This document shows, piece after piece, positions 1-64,000 of a stretch of DNA of 64,000 bases (its first letter is position 1; each line of letters begins with the position of its first letter). Location of the stretch: contig NW_003314284.1 of assembly GCF_000143415.4 (NCBI RefSeq), forward strand, positions 434,001 to 498,000. Direction: 5' to 3'. A program made the translations under genes and the position numbers. This DNA is from Selaginella moellendorffii (Eukaryota; Plantae; Lycopodiophyta). The notes below the pieces were generated by a model. That model did not search any database and was not told the DNA's origin. It saw nothing but the letters and a program-made list of their open reading frames with translations.

Positions 1-1248
1 CAGCTTTTTGTGTACCTCCTCTTATGCCATCACTTAGAAAGGCCACAAAAATCCGAGTGAACCAATTGGAGAGGATATTGTGCAAGAACACTCCCTCTAG
101 AATTAAAAGCTCAATGATATTGCTTTCTTAAAATGTAAGGCTCACATAATGGCATTGAAGAAGGTGTAATGGCCAAGCTATCAACCACTTATCTCGTTGC
201 AACTACTGTAATTCACATAGCCAAGTTGATGTTGCCAGGTTTGAAAATCTGTAGCGCCCCCTGAAGATGAACTTGCAAAAATCATGATGGTAATCAACCA
301 TCTTGTCTTGCATGCAAAAGCCATATCCAACCAACATGAATAGGAAGCTATGATTATAATGAGCATTATAATCACCTTGAGCCAATAAATCTCATTACTT
401 TAGCACTTAGCCAATAATACCCTGGCTTTCTTATGTTTTTCTTATTACGACTAAGGTGGTTAAGGATATTTGTCTTCTATTTCACATGAAACTAATTTTT
501 TTTTCATTTATTATTTTCTTTATGGCAAACCAAATATAATTTTCTTACTTATAAATCACTAATACAAACCGTTGTCCACCCATGAGGATCAAGCCGAAGA
601 AGTTGGCATAGGAGGCTGGATCCGCCGTCAACACCATCGTGCAAGCTCGTGAGGTGATGATCATCACCATCGTCATCACTATCCACACCATCGCCATTGC
701 CATAGATGCAAAAAGAGATCAAAGTTCAGCAAATGACGCAAACCATAGAAGGATGATCAAAAGCCACATTAAGCTTCGTTTCGTATGAAAAGAGCCTGCA
801 ATGCCTGTTTACCGTGTTCTAGATGCGTGGTATCTGGATACAGTGGTGAAGCACGAGTACAAGAAGTTAAATCTCGGGTTTGGATCTAGTACGGTAGAAT
901 TATAGAAGGGCTTTAGACATGGTGATTGCATGGATGCTTGCGCCAAGAAAGACTTCTTGTATAACTGTTATATCAAATAGCTGCCTATTAACAGAACAAA
1001 CGAAAAGATAACAAGCGTAGTAGTGTTTTTAACTGAAGTTTTCCATTTATTAGTATCGTTATATGTGTGGTTATCCTTTCTTTCCAAAGGAGTGATCAAT
1101 TTGGTATGGAACCTGATTCTCATGCCGCCACTGGAGCGAGGGTGGATCTCCGTGAAGACCAGTGCATCCGGTAGCTGGAAGAAAGTTTAGAGTACTGGAT
1201 CCTTTACCTCAAAACATTGTCTTTTATTCCAGCATTTCGACCATTGTG

Positions 1249-2471
1249 TTAGAGCAAGCCTTTCTCTTGCAGGCTAGTGACCGTGTCCACCAGCGTCTTC
1301 TCGTAGGGGATGAACTCCTTGACGAGGGACAGAATCTTCTTGTTCGAAATCTTCTCGAATGAGTTACCTTCAGTGATCTCACCTTCACACCTGCAAAATA
1401 GAAAGAAAAAAAAAGTGTTTTTGATCACGCAAGGACGGCCTACTTGTGGGGGTATTGGTACTGGGGGAACTTCTCCTTGAGAGTCTCAATGATTTCCTTG
1501 CAAAGCTTGGAGCACGCAATACAGTAGTAGCGGCCAGAGGCGTTGGGATCCTCGTAGCCGGCAATGTGCGCCTCGGCAACATCTCGCACGTCAACGAGTG
1601 AATAGTATGTGTTGGGGTAGCTACTTTGCGAGCCTGAACAAAGCTTAAAAGAGAAAAGAAGAAAAAATTGTACCATTCATCAGATTTGCGACGAGTGCAG
1701 CGCTGGTGTTGATCTTGGATTGCAAGATGGGGCCTAGTACGAAAACTGGACAGATCACAACAACATGGATCCCAAACTCGTCCCCAAGTTTGCAAACGAG
1801 CTTCTCGGACTCGGTTTTAGCAAGCATGTACCAGTTCTGGAAGAAAAATAGTGACAAGTTTAGGAAAGAATCGTTATCTCTTCCTTTTACCTTGCTCTTT
1901 CGGCAGAATTCAGGATCAGACCAGCAGCTCTCATCGATTATATGATCCGGCGGACGGTTTGGATCGAAAAGTATGGCAGCTCCAGAGGAGGTGAACACAA
2001 CATGCTTGATATTCCCCTTGTGGCAAGCTTCCATTACATTTCGAGTGCCATCCATAGCGGGTTTTAACACAGCCTATCAAAGACAGCAGTATGATCTATA
2101 AGAACGAAAAATCCCCAAGAAAGAAGAAAAACTCACGTCTGGATCCTCAAACTTATGAGCAACGGGACAAGCGGTGTGGAAGACAACATCGCAGCCACGA
2201 ACAGCGGGCACAAGCGACTCATAGTCGAGAACATCAGCTCTAAACAGCGATAATCTCTCCCCGGCTCCAGGGAGCTTCTTCAGATGCCCATACTTCTCAT
2301 TGTCATCTGGAATCCAAAGGAATCGAAAGCCAAGAACCGACCAATACATCGCTCACCTGGATCTCGAACGGTGCCATGAACTTTGTAGCCTCGATCCAGC
2401 AGCTTGGTGACGATCCACGACGCGATGAAGCCGCCGGCGCCAATCACGCAAGCTCTCTTCCCTCCCTCCAT
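1249..2471 (-). CDS. Cinnamoyl-CoA reductase-like NAD(P)-dependent reductase (DFR/CCR superfamily), multi-exon
   Basis: Exon translations: [31 protein letters not shown] (NADPH-binding), [23 protein letters not shown] (YxxxK; departs from the canonical CCR NWYCY), [10 protein letters not shown], ending LQEKGLL* (stop 1249-1251). Short GT-AG introns. Confidence 0.9.
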
Positions 2472-2624
2472 GATCGCAAAATGACCCCTATAGTACTACT
2501 GTTTCAAAGAACATATTTCCTTCCAGTATTATCTGAAGAGAAAAAGTCACATTAGATGGTCATGAGAGTTCGGACAAAAACGGCTTAGCTTGACAAAATT
2601 CCAAGCGTTTAGTAGTTGATATTT

Positions 2625-3390
2625 GATAGTAAACCTTTCTCCTGTAGGCTGGCAGCCATGTCTACCAGCATCTTCTCGTAAAAACCGAACTCGCTCACAA
2701 GGGACAGGATTTTCCTGTTTGAGATCTTGTCGAAGGGTATTCCTAGAGAAGAAACATGTTTTTTTTATCGAAAGCGACCGAGAAGAATGGCTTACTTGTC
2801 TGGTATGGATACTCTGGGAACTCAATAATTTCCTTGCAAAGCTTAGCGTACGCAACGCAGTAGTAGCGGCCACAGGCGTCGGGATCTTCGTAGCCAGCAA
2901 TGTGTGCTTCGGCAACGTCTCGTACATCCACGATTCTATAATGCATGTTGGGAAAGCTGGTTTGAGAGCCGGCATGGAAGCCAAACGCTTCTCAATCCAT
3001 CCAACTTGACACGATTCCAACGCGGATGTTTACAGTCGCTTGGAGGATTAAGCTGAGCACACCAGCAGGGCAGATCTCAACACTACGTATCCCAAACTCG
3101 TCGCCAAGTTCGCCAACGAGAATGTTTCAGCAAGCACCAGTGCTGGAAGAAACCGGTGACGAAGTTCGAAATGATCTCATCGATAATACAAAAACGCGTT
3201 TACCTGATTGTCTCGGCAGTACAGCTCTCGAATCTTTGTTCTCGAGGCTGCTTTGGATCGTAGAGCATGGTGAAGTGAAGATGGCATGCTTCGGGTTTTA
3301 ACACAGCCTGCTAGCGCAAGGAATGGAAAGAATGAGGAAGGCAATTTGCAAAGAACTGACTCACGTCTTCAAATGCCATACTTCTCATTG
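2625..3390 (-). pseudogene. Degraded tandem duplicate of the CCR-like gene
   Basis: [28 protein letters not shown] and other segments align with 1250-2300 but with many internal deletions (e.g. 3361-3390 fuses the two ends of exon 2). No exon 1 or start seen. Confidence 0.8.
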
Positions 3391-3717
3391 AAGTCTAGAA
3401 TTGAAACAAATCAAGGCAAAATGCGGGCATGAATCGATCGTGCACTGTTCTACAACGCTATGCGCAAATCTCGTCCCTCATCACAATAAACCATCTTTAT
3501 ATATATTGGAAGAACTGTCTTTCCTAGCGTTAGATCTCCCTGCCAGTTACATCGATTTTACAGCGAGGTCCTTTACATCGGCGCCTCCCACCCAAAAACC
3601 ATTCAAACATTTTGTACAGTGCCTCTCTCTCACTTCTTGTTTCTTCTTGGTCTTTTGAGCTGCTGTTAGCAATGGCTGTCAGAAGAGTATTGAAACATTA
3701 CCACCGCTGTGAGAGAA

Positions 3718-4948
3718 CTATGTCGTTATGTCGATCTCCGCAGCTTGATCGCTGTCTAGTTCTTGGCCATCCCGCTGCTGCTGCTGCTGGTTGAGTGTTA
3801 GATTTGATGTGGTCGATTTCTTCCCTGTTGGTGCTGCTGGAGTTTGATTAGCTGCCTTCGTCTCAGACGAAGGCGAAGGAAGCTCCGGCAATGGAGGCAC
3901 TGTGAACTCAAACCCCTCGAGAGTTCCTTTGGCCAGCTCGGTCAGCTCGGCGTGCGCCGCCTCCAGCTCCGCCGAGGTTGGAATGTGTCCCACGAATGCG
4001 TCGCGAGCCTTTTCGAGGATGTTTTGCAGGTACTTGCTCTGCGCTTCGATTCGTAGCTGCAAATGCTTCTGGACCTGCGCAAAGGTGTTTGAAGTCTTCT
4101 AGAGTTCAAGTGATGGCTTGCCTTCCTCCACGAGGAGAAAACACATACCTCTAGTTGCTCGTGGAGTTTTCGTTGCACTTCCATTTGCATCGAGAGAGCC
4201 CGGTTGATCTCGTAGCCACTGGATACGAGGAAAAAACGTCAAGAGTCCGAAAGAGATACTTCAAAGCTGGTATTTTTACTCTGATAAGTTGGAGTTCATA
4301 GAGTTTTGTGAGCCAGTGGTCTGTGCTTTAGCACCTCCTGTTGATTAGATTATGGTTAGAAGTTTCCAGGCAAGGAAAGAAAATAAATCTTTTGTAGCTG
4401 TGCCTTTAATTTCACCTTCTTTCTTTCCATCGCCATTGTTCTCCTTGTGCATTTGCATCCCAAGCCTGTACTTCTGCGCAGATTGGCAGCCAAAACTTAA
4501 GAAGACTTGAAGAAGAAAAAGCTAGGCCTCTAAAGTTCTCCCTTGATTTTGAGAGCTCTGACCAAAAGTACCGTCCTCACCTGGAGATGGCTCTTAAGAT
4601 GATACAGTGTCAATCCCTTGACGCCCATCACTCTCATCACGGACTTGGGCGTAGCCTCTGCGAGCAAACAGCGAAAGAAAAACCTTACTTTGAGGCGAGC
4701 TCCTAGGAAGAAGAGCTAAATTTTTTTTGGAGAGCTAGATCCTTACTGTCAGCGCCACCGAGCTGCGTGACGGCCTCCACGAAGCGCTCGTGGAGCTCGG
4801 GCGTCCAGCGCAGCCGAGGCTTGGGCTCGATCGACGACACCACCGAATCGCCGCCGCTGGCGATGTAGAGCGGCTCGCTTTGCGCCGGCATCGCTCCTCC
4901 CCTGTGAGGAATCAGCTGCGGGCTGGGATATTTCTTCATCTGGTACAT
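3718..4948 (-). CDS. MYB-CC (PHR1-like/PHL) GARP transcription factor, copy A
   Basis: MYQMKK start, [51 protein letters not shown], coiled-coil [31 protein letters not shown]. Confidence 0.93.
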
Positions 4949-5162
4949 CGCTGCCGCCCCTAGGGCTCGCCGATCGATCGATCTCCTCCCCCGCGGCGCT
5001 ACACCCACACTGCTAACGCCGCCCGGCTAGGAATCACGCCCCATCGCCGGCGCTCCAGAGCCTACCCTAAGGGATCGTGGCGCCCCTCCTCGCGCCCCTG
5101 TTGGTGCGAGAGAATGCGCACCGGAAGGGCGCCCTGCCGTGTTGCGGACTGGCTCGCAGTGC

Positions 5163-5337
5163 GAATATTTTGCCCCGCAAAGCTAAGATATTCCGCTTAG
5201 AGAATATTCCGTTTGCGCGCCGTCTGGGGAATCTGCGCTGACGTCGCCCGGCATTGGCGGGAGAACCTTCCGGCGGGCAGCATATGCCGTCTGGCGCCCT
5301 TTTCCTCTTTTTTGGACCACGTGGCTGGCCGGAATAT
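5163..5337. promoter_or_regulatory. P1BS (GNATATNC) cluster in the PHL-A/HSD divergent promoter
   Basis: Perfect GAATATTC at 5202-5209 and GCATATGC at 5280-5287, plus 1-mismatch sites at 5163, 5186 and 5332. Confidence 0.6.
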
Positions 5338-5539
5338 GTGATTATTAGATTCGATTCGTTACTGCGCGCTTTTTGACAAGACAACACTACAGGGTTAGAG
5401 AGTTACCTTTACCGGGTTAGTAGTAAAATGGTAAAGTCCGTTTTTAGGTTTACTTTGAGAGTGAACATGTGGAGGCCATGCAATCGTAGAGGAGGTACAG
5501 CATAACTTAGGGTTCTTTGCGAGCTCGGAAGCGATTGAG

Positions 5540-6897
5540 ATGGATTTGATACAAATGCTGCTTAATCTTGTGGTGCCGCCGCTTGGCCTCGTCTTCCTGC
5601 TGTTAACCTGGCCTGCGGTCGCGTTCCTGAGCTTCTGGCGATGGATTTTCAGCTACGCGCTCGCGGAAAATGTCCGCGGCAAGGTCGCCGTCATCACTGG
5701 GGCTTCTTCCGGGATTGGAGAGGTACGATCGTCTTTTCTTGCTTTTTTCTCTAGAGATTTAGAGATTGCTTGATCCAACTCTTTCTTGATGTGGATAGTA
5801 CATGGCTTATGAGTATGGCAAGCGTGGAGCCAAGGTGGTGCTTTGTGGGAGGCGAGAGAATCAACTCAAGAACGTCCAGGAGCGCGTTGGATCCGAGGGT
5901 GCTACTGATACTCTGGTGGTTGTCGCCGACGTTTCTAGGGAGGAAGAATGTAAGAAGGTTGTGGATGAGACGATCAACACCTTGGGAAAAAGTAAGCTTG
6001 ACAAGTAGTTTTTTTCTTTGATTATTGCTAACGAGTTTATCTTTATGATACACAGTTGATCACCTTGTCTGCAATCATGGTATTGCGAACAGCTTCTTCG
6101 TCGAGGAAGCGAAAGGTTTGGAGATCTTCCGCAAGATCATGGTAAAGTCCAGCATTTTCTTTCTTATTTTCTTCCTTTTTCTATCTTTCTGTGAACTGTG
6201 GAGCAGGATGTGAATTTCATGGGTTGCGTCTATACTACATACTTCGCTTTGCCTCATCTCCGCAAGAGCCGAGGAAAGATTGTCGTCACGGCCTCGACTG
6301 CGTCCTGGCTTCCCATCCCGAGGATGTCAATCTACAACGTAAAGTTTGTATTTCTTTGCTCGTCTCAAACAAGGATTTTCTAGGCCTCCAAAGCAGCCGT
6401 GGTGAACTTCTTCGATACCCTGAGGACTGAGCTTCGATCAGATATAGGAGGAATGACGATTGCCATGCCTGGCTACATCCACAGCGAGATGACAATGGGC
6501 AAGTTCATGTCAGCCGAGGGGAAGCACGACATGAACGTTGACATACGCGACGTAAGTTTGAGAAACCATTCTCTGTATCGACAGTTCTGGAGTTCGCTCA
6601 CGAGCTTTCACTTCGCAGACTCTCGTCGGCCCTTCTCCAGTAGCTTCAACGCAGTACTGCGCGAAGCAGATCGTGTCCGCGGTCACCAGGGGCGAGCGCT
6701 ACGTGGTGGTGCCGACCTGGTACAAGGTCTCACTCCTGTTTCGCGTCTTCGTTCCCCAGCTCCTGGAGACTTTCATAAGCCTCTTGTTCGTCAAGGAGCT
6801 ACAGCCAGGGAAGCCAGTCACCAAAGTCATCATGGACAGCTTCCCGAGCGCCGAGAAAGTCTTGTATCCCCCTGGAATGCAGCAGAAGACAGACTGA
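5540..6897 (+). CDS. HSD: Steroleosin / 11-beta-hydroxysteroid dehydrogenase-like SDR
   Basis: Hydrophobic N-terminal anchor LLNLVVPPLGLVFLLLTWP, ITGASSGIGE, VADVS, DVNFMG, catalytic IYNASKAA (spliced), PGYIHSEMT. Confidence 0.92.
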
Positions 6898-7087
6898 GAG
6901 AAGATCGAAGTCAAGTACATGAGTTACTTGTAGAATCTCTTTACAAAAGACTGTTTCTCGGGAAACCATCTTATATCAGTCGAGCTATGCTTTTTCCTGT
7001 TCATCCTGTTCCAAGCTCTCGACAAGCCTCGCTTATAAAATACCAACTTGGAGCAAACACTACGAGGGAAACAGAGAGAAGACTATT

Positions 7088-10000
7088 TTACCTGTGAAAG
7101 CTGCGGTCTTTCATGTAGTTTCTACTCGCGTCTCCTCTCCTGAAAGCATGGATCATGAGTGGAACTGCTGGTCCTGGTCCCAAGATACTTGGAACGTTGA
7201 GCCTCCGCTGGTAAGCTTCCATCTCGGCTCGAAGCTCCATCTCGGAACCTGGGCTTGGAAATGCTTGCGGCGGCGGCGGTGGAGGCGGCTGTGGTGCTTG
7301 CGGCTGGATGTAAGCCTTGTTCACCCAGCGATGCTGGTTCCTCCTCTTGTATTCGTAAACGGGTGGAGCTTTTGACGGCGGCGCAGCTTCCTCTCCGGTT
7401 GGCTCCGGCGCTGCTACTTCGGCCGCCGCTTCCAAACAAGTCGGAGTGGAAGTCGTCGAAGTTGATGCTACTGCTGCTTCTGCCTCGGTCTCTGGCGGCG
7501 GCGGTGGTGGCGGCGGAGGTGGCGGAGGTGGCGGAGTTGACGTTCTTGATGGTGGAAGAACGTCGGCTTCGTGGTGTTTCCTCCTGGACTCATCGTCCAC
7601 TTCTGGAAGCACCTCTTCCCGCGTTGTAGGCCTGTCGTCCGCCTCTCGAGGCTTTGCTGGCCGCCTGGAATCGTCATCCGTCTCTGGACGCTTTGCAGTC
7701 GACCGCCTCGAGTCCTCCTCCGTCCGCCGGGGATCATCTTCCGGTTCTGAACGCTTTGAGGTAGACCTCCTGGAATCATCTTCTGCCTCTGGAAGCTTTG
7801 TAGATGATCTCCTGGAATCGTCATCCGCCTCTGGACGCTTTGTAGCAGACCTCCTGGAATCATCATCCGCCTCTGGACGCTTTGTGGTAGACCTCCTGGA
7901 ATCATCATCCGCCTCGGGACGTCTTGTAGTGGATCTCCTGGAATCATCTTCCCCCTCGGGACGTCTTGTAGTCTTCCTGGAATCATCTTCCACCTCGGGA
8001 CGTCTTGTAGTAGACCTTCTGGAATCATCTTCCACCTCCAGACGTCTTGTAGTAGACCTCCTAGAATCATCTTCCGCCTCTGGACGTCTTGTAGTGGACC
8101 TCCTGGCATCATCTTCGTGCTTCGTAGACTTTCTTGAGTCGTCATCCATCTCTCCTCGCCTTGTAGACTTTCTGGAGTCGTCATCCACCTCTGGCCGCTT
8201 TGCAGACTTTTTGCAGTCGTCATCCATCTCTGGCCGCCTTGCAGACCTCCGAAAATCATCGTCCGCCTCTGAACGCCTTGTTGACGGCCTCCCAACATCT
8301 TCATCTACGTCTGAACGCTTTGTCGAAGATCTCCTGGAATCCTCTGGACGTCTCGAACTCCGCCGGGAGTCATCGTCCGCCTCTAGCCGCTTGGAAAATC
8401 TCCTAGAATCTTCCTCCATTTCCAGACGTTTTGCAGGCCTCCTGAAATCGTCATCCGTCTTTGTCGACCTCCTGAAATCGTCATCCTTATCTGAACGTTT
8501 GGTAGACCTTCGAGAATCGTCACTCGTCTCCGCTCGCTTCGCAGACTTCCTGGAGTCATCGTCACCTTTAGCAGATCTTCGGAAATCTTCTTCCAAGTCT
8601 GCACGCCTTGTAGGCCTCCAGGATTCGTCTTCCATCTCAGAACGCTTCGTAGACCTCGAGGAATCGTTTTCCACGTCCGGACACTTCGTAGAGTCCATGC
8701 CGCTTTTGCGAACGCCTCCTTCGTCCTCTTGTGCCGATTCCCCCTGACTTTCTGCTACTTGCTTTCTGGAATCAGCTTCTTGAACCTGGGCTCTACTCTC
8801 GGAACCTCTTCTTCTGGAGTCACGTTGAGCACGTTCGTAAGTTCGTAATTCCTTGACTACTTCAGCTTTAACTTCCTCCACGGCTTCAATCTTACTGTTG
8901 TCTTCCGTGTCTTTACGGAAAATCGACTTTTTCTTTGTCTCGCCATCTGAATTTTTATGCGATCTACGAGAAAACGATCGCAATTCCGGCTTCTGCTCAG
9001 TAACTTTGATCACTTCCGTTGTTAGCGTAGATATCGACTCCTTCAGGTCATAAGTAGGTTGAAGAGCTGGTCGACCTGGGGAATAGGATTCCGCTTTTCT
9101 GAATATGAACGTAGTATACAAACCTGAACAAAGTCATTAGAACATGAAAAGTGAAAAACGGCTCACGTACTAAGAACATCGCGAATTGGTGCCATGAGCT
9201 TTCCTTTCGGATCTAAAAAGCTCGAGCAGTTACTTGTAAATGCGTCGGCAAAGAGATGCCTATCAGGAGAAAACCAAAACATCAAACTAAGAAAATATTA
9301 CAGGACTTTGTGTATACCGATAATCTTCAAAGAACTCGTCCAGATTTTGGATCTCGATAAATTCCAGCCCAGCTTCTTTAGCCAATCTATTAAAGTCGCC
9401 ACGACAGTGAACTAACAGTAGAGAGGAAATTATCATTACCTGATAAGGCTAGGGAAATGGACGAGGAGTTGGCTCTGAGGGGCAAGCCCATCATCAGCAA
9501 AACGCAGCTGATACCTTGTCCCAAATATATTAAATCTGCACAAACACCAACGGGTTATACACCGAGAATATAGCCAGGGAATTACAAACCGATCATCGTC
9601 AAAAGTGATGGTGTAAAGTTCGGCTTTGACACGGGGAATTGTGCTGCCAGGACGTAAAGTTCCTGTCTTCAATGCCGATTCAACAGCTTTTTGATACTTC
9701 GACCTGATACAAGAAAAGGTAAACTGCCACAAATCGTGCTTTGAGAAACTAACCAGAGTGTTGAAGCATCAGCAGTGATTCCAAAGAAAATGCCGCCAAA
9801 TTTTAGTAAGCTAACAACGTTTTCCAGCAGCTGCTTTACTTTCTCTTCGCTCGAGAACGAGTCCTACGGAAAAAAAAGAGAAACAGAGATAGAACTCCAA
9901 TCTTAAAAGAAATATACAAACACCTGCAAATGTCCCAAACAACAGATGGTATCAAATGGGAGCTCCTTATCCTGCAGCTTCGATTCAAGGTCTCCCTGCA

Positions 10001-10435
10001 AGATTTGATTTTGCTAAGCTTGAGAAGAATGTCAAGAGCGTACGAGAAAAGGATCAAGCTGGCAGAAGCTCGCAGTGTACGGCTTGCCGAGAGTTCTCCA
10101 CTCCTCTTCAGCATCCTGGAGAGCCGACGCGGACAAATCTGGCCAGAATTTAAGATGAAAAACACTTCTGGAGAGGCACAAACACATACCGAGCCCCACG
10201 TAGCTACCAATGCCCGCCGCTCCAAATTTCGCCGTGTCCGTCCCTCTACCGCACAGAAGATCACACACCTGTGCATCGCGATTGAGCAAACCTTAGAGTG
10301 AGGCAAGTGAGAATGAGACGCTACCGCTGCGCCGGGCGAAACTAGCTGCTGGAGGAGCACAGTCTTCACGAAATCGTGCAATCGACCGGGGAGGCCGCTC
10401 CCCCATGGCGCCCAGCTGCCCCCAGCAGCAGCCAT
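7088..10435 (-). CDS. mRNA cap guanine-N7 methyltransferase 2-like, with a ~600-aa charged low-complexity C-terminal insertion
   Basis: Spliced exons RLHDFVKT, VCDLLCGRG, GIGSYVG, FCQLDPF, GGIFFGITADASTLWSKYQKAVE, RYQLRF..LVHFPSLIR, FLDPKGKL, LYTTFIFRK match the plant RNMT2 (At3g52210-type) pattern as recalled. The conserved terminal ILGPGPA motif is retained at the end of the 2-kb last exon. Confidence 0.85.
7640..8700 (-). repeat. Coding tandem repeat of ~39-42 nt units (RRPEADDDSRRSTT-like), roughly 20-25 degenerate copies
   Basis: Repeated ggaatcatcttccgcctctggacgtcttgtagtagacct-type units on the + strand. Confidence 0.9.
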
Positions 10436-10455
10436 GGGGCATACTGTGATCGCTT

Positions 10456-10464
10456 AAACCCTAA
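10456..10464 (+). promoter_or_regulatory. Telo-box (AAACCCTAA) just upstream of the cap methyltransferase ATG
   Basis: Exact AAACCCTAA; a related GAACCCTAA lies near 10637, upstream of CoaE. Confidence 0.45.
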
Positions 10465-10511
10465 AATTCGAAATAAAAAATTCTACATGAGGTAGAAAAT
10501 AATACGATAAG

Positions 10512-10584
10512 TTCCGTTGCCGGGAATTGAACCCGGGTCTCTCGGGTGAGAGCCGAGTATCCTGACCGACTAGACTACAACGGA
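10512..10584 (-). tRNA. tRNA-Glu(CTC)
   Basis: TCCGTTGTAGTCTAGTCGGTCAGGATACTCGGCTCTCACCCGAGAGACCCGGGTTCAATTCCCGGCAACGGAA: 73 nt, full cloverleaf, T4 run downstream. Confidence 0.97.
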
Positions 10585-10675
10585 TTCGTGATTCATGTAA
10601 GAGATATCGTTTAAAAGAAGAAAATGGTCGCCTTTAGAACCCTAATAACAGGACACATATTTTAGGGCTCTTGCG

Positions 10676-11567
10676 ATGAGAGTGGTGGGATTGACTGGCG
10701 GGATCGCGTCAGGGAAGAGCACCGTCTCGAAGGAGCTGCGAGATGGCAGCGGCTTGCCTGTCGTCGACGCTGACAAGATCGCACGCGTAAGTGTCCCTCT
10801 TCTTGCTGCTTCCCGACGAAATTCTTGGCGATTTCTTCGCCAGACACGAAAATGCGCATTGCTCCGATCCGCCACTCTGATCTTGACTGGCAGGCCGCAT
10901 TGCGCAAGAACACGCCCGGCTACAGAAGGGTTTTGAAGATTTTCGGCAAGGGCATCCTCCTCCCCGACGGCAATGTCGATCGCGAGAAGCTCGGCAACAT
11001 CGTGTTCGCGGATTCCTCCCAGCGCAAGCTCCTCGACAGGTAAAATATTTCGAGATCACGCCAGGAACATCGTTCTTTCTCCTAAGCCTCGAACCTCGAA
11101 AATCTTTTTCTTCCAGAGCCTTGGGTCCAGTGATTGCTCGAACTATGCTCTGGGATGTTCTCAAGCATTGGATCGCTGGGACACCCGTACTGGTATTGGA
11201 CGTCCCTTTGCTCTTCGAGACCGGCATGGATCGCTACACGAGCCCCGTGGTGGTAGTGTGGGTGGACGCCGACACGGAAGAGGAGAGATTGATCGCCCGC
11301 GACGGCCTCTCCCAAGAACAGGCGCGCAACCGGATCAACTCCCAGAGATCTCTCGACTGGAAGCGCGAGAAGGCCGACGTTGTAATCGACAACTCGGGAT
11401 CTTTGGAGCTCACCCAGCAGCAGATCCAGGAGCTCGTGGAGAAGATCACGACCGCGCCTCTCAGCTGGAAAGAGATGCTGTGCTCCAGGAACTTCGTGGG
11501 CAGTGTCGTGGCCGTGGCCATCGCCTCGAGCCTTTGCTGGAGGCTGTGTTTAAAACGTGACGCATGA
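10676..11567 (+). CDS. COAE: Dephospho-CoA kinase
   Basis: MRVVGLTGGIASGKSTVS P-loop, VVDADKIAR, DREKLGNIVF, VLDVPLLFE, RLIARDG, ADVVIDNSG, C-terminal TM segment; 2 introns. Confidence 0.95.
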
Positions 11568-12634
11568 TATAAAGTGTTATATTCGAAAGGAATATTCAGT
11601 TTTAAAAAGTTCCGCGCGCTCTAGAGCGAATACCCGTTTAAAATATACTGCCGCGAAAATTCACAACCTGAAGCGCTTCGTCCTGATTCCGGGAGATCTT
11701 GCAGTGATCCAGATCTTGGTTGTGTTCTTGCCGTGATCTGGGACAAACATAATCACGAGTCAGTCGATTGAAATGGATGAATCGAAAACTCGTCAGGCAA
11801 ACACCCGAGTCAGCTGTTAGAAGAAAAGTTACCTCGTCTCACGTCAAGGTTAGCTTTAGCGGCAGCGGAGGAAGGATCATGAGTTAGCCTCTCCAAAAAT
11901 CCAGACATGGTTAGCTCAGAAAGATGTTAGAGAAAAAATGAACGAAAACGAAAAACGATGGAAAGATCATTGGCAGCAGCAACATCATCTTGTTCATCGT
12001 CCCAGAAGGAAAGAGATAATCACAATGAAGGAACCAAACACACACCACACATCCACACAACACAACACCACTCTTAACATACATACAAAACTCTCAACCA
12101 ATATTCACACAATGAATAAGCTTAGCTTCTATACAGAGAAGACTGCTTTTAAAGGAGAGATCACTCGGAACTCCCTCACTCCGCTATGACGACCGACCGA
12201 CTGGTAAGACAAAATTGTTGTATTATCACTAATACGTAGACGACCGCTACAAAACTAGATGCTCGGCTATAGAAACACTCACAGGATTAGTGGGACACCA
12301 AAGGAACCACAGACCAGAGAAAACGACCCAGGAGAACCCCCAAAACTTTAGAAAGATGCAAGCGTAGAAAGACGAAAAGAAGAAAAGAAGAAAGAGAGAG
12401 AGAGAGAGAGAAAAAAAAAAAGAAGATAGAAAACCGTGGGAAAACTCCAGGCAAACGGACTGATTGCTCACCAGCTCTTGTTGCTTGCGTGTTTGGAGGA
12501 GCACTCTCTTGCGCGTAGAGTAAAAAATCGAGAGAGGTTTCGGCTGCTGCTGCTGCTGTGTTGCTGTTGCTGTTTTGTTATGAGGCTCGCCTGTGTGTCT
12601 TGTTCTCGTCCATCCAGAACCACCGTGGCTCCTT

Positions 12635-14149
12635 CTACTTGCGAGTCTTTGCCCTCTTTAGTCCCGCGTTACTGAATGGTGACACGCTCCCACTCATGTG
12701 TGAAGGGCTCTCCTCCCTCAAGGTGCCATTGAGGAGGGCGAGTTCACGCAACTGCGCCTTCTTCACGAGGTCAACGGTTTCATCCTGTAAGGAAACATGT
12801 AAGAAAGAGTATGAACAGTAGCAAACAGAGGAAAGTCCTACCACTGGTCTCAAGAGATCCTCCAATATCTCTTTGGCCTTGGTCAGGTAGAAGTCTATCA
12901 CATTTGCAGGCAATTCGGCCTCCACGAGCAAGTGAAGAGGCTCGTTGAGATGCTCGTAGCCTTGCTTGTCACGCATCTTTTCCTCCTGCGTTGCAAAAGG
13001 TTGCTCAGCACGGGCCCCTGACGGAGGAAAACTTCTCTCACTCACCTTCGCAACGTCTTTGATCGAGCCCCGCCCCCGTATGTACACACGACATCGCGTC
13101 ATCGACTCCACGCGCTTCAAAGAGTTGCCTCGGGGCCCCAGAATCCGACCAACAAAGTTAAACTGGAAGAAAAAGCAAAGAGGTCGTCATCCAGAAAAGC
13201 TTCCGACCGAGCTTACGTTTGGATACTTGTCCACTGGAACTTCAATCCGGATGGTCTTCTTCAAGGTCGGTCCAGCGGACGATTCAGGACTCCCATGCCA
13301 CACACTCGAAGAAGACGGCGTTTGGACGAATCCCAGCCTCTGGAGATCCGAACACATGATCATGAGAAAGCCTCCGAGTTTGCACGTACTTACGTCCGAC
13401 CATCCGCCACCGTTGGACATTGACGACAGAGGGCTCCCTCGATCCAATTCCTGCTCGATCTGAGGCCATCTCCTAGCGAATTCCGTGATCCGCAGTATCT
13501 CTGCGTTAAAAAAAAAGACAAAGAGCCACCCAAGACTTTTAGTTTATAAAGCTCGCGAAGTCAAATACTATCCATGCACACTTAGCTATAGCTTGCAAGC
13601 TCATCGCCCGCTAATTAACCTTGCATTGCGAAAAGGAAGAAAGAAGAAAAAGAAATGTCCAGGAAGGAAGGAAAAAAACAAAACCATCCATCTGTGTGCC
13701 TCACGAGCTCTCAGATCTAAATCTCGAAGAAAATCTGAGCCAAAGATCACTTACCCTCGTTGAGAAGCCGGCTGCAAATCGGAAGAACTTGCGAGAAAGG
13801 TCCCAGCTTACGCTGCTCCTCGAGAAGCTCCGCGAAGTACCTATAAAAACACGCTATAAGAATGAGCCTTTGCTAAAATCACCCAACCAAGAACACGAAG
13901 AACAAAAGAAAACATCCAAAATCCACACTCCCGACCACACGAATCCCATCCAAATCCAAGGAAATCCCACACGAGTCGAAGTACCTACTTCTCGTGCTCC
14001 GACACTGGCGACTGCGAGCTGGAAGGGCGGTCGCGGAGAGATCCGCCCACGCCGCCTCCTCGATGCGGCGACGAGCTCGCGGCGGCGGCGGCGGCGGCGG
14101 CGATTGCCGATGGCGAGAACTGCATGTAGTGTCCAGACATGGCGTCCAT
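12635..14149 (-). CDS. STAR/Quaking-type KH-domain RNA-binding protein (SPIN1-like)
   Basis: [14 protein letters not shown].., [104 protein letters not shown]. Confidence 0.92.
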
Positions 14150-15431
14150 CTTGGAATCCGGCGCTGGCGATGGAGGAAGAGAAATCTGGGGAAGAAATGA
14201 GGAGAATCGAGGCGATGGAGGAGGAAGAATGGGAGGAGAGGAGAGAAAAAACTAGCAAAAGGGGGGGGATTGATTGATTGGAGGGGGATTGATTGAAAGC
14301 GCTGCTCCTCCAAAGAGGAGGCAGGCTCCGAAAGAAGGGAATTGTGGAGCGCCCTATGCCCGCATTTTATACTCTGAGCCTTTTTTTTTTTTCTTATATT
14401 GTATATTTTTTTTCCTTTCCTCTTTTTCTCCTTTAGGTGGTAGTAGCCATGGTTTTGTGTGCGTGATTTTTGTTACTATATAGTTGTTATGGTTTGATCT
14501 CACTTTGATTCGTCTTTTCTTTGTGAGTGGTTCCATGGTCTTGTCTCGTATGTGCTGGCCGAGAAAATTCTCCTTGCCTCACAAAACTCCATAGAAATCG
14601 TTTGGTTCCATAGCTTTGGATCAATGCTTTCTTGCTCGTCCCCTTCTCAAGATCGATCGATCGATCCTCCAATTTACTTAGTCTAAATTCCACACAACCA
14701 GCGTGTTATTCAATCGATTGATGATGATGCCGCACAACTGGACATGCTTGTTTCCACCACCACCACACAAAAAAAAAGGAGCATTTAATCAATACAACGA
14801 AGAGAAGAAACGATTTTCCCCCACCTCAAAGTTGACAACGAACGAAATTCTCTCCCCCCACGTCTACCGGTACTCTCGCTCGACCGCCATAGCCACGAAG
14901 AACACTAGCTTCGTCCAGTCAATAGTGGCTACCTATAAGATAGCCGACCTTTGCACTACTCCAGCAACATCGAGGTGGTTTGTGCACGGATTTCCACCCT
15001 TCCAGCCTCAATCAATAATGCCTGCCTGCGCGATGAAAAGGAGTGTTTCCAGCCGAGAAAAGTTAAAACGACGTACACACCTCTTTCCAAAATCTCCATA
15101 GTTATGAACCGCGGCATCTGGAACAGAGTTTCCATGTAGATAAAATGAAAGGCAAGGCAATTGCTTACCTCGGTTCTTGCCGCTTGTTCCAGATCGATCT
15201 TTCGTTGCCACAAACAGTCGAACTTCAAACGTTCCTAGAAGTTGTGCACACTTGCGGCTAGTCTTCGTATAGTACCTTACGGATCTTGTCACTCGCCACG
15301 AAACGACACGGCACGATTTCCATCCAGCCTAGTTGCTTGCTTTTCCTCCTGGACTCTTCGAGCTCTGGAGTGTTATTTTTTTCCGCCCAGGAATCTGTCC
15401 TCCAGTTCACGCTATAAGACGTGGACTTTAG

Positions 15432-16847
15432 CTAACCTTCCTCCCGGTCAACTTCATATAGCGATTTCAAAGCCGCTCCAGCTCGCAGCTTCTCTAGAAA
15501 ACCGCAAAGAACTGTTTTCCCAGCTGTGAGCGCTTTCTTCTCGCAGACGATGGCGCGCAGCGCAGCCTGTTTCCTGGCCCATGTTGTCGTCCGCATGTCG
15601 CTTTCACCACCAGTTAACTCGTCCAAGTCGTGCTCGAGACTGGTGGGATACTTGCTCCACAGATTTTCGCACGCCGCTATCAATCGCCTCAGCACCTCGC
15701 ACTCGTTGTCCCGGTTGATCGGCTCCGAGAAGTACATAATCGCCTTTTGATACTTCCCATCGGACTTCCACCCGGCAGCGGAGAGCTCCCGGGGGCTCGC
15801 AATGGCCGCCCTCGTCCACGCGAGAACACTCTCGTCGACCCCTTCCGGAACGATGGAAACAAGCGTGCCTCCGGCGGGAAGTCCCAGCGCCTCGAGCAGA
15901 GCCGCGTTGACGCTGCTCCTCACAGGGCCCAGGACTTGCGCCGGCAGATCCACCGCATAGTTCTCATTCTCGTCGTCTACGAAGCCATAGTCGAGGAAGA
16001 GCTGCGAGCCGGTGAGTGCGGGTCCATAGGAATCAAACACCTCGTCACCTTTCGAGTAGGACTTGTGAGCTTCCAGGCTCGCCGTCTTGGTGTCCTGGTC
16101 GAAGATGAGGCACGACTCCTCTCCGGCGGAGCTGCAATGGTTGAGCATGTCGGCCCAGGGGACGAGGCACAGCGTGTCGAAATCGTCGTCCACGTCGAGC
16201 TCCAGCGAGAAGGCGCGGCTGAGAAGAACAGCCGAGGCCCATCTCACGTCACCTTCGCTGAGAGTTTCACCACCCGGGAGGAACTTCTCGATCCCGGCCG
16301 TGAGCAGCGCTTCGTGATCTTCCTGGCAAAGCTTTAGACGGGTGGCGATCGTATCGAGCATCGGAGATCCCTGGAGCAGCTCCTGGATCGTCTCGGCGGG
16401 CCACAGCAGCGGGTGGCTGATCGAGAGCTCCTCCACGGACGGGAGCGCGGAGATGTATGGATGCCAGAAGCTCTCCTTGCCGCGGGATCTCTCCACGAGC
16501 AAATGCGCGCACATTGTCAGCCATGGCCGGAAGTCATTCTTGCGCAGCATCGGTCCGACGAGGAGGCATCGCTCGGCCGTCTTCTCCGAGAGGAATGCTT
16601 GCAGCGGGACCTCGGCAAGAACACTGCCCTTGTCGATCGCGCCCGACGCGATCATCCCAAATCCATTCCTTCCACGGCCGAATCCCATGGTGTCGAAATC
16701 CAGCTGCCGGTGCTTCGTCATACCTCGCAGCCATTGCTTGAGGCGCTCCTCGCGCGCCGCGGCGCCGCGCTCCACCACGCCCGGAGCGTGACCTAGCAAT
16801 GCCGCGCTGGGAACCCTAACGCTGGATCCCACAAGCACCGCCGCCAT
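15432..16847 (-). CDS. SET-domain lysine methyltransferase of the Rubisco-LSMT/SETD3 type, apparently intronless
   Basis: GFGMIAS, WASAVLLSRAF, LVPWADMLNH, EVFDSYG, LFLDYGFV; Ala/Ser/Arg-rich transit-peptide-like N-terminus. Confidence 0.88.
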   Translation of the reverse strand: MAAVLVGSSVRVPSAALLGHAPGVVERGAAAREERLKQWLRGMTKHRQLDFDTMGFGRGRNGFGMIASGAIDKGSVLAEVPLQAFLSEKTAERCLLVGPMLRKNDFRPWLTMCAHLLVERSRGKESFWHPYISALPSVEELSISHPLLWPAETIQELLQGSPMLDTIATRLKLCQEDHEALLTAGIEKFLPGGETLSEGDVRWASAVLLSRAFSLELDVDDDFDTLCLVPWADMLNHCSSAGEESCLIFDQDTKTASLEAHKSYSKGDEVFDSYGPALTGSQLFLDYGFVDDENENYAVDLPAQVLGPVRSSVNAALLEALGLPAGGTLVSIVPEGVDESVLAWTRAAIASPRELSAAGWKSDGKYQKAIMYFSEPINRDNECEVLRRLIAACENLWSKYPTSLEHDLDELTGGESDMRTTTWARKQAALRAIVCEKKALTAGKTVLCGFLEKLRAGAALKSLYEVDREEG

Positions 16848-17159
16848 CGCCAGGCAAAGGGAATGAAACAATGTGGCTGGTAAAGTTAAAATTTCTCTTT
16901 TACCAAGAGAATGTTCTCTCTCCTCGAAGATCTGCCACCAAAAGACAGACGTTCACGTAGAAAGCAAAGACAGGAATGAAATCTTAGCCTGTGGGCATGG
17001 CAGCGCGACAATGCGGCTTATGCGCCGGTACAAGAATCGAATTTTCGGGCGTGGATCTATATGGAATCCACCATAGCAGCGAAGTTAAACTGCTAGAGAG
17101 GTTTTGCTTGAGAATGGAACCGCGCACAAGAAGTTGATATAATCACCCTAGCCTGTGCA

Positions 17160-17560
17160 GGATGGAATGGATGGTCGATCGATCTGGAGGCAAGAACACA
17201 AAAGTCTTATCTCGGATCCAGCGCGGCCTTTGGATTGATGGCTGGAACGACGAAGAACTCGAACGCTTGCTCGCGTTTCTTGCTCGTGCTAGAGGCCTTA
17301 AGGACAGGGCGACGGTGGAAATGCTCGGAAGATCGCCAAAATGGACATCACGATGGCGCACAGCAGCTGCGCGTAATGGACACGGGACCGCGGTTGTAGG
17401 CAGTAGTCAGGGGCTCCAGCCGGATTACTCCTTCTTGAGCAGCGCCGCGATGCCGGCTCGCCATGCTCGTCCCGGGAACAAGAGACGTTCTTCCCTAGCA
17501 TGTCAAGCTCCAACTGGATTCGTATATAGAGTTAGAAGTTCAGCAGGAACACTCTTAACA
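17160..17560 (+). pseudogene. Possible decayed PPR fragment
   Basis: Fragments such as TAAARNGHG, QGLQPDYSFLS, MPARHA and SLAC resemble collapsed PPR motifs; no intact repeats. Confidence 0.35.
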
Positions 17561-18288
17561 AAATTTTGAACATGAGAAGGGAAGAGGCATTCTTTCAGAT
17601 TGCATTGTATGTTTCTAGATTTCAATGGAAAAAAAACATCCGATTAATCTCCTTAGAAGCACGTAGCCCACTTGATCGAACTCTACCAATGCACTTACAT
17701 CTCGATTAGATAGCCTTGCGGCAGCATTTGGAAAGCTCCTTTCGAGTTCTTTCTCGTCCTGGTTTTTGGAACGCTAGGAAGAGCAGCGGGTCACTATGCC
17801 CGGGATCCTTTTGAGTTCTATCTCGTTCAATATAAACCTGTCATCGCTCTCGTGTTCTTCCTCTTCCCTCGCTCTCAATTTACTCGAGATACGTGTTAGT
17901 TTCATCAAGTTTGTCAATTCATCCAGAAAGAATTCATAGCCTCTCGGCAAGAATGCATTCACGCTGAGAACCAATAAACATTTGGTTTTGCGTAACTAGT
18001 CGTGAAGAAATTTTGCATGGCAGGAGCTGCGGGTGAGAAGTTATTGGGCTTTTTTGAAAGAAGTGGAACTAAAAGCTTACTGCATTGTTATTGCGAGGAC
18101 GCACCAGTCTACGTAGTGGTTTTCTGGCATGGTCCATCCATCACCAAAATTTACCAGTCTTTTTGAGTTTCTCGATTCTCGTATTTCTTTCTTTCTAGCA
18201 CTGATATTTCAAGCTTTTAAAAATGATGTTTCAAATTATTGGCGCGGTTTTGCGCATAAACCTAAAACAGAGCTCCATGGGGTTCGGA

Positions 18289-18786
18289 TCAGAAGGGGCG
18301 CTGGCCGATGTAATTCCCGGGCGGGTCGTAATTGCAGGAGATGAGAGTGTCACCGTTGGGGCAAGTCGCGGTGGCACATCCCAATTTCGTCGAGTCCCTC
18401 CAGACAAGCTGCGTGTAGTGACCACACATCTGGGCGCAGCTGTTTCCCTCGTAATTGAAGTGCTGCTTCTCATCAACCCAAGATTTGACAGCATCATGCG
18501 GCGACCATTCCTTTCCCGGGCTGCCCCAGAAGAGATTCTCGCCGTAGGGACCGTCCGAGTGCCTCATCGCGCAGCTCTCGTAATCCTTCTGGTGGTTCGT
18601 CCACCACAGCGAGTAAGCCGCCACTTCGTCGTCCCAGTGGAGCGCCGGCACGCCCATTTGCATCCGCTCCTGGTTGTGGGCCTCCAAAAAGGCCTGGATG
18701 TGCTGCGCAGTCGCACAATTCGTGCCCGCTGCGAGCACTGCGAGCGCCATTGCAATCGCTAACGATGGGCAGCGAGAAAATCCCAT
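18289..18786 (-). CDS. PR1: Pathogenesis-related protein 1 (CAP/SCP domain), secreted
   Basis: Signal peptide, FLEAHNQER, GENLFWG, GHYTQLVWRDS, CNYDPPGNYIGQRPF (CAPE-peptide-type C-terminus). Confidence 0.96.
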   Translation of the reverse strand: MGFSRCPSLAIAMALAVLAAGTNCATAQHIQAFLEAHNQERMQMGVPALHWDDEVAAYSLWWTNHQKDYESCAMRHSDGPYGENLFWGSPGKEWSPHDAVKSWVDEKQHFNYEGNSCAQMCGHYTQLVWRDSTKLGCATATCPNGDTLISCNYDPPGNYIGQRPF

Positions 18787-19386
18787 GGCTCCCCGATCAG
18801 CGATCGATCAGATGATCGATCGAGAGAGAACTTTCCAATGGGATGGATCAGATCACACGAGGATGGAAGGAAGAACAAATGCCGGGGCTTTTAACCGCGA
18901 AGAGGTGTGTGGGCGATTCCCATTCCCTTTTTGTGAGGCACTTCAGCTAGACATTCCTACGGGCATCGTCGCATCTCGGCCGCCCATCGCCTGGTCATTC
19001 TGGAATTGGCAGTTAAAACTTTGTACGTTTCAATATTTCTCTTGCAAAATTTTCAAAACCAAGGTAACGATATTAGGTCAAACTTTCCCTCCCTGGTTTG
19101 GAAAAAAAATACTTGCATTTGAAAGGGGGACAAGGACAGTAATGCGGTAGGGAATCAGCAGCCAGGATTCCCCATCCATCGTTTTTGTATTTTCCCTCTC
19201 TTCCGCAAATCCGCTTGAAACTGAAAATCCCTCGCAAAGAATGAGCGCTTCCCTCCCCCGCGGCTCGCCGCGTTTAAATCGCCCTCCAAAATCTCTTAGG
19301 GTCTCTAGATCCCATCGCGCTCGCTCGCTCCGCTGCTCTTGGCGTGCCCGCATTGTCCATCGCGATCCCAGCTCGGGGTGCGAGCA

Positions 19387-19865
19387 ATGGCCAGCAGCAG
19401 CATCGATCCAGCGAGCAGCGCAATCGATCTCGCGAGCACCGCACAGATCCTGGAGAACGAGGATCCGGAGCCCAGATTAGGGATGGAGGCAGAGGAGGTG
19501 TTCTTGAGCAGGAAAAGGAGAAGCCCATTGCCGGATTGGTACTTCCCCAGGAGGCCGCTGCAAGACATCACCGCCATGGTGATCAATGCGCGGGAGGGCG
19601 GCGAGTCCCAGGCTCTGGTGAGTGACCCCATTTGGGTTCTCGCGATGTTTCGTGCTGATATTCTTCCATTTTCCAGGGCACAAAGTTTCTACCGGAGATC
19701 ACGCAAGAAGCCAAGAAAGGGGATCTCATCACAGTCAAGAGAAGGATGCCCGGTAGCCAGAGCCAGTCCAAGAGACCAAGGCAAAGCATCAGTACCGTGA
19801 GTAGAGTCCCCAAAACTCCATCGATCACCCCTCCATCGCTCAGAGTGCTCAAAAGCTTTAGATAA
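19387..19865 (+). CDS. UVI4/POLYCHOME/OSD1(GIG1)-like APC/C inhibitor, 139 aa, 2 exons (intron 19618-19676)
   Basis: SPLPDWYFPRRPLQDIT matches the family LPSWYPRTPLRDIT D-box region. The spliced C-terminus LRVLKSFR* resembles the MR tail. Confidence 0.8.
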
Positions 19866-19899
19866 CAAAATAGGCATTAGTGCTAATCAAAACTGACAA

Positions 19900-19904
19900 G
19901 CGGG

Positions 19905-19947
<43 letters not shown>

Positions 19948-19972
19948 GCGTGTTCGATCCACGCTCACCGCA
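19900..19972 (+). tRNA. tRNA-Phe(GAA)
   Basis: GCGGGGATAGCTCAGTTGGGAGAGCGTCAGACTGAAGATCTGAAGGTCGCGTGTTCGATCCACGCTCACCGCA, canonical plant cytosolic tRNA-Phe. Confidence 0.98.
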
Positions 19973-21898
19973 ACCATGTTATCCTGGGTCGGTGCCTAAT
20001 TATTCTTCGGACATCACCCTGATATTCTAATTTTTGGTCCACAAATGCCGTACGAGGTAGCCCCTGCAAAAGAGAGATCTTGCCAATGCAGTGCACTGTC
20101 CTCTCAAATCCGCCCCTCTTCGTGTACATACGAACCTGGAGAGGGGCGCCCGTCATATACGTCAGGCCCCACCCCTGCATTTATGACTTACCAGGGCGGA
20201 TGAGACGGGCAGCCGTCAGCGTCCGTCCCCAGCCCTAATTCCGTTCGCAAGGGAATGTTCACAACGCGCATATTCGGGCCCATATTGTGGTGATCGAATG
20301 CCAAAGCTGGGAATTCACAGCATTGAATCTGTTTTTCGGATGATTGGTGCCCGCCACCAACAACATTGCACTAAAAATATGGGAGCTATTTGGGATTGGG
20401 CATGTAGCGAGCATAGGAAAAGGATGGAGGGGGCCACATTAAAAATCGCAAACAGAGATGGCCTAACATACAAACGTTGCAAAAGAAGTCCAACATGGGG
20501 CTTTGCATCACTCGATTACAAAAGATTTCTCTAAAGGTATTTGTATACAATTCTATTTATTTCTCGTTTCTTGTTTTGCATCTCTGTGGCAGACGTATGG
20601 CTACGAAAGTTGCAAGGGCGTGTGGGCATAGCTAACATGCAAGCGTTGTAGCTCAAACAAATAAAATTCCTAAGCATTAAGTATTCAAGCGCCTTGGAAT
20701 TGGTACTGCGAAGTTTTTCAAGTCAGAGATTGAGCCAAGACCCACTTTTCTGGACCTTTCTTAGGATGTCTGTTTGGCACTTCTCCATTGTGGTCTTGGA
20801 TTCAATCTTATGCTTTGTAGTTGGGCACGGAAAAATCTAAAATAACACAAAAGAACAACAAGATATGGTGAACAGCAACAACAACAACAGCAACAGGGAA
20901 TTATAATCTTTCTGTTCCTCATAATTCACTTCATTCCACGCATCATGTTTTGTTTGGTGTTGATGGAGGGTGACGTCTCAAAAATCTCCCCACATACAAA
21001 ATTTTACGTGATGGTGGCAGGCGCGAGTGCAATATACAAATGCAAAAGGGGATTCATTCATTCTTGTGGTCTTGAAATCTTAAATCTCGGCATGGCCCAG
21101 CATTTGACTATGGAAGGCTTCTTGTTTCCACTGTGGGGCTCCCAAAAACAAAACCAACGAATCTCACGAAGAGGGTTTCTTCTTTCCTTCCTTCACTTTG
21201 GTACGCAGGCAACAACAGGGGTTACGCAGTACGCATCCATACCGCATACACGGAAATGGAATATAAACCAGTACAAGTACACCGACAAATGCATCAAACC
21301 AAAATACCCGTTTTAGGGCCGGCTTTAGGACATAAGTACTGTCTTAACGAACTCCGGGTTAAAGAAGGGTGCGTGGACCATGTACGGCCGCGAGGCGGTA
21401 CTTGTGGCCACCGTGGCCCATTTCCCGCCCTTTCTCGTCTCCCCGTTTCCCTTTCTTTTTTATTCCGCTTCTTTTTGCCACTACTTCTTTGTGGCTTTCG
21501 TCTTCGTCTTCCGCTGGATTTCTTCTTGCTCGCTTCCCCAGCTCTTTGATCCGATCCATCGCGCCATGCAGATCCTCCCCGCCAGAGCAGTGCCCCCGGC
21601 GCAAGTGGTTCGTGCGAGATTTCGGTGTCAATCGCTTCGCCGGAGCTGCTGCTGCTGGGCGCGCTGCCGCTGCGACCATTGAGAGCGATCTCTGGGAGCG
21701 GCTGTGGCGATTTGTTCTTGGAGCGGCATCGGGAGATGGGAATTTGGCCTGCTCGGCTCGATCAAGCCGTCGGTGGTGACTGAGCGAGCAGCAGGCTGCC
21801 CGATTCGAGCTCCCAGGAGGATATTTCGGCCGCCGATCGCCGCATCGATCGGCCTTCTCGGCGGGGTCGGCTTCTTTCTTGGCCGGATCTTATTAGCT

Positions 21899-23495
21899 AT
21901 GGCTCGGACTGGAGGCGCGGTACGGCAGTATGTCCGGTCCAAATTGCCACGGCTGAGATGGACGCCGGATCTTCACCACAGCTTTGTGAGCGCGGTGGAG
22001 CGGCTTGGAGGGCAAGAGAGTAAGTTCCATCTCAAGAAGAGAAAACTCACGATATCACGCGGAGAAAAAAGAGATGTTCCTTAAACAAGAATTTCCTCCT
22101 GGAAACTTTCTCTTGTTTCCTTTTCGAGGATTTCCGAGAATGCTTGTTTCGGCTTGATGGCCGAGTCGCATTTCCATTGTCACGAGAGCTCCTGCAGTTT
22201 TTCAGTGTTCTAACTTCGTTTTTCTGGATCGCAGGAGCCACACCCAAGCTTGTTCTTCAGCTCATGGATGTCAAAGGCCTCACCATCGCCCATGTCAAGA
22301 GCCATCTCCAGGTTGGTCGATGGTTTTTGCGAAATCCTTGCCTATGTACTCATCGGCTGGGTGTTGCTGCAGATGTATAGAAGCATGAAAAGCGATGAGA
22401 ACTTCAATGGTATGGTTTGGATATAATCTGCAATGATATCCCAGTGTTCTATCTCGATCCATGATATAACATTATAGTCGCACGCTTCGTGCTGTGCAGT
22501 TAACACTCAAACCGATGGAGAGAGCATATCCGACTCGCAGTCTCCGCGAGCGGCAAGGTTTCCAGGCGAGTTCGTGCTCCCGGATCACGACCAAAGCGAG
22601 CGTTCATCGCTTTACAACAACAGCCATTTACATCCAGAGCCAACGGTCCAAGGTGCGCTACTCGCGACTACGAATCGATACAGCCCGAGCATAAGGTAAC
22701 TCCATCCGTCCATGGTTTTGTTCTCAAGAAGCTTCGAGAAATGATAATAAGTTTGTGTGCGACTAGCAGATGTGACACTTCGAGCGGCCCGTGCATAGCA
22801 TGGCCAGGAGATGTGAGCGATCATGGATCTGGATTGTGCTGCTTCCGGGAGTGGCAGGGACGCGAGTTCCATGTCACGGACGATGCACTCCAAGCTCCGG
22901 AGCTCGCTGACGGATTTCGGAGAAGAAAGAGAAGTTGCACGCGGGAATGTCCGAAAGACACCGTGTCGCAAGCGTCCGAGGTCAGAAACGGCGGTCATGC
23001 TGCTGCCGGGTACGAGAATTTCCACTTTTTGGACATAAACCGTAGCTCTAGCAGCAGAAGCGACGACAAGCGGGAAACTCGACAGCTGCTACTAGTGAGT
23101 GTGTTTATATCCTTTTGGCCGCTTGAGTACTGAGAATGTGTAATCTCCAGAGCGGTACACTTTCGGAGCCAACGCGAGAAATTCACGGCGCAGAGCGAAG
23201 CAATGTGCTCGACTTCCGGATCAGTCTGCCGGGGCTGCTCGAGGACGACGGCAAGCTCGTCGACAGCACGCTCTCACTCTCTCTCCCCAACAGCAGCAGC
23301 ACTGCGACCAGCAGCTTCTCTCGTCATCAGCAATTCCCAGAGAGACCGAGTCCCAGTCCGACTGCGTCGACTTGCCACTGGAACCAAGCCAGTGCACAGA
23401 GATCATCCATGGCGAAGCCTACGTTCAAGCTGGAGCACACGAGCAACAGGAGGCCTCCCAACCTCGACTTGACCATGGCAATTGGTGCCGGCTAA
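21899..23495 (+). CDS. G2-like/GARP MYB transcription factor (SHLQMYR type) with C-terminal EAR-like LDLT motif
   Basis: [64 protein letters not shown], LSLSL and NLDLTMAI near the end. Middle exons uncertain. Confidence 0.85.
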
Positions 23496-26284
23496 AACTC
23501 TCTACTCACTTTTTACTGCCTCGCGCTCGGACTTGGTGCGGTGACTTTACAAAGGCACAGCTCGCGGATCCGAAAGCAAGAAAGAGGCTGTTGTTGGTGC
23601 ATGGTGGTGATGGTTCACAAGTTTTTTTTCTTTCGGGTGTCGCTCCTCGACACTAGCGCTGAAAGTACTCTGGGCATCAACCAGAGTACTCTCATTGTAT
23701 CAATCAGAGGGTCGGCAGTGGCAGCAGGAGTAGCATGCTCATCAGTGCTCAGCGATGAAAAATCGGTCCCGACTGATCACTTATGATCCACGGTGGGAGG
23801 GATAGACCACAGATAAAAGTTGCAACAACCGGATTGGAAGGGAAGAGATCGCTGAGCAGTGGTGTGTCGGTCCAGCCAGCCAGCAGTCCTATATAGCTCT
23901 CGACGGATAGCCTTTGGAAGTAGTAAGTCGGCTAAGCGTGAAGCAAACCTCTCGCGTGAATTATTGATCGATTTTGCAGCTCCGCTATAGTCTGGGCCGT
24001 GCTGGAAAACTTTTCAAAGTGGTAAAAAGACAGCAGCGAGAGGTTTGGGGAAATTTCTTTTTGCTGCAGCTGTTGCTGCTGCTGCTGCTTCTTTTTTTTT
24101 TTTTTCGACAGTCTAAAAAAACCGTACACTGTTGTCGTGTCAATTTTTTTGGTTTTGGCCACCACGACAGGCTATAGTCAGTATATATAGAATGCCGGAC
24201 TGGTTTCAAGCTTTGTTCCAGGCCCCACGAGCTCGTACGCGCCGAGAGCAACAGGCGTCCGTCCGGCGAGCTTCGTGTTTTTATAGGCTGCGCCGATCGA
24301 CTGTTGTATACAGTCGTGGTTGCGTATGATCACACGCAACGCAAGAGAGATAAGTTGACAGAACCGAGAAGCGAGTAAAGGCGATATCATGGAGGAGCCT
24401 CTCCCTGAAAAGTTTTGATACCGCCGAAAGCTCGGTCCGGTCTAGACTTGAGCGAGCTTAAAAAGGTTTCAAACGTGTCGAGGCGATCGATTGGCGGAGA
24501 GGAGAGAGGGGCCAAGAATGTTTAACTTGCTCGCCACTTGCGCAATGGAAATGTTTTTTCTTTTCTACGTACGGAGATTGGGAGTGATCGTCAGTCAGGG
24601 GGACGTAAGGCCTAGGCTTGAAAACATCCAAGTCCTATAGACTGTGGCTGTCCGGAGGAATTTTCTTTCGTCAATACGTAAAATATATGTACGGAAAGGA
24701 ACGGAAATGTAAGAGAGAAACAAAGACAGTAAATGGAAAAGGAGAAGAAAAAAACATCCTGTAATTTTGTAGAATTTGTGTACTGCAGCTACCAGGGAAG
24801 TGTGGAAGTGTGTACCTAGAGTTTTCATGGCTGGCTCACGTCCAGTTGATTGACATGACGCTCTTTTGGCAATGAAAAGTCGGTTTCCTTCCGGTGGTGG
24901 CGTACGGATCATGAGAGCAGTGGTCAAAGTACTTTGTTTGGGCCATTGCACTGCATTGTTTAAGGTGAGTTGAAGTGGACCACGTTGTAGGTGGCTTTGA
25001 TTATTCGATGGCAAAAAGTAGAAAACAATGGTTTCCCAAGTTAGTGTGGATAGTACGTGGCTGGCTTAGAGCCTGGAATGTCGATCGAACCCCACTAATT
25101 AATCCCGCTCCAAATCCATGTTCTTCTCGGCGATGGATCCCAAAAGCTCCCGCGCGGCTAATTTTCTAGAGTTGAGTTTCGCTTGGCTCTCTCTCGCAGT
25201 GTGTCGCGACTCGCGGAGGCGCTTGCAACAAAAACAGTGTCGCGCTCAATCATTCACAGTCGTTCGCGATGCCGTGACAAGACGCTGCCCGTTGTTTTTC
25301 CCACCTCTGGAAGATTCACCACTGTTTAGCGAAGAAGCCAGGATAAAAAAAAAATCGAGAGAGCCAACCGACAGCCACACTCCCAATCGCCATCTTCGAC
25401 TTCTGGCGCTCGCTTAGAGCAAAACCACCTGATTATTAGCACGCGGCCACTGCACTGATCCCGTTGACTATAAACATTCCCACCCAGGCTATGAATTTCC
25501 CTTCCTCGTTCTTCCCTTGGAAGTGGAATTTTCTATAACGGAGCTCGAAGTTGGTGTTGAGCTTCTTCTTCGTTTCTCTTTTCTTGTTGGTGTTGGCGAC
25601 AGCAACCACATCACCAGACATTTGGGCATTCAAGTCTTAATCCCCCGCAGATTTGATACGAAGAAATCTTTCTGAGAGCTGCTGCAGCTTGGCAACGGAC
25701 ACCGATTATTCGTTTGCTTCCTCGATTTTCATTTTGTCCTCGGCTTCTCTGTTCCTGCGAGTGAGCCTAGCCTCCTGTACACAACCCCCTACACTTTAAA
25801 TTCTCCTCCTGCTTTCCTGTTCCCCCTCCAGGTCCCTATATTTTTTCCCCTCTTTTTCTGTTTTCCCATCTTGATCGCAGCAGCCACTTCTGACCCCAAC
25901 AATTGCTCTGCCACTACTGTTGCTCGAGGCCGACGGATCACTCTATCGGGCAGACTACGAAAGCGGAGAGCCCAGCACACCCTTGGAATCATACACAATA
26001 AAAGAATGCTACAGCAGCTGCACAGCCCAAGGTTCGAATTAAAAAGAAAAAAGAAATGCTGTACCTCCCGAGGTACCAAACGATAGGCCATCACCAAAAA
26101 AGGTATTGCTTGCCACACAGCCACACCACCTTTCCTTCTGCTTCGTCTCCTTCCTCGTCTTCGTCTAAAAGTACACAGGAAGCCATTGTTGCAGCGTCAC
26201 CTTAGTGTTGTTTTGGGAACTCTCGTTGCCCAGTCAGTATCTCCTGCGAGCTTTCTTTGCGGACACAGTGTCATCGCTCCTCCT

Positions 26285-27619
26285 TCAGCTCTCCTTTAGA
26301 AATGAGTCGCAGGGATCGGGATATGTCTGTAGCCCGTGAACTGGGCCCTCGTCCGGGAGAGAGTCCGAAGTTAACAAGACGTTGGCACCGGGCTCGTCGC
26401 CAACGTTGTCCTCTGGCTTGAGACCTTCGGACTCGACGCGCTTTAGTTTCTTCGCGGGCGGCTGGCCGCCTTTGTCAGTTTCTGCTGCGGATTGGCTTTG
26501 CAGAACAACCATATCTTCCTTAGCTCCTCCGAGCTCTGGCACTCCATCGATTGTCAGTGTTGGCTCGCCTTCGTCCTGCTGCACGCCGGGTTGTTGTCCT
26601 TTTAGCATCCCCCGCATCTTCTGCTGCTCTTCTATGATCTTGGCTAGGTACGTGGACTGGGCTTCGATTCTCAGCTGCAGCTGCCGTTGAACCTGGCAAA
26701 GAACCGGATTTCAGTATCTCCATGCATAAAAAAAACTTGCGGATTTTTTCCTTTTCATCTACCTCGAGTTGCTCGTGTAGCCGTTTCTGAACTTCCATCT
26801 GCATTCGTAAAGCCTCTGTGAGTTGTATGCCTCTGCACAGACATTTAGATGATAAATACCTCCCAGAGCAAAAAATGGAAAACTACTTACGACGAGGGAT
26901 CCAGACATGGTACCACATCCAGCTTCTTGTCGCCATCGCCTGCATTGACGAGAATAAGTTGCCAAGGCTCAAGATAAAAGCACGAATCAAATAACGTACC
27001 ATCACCGGAAGAATCTGGAATAAATTTCGCAAGGCGATACTTCTGCGACAGCAACACAAAGATTCCAGTCAGACCATATGAAGGAAAAGAGGAGCAAAAC
27101 ACGAGCACACTCGCGCACCTGCAAGTGACTCTTGACGTGATAAATGGTCAGCCCGTGCACTCCCATGATCCTCAGCACTCCTTTCGGGGTGGCCCCTAAA
27201 ATGGGAAATCCATAAAAAAAACAGTTGGCGTGCCATGAGTAATATTCCACGGAAAAACGAGAAGTAAAAAAAGAGCAGAAAAGAAAAAGAAGGAAAAAAA
27301 AAAAACACAAAAAAAGAGAAGAAAACTTACTGTCTGGACCACCCAGCTGCGTCACAGCTTCCACAAAGCGATCATGTAACTCGGATGTCCAGCGAAGACG
27401 CTGCTTGACGGAATTCCCAGCGCCACCAGCGGAGGCGGGGCTGCTGGGTCCATTTGCTCCGCCACCAACACCGCCGCCGCCGGGACTTCCTAGCGGAGGA
27501 GCCTGTGGCGGAGGAAGAGGGAGTGGCGGCGGCGGGGGAGTAGTAGCCATGGTAGTCTGTGGAGCTTGGGTCCTTGGTTGCTGCATTACACTTGTTGAAA
27601 GCTTCTTCACCTGGTACAT
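26285..27619 (-). CDS. MYB-CC (PHR1-like/PHL) GARP transcription factor, copy B
   Basis: MYQVKK start, [91 protein letters not shown]. Confidence 0.93.
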
Positions 27620-28028
27620 GGGACCCTGGGAGGAATCAAAAAGAAGAAAAAAAAAACAAGGAAAAGAAAGTCATAGTTAGAAAAAAAATAAAAATTAAGT
27701 GCTTCGTCGTTCGTTCGTCCTAGGACACTAAGAAACAGGGAAATTGGCAGGCAGGGACTTAGGTCAGGCGGACAGCGAGCTGTGGAATCCGTGCTAGATT
27801 TCGGCCGATCAGGAAGCGCTAGGCGCGATCTAGGAGCCGAGGCGACATACCTGAGGGGAAAATGCGGCCGCGCGGGCAGCGACGACGCCGTCCCGTGGCC
27901 AAAAGGACGCCCGATTCGTCGCAGACCTGGAACAATAAACCCTAGAGGCGATCTGGACGCCGGGGGCCGCCCCCGGGCGCTAGCAGAGATTTGGCGCTCC
28001 TTTGGAAGAATCTATGAAAAAACCTCGG

Positions 28029-28097
28029 GCATATGCTCCCTTCGAACGCCGATGCATCCAAAGAGGAACCTTGGCATATCCTAACCCTGGGATATTC
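28029..28097. promoter_or_regulatory. Triple P1BS cluster in the PHL-B/CAP-D3 divergent promoter
   Basis: GCATATGC 28029-28036, GCATATCC 28074-28081, GGATATTC 28090-28097. Confidence 0.65.
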
Positions 28098-28246
28098 TTG
28101 GCTTGGTTCTTCTCCTATGTATCGGTCGTGGGTTCGATCCCCCGGATTGCCTGCGCTGACGTGGCCTTATCCACTTTGTCTGTGCTTTCCCGCGCAAATT
28201 TGAAATTCTAGGGTGTGAGGAGCTAGCGAGGTAGGGTTGGATCAAG

Positions 28247-31200
28247 ATGGAAGATGGAGAGGATTCGAGCTGCGAGGCGTCTTCTTTGCTGGAATCGGCG
28301 GCGCGGGACGCAAGCAGCAACAGCAATGGCAGCGGTAGGGCGTGTTTGTCCGCGGAGGCCGTCCAGAGTCTCGCGGCGGTGTTTGGGGACAGGGGCAGCA
28401 GCCATGAAAGCTTGTGGGAGGAGCTCTCGGCTCGGCAAGTGCCGCTGGGCGCGCTAGTGGATCGGTTTGTGGGCACTATGGAGACGCCGGGCAGGATTGG
28501 CGTGGAGGCGGCATTTGTCTACTTGGGTCTTCTTCTCACTCCGGACTGCCCCTTGTACAGCGTCTTTAGCTCGCTCGCGTTTCAAGTTCTTCTCCGCTGC
28601 CTACACAACTCTTTCAAGCCCAGTGGAGCTCCAGAGGAGTCCGGCAGCGGCCGGAAGAAGATCCAGAAGAAAGGGAAGAGAGCACGAAATGTGGAGGAGG
28701 GCAACGAAGAAGGTGCTTCACAGGACGATCGAAGTGGTGCGCTAGAAGTTGGTCCAGTGCTCTCTCGTCTGCGAGCGGCTTTGCGGGTGATAAGTTTGAG
28801 AGATCACCAAGGAGCTCTGAAAAGCCTTGTAGAGTTTCTCGTGGAGCTGCCCCACGCAGTGACAGGCGCTGCTGTGATCCACACCACGTTTGCGATGCTC
28901 GAAGATCTGCTCCAGCCGAAGCATGGGGACGTACCCGAGACAGCGATTCTGGTTTTGAAGCTTCTGACGCCGAGTCTTCTCCTTACGCGTGCCGGAGGAA
29001 CTTCTCAGCAAAAGTTGATGATACGATCAGCAGCCATTGAGCATGTTGCAAACTCCATGCTGGGGGAGGAGTGTGGAGATAGCCGAGCTGCAGTGGTTGC
29101 TCTGACCAGGTATTTATGTTTCAAGGCTCCCGAGAAAACCGATGCCAGGATGCAAGCGGTGGAAACAGTCATGCACTTCGTTAAACATCTAACCGCTACG
29201 GAGCAGCAGGAGTTTGGAAAGTTCGTCACCAAGCTCTCTCGAAGCAAGCCTCGCTACAGGCTACTGGCGCTGGACCTCTGCGGCTCACTCTTTTCTCAGC
29301 TGCCTGATCCTCTGGGAGTTGACGCAGCCGAAGTCGAGCGTGCAGCTGGCGACGCAAATGGTGGTAGTAGTTCTGACGGCTCAAGATGGGGAATCGCATG
29401 CTTGGAAGCAACACTGCAACGGTGCTCGGACAAAGTTCCTACAATCCGAGCACGAGCGTTGGCAACTTTGGCTCACGTCATCGAAGATCTTTCGGTGCAC
29501 GTAAGACAACGGAGTTACCTGCAAGAGCTTTTGGCGGGGCTAGGATCTTCGACTGGGAACCGTCTCTCAGATGATGGTAAAAGTTCATGGGATACGCCGT
29601 TCCACGCCATGGGTGGCGAGAACTTGTTCACCGTCCCAGGAACACGTACTCAAAAGACTCCAGCCTTCCTCAGTCCAGGTGCACACAAGGGGGATTTGGG
29701 GTCACTGATTAGTAAAAGATGCTCTGACGAGAAGGCGGCTGTAAGAAAGGGAGCTCTTCTTCTCCTGACCAAGGCAGCGATTGTCATGGGAAAGACTCCT
29801 GATGAGCAGATGTTACAGGCTATGGGCATTTCGTGTTCTGATCCCATGCTAAGCATTCGGAAAGCTGGTCTCGGTGCGTTGGCCGAGGTAATTCACTCTC
29901 ACGATTCTCTTTGGCGGTTTTCTTACGTGTGTACGTGCAGGTCACGCGAAAGTTTTCTAAAATGAAGCCGGTGGTGAAAGAATGGCTGGAGTCTGCCTTA
30001 CCCCTTGTTATGGATAACGAATCAAGTATTCAAGAAGAAGCTGTCGGACTCTTCAAGGAGCTGGTTCTAGATCCTATATCATCCGTATCGGTTATGAAGC
30101 TCTCGGATGACCGGTTACTAGCCGTTTTGCTGGATAAATCAGACGAAACAGAGAAGTCGCTGCCGCCAGGGGTGGTACATTTCCTAAGTGGCCTTGCCGA
30201 AAAGAACGATGCTGCACCTTTCGTCAAGCGAGCCTGCGCGCGCCTTGGGAAGACCAAAGGTCTAAGGGCGAGTATCGTCATGGCGTTGCAAAGCATTATT
30301 ACTGCATCAGAGGATCTGGGACGGAAGGAGAAGTCTTTTGATGGCAGGCGGGTTGCAGCTGTAGCCCAGGGAGCATGGTTTCTACTCTCGGAGCTATCAC
30401 TGTTTCTTCCGAAGGTCGTTGGCTGGGATTTTCTCCGGAAGCATTGGCAGTATTCAACGTCGGCAGCTTCGGCAGCCAGCCGGGTGCATCTTCTTCAGAC
30501 GATTGCAAATGTCGCCACCGAGCTTCCAGCAGACGCGGCTACGGATCTTGCCGACGAACTCTTGAAGCACTTGGAAGATTTCAATATGCATCCGGTGGAA
30601 GTGGGAGCACACGTAAACGCTCTCACCACCCTCTGCCGTCGGAAGGCTGCTTCGGAAGATGAAGGTGAGGAACTTGTTACCGAATGGGCAAGGCAGCTGC
30701 TTGAGAAGGCCGAAGCAATCGTAAGAGCCTACGTCTCTCTCGACCGCGAAAAGATGAACTTTCAGACACCTATAAGCATCAGAAGAAGGCCTGCTGGCGG
30801 AAGAAGCACTCGGAAGTCGAGACGGGTGGAACCTTCTTCTCAGATCGTAACTGCCGTATTTACAGTTGGAGCTATAGCACTTGTCTGCCCGGCGGCGAAC
30901 ACTGGCAGCATCACATTGCTTCTGCAAGAACTCGTTGCAGAGAGCACTGACGGGAATCTGCTGCGCGATCCTGCTGTAAGCGCACAAACGTGGCTCACAC
31001 TTGGAAAACTTTGCCTCGCAGACGATAAGCTAGCGAAGCGTCTCATACCTCTTTTTGTCCAGGTAAGGGGGTGGGGGTGCCTTATAGACTTGATATGGTA
31101 TTAATCAAAGCGAGTTTTTCAGGAGCTCGACCGTACTTCATCGGCTGCTACACGTAACAACATCATGGTGACCTTGACTGATTTTTGTGTTCGTTATACA

Positions 31201-32830
31201 GCACTTATAGAAAGGTAAAGACTATATTGTTTCTAATGTTTGCCAACGCATGGTGTGCAGCTACATTCCGAAACTAACAAAGTCTTTGCGGGATAGCTGC
31301 GAGGTTGTTCGAAGGCAAACGTTTGTACTTCTGGCTAGATTACTTCAGGTTTGTGTGTTATCTGAGTTATCACCTTTAACCGTGCTATGCTAACAGCGGG
31401 ACTACGTCAAATGGAGGGGATTGCTGTTTCATAGATTTCTTCTTGCATTAGTTGACGAGTCTCCCAAAATATGTCAAATTGCTGACTTCCTGTTCGGAAA
31501 CATTCTCAAAAGTAAGATCCGTTTGTTGCAGTCTTTATTTTGATTTCTATGATGGTTTGCAGCGAAGGCCCCATTGCTGGCATACAACAGCTTCGTTGAG
31601 GCTATTTTTGTTCTCAACGATTACCAAGGACAGTCTAGTGGTAGTAGTGCTCTTCAGTCCTCAGAAAGCGAGCGCGATCTTTTCTCTCTCAGGTAATCAC
31701 AATATTCTTTTATACCTTTCTCATGTTCGGTCTGCTTACAGAGGAAGCACTCAAGCTGTGGTTTCAAAGAGAATGTACATGTATACAACGCTATTAAAGC
31801 AAATGAGTCCCGAGCATCTTCTTGCGACCTCGGCAAAGCTATGTGCAGAAGTTTTAGCTGGTGCCGCTGATGGTGTGATTGACATCTCTACAATTTCTGG
31901 AAAATGCGTTGTTGAGGTGCGTTAGTGCGCTAGCAGTTTCCTTACACTAAGGTGCTTCTCATGGTTTACAGGATGCCCTGAAAATATTAGCATTAAAAGA
32001 AATGAGGCTCGGAGGTAACAAAGCATCCTCTAATGTGGCAGAACAAGCTGACGAAGAGGAGAATGCTGCTACTTTTGCTGCTGTGAAGGGCAAGGTTGTT
32101 ACCCAGCTTGCCAAAAGAAATCTCGTTCAAAATGCGATTCCTATCTTTATAGAGCTGAAGCGGTAAGCTAGCCTATTCAAGGGATTCCTTCTTATTACAT
32201 GTTTGTGTACTGTGCAGTCTACTTGAAAAAAGCAGCAGTCCACTCCTGGGTGCACTAATGGACTGTATGCGCTCAATGCTCAAAGATTTTAAGAACGAAA
32301 TCGAGGAAATGTTGGTGGCAGACAAGCAGCTTTTGAAGGAGCTCATCTATGATATGCAGAAGCACGAGGCCGCTAAAGCGCGCGCTAAGGCTGCAGCAGC
32401 TGTACAACCAGAGCCGCAAAAGCAACAATTTGGGGGTACAGCCGCTGGCAAGCCACACGAAGAAGCTGCCAGGCCGCCTGTTCTTTCCGCCTTGAAAAAG
32501 ACGCCAGCAGGGAGAGCTCGAGTGACTTGGCTAGACCAAACACCTCAACTTAGGGGGCTCTCATCAGCAGGTTTTATTTCACCTGGAGCTCTCAGGAGTC
32601 GCGGTGGCATTGCTGCTGTAGTCTCTCCTCAAATTCTAGTTGGTGCCGTCGGGGACATCGCTGCTGCTGCCACCGCGGCCTCCGTCCTACAAGACGCTGC
32701 AACTGGAAAGTCTACACCTCTCCGAGCAATGTCGTTGCCAAGGCTACGTACTGCTGGAAACAGATGGCAAGGTGGGACTGCGATTTGCATGCATGCAAGT
32801 CCCATGCAACTGCCGGTTGATCAACTATAA
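28247..32830 (+). CDS. CAP-D3: Condensin-II complex subunit D3 (HEAT-repeat)
   Basis: QRCSDKVPTIRARAL, RCSDEKAAVRKGAL, WLTLGKLCLADDKLAKRLIPLFVQEL, RNNIMVTLTDFCVRYT, DYVKWRGLLF, NAIPIFIELK. Confidence 0.92.
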
Positions 32831-32937
32831 AACGTCGTCCTCGTCCCGCAGCTCTCCTCACCAGGCAGGCAAGTTTCCAAGTTCTCGTCTTTTCTTCCTC
32901 ACCAAGCCGAGAGTTTTTTGTTTTTCTCCTTAGGAGA

Positions 32938-33378
32938 ATGGCCGGCAGTGCGAAGCTTTTGGGCGTGGCAGCGCTGCTGCTGCTGGTGCTCGTCGCGGTG
33001 GCGGACGCGAGGAGGCAGTCCCCGGCGTCGAGGCGGTGCCGGGAGCTGGCACAGCAGCTTCAGAAATGCGAGAGCATCACTCCTCTCCCGCAGGAGTGCT
33101 GCAGCATGGCCGACGAATACCGTCGCAAGTGCCGCAGCAGCTCTCGCGGCAGGAGAGCCCGGATTGACGAGGAGATCCTCGACCGCTGCCGCGACGAGCA
33201 TCGCCGCCGCCAGGACGAGCTCGATGAGGACGACGACTTCTTCGTTGGCGACAGCGATGGTGATGAGGTCCACCACTACAGTTAAGCAAGTTCTCTTATT
33301 TTTCTCCTTAATCTTTGTACGAAACTTTGGCGTCTAAATGATTTCTTCCTTGCAGATCAGAGGAGCGGATTTTTCTGA
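32938..33378 (+). CDS. Small secreted 6-Cys protein (prolamin/LTP-like scaffold) with acidic tail
   Basis: Signal peptide MAGSAKLLGVAALLLLVLVAVADA, Cys pattern C-x9-C-x9-CC-x9-C-x18-C, Asp/Glu-rich tail. A probable intron 33281-33355 gives ..YNQRSGFF*; unspliced, the ORF ends at 33285. Confidence 0.7.
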
Positions 33379-33581
33379 AAAGATGGATCTCGCAGTGAAG
33401 AACACAGTAACACCGATAAGTAGTAGAAGAATAACGTGTTACTCTCGCTTTTAATTTAATTAAAACCTTATACAATCACCTTCGCGGTTTTTGTTTGAAT
33501 CTAGACCGTTGGATTTGGTTGTCGTTACAACTGTAGGGAGTGGAGCTCAGGAACCCTCCAGGATTGTTGGAGGCCGTCGCC

Positions 33582-34770
33582 ATGGACGACTACGTGATGC
33601 ATATGACGCGCGTGAGCTTGCTGGACCAGCGGCTCGAAGAGAATCCTCTCAATGCCAAGGTAATCGCATCTATAGATCGATCGAATCCACTGGGAAATCT
33701 TCGATCAATCAGGTCAAGAAGCTTGTGATCAGCCGGATGATGTACGCTGGGAGAGCGGTCAAGGAGACGGACAAGGAGCGAATGACAAGTAGTCGAATAG
33801 ATTCTTTTCACTCCAAATATATCTCCTTTCTTTCGCAGATTATCACCAGGAAATGCTCCACAAGATCGCTGGCAAACTCGACAAAGTCTCTGGCTTTCTT
33901 CTCATCTATCCGACCTGTTGTCTACATTTGGTCGAGGTAGAGATTTTTCTTTTTTTTTCTCGATTCAAATCTTTGATCCACAGGCCGAGACTGTGATCTT
34001 GATGCAACTTCTCAAGAATTTGCATGCTGACACCCGGCACCTCGATTCAGTTTGCCTTCTCTCCTTCACGGAAGATGTGAGGCTCAAGTTCTAGCTATCC
34101 TTCTGTAGAAACTTATGGTTTTTCTCTGTTAGAACTGTCCAGGTGCCATACCGTTCTTTCACGAGCTGGATGACGGGGTTTATAAACTCGTCAAACATGG
34201 GACCTTACGATCCTCATCCGAAAAACAGCCTACTTACAGCGGTAAGTTGTAGCAAACCATCGGATTCGTGAGAGACGTTGGCGTTTCTCTCCAGGTCTCC
34301 GAGCTGAATGTTAATATGCTGAAATGGGGAAGGCAGCTATCGGAAATGGACGAGGTACGCTCCTTTTCTATTTTTCCGATGCTTTTTCTTTGTGGATTGA
34401 TTTTTTTGGTTTGCTCAGGAACAAAGATTGGTTTCACTCGATTCTGTCCGGACAGCTGCCGAAGAGCTTCTTCCTGATGATGCGGGAGTTATAAGTGGAA
34501 GTAAGTAGTAGTTTCCGTTACTTTGGCTAAAATTCCTCGCAGTTATTTTGGCCGAAGATGCTCCCAAGCTCAAGGACGTTCTGGAGCTGTATGATCAACC
34601 TCTGGATGACATGATATTTGATGCAGATATCCTTTATTTTTTCTTTCAGTTTTACTACATGCTTTTTCTTGACAGAATCTTCACAGCTTGTATGGCCCAA
34701 ACCAAAAGCACCATTTTCATTGTCCCCACCTACAATATATTTCACTCCACCTGCATCTCAAGCTGCTTGA
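33582..34770 (+). CDS. BLUF-fold flagellar protein, DYBLUP/MOT7/TEX47-like, 9 exons, 251 aa
   Basis: Exons 33582-33659, 33713-33788, 33839-33936, 33984-34076, 34143-34241, 34295-34354, 34419-34500, 34543-34626, 34685-34770 join in frame: ISRMMYAG..VSGFLLIYPTCCLHLVEA..LHADTRH..SFTEDVPYRSFTSWM..DAELVWP. Confidence 0.8.
34627..34684 (+). other. U12-type AT-AC intron (58 nt)
   Basis: 5' site ATATCCTTT, branch site TTTTCTTGAC (34664-34673), 3' end TCAC 12 nt after the branch A. Removal restores the frame to ELVWP. Confidence 0.88.
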
Positions 34771-35949
34771 ATATGTAACTAGCTAAAGCAATAAGTTTAT
34801 GAATTTTCATTTTTATTTGTATAGGTAAATATTTTGTGTTCTTTATTTATTATTGATATATAATAAAAAAATGTAAATAATTTATAATAAAACTAATTTT
34901 ACTTTATATTAAATTTAATATCAATGATTGCTATTTTGATGATTTAAATCTTAGTATGGGTTTTTTTAATTAAAGTTATTAAATTTTGTTATTTATTCTT
35001 ATAACATTATTTTTCTACTAATTTGAGCTGAAAGTTTTATTTTCTAATTTTTATCTCTAAAAAAAATTGATACCAAAAAAGACATCTATATTAAATAATA
35101 AATCACTGGAAGAAACTTCAAAATAAATATTTACACAATATCATTTCTCTATCAATATATATTTGTAATTATTATATTACTTATACATCTATATACATGT
35201 ATTTATAGAAGACAGCTAAGGTCCTTTAGTTGAGGAATCTAAAGGAACATTAAGAGGAGGCATTAGTGGATTTGTAAGCAATGCAATTTGTTCATGATCA
35301 CTTTGTACAAAGTGCTTTAGCTGCTATACATGCATAATTTCTAGAGGATTTATTAATTGAACGTCGTGTTAAACCTCATAAATTTGCAGTCCAACTTGCC
35401 ACAACACTCAATATAGTTCCTTCCACTGAGTAAGAAGCCCCTGAAACAAACTATAAAATTGGGAAAATGAACAAACATTAAATCATTCATGTAGTGTATG
35501 TAGTTTTCACCCTTTACCCTATAATGATTTATTATATGATAACTACAAACGCTTGGACATATAGGAAGGTAGTAGAGTGGAACTAGACCCTTTATTAGTC
35601 CTTAACTCGGCATTCTCTCTGCTGCGATTGCCGAGCTTGTGCTAGTCCGAATTGGAAACCTTGAGGAGGGATTTTGTGCCGAGGGCTGGGTTATTGGTTG
35701 CAATGATGTCTACTAGCACCAAGGTACACACTATATTTCTATATCAATTTGATCTGACGAGTGTATCTTTAACTCTCCTAGAAATAGAGGTTACTCTCGA
35801 AGAAACAAAGTAGGATATGTGTATGTATTGTGTGAAGACTGTTCTACATACATGTCCGTCAAGATGCACTTGCGGGTACTCTCTTTGTACTTTTGCATGC
35901 AAGAATTTTTCAGATTTCAAGCACAAACACTTGCAATTGGGCAATTTTA

Positions 35950-36030
35950 TTTGAAAATGCCCATGTGCTGCCACTACTTCCACCCGGGATGCATCAACTT
36001 GTGGCTGGATTCACACACCTCTGTTTTGGC
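35950..36030 (+). pseudogene. RING-H2 (ATL-like) gene fragment
   Basis: LKMPMCCHYFHPGCINLWLDSHTS matches the C-x-H-x2-H-x2-C-I-x2-W core; terminal CPxC missing. Confidence 0.6.
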
Positions 36031-36289
36031 ATCATGGAAGATGGAGATATCCATGCTCTTGAAGGAGAGTAACCTTCGTTTCTAGGAGAGTTAAAGATAC
36101 ACTTGTCAGATCAAATTGATCCAGGAGGAGCTAGGGTTTTGTGAGAATGCTTGCGATCTTCGGGAAATCGATGGCGCAAGCACTTGAGCAGCTTAGTGTA
36201 GCTTGTGGTGACCATGATGAAGGAGAAGATCAGGAAGCGAGGTGTTGGAGGAGGCAATGGGTTTGTGTTTTTATACAATGGCAGAGATT

Positions 36290-38107
36290 GTGTCTTACAC
36301 TGGCTAGTGACAAAAACCTTGGTGGTGTCATAAGTATAAGGATAGAATTTCTAAGTGTTATTAGCGAAACATACTTAACCTGGTAAGGAGTTTAAATCTT
36401 GTTGTGTCTTATACTGGCTAGTGACAAAAACCCCTGTAATATTAAACTTGGTACCTTAATATTTACTACACCAAGAAACTCTCACTATCATTACCAAATG
36501 TGTTAGTTCCATTTAGTGTTGACCATTGTGAGCACCAATTTAGTGCCACTCCATATTTAGTAAATTTTCGTGATTGTTGGGCCACAAGTGGGACCATAAC
36601 AACACTATAATTTATTATTGTCCACCTTTGGAGTAATGAAATTGTCAGCCTTTATTAGTCCTTCTTATGCTAGTGAAATTGTCCTAAATATGATGGTGTT
36701 GTGACTAGATTTGTTAGCTTCCACTATCTGACTATGTCTTACACTGGCTAGTGACAAAAACCCTAGTGGTGTTATAAGCATAAGGATAGAATTTCTAAGT
36801 GTAAGCATGTTTCATTCTTTTCTAAATTTGCTAATCTATAGAATGTGGAAATTGTCTTGAACATGATGGTGTTGCTCTATCAGTTTTGCGGATAACTCTC
36901 CAGCTTAGATAGTGTCTTTGTCAAGGTGAATGCTGACATGGGTGGAAGATTAGACTCCACGTCTAGGCAATGTCATGCTGCCCGTAGAAAAAGTTTTCTA
37001 TGCTCACAATCCTGGAATTGACAAGTAAGTTGGCCCCTTTTTTTTTGTTTTTTTTTTCTAACCATCTATAGAAACCATCTATAGAATGTGGAAATTGTCC
37101 TGAACATGATGGTGCTGCACATATATCCCTTATACTTACCTTTACCCTTAAACTTTAGAAATGCTCTAGAATCTTTAATGAACATTCCCCGGCAAAGCAT
37201 ACAAGTACGACCAATCAAAGTCATGGATTCTTGTTTACAGAGAAAGCGACCACCAGCTTTCTCCTTGTTTCTCCCCTGGCACAGCGGTGGCTGGAGCAAA
37301 CCAAGGATTGCAGCAGCTCAGGTAAGAGGAGGTATCAATCTTAGATGGTCTGCCCGAGGTTTGGTTGAGTGTATAAAGTGAAAACTAAGAGTGAGGGATT
37401 TGCAACCCTAAAGAGCAGCAACACCTCCTTGTTTCTCCCCTGGCACAGCAGTGGCTGGAGCAAACCAAGGATTGCAGCAGCTTAGGTGATCTAGTGCCAC
37501 TTCATATTTAATACATTTTCATGATTGTCTCAGAGACTAACTTCTAGGACAAGGTGAAAGCTTTTGTTGTGGAATGTATTGTTCCCACATTCAATTTTGA
37601 GCCACTCCAGCCATTACAGCGGCCATTTGATAGGATCTCCAACTAGATGACTTTACTCTAGATGTGTTTCCCATTAGCTATTTATGAAAAGTGTAAAAAT
37701 TGATGGCTTTTCAAACTATTGACCACTTAAGTGTCTCTTATTTTATTTTATTTTCCTTTGCAATGAAGTACAATGTGATAGATTGTCGGATGGCTGATAG
37801 TTTGTCGGCTGGTCATTGAACGTTATCTCTCAGTGCGCTTGGCGGTTATGTACCGGCAGCTGCAAACAAAATTGGAGCAAGATTCCCATTAACTATTTAT
37901 GAAAAGTGTCTAGATCTGCTAATCTATAGAATGTGGAAATTGTCTTGAAAATGATGGTGTTTTTGCCTCACCTTTTTCTCCAAGTGGATTTCTTTTGGGC
38001 TTTACTTGGGCTCCCAGATTTCCCAACTCGTCAAGAACAACTAGATAAATCAAAAGATCATCTAAATTTCCACATTCCCAATACATCGTTAGCAACAATC
38101 CTTCCAT
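36290..38107 (+). repeat. Left arm of a shuffled inverted-repeat mosaic (modules recur inverted at 39765-39942 and 47470-49350)
   Basis: ~37640-38052 is approximately the reverse complement of ~47827-48230; 36330-36520 of ~48870-49115; 36580-36636 of 49289-49346. Internal direct duplication 37260-37325 / 37425-37488. Confidence 0.8.
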
Positions 38108-38109
38108 GG

Positions 38110-39736
38110 AGGCAAAAGCCAAATGAGTGTAACACATTTGGACTAAAAGCTTCAACTCGAAAAGTCGAGAGTGGGAGTGGAACTCTTAACGAAGGGCTCG
38201 AGGAACAAGCACGAAGCAAGCAATAAGTGAGTCTCAAAAAAAAGGGACATGAGAGGACCAACATATGACACATAGAAGAGTTCAAGATGGAGTTTGAGAT
38301 GGACTCGAGATGGACTCGAGATGGAGTTCGAGATGGACCCAAGATGGAGTCTGAGATGAAGTCCGAGATGGACCCAAGATGGAGTCCGAGATGGATTCGA
38401 GATGGAGTTTGAGATGGAGTTCAAGATGGACCTGAGATGGACCTGAGATGAAGTCCGAGATGGACCCGAGATGGAGTCTGAGATGGACCCGAGATGGAGT
38501 CCAAGATGGAGTTCAAGATGGAGTCTAAGATGGAGTTCAAGATGGACCCGAGATGGAGTTCAAGATGGACCCGAGATGGATCTAAGATGGAGTCTGAGAT
38601 GGACCTGAGATGGAGTCCGAGATGGACCTGAGATGGAGCCCAAGATGGAGTCTGAGATGGACTTAAGATGGAGTTTGGGATGGACCCGAGACNNNNNNNN
38701 NNNNNNNNNNNNNNNNNNNNNNNNNNNNNNNNNNNNNNNNNNNNNNNNNNNNNNNNNNNNNNNNNNNNNNNNNNNNNNNNNNNNNNNNNNNNGTTCCAAA
38801 GGTATAGTAGGGAGAGTGTGGGTTGGAGCCCAGTGGAGCTAGTTTGGCCAGGAAAGGCCAATTTGGTATACCTAGGTGTTGGGTGATGAGTTGACCACTA
38901 GGAAGTCCAAGATTAGAGTGAATATGGATTGATAAGTAAAGTAGCTTGGTGAAGTGTTCAAGAGCAGGCTCTAGTTCCCTCGGGAGATCGAATAGTCAAT
39001 GCTCCCAGTCCAAGCATGGGTAGCACTACCTACTTGGATACCTAGTGTGGCTCATTAGAACCTCACTCTAAGCCCATGGCTAGAGCACCCAAAGGTAGAA
39101 GGCGAGGAGAGTACCCACGAGGCTTGCGTAAGGCCGCAGTGTTCTGAAATGTTGTTTTAGAATCTCGGATGGTGAAAAGGAAGAGGAGTAGTCCTCTGGT
39201 GTAGTGACCAAGGATGCGGTCACATGACAAGGAAGTCCTAGAGAACAAGGGGACTTAGTGGTCAGGCCTATGGGCCTTGATCTAGTGGTAATGTTGACAA
39301 ACACAACTATGGACAGAAAGGGACTTGGTGGGGACTGAAAAAGAGATATTGAGGAAAGCTATTCCCCATGTTTGTGGGCATCCTAAGGATGCTAAGGAGT
39401 GGATTTGGGATGATCACTCATGGACGGATGGCCTAGTCTTTGAGAGACGAGACTGTGATGCAGGTGGTGTTAAACCACCGGTGTGAACAAGGTGAATGGG
39501 CATAGCTTTAGCGTAACAGGCTGATATGTCAGTGGTACCTTGGAGTGTTGGTTATGGGATTGAACACATGGAGCACTTGGACCAAGTGCAAAAGTTGAGT
39601 GGCATGGATGCCATTCTCGGGGCTAGCAAGCCCCAAGTCCTGAATTGGACTTATGGAGGTTGTGAATGAGACTTTTTCAAGTGGTTAGAGGTGTGATTAA
39701 GTGACTAAAGTAGAATGGAAAAATTAGTTGCTTACA
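38110..39736 (+). mobile_element. Older solo LTR, 5'-truncated, same family as the adjacent intact element
   Basis: Colinear with LTR 39943-41664 from about position 66 to the terminal TTACA. Many CG>TG/CA changes; no PBS after it; contains gap 38693-38792. Confidence 0.88.
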
Positions 39737-39942
39737 ACATAACAATTTCACTAAGTTCTCTACACTAATCACGAAAATTTACTAAATATGGAGTGGCACT
39801 AGATTGCAAAATTGAATGTGGGAACAACTCCATCATATTCAAGATAATTTCCATATTCTATAGATTAGCAGATCTAGACATTTTTCATAAATAGCTAATG
39901 AGAAACATATCCAGAGCAAAGTCATCCATTTTAAGCTTCACC

Positions 39943-41664
39943 TGTGAGACACAAAATCCCTAGGCCCCAAAGTGGAGCCGGAAGGGTGCCACGTGGTAGT
40001 GGCCGAAGCGAAAGCCAAACGAGTGTAACACGTTTGGGCCAAAAGCTCTGACTTGAAAGGTCGAGAGCGGGAGTGGAACTCCTAACGAAGTGCTCAAGGA
40101 ATGAGCACAAGGCGAGCAATAAGCGAGGCTCCAAAAAGGGACCCAAAAGGATCAACACATGACACGGGGAAGTGTTCGAGATGGACCCGAGATGGACCCG
40201 AGTGGAGTCCGAACTGGAGTCCGAGAAGGACCCGAGATNNNNNNNNNNNNNNNNNNNNNNNNNNNNNNNNNNNNNNNNNNNNNNNNNNNNNNNNNNNNNN
40301 NNNNNNNNNNNNNNNNNNNNNNNNNNNNNNNNNNNNNNNNNNNNNNNNNNNNNNNNNNNNNNNNNNNNNNNNNNNNNNNNNNNNNNNNNNNNNNNNNNNN
40401 NNNNNNNNNNNNNNNNNNNNNNNNNNNNNNNNNNNNNNNNNNNNNNNNNNNNNNNNNNNNNNNNNNNNNNNNNNNNNNNNNNNNNNNNNNNNNNNNNNNN
40501 NNNNNNNNNNNNNNNNNNNNNNNNNNNNNNNNNNNNNNNNNNNNNNNNNNNNCGAGACCGAGATCGGGACCGAGACCAAGACCGAGGCCGAGGCCGAGAC
40601 CGAGCCCGAGCCCGAGCCCGAGCCCAAGCCCGAGTCCGAGTCCGAGTCCGAGTCCGAGTCCGAGTTTGAGAGGGTGAAAGCCCAAAGCGTTCGTCTCCCA
40701 GACCCTGGGGGGTTTGGTGAGCTCCAAAAGTATAGTAGGGGGAGGACTGCAATGGAGCCAGTTTGGCCAGGAAAGGCCAGTTTGGCCCAGGAAGGCCGGA
40801 CCCAGTGTTGGGTGATGAGCTGCCCACTGTGAAGTCCAAGACTAGAGTGAACACAGACCGACAAGTGGGGTAGCTTGGTGAAGTGTTCAAGAGCTGGCTC
40901 TAGTTCCCCCGGGAGATCAACTGGCCGATGCTCCCAGTCCAAGTGTGGGTGGCACTACCTACTTAGATACCTGGCGTGGCTCAACGGAACCTCGCTCTAA
41001 GCCCATGGCTAGAGCACCTAAAGACGAAAGGCGGGGAGAGTACCCATGAGGCTTGCGTAAGGCCACGGTGTTCCAAAATGGTGTCCCAAAGTCCCAGACT
41101 GTGGAATGGAAGAGGGGTAGCCCTCTGGTGTGGTGACCAAGGACACAGTCACACAGTGAGGAAGTCCTAGAGGATAGTGGGACTTAGTGGTCGGGCCGGT
41201 GGGCCTTGATCCAATGGCAGTGTTGGCGAACACAGCCAAGGACAGAAAAGGACTTGGTGGGGACCGGAACAGAGATATTGGGGCAGGTTATTCCCCATGT
41301 CGGTAGGCATCCTAAGGATGCTAAGGAGTGGATCGGGGATGATCCCTCATGGACGGATGGCCCAGTCTTTGAGAGACGGGACTGTGGTGCAGGTGGTGTT
41401 GGACCACCGATGTGACCAAAGTGATTGGGCATGGCCTAGCGTAACGGGCTGGTATGTTGGTGGTGCCTTGGGGTGTCGGTCATCGGACCGGACACGTGGA
41501 GCACTTGGACCAAGTGCAAAGGTTGAGTGGCATGGATGCCAGGCTCGGGGCTAGCAAGCCCCAAGCCCTGAGAGGGACTTATGGAGGTTGTGAATGAGAC
41601 TCCTCCAAGTGGTTGGAGGTGCGGTTAAGTGACTAAAGTAGAATGGAAAATTTAGTCGCTTACA
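39943..41664 (+). repeat. 5' LTR (contains assembly gap 40239-40552)
   Basis: Starts TGTGAGACACAAAATCCC, ends GTCGCTTACA. Confidence 0.93.
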
Positions 41665-41667
41665 ATT

Positions 41668-41679
41668 TGGTATCGGAGC
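41668..41679 (+). other. Primer-binding site for initiator tRNA-Met
   Basis: TGGTATCGGAGC, 3 nt after the LTR; one mismatch to canonical TGGTATCAGAGC. Confidence 0.88.
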
Positions 41680-44150
41680 TGTTCCTTAGTCCGACTTTTA
41701 TTGGTGCTCAAGTATATCACCACTGGTGTTGGCATCAGTAGGTCTGAGGAGTGGGCCTATCCTTGAGGAGTAGCAGGTCGGGAAGACATGGCTCTCCATT
41801 ACAGTTCATGTGTGAATTTGTAGACAAGGTGGTGGATAGAAAAGGGCCAATAATGGAACGACTTTGGGATCTTGGGAACAGTGCAAGGTTTTCCTCCTTG
41901 AGTTGAGGATGTGATCCAGATGAGCGTTTGACTTAGCAAACTGGCTAATATAGTTGTGGTAAATAACTATAGTTGGGATCACGGGAAANNNNNNNNNNNN
42001 NNNNNNNNNNNNNNNNNNNNNNNNNNNNNNNNNNNNNNNNNNNNNNNNNNNNNNNNNNNNNNNNNNNNNNNNNNNNNNNNNNNNNNNNNNNNNNNGGAAG
42101 AGGACACAAGTCCTTGAAATGGTAGCCAGTGCTACCTCTAATAAATGCTGGAATAACCCAAGGAGTTGGGGGTGTACTTAGAGGATGAGTTGGTATTCTC
42201 ATCACATGGACAAGTGGTCCTAAGGGGCAAAAGGTTGCCCCAAGAGAACAAATCAAGTGTCGGAGTAACACTTGCAAATATGGTCCTTGTGAGTAGGACC
42301 TGAATACAAGAAGTTGTATTCCAGCGAGTTGACACCTCAAAGACTAAGACCTCGCAGGTCATTGGATTAGCAAAGTCTAAAATGCTAGATGACTCAAGTG
42401 GAGTTGGGGAATGGTCCTAAGGGATTGGTCGAAGCATTTGGACGGAGGTGTATGATGCCCCATGAGGTATGGGGAGGATCATAAGATCCAAGTATGAGAA
42501 CAATGAGTATCTCATTGATGGCAGAATGTGCCACATTAAAGTCGTGGGAAAGATGTTCCCAGAAGAGAGCAACTTTGGCCCAGAGTCGGGTGCAAACACT
42601 ATAGTGCGGTGCTAATGGATAGTTAGCATGAGGAACAACTATATTAGTCTTGGCAAAGACCTAAACACTAATAAGTAGTGTTATAAGAATAGGCTCATGG
42701 AGCCGATGGTGTGGAGACACCGAAGGTGCCAAGGCGGGTTGCCTTGAGGTCAAGTTGGCGGGTTCATGAAAACCCTGTCCAAAGGAATCCCAATGGAAAT
42801 GGGAATGGCATGGCCTAAGCTGGAAGGCATGCGGTTAGAGTGGGGTGACCCAGATAATGATGGAGGTGTGGAAGCACCGAGCAATGAGTTGTAGTACTTG
42901 ACAAATATGGGGCAACTAAGCAAGAGGTGCAAGATAATTGGTTAAATGGGTAGAAAGTAGCTACCCAAGACTTCTTAATGGCATAAAGAAGTTAGATATA
43001 CCCTTACGGGGGATAAATTGCTTATGTTGCAATATAGTAAATCAATGTCGTAAACGGGAATGCTCATTGTCAAGAGGCCATCATTGGGACACCCAAACAC
43101 TCTAGAACACCAGGAGGTGGTGTTTCGTGTCGCAAGGGCCATAAATAGGGCCCAAGGGACTAAGTCCCTAGCGAATGATGGATAGTAGGTGCTATCCAAA
43201 TGTCCAAGGTTGTGGAGACAGGAGAAGACTGTCTACCCGAATTGGACAAATCCAAAAAATGGAATTTTGGCAAGGCTAGTGATGGGCATGTAAAGGCCTA
43301 TAAGCAGCAACGTTAATCCCGATATATGGGATTATAAGGTGAGCATGCCCAAGATTGAGGAACCACTCCCTATGCTATTGGGTAGGTTCATCCCTAAAAA
43401 TACTTGCTAAGGCATAGTAAAATGTGCAAAGCTATCCTCCTAGTCTGGAGGAGAATAACTAAAGGAAACATATGGGGCCAAAAGGCAAGTAATATTGGGA
43501 TGGAACTGAACCATAGAAATCAAAGGGCATATCCAACAGTGGTTATGAAAGTTGGGAGTGGAGAATCAAGAGGGTGCTCGAGGATGTTGTTGCTAGCAAC
43601 CGTGATGCCATGGAGAGTCTAAAATATGGAATTGTCCATGTTAGACTATATGGCAACTATAAAGCTTGCGAAAAGGGAGGCCTTAGCAAACTGAGGGACA
43701 GAGTTCCTTCAAGGTTCCCAAAGATGATTCTAGGTAGCGTAGTACCTAGAAAGGCCAAGTGTAAATGGTTCATGGAACACGCGAAATCAGAGTGGCGCAG
43801 TAGAAGCGTGGTCTTGAAGCTTGCCATGAGGCAAGGTTATCAAGGTTAGGGAAGTAGTTCCCGAGTGTTCAAAGAGAGGGCTTTGAATGAAAGTCGATGG
43901 TCAAGGACTTTCACGCTTATGCAGGAACCATGTTACAGTGGTCGGAGGACTTGCCAAGTGAGATTGGCACGTCGGGGGAACAAAAACCCTAGTTGAAGGT
44001 GATAACTTCAAAAAGGGTGGGCCATGGGGCCGAGCATGGAGGAGTCCATGCATGATCACAGACATGTCAAGTGAGAGGACTTGGCAGTGTGGAGGAACTA
44101 GGTTCCTAAGCTGTGATCTGTAGCGCGCTTTAAATATAAGTTGGTGCACC

Positions 44151-44262
44151 GGCGTGGGGAGTCACGCCAGGCATCTTATGTGATGCCGTCCGTAGATGCA
44201 TATACGGAGGTTGGGTTCGAGTCCCGACCCTCTAGTGCTTGGGTTCGAGTCCCAAATCACTA
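44151..44262 (+). other. Five back-to-back RNA hairpins in the internal domain of the LTR element
   Basis: GGCGTG/CACGCC, GGCATC/GATGCC, TCCGTA/TACGGA (loop contains palindrome ATGCAT), GGTTGGG/CCCGACC and TAGTG-TTGGG/CCCAA-CACTA, the last two with TTCGAGT loops. Confidence 0.7.
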
Positions 44263-45719
44263 AGGCGTGGTGATGGTTTGGAATATGAGGACACTCATAT
44301 TTCGGTGGTCATGGACTCTCAGTGGGGAGACTGGTTTGGGCACACCGCCAAGCGAGGGATGCCTCGGAGTCGTGATGCACGGTTAGACTGCTTAGTGTGA
44401 AAGCTCAGCATATCTAACTTGAACGCTTTGGTGCAAGTGGCACCAAGGTCATGGTGAGTGAGATGGGGACACCTAATCTTAGTTGCTATGAACCCTTGGC
44501 CGTAAGGGCTAGCTTGGGTGCACCGCCAAGTGTGGGGGATGCCCCCGGGGTTATAGTCAACAACTTGGAGGTCTAGAAGACCAAGTACCTCTTGGCAACT
44601 CTGTTAAGGTGCCAAGGTGAGATCACTAGGTGATCTTATGGCCAGATAAGGACAAGGTCCTTGGTTGGCTAAGGAATGAAGTTCCTGGTTCAAAATGTTG
44701 AAATTGAACTGTTTAAGGTGGTGTGGCTTGGTCGTGATGACCAAGTGGGAAGAGCACCTAAGGGAAATAAACTATGTCCGTGCAATGGCATAGTGAGTCC
44801 GAGGAAAGTAGTCTCTATAAAAGACCCATGGGAGGGTCACGAAGTTGGGCCGTGGATAGAGCCCATAGCAGAAGATGCTAAAGAGACGTACTAGGGGTGA
44901 ACATCCTCCGGACTTGGCAAAGAAGAGTCTTTGCTATGGAACCGAAACAATACCTCAAGGAGGGAGGTAGAGATTCGATGTTGCTTGGTGCAACAATCAA
45001 CGGATAGGAGCAAAAGATGAGTGGCCAAGATAGGGCCGTGGAATCCCTTGGAAGGAATCCAAGTGACAAAGTTAGGCGAGGAACACTAATGTGTTGGACG
45101 CTAACAAGTTGCGGGAAAGGAAGTGTGTTTCCAAGGAGGGATTCCAAAATGCTTCGATTTGGCGAAAGTGGAAGCTCCAAGGGAGGGAGCGGTAAGGTAG
45201 CCAAATGATAGGGCCATGGACAGCCCTAGCACAAAGTATGATAAATGGAATTTAGTGCCCAAGGTGGCACGAAATAGAAGAGAGGATGATAGTGCCCTCA
45301 AGTAATGAACTTCCCAGGATGGGGAAGTGGGGTTGCACAATCTGTGCAATGCAAGGTGTTGGAGACACCTAGGAAATTAACTTCCAAAAAGTCAAAAGAG
45401 TAAAAGTTCCAAGGTGCAAACGTTCAATAGATAGAAATTGAGACTACTCGAGAAGGAGTAGTGGGATTGACTTAGAGAAGGGCCTCTAAGAGGTTTAGCG
45501 GGAACTAAACTAATAAAAGGAGAGAACCATTACATGTGGTCCAATCAGTCTCTAAGTTGGAGAGACTACGCTCCTTAAAGGATGGACAAGGCATGGTGAG
45601 CCTTTGGTGTCAAACCATAGATAAAGATTGGCTAGGTGCCAAGGATGGAAATGGTAACACGTGTGGGTGTTACTTTATGAAAGGGTTACCGTTCGATGAG
45701 GACATCGAACTTCGTCTAT

Positions 45720-45731
45720 GGGTGGTGGAGT
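45720..45731 (+). other. Polypurine tract
   Basis: GGGTGGTGGAGT immediately 5' of the 3' LTR. Confidence 0.75.
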
Positions 45732-47465
45732 TGTGAGACACAAAATCCCTAGGCCCCAAAGTGGAGCCGGAAGGGTGCCACGTGGTAGTGGCCGAAGTGA
45801 AAGCCAAACGAGTGTAACACGTTTGGGCCAAAAACTCTGACTTGAAAGGTCGAGAGCGAGAGTGGAACTCCTAACGAAGTGCTCAAGGAATGAGCACAAG
45901 GCGAGCAATAAGCGAGGCTCCAAAAAGGGACCCAAAAGGACCAACACATGACACGGGGAAGTGTTCGAGATGGACCCGAGATGGACCTGAGTGGAGTCCG
46001 AACTGGAGTCCGAGAAGGACCCGAGATGGAGTCCGAGGTGGAGTCCGAGTTGGAGTCCGAAGTGGAGTCCGAGTTGGAGTCCGAAGTGGAGTCCGAGATG
46101 GACCCGAGATGGACCCGAGATGGACCCGAGTTGGAGTCCGAGATGGAGTCCGAGATGGAGTCCGAGATGGACCCGAGATGGATCCGAGATGGAGTCCGAG
46201 ATGGACCCGAGATGGATCCGAGATGGAGTCTGAGATGGAGTCCGAGATGGAGTCCGAGATGGAGTCCGAGATGGACCCAAGATGGAGTCCGACCGAGACC
46301 GAGACCGAGATCGGGACCGAGACCAAGACCAAGGCCGAGCCCGAGACCGAGCCCGAGCCCGAGACTGAGACCGAGACCGAGCCCGAGCCCGAGCCCGAGT
46401 CCGAGTCCGAGTCCGAGTCCGAGTCCGAGTCCGAGTCCGAGTCCGAGTCCGAGTTCGAGTTCGAGTCTGAGAGGGTGAAAGCCCAAAGCGTTCGTCTCCC
46501 AGACCTTGGGGGGTTTGGTGAGCTCCAAAAGTATAGTAGGGGGAGGACTGCAGTGGAGCCAGTTTGGCCAGGAAAGGCCAGTTTGGCCCAGGAAGGCCGG
46601 ACCCAGTGTTGGGTGATGAGCTGCCCACTGTGAAGTCCAAGACTAGAGTGAACACAGACCGACAAGTGGGGTAGCTTGGTGAAGTGTTCAAGAGTTGGCT
46701 CTAGTTCCCCCGGGAGATCGACTGGCCGATGCTCCCAGTCCAAGTGTGGGTGGCACTACCTACTTAGATACCTGGCGTGGCTCAACGGAACCTCGCTCTA
46801 AGCCCATGGCTAGAGCACCTAAAGACGAAAGGCGGGGAGAGTACCCATGAGGCTTGCGTAAAGCCACGGTGTTCCAAAATGGTGTCCCAAAGTCCCAGAC
46901 TGTGGAATGGAAGAGGGGTAGCCCTCTGGTGTGGTGACCAAGGACACAGTCATACAGTGAGGAAGTCCTAGAGGATAGTGGGACTTAGTGGTCGGGCCGG
47001 TGGGCCTTGATCCAGTGGCAGTGTTGGCGAACACAGCCAAGGACAGAAAGGGACTTGGTGGGGACCGGAACAGAGATATTGGGGCAGGTTATTCCCCATG
47101 TCTGTAGGCATCCTAAGGATGCTAAGGAGTGGATCGGGGATGATCCCTCATGGACGGATGGCCCAGTCTTTGAGAGACGGGACTGTGGTGCAGGTGGTGT
47201 TGGACCACCGATGTGACCAAAGTGATTGGGCATGGCCTAGCGTAACGGGCTGGTATGTTGGTGGTGCCTTGGGGTGTCGGTCATCGGACCGGACACGTGG
47301 AGCACTTGGACCAAGTGCAAAGGTTGAGTGGCATGGATGCCATTCTCAGGGCTAGCAAGCCCCAAGCCCTGAGAGGGACTTATAGAGGTTGTGAATGAGA
47401 CTCCTCCAAGTGGTCGGAGGTGCGGTTAAGTGACTAAAGTAGAATGGAAAATTTAGTCGCTTACA
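45732..47465 (+). repeat. 3' LTR
   Basis: Same termini and near identity to the 5' LTR; gap-free copy. Confidence 0.95.
45965..46470 (+). repeat. LTR-internal mini/microsatellite (GGAGTCCGAGAT / GGACCCGAGAT 11-12-mers, then CCGAGN hexamers)
   Basis: Visible directly; also present in the other two LTR copies, where it coincides with assembly gaps. Confidence 0.95.
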
Positions 47466-47469
47466 TCAC

Positions 47470-49350
47470 CCTATCCTAAAAATTAGTCTCTGGGACAATC
47501 ACGAAAATTTACTAAACATGTATTAGTAGCTCATCATAGGATCACATTGAACATATTACCGACACAAATTCCTGGGGATGAGAAACAAGACTATTTCTAT
47601 CTTTGCCATGTGCTTCCTGCTTGTCTCTCCAAACTAGAGACAATAGCCCAGTACACATCCATTCTATTTAATTAGAATAGCTATAATGGGAAATATAGCT
47701 CGGCAATCGTGGAATGGACGTGCCTCTCTGCGTGCCCGGATTAACTTAGTTCCAGCACTAGACAAATCAAAAGAAGATCATCTGAATTTCCACATTCCTG
47801 ATGCATCACCAGCGACAGTCCTTCCATTGATTTTCTCTAGTTGTTCTTGATGAGTTGGGAAATCCAGGAGCCCAAGTAAAGTCCAGAAGAAATCCACCTA
47901 GAGAAGAGCTCTAAAAGGTGAGGCAAAAACACCATCATATTCAGGACAATTTCCACATTCTATAGATTAGCATCTAGACACTTTTTTATAAATAGTTAAT
48001 GGGAATCTTGCTCCAATTTTTGTTGCAGCCACCGGTACATGATTGCTGCGCACACTAAGAGGTAAATTTCGATGACCAACCGACAAACTATCACATTGTA
48101 CTTCACTGCAAAGGAAAATAAAATAAAATAAGAGACACTTAAGTCATCAATGGTTTGAAAAGTTGTCAATTTCTACACTTTTCATAAATAGCTAATGGGA
48201 AACACATTCAGAGCAAAGTCATCTATTTTAAGCTTTCACCCTGTCCTAGAAGTTGGTCTCTGGGACAATCATGAAAATTTACTAAACATGTATTAATAGC
48301 TCATCATAGGATCACATCGAACATATTATCGACGTAGATTCCTAGAGATAAGAAACAAGACTATTTCTATCTTTGCCATGTGCTTCTTGCCTATCTCTCC
48401 AAACTAGAGACAATAGCTTAGTACTTGTCCATTCTATTTAATTAGAATAGCTAATGGGAAACACAGCCTGGCAATCGTGGAATGGATGTGCCTCCCTGCG
48501 TGCCCGGATTAACTTAGTTCCAACATTCTACCACGTGGCACCCTTTCGGCTCCCCTTTGAGGCCTAGGGATTTTGTGTCTCACAGTTGTGTAGTGAACTT
48601 CTTCCGATAGTGCCCCCATTCAATTTTGCAATCTAGTGCCAGATTGCAAGTGTTGGTGATTGCAAAATTGAATGTGGGAACAACACTATCATGTTCAGGA
48701 CAATTTCCACATTCTATAGATTAGAAAATCTAGACACTTTTCATAAATAGCTAATGAGAAACACTAGAGCAAAGTCATTTAGTTGGAGATCCTATCAAAT
48801 GGCTGCTGTAATGGCTGGAGTGGCTCAAAATTGAATGTGGGAACAACAAATTCCACAATTAGAGAATGGGACTAAATAGAACTAACACATTTGGGAATGA
48901 TAGTGAGAGTGTCTTGGTGTATCAAATATTAAGGTACCAAGCTTAATATCACAGTGGTTTTTGTCACTGATCTAGATGACATTTGTTTTTTGTTTTTGTG
49001 TGTACGGAGTCACCCCCCGAAGCCCCAGCCAGTGTAAGACACAACAAGGTTTGAACTCCTTACCGGGCTAAATATGCTTCGCTAATAACACTTAGAAATT
49101 CTATCCTTATGCTTATTTGATTTAAGTACACTCAAAATGCCTAATTAACTCCATTAGCATAAGAAGGACTAATAAAGGGTCTAGCAATATTGATCTCTTG
49201 CTATTATGGCAGTAAGAGAATAATATTCAAAAGGGCTCACTAGCAAAATTTTCAATACATGCAGTCGTATTCATAATAATTCACTATATACTCCAAAGGT
49301 GGACGATAATAAATTGTAGTGTTGTTATTGTCCCATTTGTGGCCCAAGTG
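47470..49350 (-). repeat. Right arm of the inverted-repeat mosaic, including direct duplication 47470-47757 / 48240-48522
   Basis: Reverse-complement matches to modules of 35580-38107. Confidence 0.8.
48528..48584 (-). mobile_element. Inverted 57-bp 5' tip of the same LTR family
   Basis: Reverse complement reads TGTGAGACACAAAATCCCTAGGCCTCAAAGGGGAGCCGAAAGGGGTGCCACGTGGTAG. Confidence 0.9.
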
Positions 49351-52350
49351 TTTAATAGAATCCACTTCAACTAGTGGAAAAATGCTCATCAAATACTGAT
49401 CTTAAAATTTAACATTAGTAGCTTGTGACAACTATAAAGGTAAATTTAACTTTGTTAGCAATATTAAATCATTACCATATAAGAGTTTATATATTGAAGC
49501 ACTATTAAAACTCTATACCTCCATGACATACGCATACTAAAGAGATGGCAAATAACCATCTCAGTCCAAATGTTGAAAATTCACATACATTATGAAAATC
49601 CTTTTGAAGGTTTGAACAAGCCAGATCAAATTTAATGATCCTATAGAGTCAAGTAGTTGGAGCACCGACTTCCACCCACCAATTCAAATAATCAAAACAC
49701 TTATTGAGTCAAGTAGTTAGAGCATCAACTACCCACCAAGTCAAGTAGTCAAAAGCAATTAAAAGCAATAATAACATACTCAAAACTTGAGTCAATAATG
49801 ATGTTTTTAACAAAGATTTATATAGTTTATTACTCTTATATAGTTGTTTACAGATATTCTATATACCCCTCTATAATAAAAGAGTCATGGTAAGTATAGA
49901 GAAAATATAGAATAAAGATCGAAGATATTATTAGTTGCAAATGGTCATTAAAATCATTTTCCACAAAGTAAAGAAGATCATCCTTAAGGTAATATTAAGA
50001 ATGTAAATGTCAAAATGACAAATCATCAATAAATGATATAGGGTTTTTAAACCTATCATGAAGCTCACAAACCTTATTAAAAGAAGGTAAACCTAGCATC
50101 ACATTTTGTAAATACCAAATATTAAGCACAACAACTACTATAGTATGGAATCCTCATCAAGAAAATCCATTAATGTTGGAATAATAAACTCATAAGAAAC
50201 ATAAAAGGAAAGTAAAAATGGGAGAAAAGGGAGAAAAACTTGGGAAAGGGCATCAACTACAGAATTCCCTGGGAAATGAATAACTTTAAACTTATATATT
50301 TAAAGCTTTTGATCTATCGAGCAATACGATCAATTAAATTTTTCTCCTTCAATAGTAAAGTGACTACAATATGATCACCAATGTCTAAGAACTATCATAA
50401 AGCTTCTTAAAACCCCAAATTATAATTAAACATTTCTTCTCTATTATGGAGTAGCTTATTTTTGCCAGTTGTAACATATGGTTGGTGTATGTGATAAGAT
50501 GATGTTGACCAAGCACTTATCACAAGATAAAGTTCACATACTTTAGGACTCCAAGAGTTTTAAGTAACATCTTTATTTAATATGATATTTACTCATAAAA
50601 TTTGATCTCCATTAGTGAATAATACTGAACAAGAACCTTGATTAAACAAGCATCCCCTGTTAGACTAAGATGATGCATAGTACTCCTGGCTCTAGACAAT
50701 ATATCAAAGTTGAAGATATCAACATACTTCTTAAACCAATCAACTGTCATAGCAAAAAGAATGTCTAAGGGATTTTGTAGTGTATATGGTTATGGGATGA
50801 AATTTAGATATACTGTCACTATGTGAATCTTTCGAACCTTGGAAGATAAATAGGGATAAAATAGCCACTAAATGCTTTATTATTAAGCAATTGCCCTACA
50901 ATTGGCTGAAGAAGAGAGAGATAAAATATGCTATATGTGGTATCAAAGTAAATAACATAAGTTTAATTTTCATTGACCCCTAAAAATTGTACTTATATGT
51001 ATTAGGCATGTCATTTATCTTGTAGGGCATCTACAGATCTAAAAGCTTGATTTGACATATTGGAACTTGAAATCACCTATATATATAACTAAGTCCACCT
51101 CATCCCATATATACGCATGTATACATTTGTTATTTGAAATTGTATCAACTAATATAGAAAGGATAACAGTGGACTTTTTGTTATAAAACTGAGTTTAAAA
51201 AGTAAACACTTGATGAACTCAACCAACACAAAAACGATAATAGTGGACCTCTTATTATAAAACCAAATCTAAAAAGTAAACACTAGATGAACTCCCTTAA
51301 TGGTATTCCAGAAACAAGCATGGAGGGGTCAGTGATAATTTCAATGTCAAGACCAAGGATGACATCAATTATAAGTGGGAGAGATGATATTTTATAATGT
51401 TGTGTTAATGAAAGAGCCTTATGAAAAGAGTGGCTGGGGCAAGTGTATGTACACAAGACCTTAACAAAGTGTTGGCTATAATATGCTTAATTTGATTTGC
51501 TTTGACATATTTGGCTTAACACAAAGCAAAAGTTTCCAAAAAATGAATATTAAATTGCATAATTGACTCAAGCAACCCAAGACAAAAATGGTTGTTAGAA
51601 GGCATCATTATCGTCAACATATCTAAATATGCACTTAAAGACGTTTAAGAGAAGGCTCCAATTCACATGAGAGGCTACACAAAAACCATTGTACCACTCT
51701 TAGAAATATATAAAGAAGTTATATAAATATTGAGCATCATCCCAAAAATGATATGTGGCAATCATTATAAAGTAATTGAACCAATAATACATATCATCTT
51801 TAGGATTCCTATAAAATAAATCCAGAATTGATAACAAGAGCAAGAGGAGCTATATAAATGCTATCATTAATTGAGTCTATTTGGTTATAGCATTAAGCAA
51901 TTGCACCAATTGTTGCTCCAAAATCAAAAGATGAATATATTAATTTGCTATAAATATGAATAAAAAAAAAGTAAAAGAGAAAGAAATGAAAAAGTTATAG
52001 AAATAAGAGAAATTTGACCAACAAAATCTAAATAAAAAGTATAAATCAAAATACTTGCTAGATAATCAAAAGTGCTCTTTATCTCCACCAATGTGAATAC
52101 ATAGAATATAGAAATAGAATACAAAATTTATATATTCAATTAAACCAAAAACTTTAATTTATATACATAAGTGAGTGAATGGTCTTGGACTAAAATTAAT
52201 CTGATACCTATCAAAATCCCACTTGGGATAGAGACTTTTTCCCATAATACTAAAATACAATAAAATTTATATATAAAATATGTTTTCCCTATAAATATAA
52301 CTGGAGTTTAAAAGCTTTTTTATTAAATTTAAAACGAGATAAAAAAAGAC
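49350..52350. other. AT-rich, CpG-depleted ORF-free tract, probably ancient transposon debris
   Basis: No ORF >=60 aa in the track. Short direct repeats, e.g. agtcaagtagt x3 (49645-49750) and 51168-51220 / 51242-51295. Confidence 0.45.
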
Positions 52351-52607
52351 AGAAACGTATAGTTGCCATTGTTCTAGGACGACTTACTCTAGCGAGAGCG
52401 GATATCCTTGGAGATAATCTTGAGATCGAGCCATGGATCCAGTCAAAAAGAGTGAGTGAGGAGAAACTTGCCTGATCTGATCCGAGGCTGTTATGTAGAT
52501 CTTCTCCTCAAAGCAGCACGCAATCTTGAGCATCTAGTTTCTGCCATCTAGCAGACTTTCTGGCATATGCTTCTGGAGCGTGTACAGAGAAGGCCATGAG
52601 AATCAAA

Positions 52608-54262
52608 TGCATTGCACTTCAGCATCGAATGCACTGCTTACCTGGCACACACAGAGGGGTAATATTGTGCAAGCATGGAACTGTTTCTCGGCAATTAAAG
52701 ATCGAAATGTCATCACGTGGACATCTTTGTTATCCGCAAATGCCAAAACAGGGCATCTTGAGCTTGCAAAGCGTACTTTTGACAAGATGAGCCAGCAAAG
52801 TGTCGATACATGGAACGCAATGCTCAGTACATTTTGCAGGGGCGGGATGACGCAAGAGATGGTGCGAACATTCCTTGAGATGCCGGAGAGGAACATCATT
52901 TCCCACACGACCATGATCTTGGGATATGCCCGAAACAGGCATCTGGGCGCTGGAATGGCCGTGTTTGAGGCTATGCCGAGTTGGAATGTGGTCTCTTTCA
53001 CCGCGGCATTTCAGGCATTCGCAGAGAACTCTCGAGGCGAAGAGGCAAAGACGATCTTTGACACTATGCCGGAGCGAAGCGTCGTCGCGTGGAACGCATT
53101 AGCATCGATGTATGCCGGGAAAGGGCAAATGGAGTGTTCGTGCGCGGTACTAGATCGCATTCCCCAGCTAGGAGCAGTGTGCTCCACAGCAGTGGCTGTG
53201 GCACTTGCGGCTTGCGGTGAAATTGAAAAGACCAAACAATTATTCTGCTTGATGCTGGAGAGGACGATGGTCTCCGTGACGGCAATGATCCAAGCATATG
53301 CCCAGAACGGGCATATGCAAGAAGCGCGGGTGCTGTTTGAGTTGATGCCCGAGCGGGATATAATTTCTTGGAATGCGATGACAAAACTTTTTGCGGATCA
53401 AGGTCTGCTGGTAGAAGCGAAGGTCGCATATGATAGCATGCCTGAGAGGGACGTGCTTTCGTGGAACGCACTCTTAGCGGCATTTGCCGAAACTGGGCAT
53501 TCGTCCGAAGCTTGCAAGACGTTCGAGCTCATGCCAAAGCACGACGCAATCTCTTGCAGCTACATGGTAATCACTTACGGGGAAACTGGGAGAATCGGCG
53601 ACGCACAGCAGCTTTTCAATATTATGCCCGCACGAACACTCTTGTCGTGGAGAGCAATGATTGTAAACTTTGCCCAGAGCGGGCATCTGGCACAAGCCCA
53701 GCAAATGCTCGACCTCATGCCAGTGGTCGAGCTTCTTTCCTGCAGCGCTGTTTTAGCAGCGTATGCCCACCTCGGGCATCTCAAAAGAGCCAAAGCCGTG
53801 TTTACAAAAATGATAGACCACGACGTCGCCTCATGGAATGCTTTCCTTTCAGCAAATGCCCGCTCGGGGCATATTTCCTGCGCGGCAGAACTCTTTTCCA
53901 CAATGAGTCTCGAGGGCTTCCTCGCGAATCCAATCACCTTTGTGGGTATTTTGCTCGGATTCGGGCACGCGGGGATGCTAGACACCGCACTGAGACACTT
54001 CCATTCCATGTCCCCCGACTTTGCCATCACTGCATCCAAGGACCACTTCTGCTGCATGGCCGACGCCCTCTGCCGCGCGGGCAGGCTGGCCGACGCCGAG
54101 GAGCTCGTCCAAAGCATGCCCTTTGCGCCGGACGAGATTGCGTGGGCGAGCCTGCTGGGCGCGTGTAGGAGCTACGGCGACGTGGAGCGTGGCAATCGCG
54201 CGGCCGGGAGGCTGCTGGAGATTGGAGACAAGTCGTGCTTCTTGCAATACCAGTCCTTCTAA
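52608..54262 (+). CDS. PLS-class pentatricopeptide repeat protein with truncated E domain (organelle RNA-editing factor type)
   Basis: Tandem MPERDIISWNAM-type motifs, then ITFVGIL..GHAG, HFCCMADALCRAGRLADAEELVQSMPFAPDEIAWASLLGACRSYGDVERG; no DYW domain. A short upstream exon from ATG 52433 is possible. Confidence 0.9.
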
Positions 54263-54297
54263 GTTTACTTTTAGGGCTCCTCGCGAGAACTTTCTCG

Positions 54298-56310
54298 ATG
54301 GTGACTAAATCGTCGTCGCCATGCTATCGCCCCTGCGAGCACCTGGTGGACTACAAATCCAAGCACAGCACCCGGGGCTTCCGCGCGCTCCAGCGATGCA
54401 TCGTCGTCCTCCCACCGGGCCGGCCCAGCGTGCGCACTTTGAGCTGCGACGAGGATCCAGTCCCCAGGTGCGCGTCCTGTGCCAAGTCCCACGGCCGCCT
54501 CTACGCTTGCCTCATCTGTTCCACCATCAGCTGCTACTCTTCCAGCTCCAGCCACGCTCGATCTCACGCGCTGGAGCTCCCGGGCCACGAGCTCGCCATC
54601 GATCTTGACCGCGCCGAGCTCTTTTGCTGCATTTGCAACGATCAAGTCTACGACGCCGACTTCGACTGGGTCGTCGTGTGCGCTCAGTCTGGAAAGAAGC
54701 ACAGCGTCGTAAGTAGCGGGAGTGGAAACGCTGGCGGTGGTGGTGATGGTTGCGGCGGAGATAGTGGAAATGGTGCCAGCCTTCTGGCAAAGCATACCTC
54801 TTTCTCGAACGGGAGGACGAGTGGAAACGCTGGCGGTGGTGGCGGAGATAGAATCGATGGTGGAAAAAGTGCTAGTTCTCTGGCAAAGTGTACCTCTTTC
54901 TCCAACGGGAGGACGGCTCCTCCTCTCAATGTGTATAGCCGGAAGAGGAACCGAGGGGCCGAGTACAAGCCGTGGGAGCCGAGCTCCAAGGACCCGCTTG
55001 TGCTCGAGCGCGGCGCCGCTCCTCTCGGACTCCGGGGCCTCACCAACATGGGCAGCACTTGCTTCATGAACTCGGTGCTCCAGGCGCTGCTCCACACGCC
55101 GCCTCTCCGGAGCTACTTTCTCGGTCACTGCCACAACAAGGCTGCCTGCCAGAGCAAAGTCTGCCTTGGATGCGACATGGACGACATGTTCGCGGCAGCT
55201 TTCTCCGGGGACCGGACGCCATACAGCCCTGCACAGTTCCTCTACAGGCGAGTGAAAGAGCTCTTTTCTTCTTTTTCTTTCCCCTCTCATGAAAAGTACC
55301 TCTTTCTTTTTTCTTTCTTGAACAGCTGGTGGCAACACGCTGCAAATCTGGCAGGCTACGAGCAGCAGGACGCGCACGATTTCTTTATCTCGGCAGTGGA
55401 AGGCATCCACGCCAACTCGCAGCAGCCTGAACTTCGCAAGTAAGCAAAGCTTTGCCATAAACAAAGATAGAAACTCACTCACCTTTGATTGATTCTTACG
55501 CACAGGGGGAACGACGCCGAGTGCCGCTGCATTGTCCATCGGGTCTTCTCCGGCTTGCTGCGATCGGACGTAACTTGCACGGCATGCGGCTTCACGTCTA
55601 CCAAGAACGATCCCTGCGTGGACATTTCTCTGGATCTGGAGTCGACGGCGCTGGAGAAGCAGATATACGCGAGCTCGTCCACGCTGCTGGGCTGCCTGGA
55701 CCGCTTTACCAGGCCGGAGAGGCTGGGCAGCAACGAGAGGTTCTTCTGCGAGTCGTGTCAGTCTAGACAGGAGGCCGTGAAACAAATGTCAGTGAGAAAG
55801 CTACCGGTGGTGCTGTGCTTCCACGTCAAGAGATTCGAGCACTCGGCCAAGAACTACCGCAAGGTGGACACATACGTGCAGTTCCCACTGTCGCTGAACA
55901 TGGCTTGCTACCTCTCCTCGTCGATAGCGAGGCTCAGGCACGGCAACAGGCTCATTTTTGTAGAAGGAAAAGGAGAGCTTGGCGGTGACAACGATAGCGG
56001 TAGCACGAGTCCCTCGTCCGAGTTTGAGCTTTTTGCAGTAGTCAGCCACTCTGGCAAGCTCGACGGTGGCCACTACGTCGCCTATCTCCGCCTGGGGGGC
56101 GAGTGGTACAAGTGCGACGACGCCTGGATAACAAGAGTTGGCGAAAGCGTGGTGAGAGCAACGCAAGCTTACATGCTCTACTACGTCCAGAGATCGTTGT
56201 CGGACGAGTCGAGCACCACCATTCCGGAACGCTTTAATCAGCACCAAACCTTAGTACTAGACGAGAAGATAGGATACACTTCTCTCCTGGCGGACGCTGT
56301 CCAGGCTTAG
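54298..56310 (+). CDS. UBP22: Ubiquitin-specific protease UBP22/USP22-like (ZnF-UBP + USP domain)
   Basis: PCEHL, ZnF-UBP (CASC..ACLIC..HARSH..LFCCICNDQVYD), Cys box GLTNMGSTCFMNSVLQAL, QQDAHDF, His box HSGKLDGGHYVAY; 2 introns. Confidence 0.9.
54720..54916 (+). repeat. Internal ~33-aa tandem duplication in the UBP22 linker
   Basis: SGNAGGGGD...LAKHTSFSNGRT followed by SGNAGGGGGD...LAKCTSFSNGRT. Confidence 0.85.
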
Positions 56311-56463
56311 AGCAGTCACTCAAGAGATTCAAAACCGATGATTGTTGAGAATTAAACATCTGCATTGCAAAACAAAATCACACACGTCCCTATCGAGGAC
56401 GAAGGTAGTAGCACTAAAGGAAAAATATGAAAAAAGAAAAACAAAGCGACCTCGACAATGATA

Positions 56464-59400
56464 TCAGCAGTAGAACATAACGCTTTTCACGTTATCCTTG
56501 ACAGGCGGCAGTGGCCGGACACCAGTGCGTCCGCTGCGTGATCCCGAGCTGCCAGTCGTGGTACTCTTCCCAGGTCCGGCTCCACTAGTCAGAGATCCGC
56601 TGTCCGATGTCTCTGGCTCCATATAAAACCTTGCTCTGAATGCAGCCAAGTGGGCGTAGTATGCTGGAGGCACTGGAACACAAGAATAAAAAAGGAGAGA
56701 AAACAAAGTCTTAGCATCCAAGCAATAGGAAAGACAGTTCTTACTCACCTATTGACACAGATCTCGTGCAGCGCGCGTATCTGCAAAACAGTACACATCC
56801 AAAAAGAGTTTGAAGTGAGCCTCAAGACAAGACTGTCCTTGCACTTACGTGTAGCATAGGTTGTTCGTTAATGACTGCAAACCATCAGCCGTGAAAGTGT
56901 TTTCATCCCAAAGCACATGATAATGTGCCGGCCGACTAGTTCCCTGCAGGGTCGCAGTCACAACCATCAGCCTCAATCAGGTTGACGCTGTGCCTTCGTA
57001 CCTGTATTCCAGCGTGACTGCAGAGGTAGAAATCAAATTCCGTGGGATGACAGATCTTCGTATCCACCACAGTACCTAGCAAAAGCGTTTTAGTTGTCAA
57101 GCACATTGAACAAACTTTGCTACAAACCTGGAAGGATATTGCCGCTCTTGTCTCTTGACTCCCTATCGTTGTGATTGTTTGCAAACAACCGTGTGTGATG
57201 TCGCTTTTGGACCACTACGAAAGTCACCGGAGGTTGATAGTTTCCTTCCAAAGATGCACACGCCTAGAGTAGAAACATATTAGTTATAACTGCAACGGAG
57301 AGAAGACGTGAATTTTACCTTTCTGATAGAATCAAGCTCATGTAATAGAACCTGATAAAACTGGCCTTCGCTCACTCCATCTCTGTGGCAATGAAAATTC
57401 GATGTAAATAATGTCGTTCAAATGCGGTTACTTGCCTATAAAAAATGATCCTCAGCGGCTTTCTTCCCGTCGCTTTGTGGAAGGCTAGCAACAGCTCCCT
57501 GTACACCTCATTTTTAAGAAGTCCTTATACGCAAAATAAACTTCGTACCTGATCATTCCACCGTGCATTATAGTTTTGCTTTGTGGATCTGTCCAGGTCT
57601 TGTAGAGATCTTGTATCAGTTCTTGACGATGTGCTTGAGCACAAACTAATCCCGCATACTTCGTCACCTCGGGCCAATCTTGCGATGCAACAACCTATAA
57701 CAGCAATTGAGTTTCACGGCTGCAGCGGAAGAGCAGCATACCGCAGCTATCGATGGACTCGAATCCTCTCCAGGGTGAGGATGAGTGACATCCGCACCAA
57801 ATATGATCGTCGGAATGTCACTGACAAGCGGTATTCTCCTCGAAAGCGCATCTACAAGAACTGTGTTTCTCCCACCAACCTGCAACACTCGAAACGTTTC
57901 ACTCTTCAAAACCTCACGCGTTCACAAAGCATACCTTGACGTTGATTTTCAGAGCAACGTTAGCCAGATATTGCTTGGTCATTTTATAGACGTGCTTAGT
58001 TAAGCAACACTGCGATATCAGCCCAAGATCCGTTTCACATATTCTCTTCAGATCCCCTGCAGAAAAAGCTCGGGCTGTTCACAAACGATTGTACGAACTT
58101 CAACCACCCACCATACAAAGCACCATTGCTATCCGGTAAGATTGCAATGAGTAATTCCAACTCTTTCCCTTTAGCTTTTGATTGAACTTCCCCACAAAGC
58201 ATTTTCAGCGCACGCTCCACTTGATCTGGCCTTGCAGGTTGCACGGGAACAATGGGTTCCGGAGTAAACGCCTGATAAAAAAAGAAAGTTTTCAGACTGA
58301 GACTATCAGGTGATTATAAGTACCATGCCAGAAATCTGACACATGAGAGCTAACTCAGCACAGAAATCGTGTGCAATGGAATCCTGGACTCCCCGAGAGA
58401 AGTTTATGCACGCCCAATAGTTGACACTTCCTCCGTTCACCATTTTCTAAAAGAAAATGTTAGAATATAGATTTCACAGAATATGACACAAAAACCTTGT
58501 TCATCATATTCCACTGCCCAACTTGAGGAAGGCAGTCTTTCTCCCGTCCAGTATCATGATACTTCAACTGTCAGAAAACGTTTGAGCTTGAATTAACGGT
58601 CTTCGGAAGACATACCCGTGGTGCCGGTAGTATCCGGGCTTCCACCGAAGCTAGCTTATCGCTAATGCGGATGCCAAATTCTTGCGCATAAGGATCGTCG
58701 TGATAAGCGTTGTGGCGGACAGTCTGCAACAACGGCATCAAATAAAACTTCCGAACTAGAAGACGTGCATACCTGAAGAATATCGTTCTCACGGTCCTTG
58801 GGACGCTGGCATGTGACCTTCAAAAGGTTATTAATCTGCCGTTCGTTCAGTCTCTTCGAGTAGCGCTGACCTTCGACAATTTTGCAAACCTGAGACAAAC
58901 CAAGGACGCGTCCATCCACTTCACACGAAAGACAAAAGAATTACCTCCATCGGTAGGTAGTTTGGTCTTTGTTGGTTACCAACGGCAAGACAAGGCAAAG
59001 ATGGACTGCGTATAGTATAGCCATAGGTTTCGCGAAAATACTCGACCACTGACTTCAAAGTTCCTCTTTCGTCGACAGGAAACCTGAAAAATGCTTTAGA
59101 AACACGAAAGCTATCGTAATGTGTGTCCTACGTGAGTTCTTGCGTTGGCTGCGAGGTCAAGCCAGATATCCTGTACTTCCGCCGCATTGTACCTCGGTGG
59201 GTAACCTCAACCTTCACTCCCCGCAATGCCTTTTTGATCTGTAGAATGACAATTAGCGACACAGCATTGGAGTTACATCCATCAGACCTTAATGCGATCA
59301 GCGTCCGAGAGAGGTCTACTGAGATCCTTCCCCAAAAGCTGTCCAACAAAATCCACTACCGGCAAGGGCTCAATGAATGCAGTTGACGACATATCTGTCA

Positions 59401-60807
59401 AGAGATCTAGCTGAGAACAAGGACATTACAAAACAGCACACCACATACCGATGTTAAGCGATAATCCCATCTGCGTCGGCCTGATACTTTGGTAAAACCC
59501 GCGCCAACTTTCCAGGCCATCCCCGAGTGGCTGTCGCCGTCCAAGATCAGGGGAATAAAATGATCGTCCAACAGGCGAATACCTTGAAAAAATAAGTGTT
59601 AAATATATAAACCACGGTGACTGATGGGAGACCACTACCTGTGAGTGGGAAGCTCACGCAACACGATGTCGAGAACTTGGAGAGCTTCCTGGGGTGCATT
59701 GGGCTGCCTTCCGGCCAGAAACTCTCCCAGATGGTGCAAGTCCGCGCGTGCCGCGAATTTTATAACAATCTTGAAGGATCTCTCCCTCCTGTGTATAGAA
59801 CCAAAGCGATTATTGTAAAACGCAAGCCAGGAGTAAAAAGGAGCTTACCTTGGCGCATTTGTTCCGTCCTCTTCGTCAGGGAGGGTCACCTGGAAATCTT
59901 TATACTGAAAAGGAAGTGGACCAGCAGTGTACAAGCTCTTCCTTCCATCATAAGCAGGAAGTCTGCGACCCAGAGCCTCCCTGTTGAGCTTCACGAGCAG
60001 CTCCATGACCGCTCTATTCACCCCTCGCGATGTAACCTCGGGAGTGATTGTGACCTGTGAAAACACAAAAACAATGAGAAACTCGAGCAAACCAACCGAG
60101 CAGCTCGAACTTACATCATATTGATGAAGATCCTTGTCAGGAAGCTCAGCAAAGAAGTGATTCGCCTTCACCACGCACTTGGAGCCCATCACACCTTTGC
60201 CTGGCCTTCGAGGGAAACCGAGAGCTTTGCTGGATACAAGAGTGCGAGGAGGCTCTTCCGGCGGCTGGACTTGCAAGCTCCCCAGCTTCTCCTCGATGAG
60301 ACTCGTAGAAGGCCCAGCCAACGGCATTGTCACGCCGGTGCGGCCATACGGAGGAGCTTGAGGAGGCGCCTGGCCGTATGGTATTCCAGGAAATTGCGCT
60401 ATCTGACCAAAATGAATTGGAGGAGGAACGCTGTAGTAAGGAGCCATCCCGTAAGGGACTGAGTAAGCTTGAGACTGCTGAGAAGCCACCACCGACGATG
60501 TAGAAGCCTGATGGCCGGGCTCGTGAGGAGGAAAGCCCCTTCCAGCGCGACCCCTTCCATATCTTCCACCGTTTCCATTCCCGCCGCCTTCTCGCCCTCC
60601 TCCTCGCGGGACCTGAGGCCTCGGAGGAGCTCCCATAGCAGCGCGAGGAGGCTGAGGAGGAACAATCTGCGGTCGCGGCGCGGGCGTTGGCGCGGGCGCA
60701 TTTCGGAAAATCTCGGCCGCGGTCGAGGGATCGGGCCTGTCGGCCTCGTCGCCGGGCCGACTGGACGTCTCCCCAGGCGCTTTCGGCGTCTTTCTTCTGC
60801 GCGGCAT
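56464..60807 (-). CDS. AGO1-like: Argonaute, AGO1/5/10 clade, catalytic DEDH intact
   Basis: [55 protein letters not shown] region, [22 protein letters not shown] (GC-AG intron 57383-57435), [16 protein letters not shown]. 5'-UTR intron ~60814-60874. Confidence 0.96.
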
Positions 60808-61162
60808 TCTTACCTGCATTGACAGGAAAATCTTTCATGAATCAGAGTGGAGCAAGCACTCGATCGCAACTCACCTAGCTCTTGCTGGAAATTTCGCGCT
60901 CGCGATCGTCGCACAGCGTTGGCGCTTCGTTCGTCTACGAGACTGAAAACCCTAGCTCTCGCTCAAAGCTCCATAGCTAAAAGCTTGGATATAAAGCAAA
61001 AAATGCACGCCGCTCAAGCCTCTTCTATCGACATGTAAAAGCTCTCCGTTGTTCTTTAACAACAAGGGGCTTCCTCCTTTCACAGTGCTAAGGACACTGT
61101 CCTCCGAAAGCCGCGCGCGCACTACACTCGAGGACAGCTAGCCATAGCTTGGCGGGCTGTCC

Positions 61163-62140
61163 TTAAGACGGGCTTGACGTCCCTTCCACCTCCATGAAGT
61201 GCCGGGCAGCGGCCGTCGCGAAATTCTCCCTCTTCACTCTCACGTGCGGCAGGCGCACGGGATAGTGACGGGTAGTGAAGGCCATCCCCGTCATGGCCGT
61301 GAAGGAGAGAGGGGTGGGCGGGCAGACTGGGGGACTCCACGTGGCTGATACTAGGGCACAGTCAGCACCGTAACGGTCAGGCTGTAAATTTACTTTTACT
61401 TGAGTGGCATCCCGTGCTCTCGTTTCATCACAAAACCAATGTATAAGCTTTATTCCTGGGGAGCCGTGTGTTAAGTACAAGGGCTGTGGAGTCTGCCTCA
61501 GGCAACAAGCAATGAAAACTACAAAGGGAATTGAGTGAGGTGAGAGCAAGGGCCAAAGATATGGTTCCCTCCTCAAACTTAATAAACAACCATTTGTTTG
61601 GCGAGGTGATAGATCTGCTGCTGCCGCTCGGGCTTTCCTATGGCCTCTTGGACTGGAAGTGGGACCGCCGGTTCGATTCCCGCTGAGCTCGTAATCCTCA
61701 AAGTAAACGTAAAATATTAACCTTGGGTGAACTCCTTGTGTCGCCGGTGTTGGGGCCGCGGTAACAATTGCTTGGTATGTATATTCCAGTGCCATGTCTC
61801 CATTCTCTTTTTAAAGCGCAGCAGATGCCCTGGGTGGGCATCTTGGTCCGAAATAGCGAAAGGGGAATGCAACGCCTTTATATGGGACGGTGGGGAGTTT
61901 TGGCGGCATCCGGAGTTTGGGCGGTTGTGGATTCCCGCACACGTGGGCCCTCGATCTCTGAGGATCTGGAATAACATTTTGATACTTGCGGACGCTGGAG
62001 TAAGTTGTAAGGTGGGATGTGATGTGTTGTCTCGCGAGGAAGAAGAGGGCAAACAAGAACCCTATACATGACGCCTTGTTGGCTGGTGCTTGCTTTGCTT
62101 TGCCTAACGATCGCCGGACCAATCATTGCCCGCAAAAAAT
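61163..62140 (-). pseudogene. Unidentified interrupted reading frame
   Basis: ORFs 61811-62122 and 61163-61795 are in the same frame, separated by one TAA. Splice-like signals present; no family recognised. Confidence 0.25.
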
Positions 62141-62901
62141 ATAAACCTTGCAGTTCTAGATGATCACACTGTTGTTGTGTGGTATCATCAAAGGAGATAT
62201 GGCTCCACCCCATCCACCCATGATCTCTACGTTGGGGGGGGAGCACGGAGCCCCATGCACCGTATGGCATGGCCAGCCGCCATCACATGATGCATCATGG
62301 TGGGCATGATGCGACGCTCATGGAGCGCTCATGCGCGCATGCCCTCGCGCGCATTATTCCATGGAACCCCATAGATGGCAAGTATATATGCATTTAACCC
62401 TTCCATTTACTGCAACAGCATGTTCGTTTGCATGCAAAATCCCAATGCGGAAGCATACGGTATATACGCTTGGCTCGCCAGACGGCCGCCTGTCAGAAAC
62501 CCGGGAAGGAAAAGCGACGGGCGCCACCCACCCATCCCCGTCACGGCGACGAGGTGGGGCCAAAAAGACGGACGAGGGTGACGTGCCGCATGCTTGCCCG
62601 TGCCGCGTGCTGCTGCCCGGCTGACGGGCGCCCGTCCGTCGTCCGTCATCCAGAACTGGGGGAACGGGAGTTCTTACCGCGGGGTACAAACTAGACCCTT
62701 GGATATGTTTCGTGTGCGCTCGTGGCGCGGTTAATTGAAGGGAGTGGATTTTGCCTGACAGCGTGATTTTCGGAAAATGATTTTAAATGATTCGGGGCGG
62801 GGCAATAATGCGCAGGAAAAATTTGGCGGAATGGTTAAAAATCCTCGGCTCATGCAGATCGAATGACCCGACCTCGTGGCTTCTATCTTATAGGGTTTGA
62901 G

Positions 62902-63354
62902 ATGGGGGGAAGCACCAAAATGGTGTGTACCTAGTATGTGTGTCCAATATGCTGAAGTGTGTGATGTGAGATTCTTGCATTGGGACAACAGGGAAGTTCT
63001 TGGAATTGGGTTTAGGTCTCTCACGGTAATGCGTTGAGAAGATGCAATCATCTCTGGTTCGTGTCTGCCGTAATTCTGTGCGTGTTAGCTACTTTGCCTA
63101 GAAAGATTTCCGAGGGCTGCGCTGGCTGCGTAGCTGCGAGAATGCCACCATCACCGCCACCGCCACCACCGCCATCACCCGCGCCACCTTTCCTTTCCAT
63201 TTCGAGCAAATGCAAAGAAAAAGAAGTACGTACATTACGTATGGCCGACTACGTACAGATGCGTGTATGGTGTGTACTTGTGTGGGAGGAGCACTACCTA
63301 TAGTCCTCGTTGCAATCACGATGTCGCAGATCCTCCAGGGTTCTCTTTCGCTGA
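62902..63354 (+). CDS. Possible small Pro-rich secreted or membrane-anchored peptide (3 exons)
   Basis: Putative introns 62923-63015 and 63226-63303 give [64 protein letters not shown]. Confidence 0.35.
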
Positions 63355-64000
63355 AAGAGAGAAAGAGAGCTCTCATCATACCCAGCAGCACTGATGAGAG
63401 CGAGGGGTGGAGAAAAATAGCAACACCCAAAGAACTGGTTGGGGGCACACGATTCCTGCAAAGAGAAAGGGGCAAAAATCGATCCGTCCAATGCGATGAG
63501 CTCTGTACCTTAAAGTGTCCTCATTTTGTCCTCCCCGCTGCGAGATCTAGCTAGGTTCAGAGGATTGGCACTCGATTTCTGGATAAACACTACGCATAAT
63601 TAAGTTTGATTCTCTCGCCAAACAAGGAGAGTGGGCCTCGTGAGGTCACGGGCTCGATGCTCTACCCCGCGACGATGCCCTTTGTTTTCTGGGGTGGAAA
63701 CAAGGTGTAGTGTGTTTGGATGACAAAACGATGCAAAGCATACGGTGGACGGACCATCGCGAAAAGAATCTCTCGAGGAAAGCCGACTTAAAGCTAAGAT
63801 GGAATCTTTTGGTGGTGTTACCCGCGGTACGAAGGAATCCCCGAGCAAAAGATGCGAGGTTTGATTCCCATGAAGATTATGCTTGAATGGATTTGCTGCT
63901 TTTTCGTCAATGGTTTGGAGAATCTCGCTTTGGATTGCGTGTCCTCTGCGCCATCGCAAAAGAATTTCCACAGCCAAGTTGGGAGGAGAAATTTCCGCGA

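What the first reader, a model, noticed from the sequence alone, without database searches (positions are those of the whole stretch)
33582..34770. Hidden BLUF-fold (blue-light sensor-like) gene in a land plant: candidate dynein-associated DYBLUP/MOT7/TEX47 of flagellated sperm
Seen: the ORF track shows only scraps, but nine short exons splice into a 251-aa protein with BLUF landmarks in the correct order: beta1 RMMY (Tyr), VSGFLL, LHLVEA, DTRH and EDVPYRSFTSWM (R-x-F-x-x-W-M). The Gln of the canonical FxQxLEG motif is His here. Established: BLUF photoreceptors are mainly bacterial/protist, need the Tyr-Gln pair for the photocycle, and are not among the classical land-plant photoreceptor families. 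A BLUF-like protein (DYBLUP in animals, MOT7 in Chlamydomonas; I recall TEX47/C7orf62 as the vertebrate homolog) binds inner-arm dynein f/I1. Inference: this plant keeps that module for its swimming sperm, as a light/flavin modulator of the beat or as a structural relic.
Basis: partly seen in the sequence, partly recalled or inferred. Interest (0 to 1): 0.85.

Follow-up and report, generated by a model that had tools for sequence, protein, structure and literature searches.

The report
Spikemoss TEX47/MOT7 sperm-tail tether gene
A nine-exon gene in a likely spikemoss genome belongs to a known family of flagellar proteins (TEX47/MOT7/DYBLUP) and likely links a dynein motor to its tether in swimming sperm; it has the predicted fold of a blue-light sensor but lacks the glutamine such sensors rely on, so it is probably a structural part and not a classical light receptor.

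Summary
The gene model holds by homology, not by reads. Nine exons at 33582-34770 (+) give a 251-aa protein (249 with an alternative acceptor). It is 64% identical and collinear to a Selaginella moellendorffii model, and one exon alone passes Pfam TEX47's cut-off. The ortholog's best PDB matches are Chlamydomonas MOT7 and bovine TEX47 by sequence, and MOT7 by fold (Z 24.8, against about 10 for true BLUF proteins). Orthologs occur in Chara, liverworts, Sphagnum, lycophytes and ferns; none was seen in seed plants (incomplete search).

The photoreceptor reading is weak. His replaces the BLUF Gln in 77 of 98 family members, MOT7 and TEX47 carry it too, and two liverworts lack even the His. The signalling Met is absent. 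The 'DTRH' match is not conserved.

It is probably shared with ferns and liverworts, where it breaks 4 public gene models.

No spliced read was found in 8 runs. Databases already auto-label plant orthologs BLUF or TEX47. Verdict: new member of a known family, moderate interest.

The parts
33582..33659 (+). exon 1 (ATG; aa 1-26)
   Evidence: 62% to S. moellendorffii aa 1-26 by tblastn
33713..33788 (+). exon 2 (aa 27-51; strand beta1, Tyr37 codon at 33743); alternative acceptor at 33718 would start the exon at 33719 and remove 2 aa
33839..33936 (+). exon 3 (aa 52-84; helix 1, beta2, beta3; His81 codon at 33925 occupies the BLUF Gln site)
   Evidence: alone hits Pfam TEX47 PF24787 at 27.4 bits, cut-off 25; top PDB hits MOT7 and TEX47, weak
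33984..34076 (+). exon 4 (aa 85-115; helix 2, beta4)
34143..34241 (+). exon 5 (aa 116-148; Arg119, Phe121, Trp124)
34295..34354 (+). exon 6 (aa 149-168; start of the C-terminal helical part)
34419..34500 (+). exon 7 (aa 169-195; alternative donor at 34495 possible)
34543..34626 (+). exon 8 (aa 196-223)
34627..34684 (+). intron 8: 58-nt minor-spliceosome (U12-type) AT-AC intron, phase 1; starts ATATCCTTT, branch-site-like TTCTTGAC at 34666-34673 with the branch A 12 nt before the terminal AC
   Evidence: best of 33 candidates on a non-plant profile, gives an ungapped D-x-E-x-V-W-P family motif; branch consensus from PMC5932401; not shown by reads
34685..34770 (+). exon 9 (aa 224-251, TGA stop)
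33722..34184 (+). genomic span of the BLUF-like domain (about aa 30-129)
   Evidence: AlphaFold2 model of the S. moellendorffii ortholog and its fold matches, mapped through the alignment

Best explanation
The locus is a nine-exon TEX47/MOT7/DYBLUP-family gene of a likely Selaginella species, and its protein is likely made in developing sperm, where it would sit at the centre of the CFAP43/CFAP44 tether and link it to the 1-beta motor of inner-arm dynein f/I1, as a structural BLUF-like fold without a classical photocycle.

Shown here: family membership, placement in a land-plant clade with Chara as sister, the predicted fold (of the closest ortholog), and the absence of the Gln and Met of the BLUF triad.

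Inferred from orthologs: position in the axoneme and partners.

Inferred from weak data: sperm-specific expression, and removal of the last intron by the minor spliceosome.
For: Sequence: 64% identity over 234 aligned columns to S. moellendorffii SELMODRAFT_406029. That ortholog hits Pfam TEX47 at E 7e-23, MOT7 8glv_D9 at E 8e-22 and TEX47 9fqr_H0 at E 5.5e-14. All 98 of 98 aligned members hit TEX47.

Fold: model pLDDT 91. Foldseek ranks MOT7 (TM 0.77), a Leishmania axonemal chain and bovine TEX47 ahead of all BLUF photoreceptors (TMq 0.33-0.40). VIA Z is 24.8 for MOT7 against 10.5 or less for BLUF.

Tree: window sister to S. moellendorffii, land plants SH-aLRT 99, with Chara 96 (quick tree).

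Partners exist in such plants: DHC1/DHC10 and IC138/IC140 are kept in plants with flagellated sperm (PMC9237703).

Orthologs' role: MOT7 occupies the centre of the tether stellate (PMC10266980), TEX47 touches the f-beta linker (PMC11779644), and the mot7 mutant loses the 1-beta-tether link (PMC7909887).

Expression and selection: no reads on the gene in two raw RNA runs where the neighbouring gene is covered. Marchantia Mp1g16570 is low in thalli (0.53 TPM) and rises about 7-fold in a line where sperm genes also rise. All 3 of 3 exonic differences in one low-depth contig are synonymous, about 1.3% by chance.
Against: No spliced read supports any junction in 8 runs laid; the only two contigs on the gene are unspliced, at depth 2.3. 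CFAP43/CFAP44 and the dyneins could not be looked for in this genome, since none is held. The fold was predicted for the ortholog, not for the window protein. The Marchantia rise is one of 584 up-regulated genes, enriched mostly for defence and cell-wall terms. No Physcomitrium, hornwort, cycad or Ginkgo ortholog turned up, although these have swimming sperm. Chlamydomonas MOT7 has the same His and is reported to affect blue-light behaviour and to bind flavin weakly, so a sensory role is not excluded. Gln-less BLUF variants can keep weak signalling (PMC4630285).
Confidence: 0.8

Rival explanations
1. It is the same tether subunit but also a non-canonical sensor. A Tyr/His pocket would bind a flavin or flavin derivative and pass light or redox state to the 1-beta motor, steering plant sperm.
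For: Tyr37 and His81 are kept together in 43 of 98 family members and in the lycophyte, Ceratopteris, A. capillus-veneris, Sphagnum and Chara sequences. MOT7 has the same pair, binds FAD/FMN weakly, and its mutant shows redox-dependent blue-light acclimation (PMC7909887). Non-canonical BLUF pockets can still respond to light.
Against: His is replaced by Cys in Marchantia and Val in Calypogeia, and Tyr is missing in 49 of 98 members, mammalian TEX47 included. The DYBLUP authors say flavins are unlikely to be the intrinsic ligand and that they have no evidence for light-driven change in animals. No flavin could be seen in the cryo-EM map, whose resolution was too low.
Confidence: 0.12
2. It is a canonical BLUF photoreceptor with a Tyr-Gln proton-coupled electron transfer photocycle, a new photoreceptor class for land plants.
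For: BLUF fold (Z about 10). The family profile reaches bPAC at E 3e-9. Beta1 Tyr, Glu84, Arg119, Phe121 and Trp124 are in register. Some fern orthologs carry a precomputed PF04940 hit.
Against: Gln is absent (His); Gln63 is described as required for the photocycle (PMC4630285). The Met site holds Thr, and the Ser and Asn sites are not conserved. The closest ortholog scores 17 bits on BLUF PF04940 against a cut-off of 25. Only 1 of 98 members has both Tyr and Gln.
Confidence: 0.02
3. The gene is a decaying relic, or has a job outside the flagellum.
For: No spliced transcript was seen. Intron 7 is very short (42 or 48 nt). Marchantia expresses the ortholog at a low level in thalli without visible gametangiophores.
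Against: The open frame is intact over nine exons, conservation is 64% across Selaginella and 40-55% to ferns, liverworts and Chara, and 3 of 3 exonic differences are synonymous. No ortholog was seen in plants without flagella.
Confidence: 0.06

Closest known systems
Selaginella moellendorffii SELMODRAFT_406029 (N-terminal 232 aa)
   Same: 64% identical, collinear, sister in the tree
   Different: The public model is unnamed and runs on into about 200 unrelated residues, probably a gene-model fusion; the window's gene ends at 251 aa
Chlamydomonas MOT7 (PDB 8glv_D9) / Ciona DYBLUP
   Same: Whole-length sequence and fold match (E 8e-22; Z 24.8 over 229 residues); same Tyr and His at the BLUF Tyr and Gln sites
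   Different: About 24-27% identity; MOT7 has mutant and structural data, the plant protein has none; plant sperm lack outer dynein arms
Mammalian TEX47/C7orf62 (PDB 9fqr_H0; Pfam PF24787)
   Same: Same Pfam family, same His, same C-terminal D-S-E-x-V-W-P-type motif
   Different: 22% identity to warthog TEX47; bovine TEX47 has Phe, not Tyr, in beta1
BLUF photoreceptors (AppA, PixD/Slr1694, BlrB, bPAC, OaPAC; PF04940)
   Same: Five-stranded sheet with two helices; Tyr, Glu, Arg-x-Phe and Trp in register
   Different: No Gln, no W+2 Met, no conserved Ser, Asn or DxRH; carries an extra C-terminal helical half typical of TEX47; ortholog below the Pfam BLUF cut-off
Plant U12-type AT-AC introns (e.g. 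CBP20 intron 4)
   Same: AT-AC ends and a branch site one change from TTCCTTRAY over its last eight positions
   Different: 58 nt, shorter than the 76-nt S. moellendorffii CBP20 U12 intron; splicing not shown by reads

Membership tests
TEX47/MOT7/DYBLUP (PF24787) | Pfam TEX47 score above the curated cut-off | tested here: met
   Exon 3 alone 27.4 bits against 25; ortholog 84 bits
TEX47/MOT7/DYBLUP (PF24787) | Whole-length homology to MOT7 and TEX47, BLUF-like N-terminal half plus helical C-terminal half ending in the VWP motif | tested here: met
   Window protein 183.7 bits over aa 8-232 on a profile without Chara and land-plant rows; ortholog against MOT7 and TEX47; fold
TEX47/MOT7/DYBLUP (PF24787) | Vertical orthology within green plants | tested here: met
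   Quick ML tree of 101 rows: sister to S. moellendorffii (91), land plants 99, with Chara 96; no bootstrap, careful search unfinished
TEX47/MOT7/DYBLUP (PF24787) | Restricted to organisms with motile flagella | tested here: inconclusive
   All named plant hits are from groups with swimming sperm and no seed plant was named, but only 12 of 30 looked-up proteins carried an organism name, and Physcomitrium, hornworts, cycads and Ginkgo were not seen either
TEX47/MOT7/DYBLUP (PF24787) | Binds the CFAP43/44 tether and the dynein f/I1 1-beta motor in the axoneme | not testable with these tools
   No genome held; no partner sequences folded
TEX47/MOT7/DYBLUP (PF24787) | Expressed in flagellated cells | tested here: inconclusive
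   No spliced reads in 8 runs of unknown tissue; indirect Marchantia data
BLUF photoreceptor (PF04940) | BLUF fold | tested here: met
   Ortholog model matches AppA, OaPAC, BlrB and PixD at Z 9-10.5, rmsd about 3-4.5 A
BLUF photoreceptor (PF04940) | Conserved Tyr on beta1 | tested here: met
   Tyr37 aligns with the bPAC RLVY Tyr through the family profile
BLUF photoreceptor (PF04940) | Conserved Gln on beta3, required for the photocycle | tested here: not met
   His81; His in 77 of 98 and Gln in 2 of 98 family members; requirement from PMC4630285
BLUF photoreceptor (PF04940) | Met two residues after the beta5 Trp | tested here: not met
   Thr126; Met in 1 of 98; bPAC has W-A-M
BLUF photoreceptor (PF04940) | Helix-1 Ser and Asn that contact the flavin | tested here: not met
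   His59 and Gly63/Lys64 at those offsets; Ser 9 of 98, Asn 5-6 of 98; the region aligns less securely
BLUF photoreceptor (PF04940) | Pfam BLUF score above the cut-off | tested here: not met
   Closest ortholog 17 bits against 25; no window exon hit BLUF; the joined window protein itself was not scanned
BLUF photoreceptor (PF04940) | Flavin binding and reversible red shift | not testable with these tools
   Needs purified protein
U12-type AT-AC intron | ATATCCTT 5' site, branch site 10-20 nt before the end, terminal AC | tested here: met
   ATATCCTTT at 34627, TTCTTGAC at 34666, branch A 12 nt from the end; the 5' consensus and spacing are recalled, the branch consensus is
U12-type AT-AC intron | Junction seen in mRNA | tested here: inconclusive
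   No read or contig covers 34348-34770 in 8 runs

The most novel reading that the evidence does not exclude
Land-plant sperm, which lack outer dynein arms, carry on their two-headed inner dynein a BLUF-derived sensor that uses a Tyr/His pocket and a flavin-like cofactor to turn blue light or redox state directly into a change of beat. That would be a land-plant photoreceptor or redox receptor outside the known families, and its production could be gated by a land-plant-wide minor-spliceosome intron just upstream of the family's invariant C-terminal motif.
Probability: 0.1. Interest if true: 0.8.

Novelty: new member of a known kind. Interest (0 to 1): 0.35.

Why it matters
It extends the dynein f/I1 tether-centre protein to land plants with swimming sperm. 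The DYBLUP paper's main text names only animals, Chlamydomonas, a chytrid and Paramecium as having clear orthologs with a BLUF domain.

It gives a ready test in Marchantia (Mp1g16570) or Ceratopteris of a disputed point: whether MOT7/DYBLUP senses light or is a scaffold. The family-wide loss of the BLUF Gln, and the loss of even the His in liverworts, argue for a scaffold. Plant sperm lack outer arms, so a knockout may show a clearer phenotype than in algae.

The AT-AC intron explains why several public plant gene models of this family end wrongly.

Tried and rejected
RNA evidence: no RNA holder was listed by the run search. Eight of the 23 listed runs were laid. Three raw RNA runs, each read to about 12%, gave no read on the gene. 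Two runs gave one unspliced contig each at depth 2.3. The other three gave nothing on the gene. Tissue is unknown.

No genome was held, so copy number and partners could not be checked. No second copy lies in the window.

GT-AG or GC-AG readings of intron 8 were rejected: none is among the five best-scoring candidates, so all score at least 8.6 bits below the AT-AC model. 'DTRH' and 'W-M' were rejected as BLUF landmarks. Horizontal transfer from a bacterial BLUF gene was rejected: intron-rich gene, whole-length TEX47 architecture, tree following the plant phylogeny.

A homodimer-plus-FMN complex prediction returned no verdict and is no evidence either way. The careful tree did not finish in two runs. 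The ESM Atlas look-up of the Ceratopteris ortholog returned TEX47 clusters and added nothing new. Rfam found only two tRNAs elsewhere in the window.

Literature searches without a plant TEX47/MOT7 study: DYBLUP or MOT7, BLUF + land plants + sperm + dynein, TEX47, Mp1g16570, BLUF + Marchantia. Supplement searches were blank for the Cycas genome (2 scanned files unread), Cycas sperm, Physcomitrium atlas and DUO1 papers. The DYBLUP paper's fig. S2C could not be read and may list plants.

Earlier scan notes held nothing on this family.

Full report
1. Observation. The region 33582-34770 on the + strand holds nine short exons separated by introns of 42-66 nt. Introns 1-7 are GT-AG. I tested the junctions with a profile built from 92 family members, leaving out the six Chara and land-plant rows. 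The protein scores 183.7 bits; the best of 1000 shuffles scores 3.5. For each intron I enumerated 13-33 alternatives, retention included. The model was best for 7 of 8. At intron 1 an acceptor 6 nt downstream scores 3 bits more and would give 249 aa. At intron 7 a donor at 34495 is 0.6 bit behind on this profile.

2. The last intron. No GT-AG or GC-AG pair is among the five best candidates. The best solution is a 58-nt intron, 34627-34684. It begins ATATCCTTT, has TTCTTGAC at 34666 with its A 12 nt from the end, and ends in AC. This is the signature of a U12-type AT-AC intron. The branch consensus TTCCTTRAY is from PMC5932401 (passages read); the 5' consensus and spacing are recalled. The 8-mer occurs 5 times in the window against 2.2 expected, so it is not rare by itself. 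It is expected about 0.001 times in a given 60-nt stretch, and here it falls exactly where it yields an ungapped match to the family's C-terminal motif. Among nine plant and Chara models that reach this point, five are spliced to the VWP motif. Four (three Adiantum, one Calypogeia) instead read D-I-L and then diverge. D-I-L is what reading into a G|ATATCCT donor gives, and the window's own read-through shows it too. I infer that the AT-AC intron is shared by liverworts, lycophytes and ferns; I could not see their DNA.

3. Identity. Exon 3 alone passes the cut-off of Pfam TEX47; the other 8 exons do not hit it alone. A 40-residue open stretch around it found one protein, S. moellendorffii SELMODRAFT_406029, which is 64% identical and collinear over its first 232 residues. 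I used that ortholog, or alignments starting with it, for searches that need a whole protein. It hits TEX47 at 82-84 bits and BLUF at 15-17 bits, below the cut-off of 25. Its only strong PDB sequence matches are Chlamydomonas MOT7 and bovine TEX47. A 98-member profile adds a Leishmania axonemal chain and then true BLUF proteins, led by bPAC at E 3e-9. The AlphaFold2 model (pLDDT 91.2) matches MOT7 at TM 0.77 and Z 24.8, the Leishmania chain at Z 21.0, and BLUF photoreceptors at Z 10.5 or less. Bovine TEX47 is third by Foldseek but is not among the 50 rows shown by VIA.

4. Distribution. Named homologs come from Diphasiastrum, Ceratopteris, two Adiantum species, Marchantia, Sphagnum, Chara, Calypogeia, Mesostigma, green algae, protists and animals. 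The unindexed search found 200 proteins at E 0.001 or better and listed 150. I looked up 30 proteins, 12 of which carried an organism name. Of the nine hits at E 1e-30 or better, seven are named non-seed streptophytes, one is unnamed and fern-like, and one is unnamed and falls outside the plant clade in the tree. No seed plant was named. Physcomitrium, hornworts, cycads and Ginkgo were not seen either, and one search missed members of its own query, so the searches are lossy. In a quick ML tree of 101 rows (two truncated models left out) the window protein is sister to S. moellendorffii (SH-aLRT 91). It lies within land plants (99), with Chara as sister (96) (no bootstrap). The organism is therefore likely another Selaginella species.

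5. Is it a photoreceptor? Mapped through the profile onto bPAC, the window protein keeps Tyr37, Glu84, Arg119, Phe121 and Trp124. It has His81 at the Gln site and Thr126 at the Met site, and no Ser or Asn at the helix-1 offsets. Across the 98 aligned members (chosen from about 160 for near-full length) the counts are: His 77 and Gln 2 at the Gln site; Tyr 49; Met at W+2 in 1; Tyr and Gln together in 1. DxRH is not conserved. A wider alignment of 161 gave His 120 and Tyr 69. MOT7 and TEX47 also have His. Marchantia has Cys and Calypogeia Val there. PMC4630285 (passages) calls Gln63 required for the photocycle and Met106 crucial for signalling, but notes weak residual signalling in variants lacking Gln or Tyr. 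A preprint reports light response in a BLUF domain with other pocket changes (10.1101/2025.05.05.652191, abstract and outline). In PMC7909887 (results parts 1-2 of 3, discussion, passages; supplements unavailable) MOT7 binds FAD/FMN weakly, the authors consider flavins unlikely to be the intrinsic ligand, and the mutant has a redox-dependent blue-light acclimation phenotype. So the protein is not a member of the BLUF photoreceptors, and a non-canonical sensory role stays open at low odds.

6. Likely mechanism. MOT7 occupies the centre of the FAP43/FAP44 stellate tether (PMC10266980, passages). TEX47 is a sperm-specific tether subunit contacting the f-beta linker (PMC11779644, passages). Loss of MOT7 removes the tether link to the 1-beta motor. 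Leishmania LAX28 is needed for f/I1 assembly (10.1101/782888, passages). Land plants with swimming sperm keep DHC1 and DHC10 and lack outer arms; IC138/IC140 are reported in all of them but Ginkgo (PMC9237703, part 1 of 2). I infer the same role in Selaginella sperm. Each step after orthology is inference.

7. Expression. Of 23 runs listed, 8 were laid. In two raw RNA runs the upstream neighbour has spliced reads and this gene has none; a third gave nothing on 33400-35000. Two runs have one unspliced contig each at depth 2.3. One of these carries five differences: two intronic, and three exonic that are all third-position synonymous (about 1.3% by chance; a single low-depth contig). In PMC13190419 (passages and supplements) Mp1g16570 is annotated PTHR34035 testis-expressed protein 47 and rises from 0.53 to 3.79 TPM in a line where MpDUO1, MpPKAR and a radial-spoke gene also rise. 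It is one of 584 up-regulated genes, and a search of that table found one dynein heavy chain and no CFAP-labelled row. This fits sperm expression but is weak.

8. Novelty. The family and its BLUF-like fold are published. Plant orthologs are already auto-labelled BLUF or TEX47 in databases. Five literature searches found no study of a plant member. 10.1101/2021.07.25.453666 (passages) and PMC9023351 (passages and supplements) do not name it, and supplement searches of PMC12849711, PMC12851517 and PMC6290024 were blank. Fig. S2C of the DYBLUP paper, unseen, may include plants. The library lacks most subscription papers. Three things appear new here: the explicit land-plant clade, the family-wide count showing loss of the BLUF triad, and the AT-AC intron.

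9. Verdict. Observation confirmed by homology; interpretation partly supported; new member of a known kind; interest 0.35. The most novel reading, a Tyr/His light or redox sensor on plant sperm dynein, has probability about 0.1 and would merit 0.8.

Noticed in passing
window 32938-33420 (+): Upstream neighbour: an expressed, spliced gene (joints at 32866/32932 and 33280/33356-33358) for a small protein with a signal-peptide-like start, a C-x9-C-x9-CC-x9-C cysteine pattern reminiscent of prolamin-type proteins (recalled), Arg-rich segments and an acidic tail; no Pfam hit above chance.
   Followed up: partly
P0001 (SELMODRAFT_406029), residues 233-436: The public S. moellendorffii model continues into about 200 residues with no counterpart in the family, probably a gene-model fusion; weak aldolase-like hits there are below cut-off.
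   Followed up: no
P0004, P0006, P0007, P0187: Three Adiantum and one Calypogeia gene models lose the C-terminal VWP motif at D-I-L, as expected if the annotation missed the AT-AC intron.
   Followed up: partly
PDB 9y6s_7M: A Leishmania tarentolae axoneme chain labelled 'Tudor domain-containing protein' is a whole-length TEX47-family member by profile (E 2e-16) and fold (Z 21); probably LAX28 or a paralog.
   Followed up: no
window about 39900-41000 and 45700-46800: Two near-identical repetitive segments with long open frames on both strands, in a G-skewed region (about 38000-48000) with three N gaps; likely a repeat or transposon.
   Followed up: no
window 10512-10584 (-) and 19900-19972 (+): Two tRNA genes.
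   Followed up: no
P0141: The only one of 98 family members with both the BLUF Tyr and Gln; unnamed, and on a long branch among animal-like rows.
   Followed up: no
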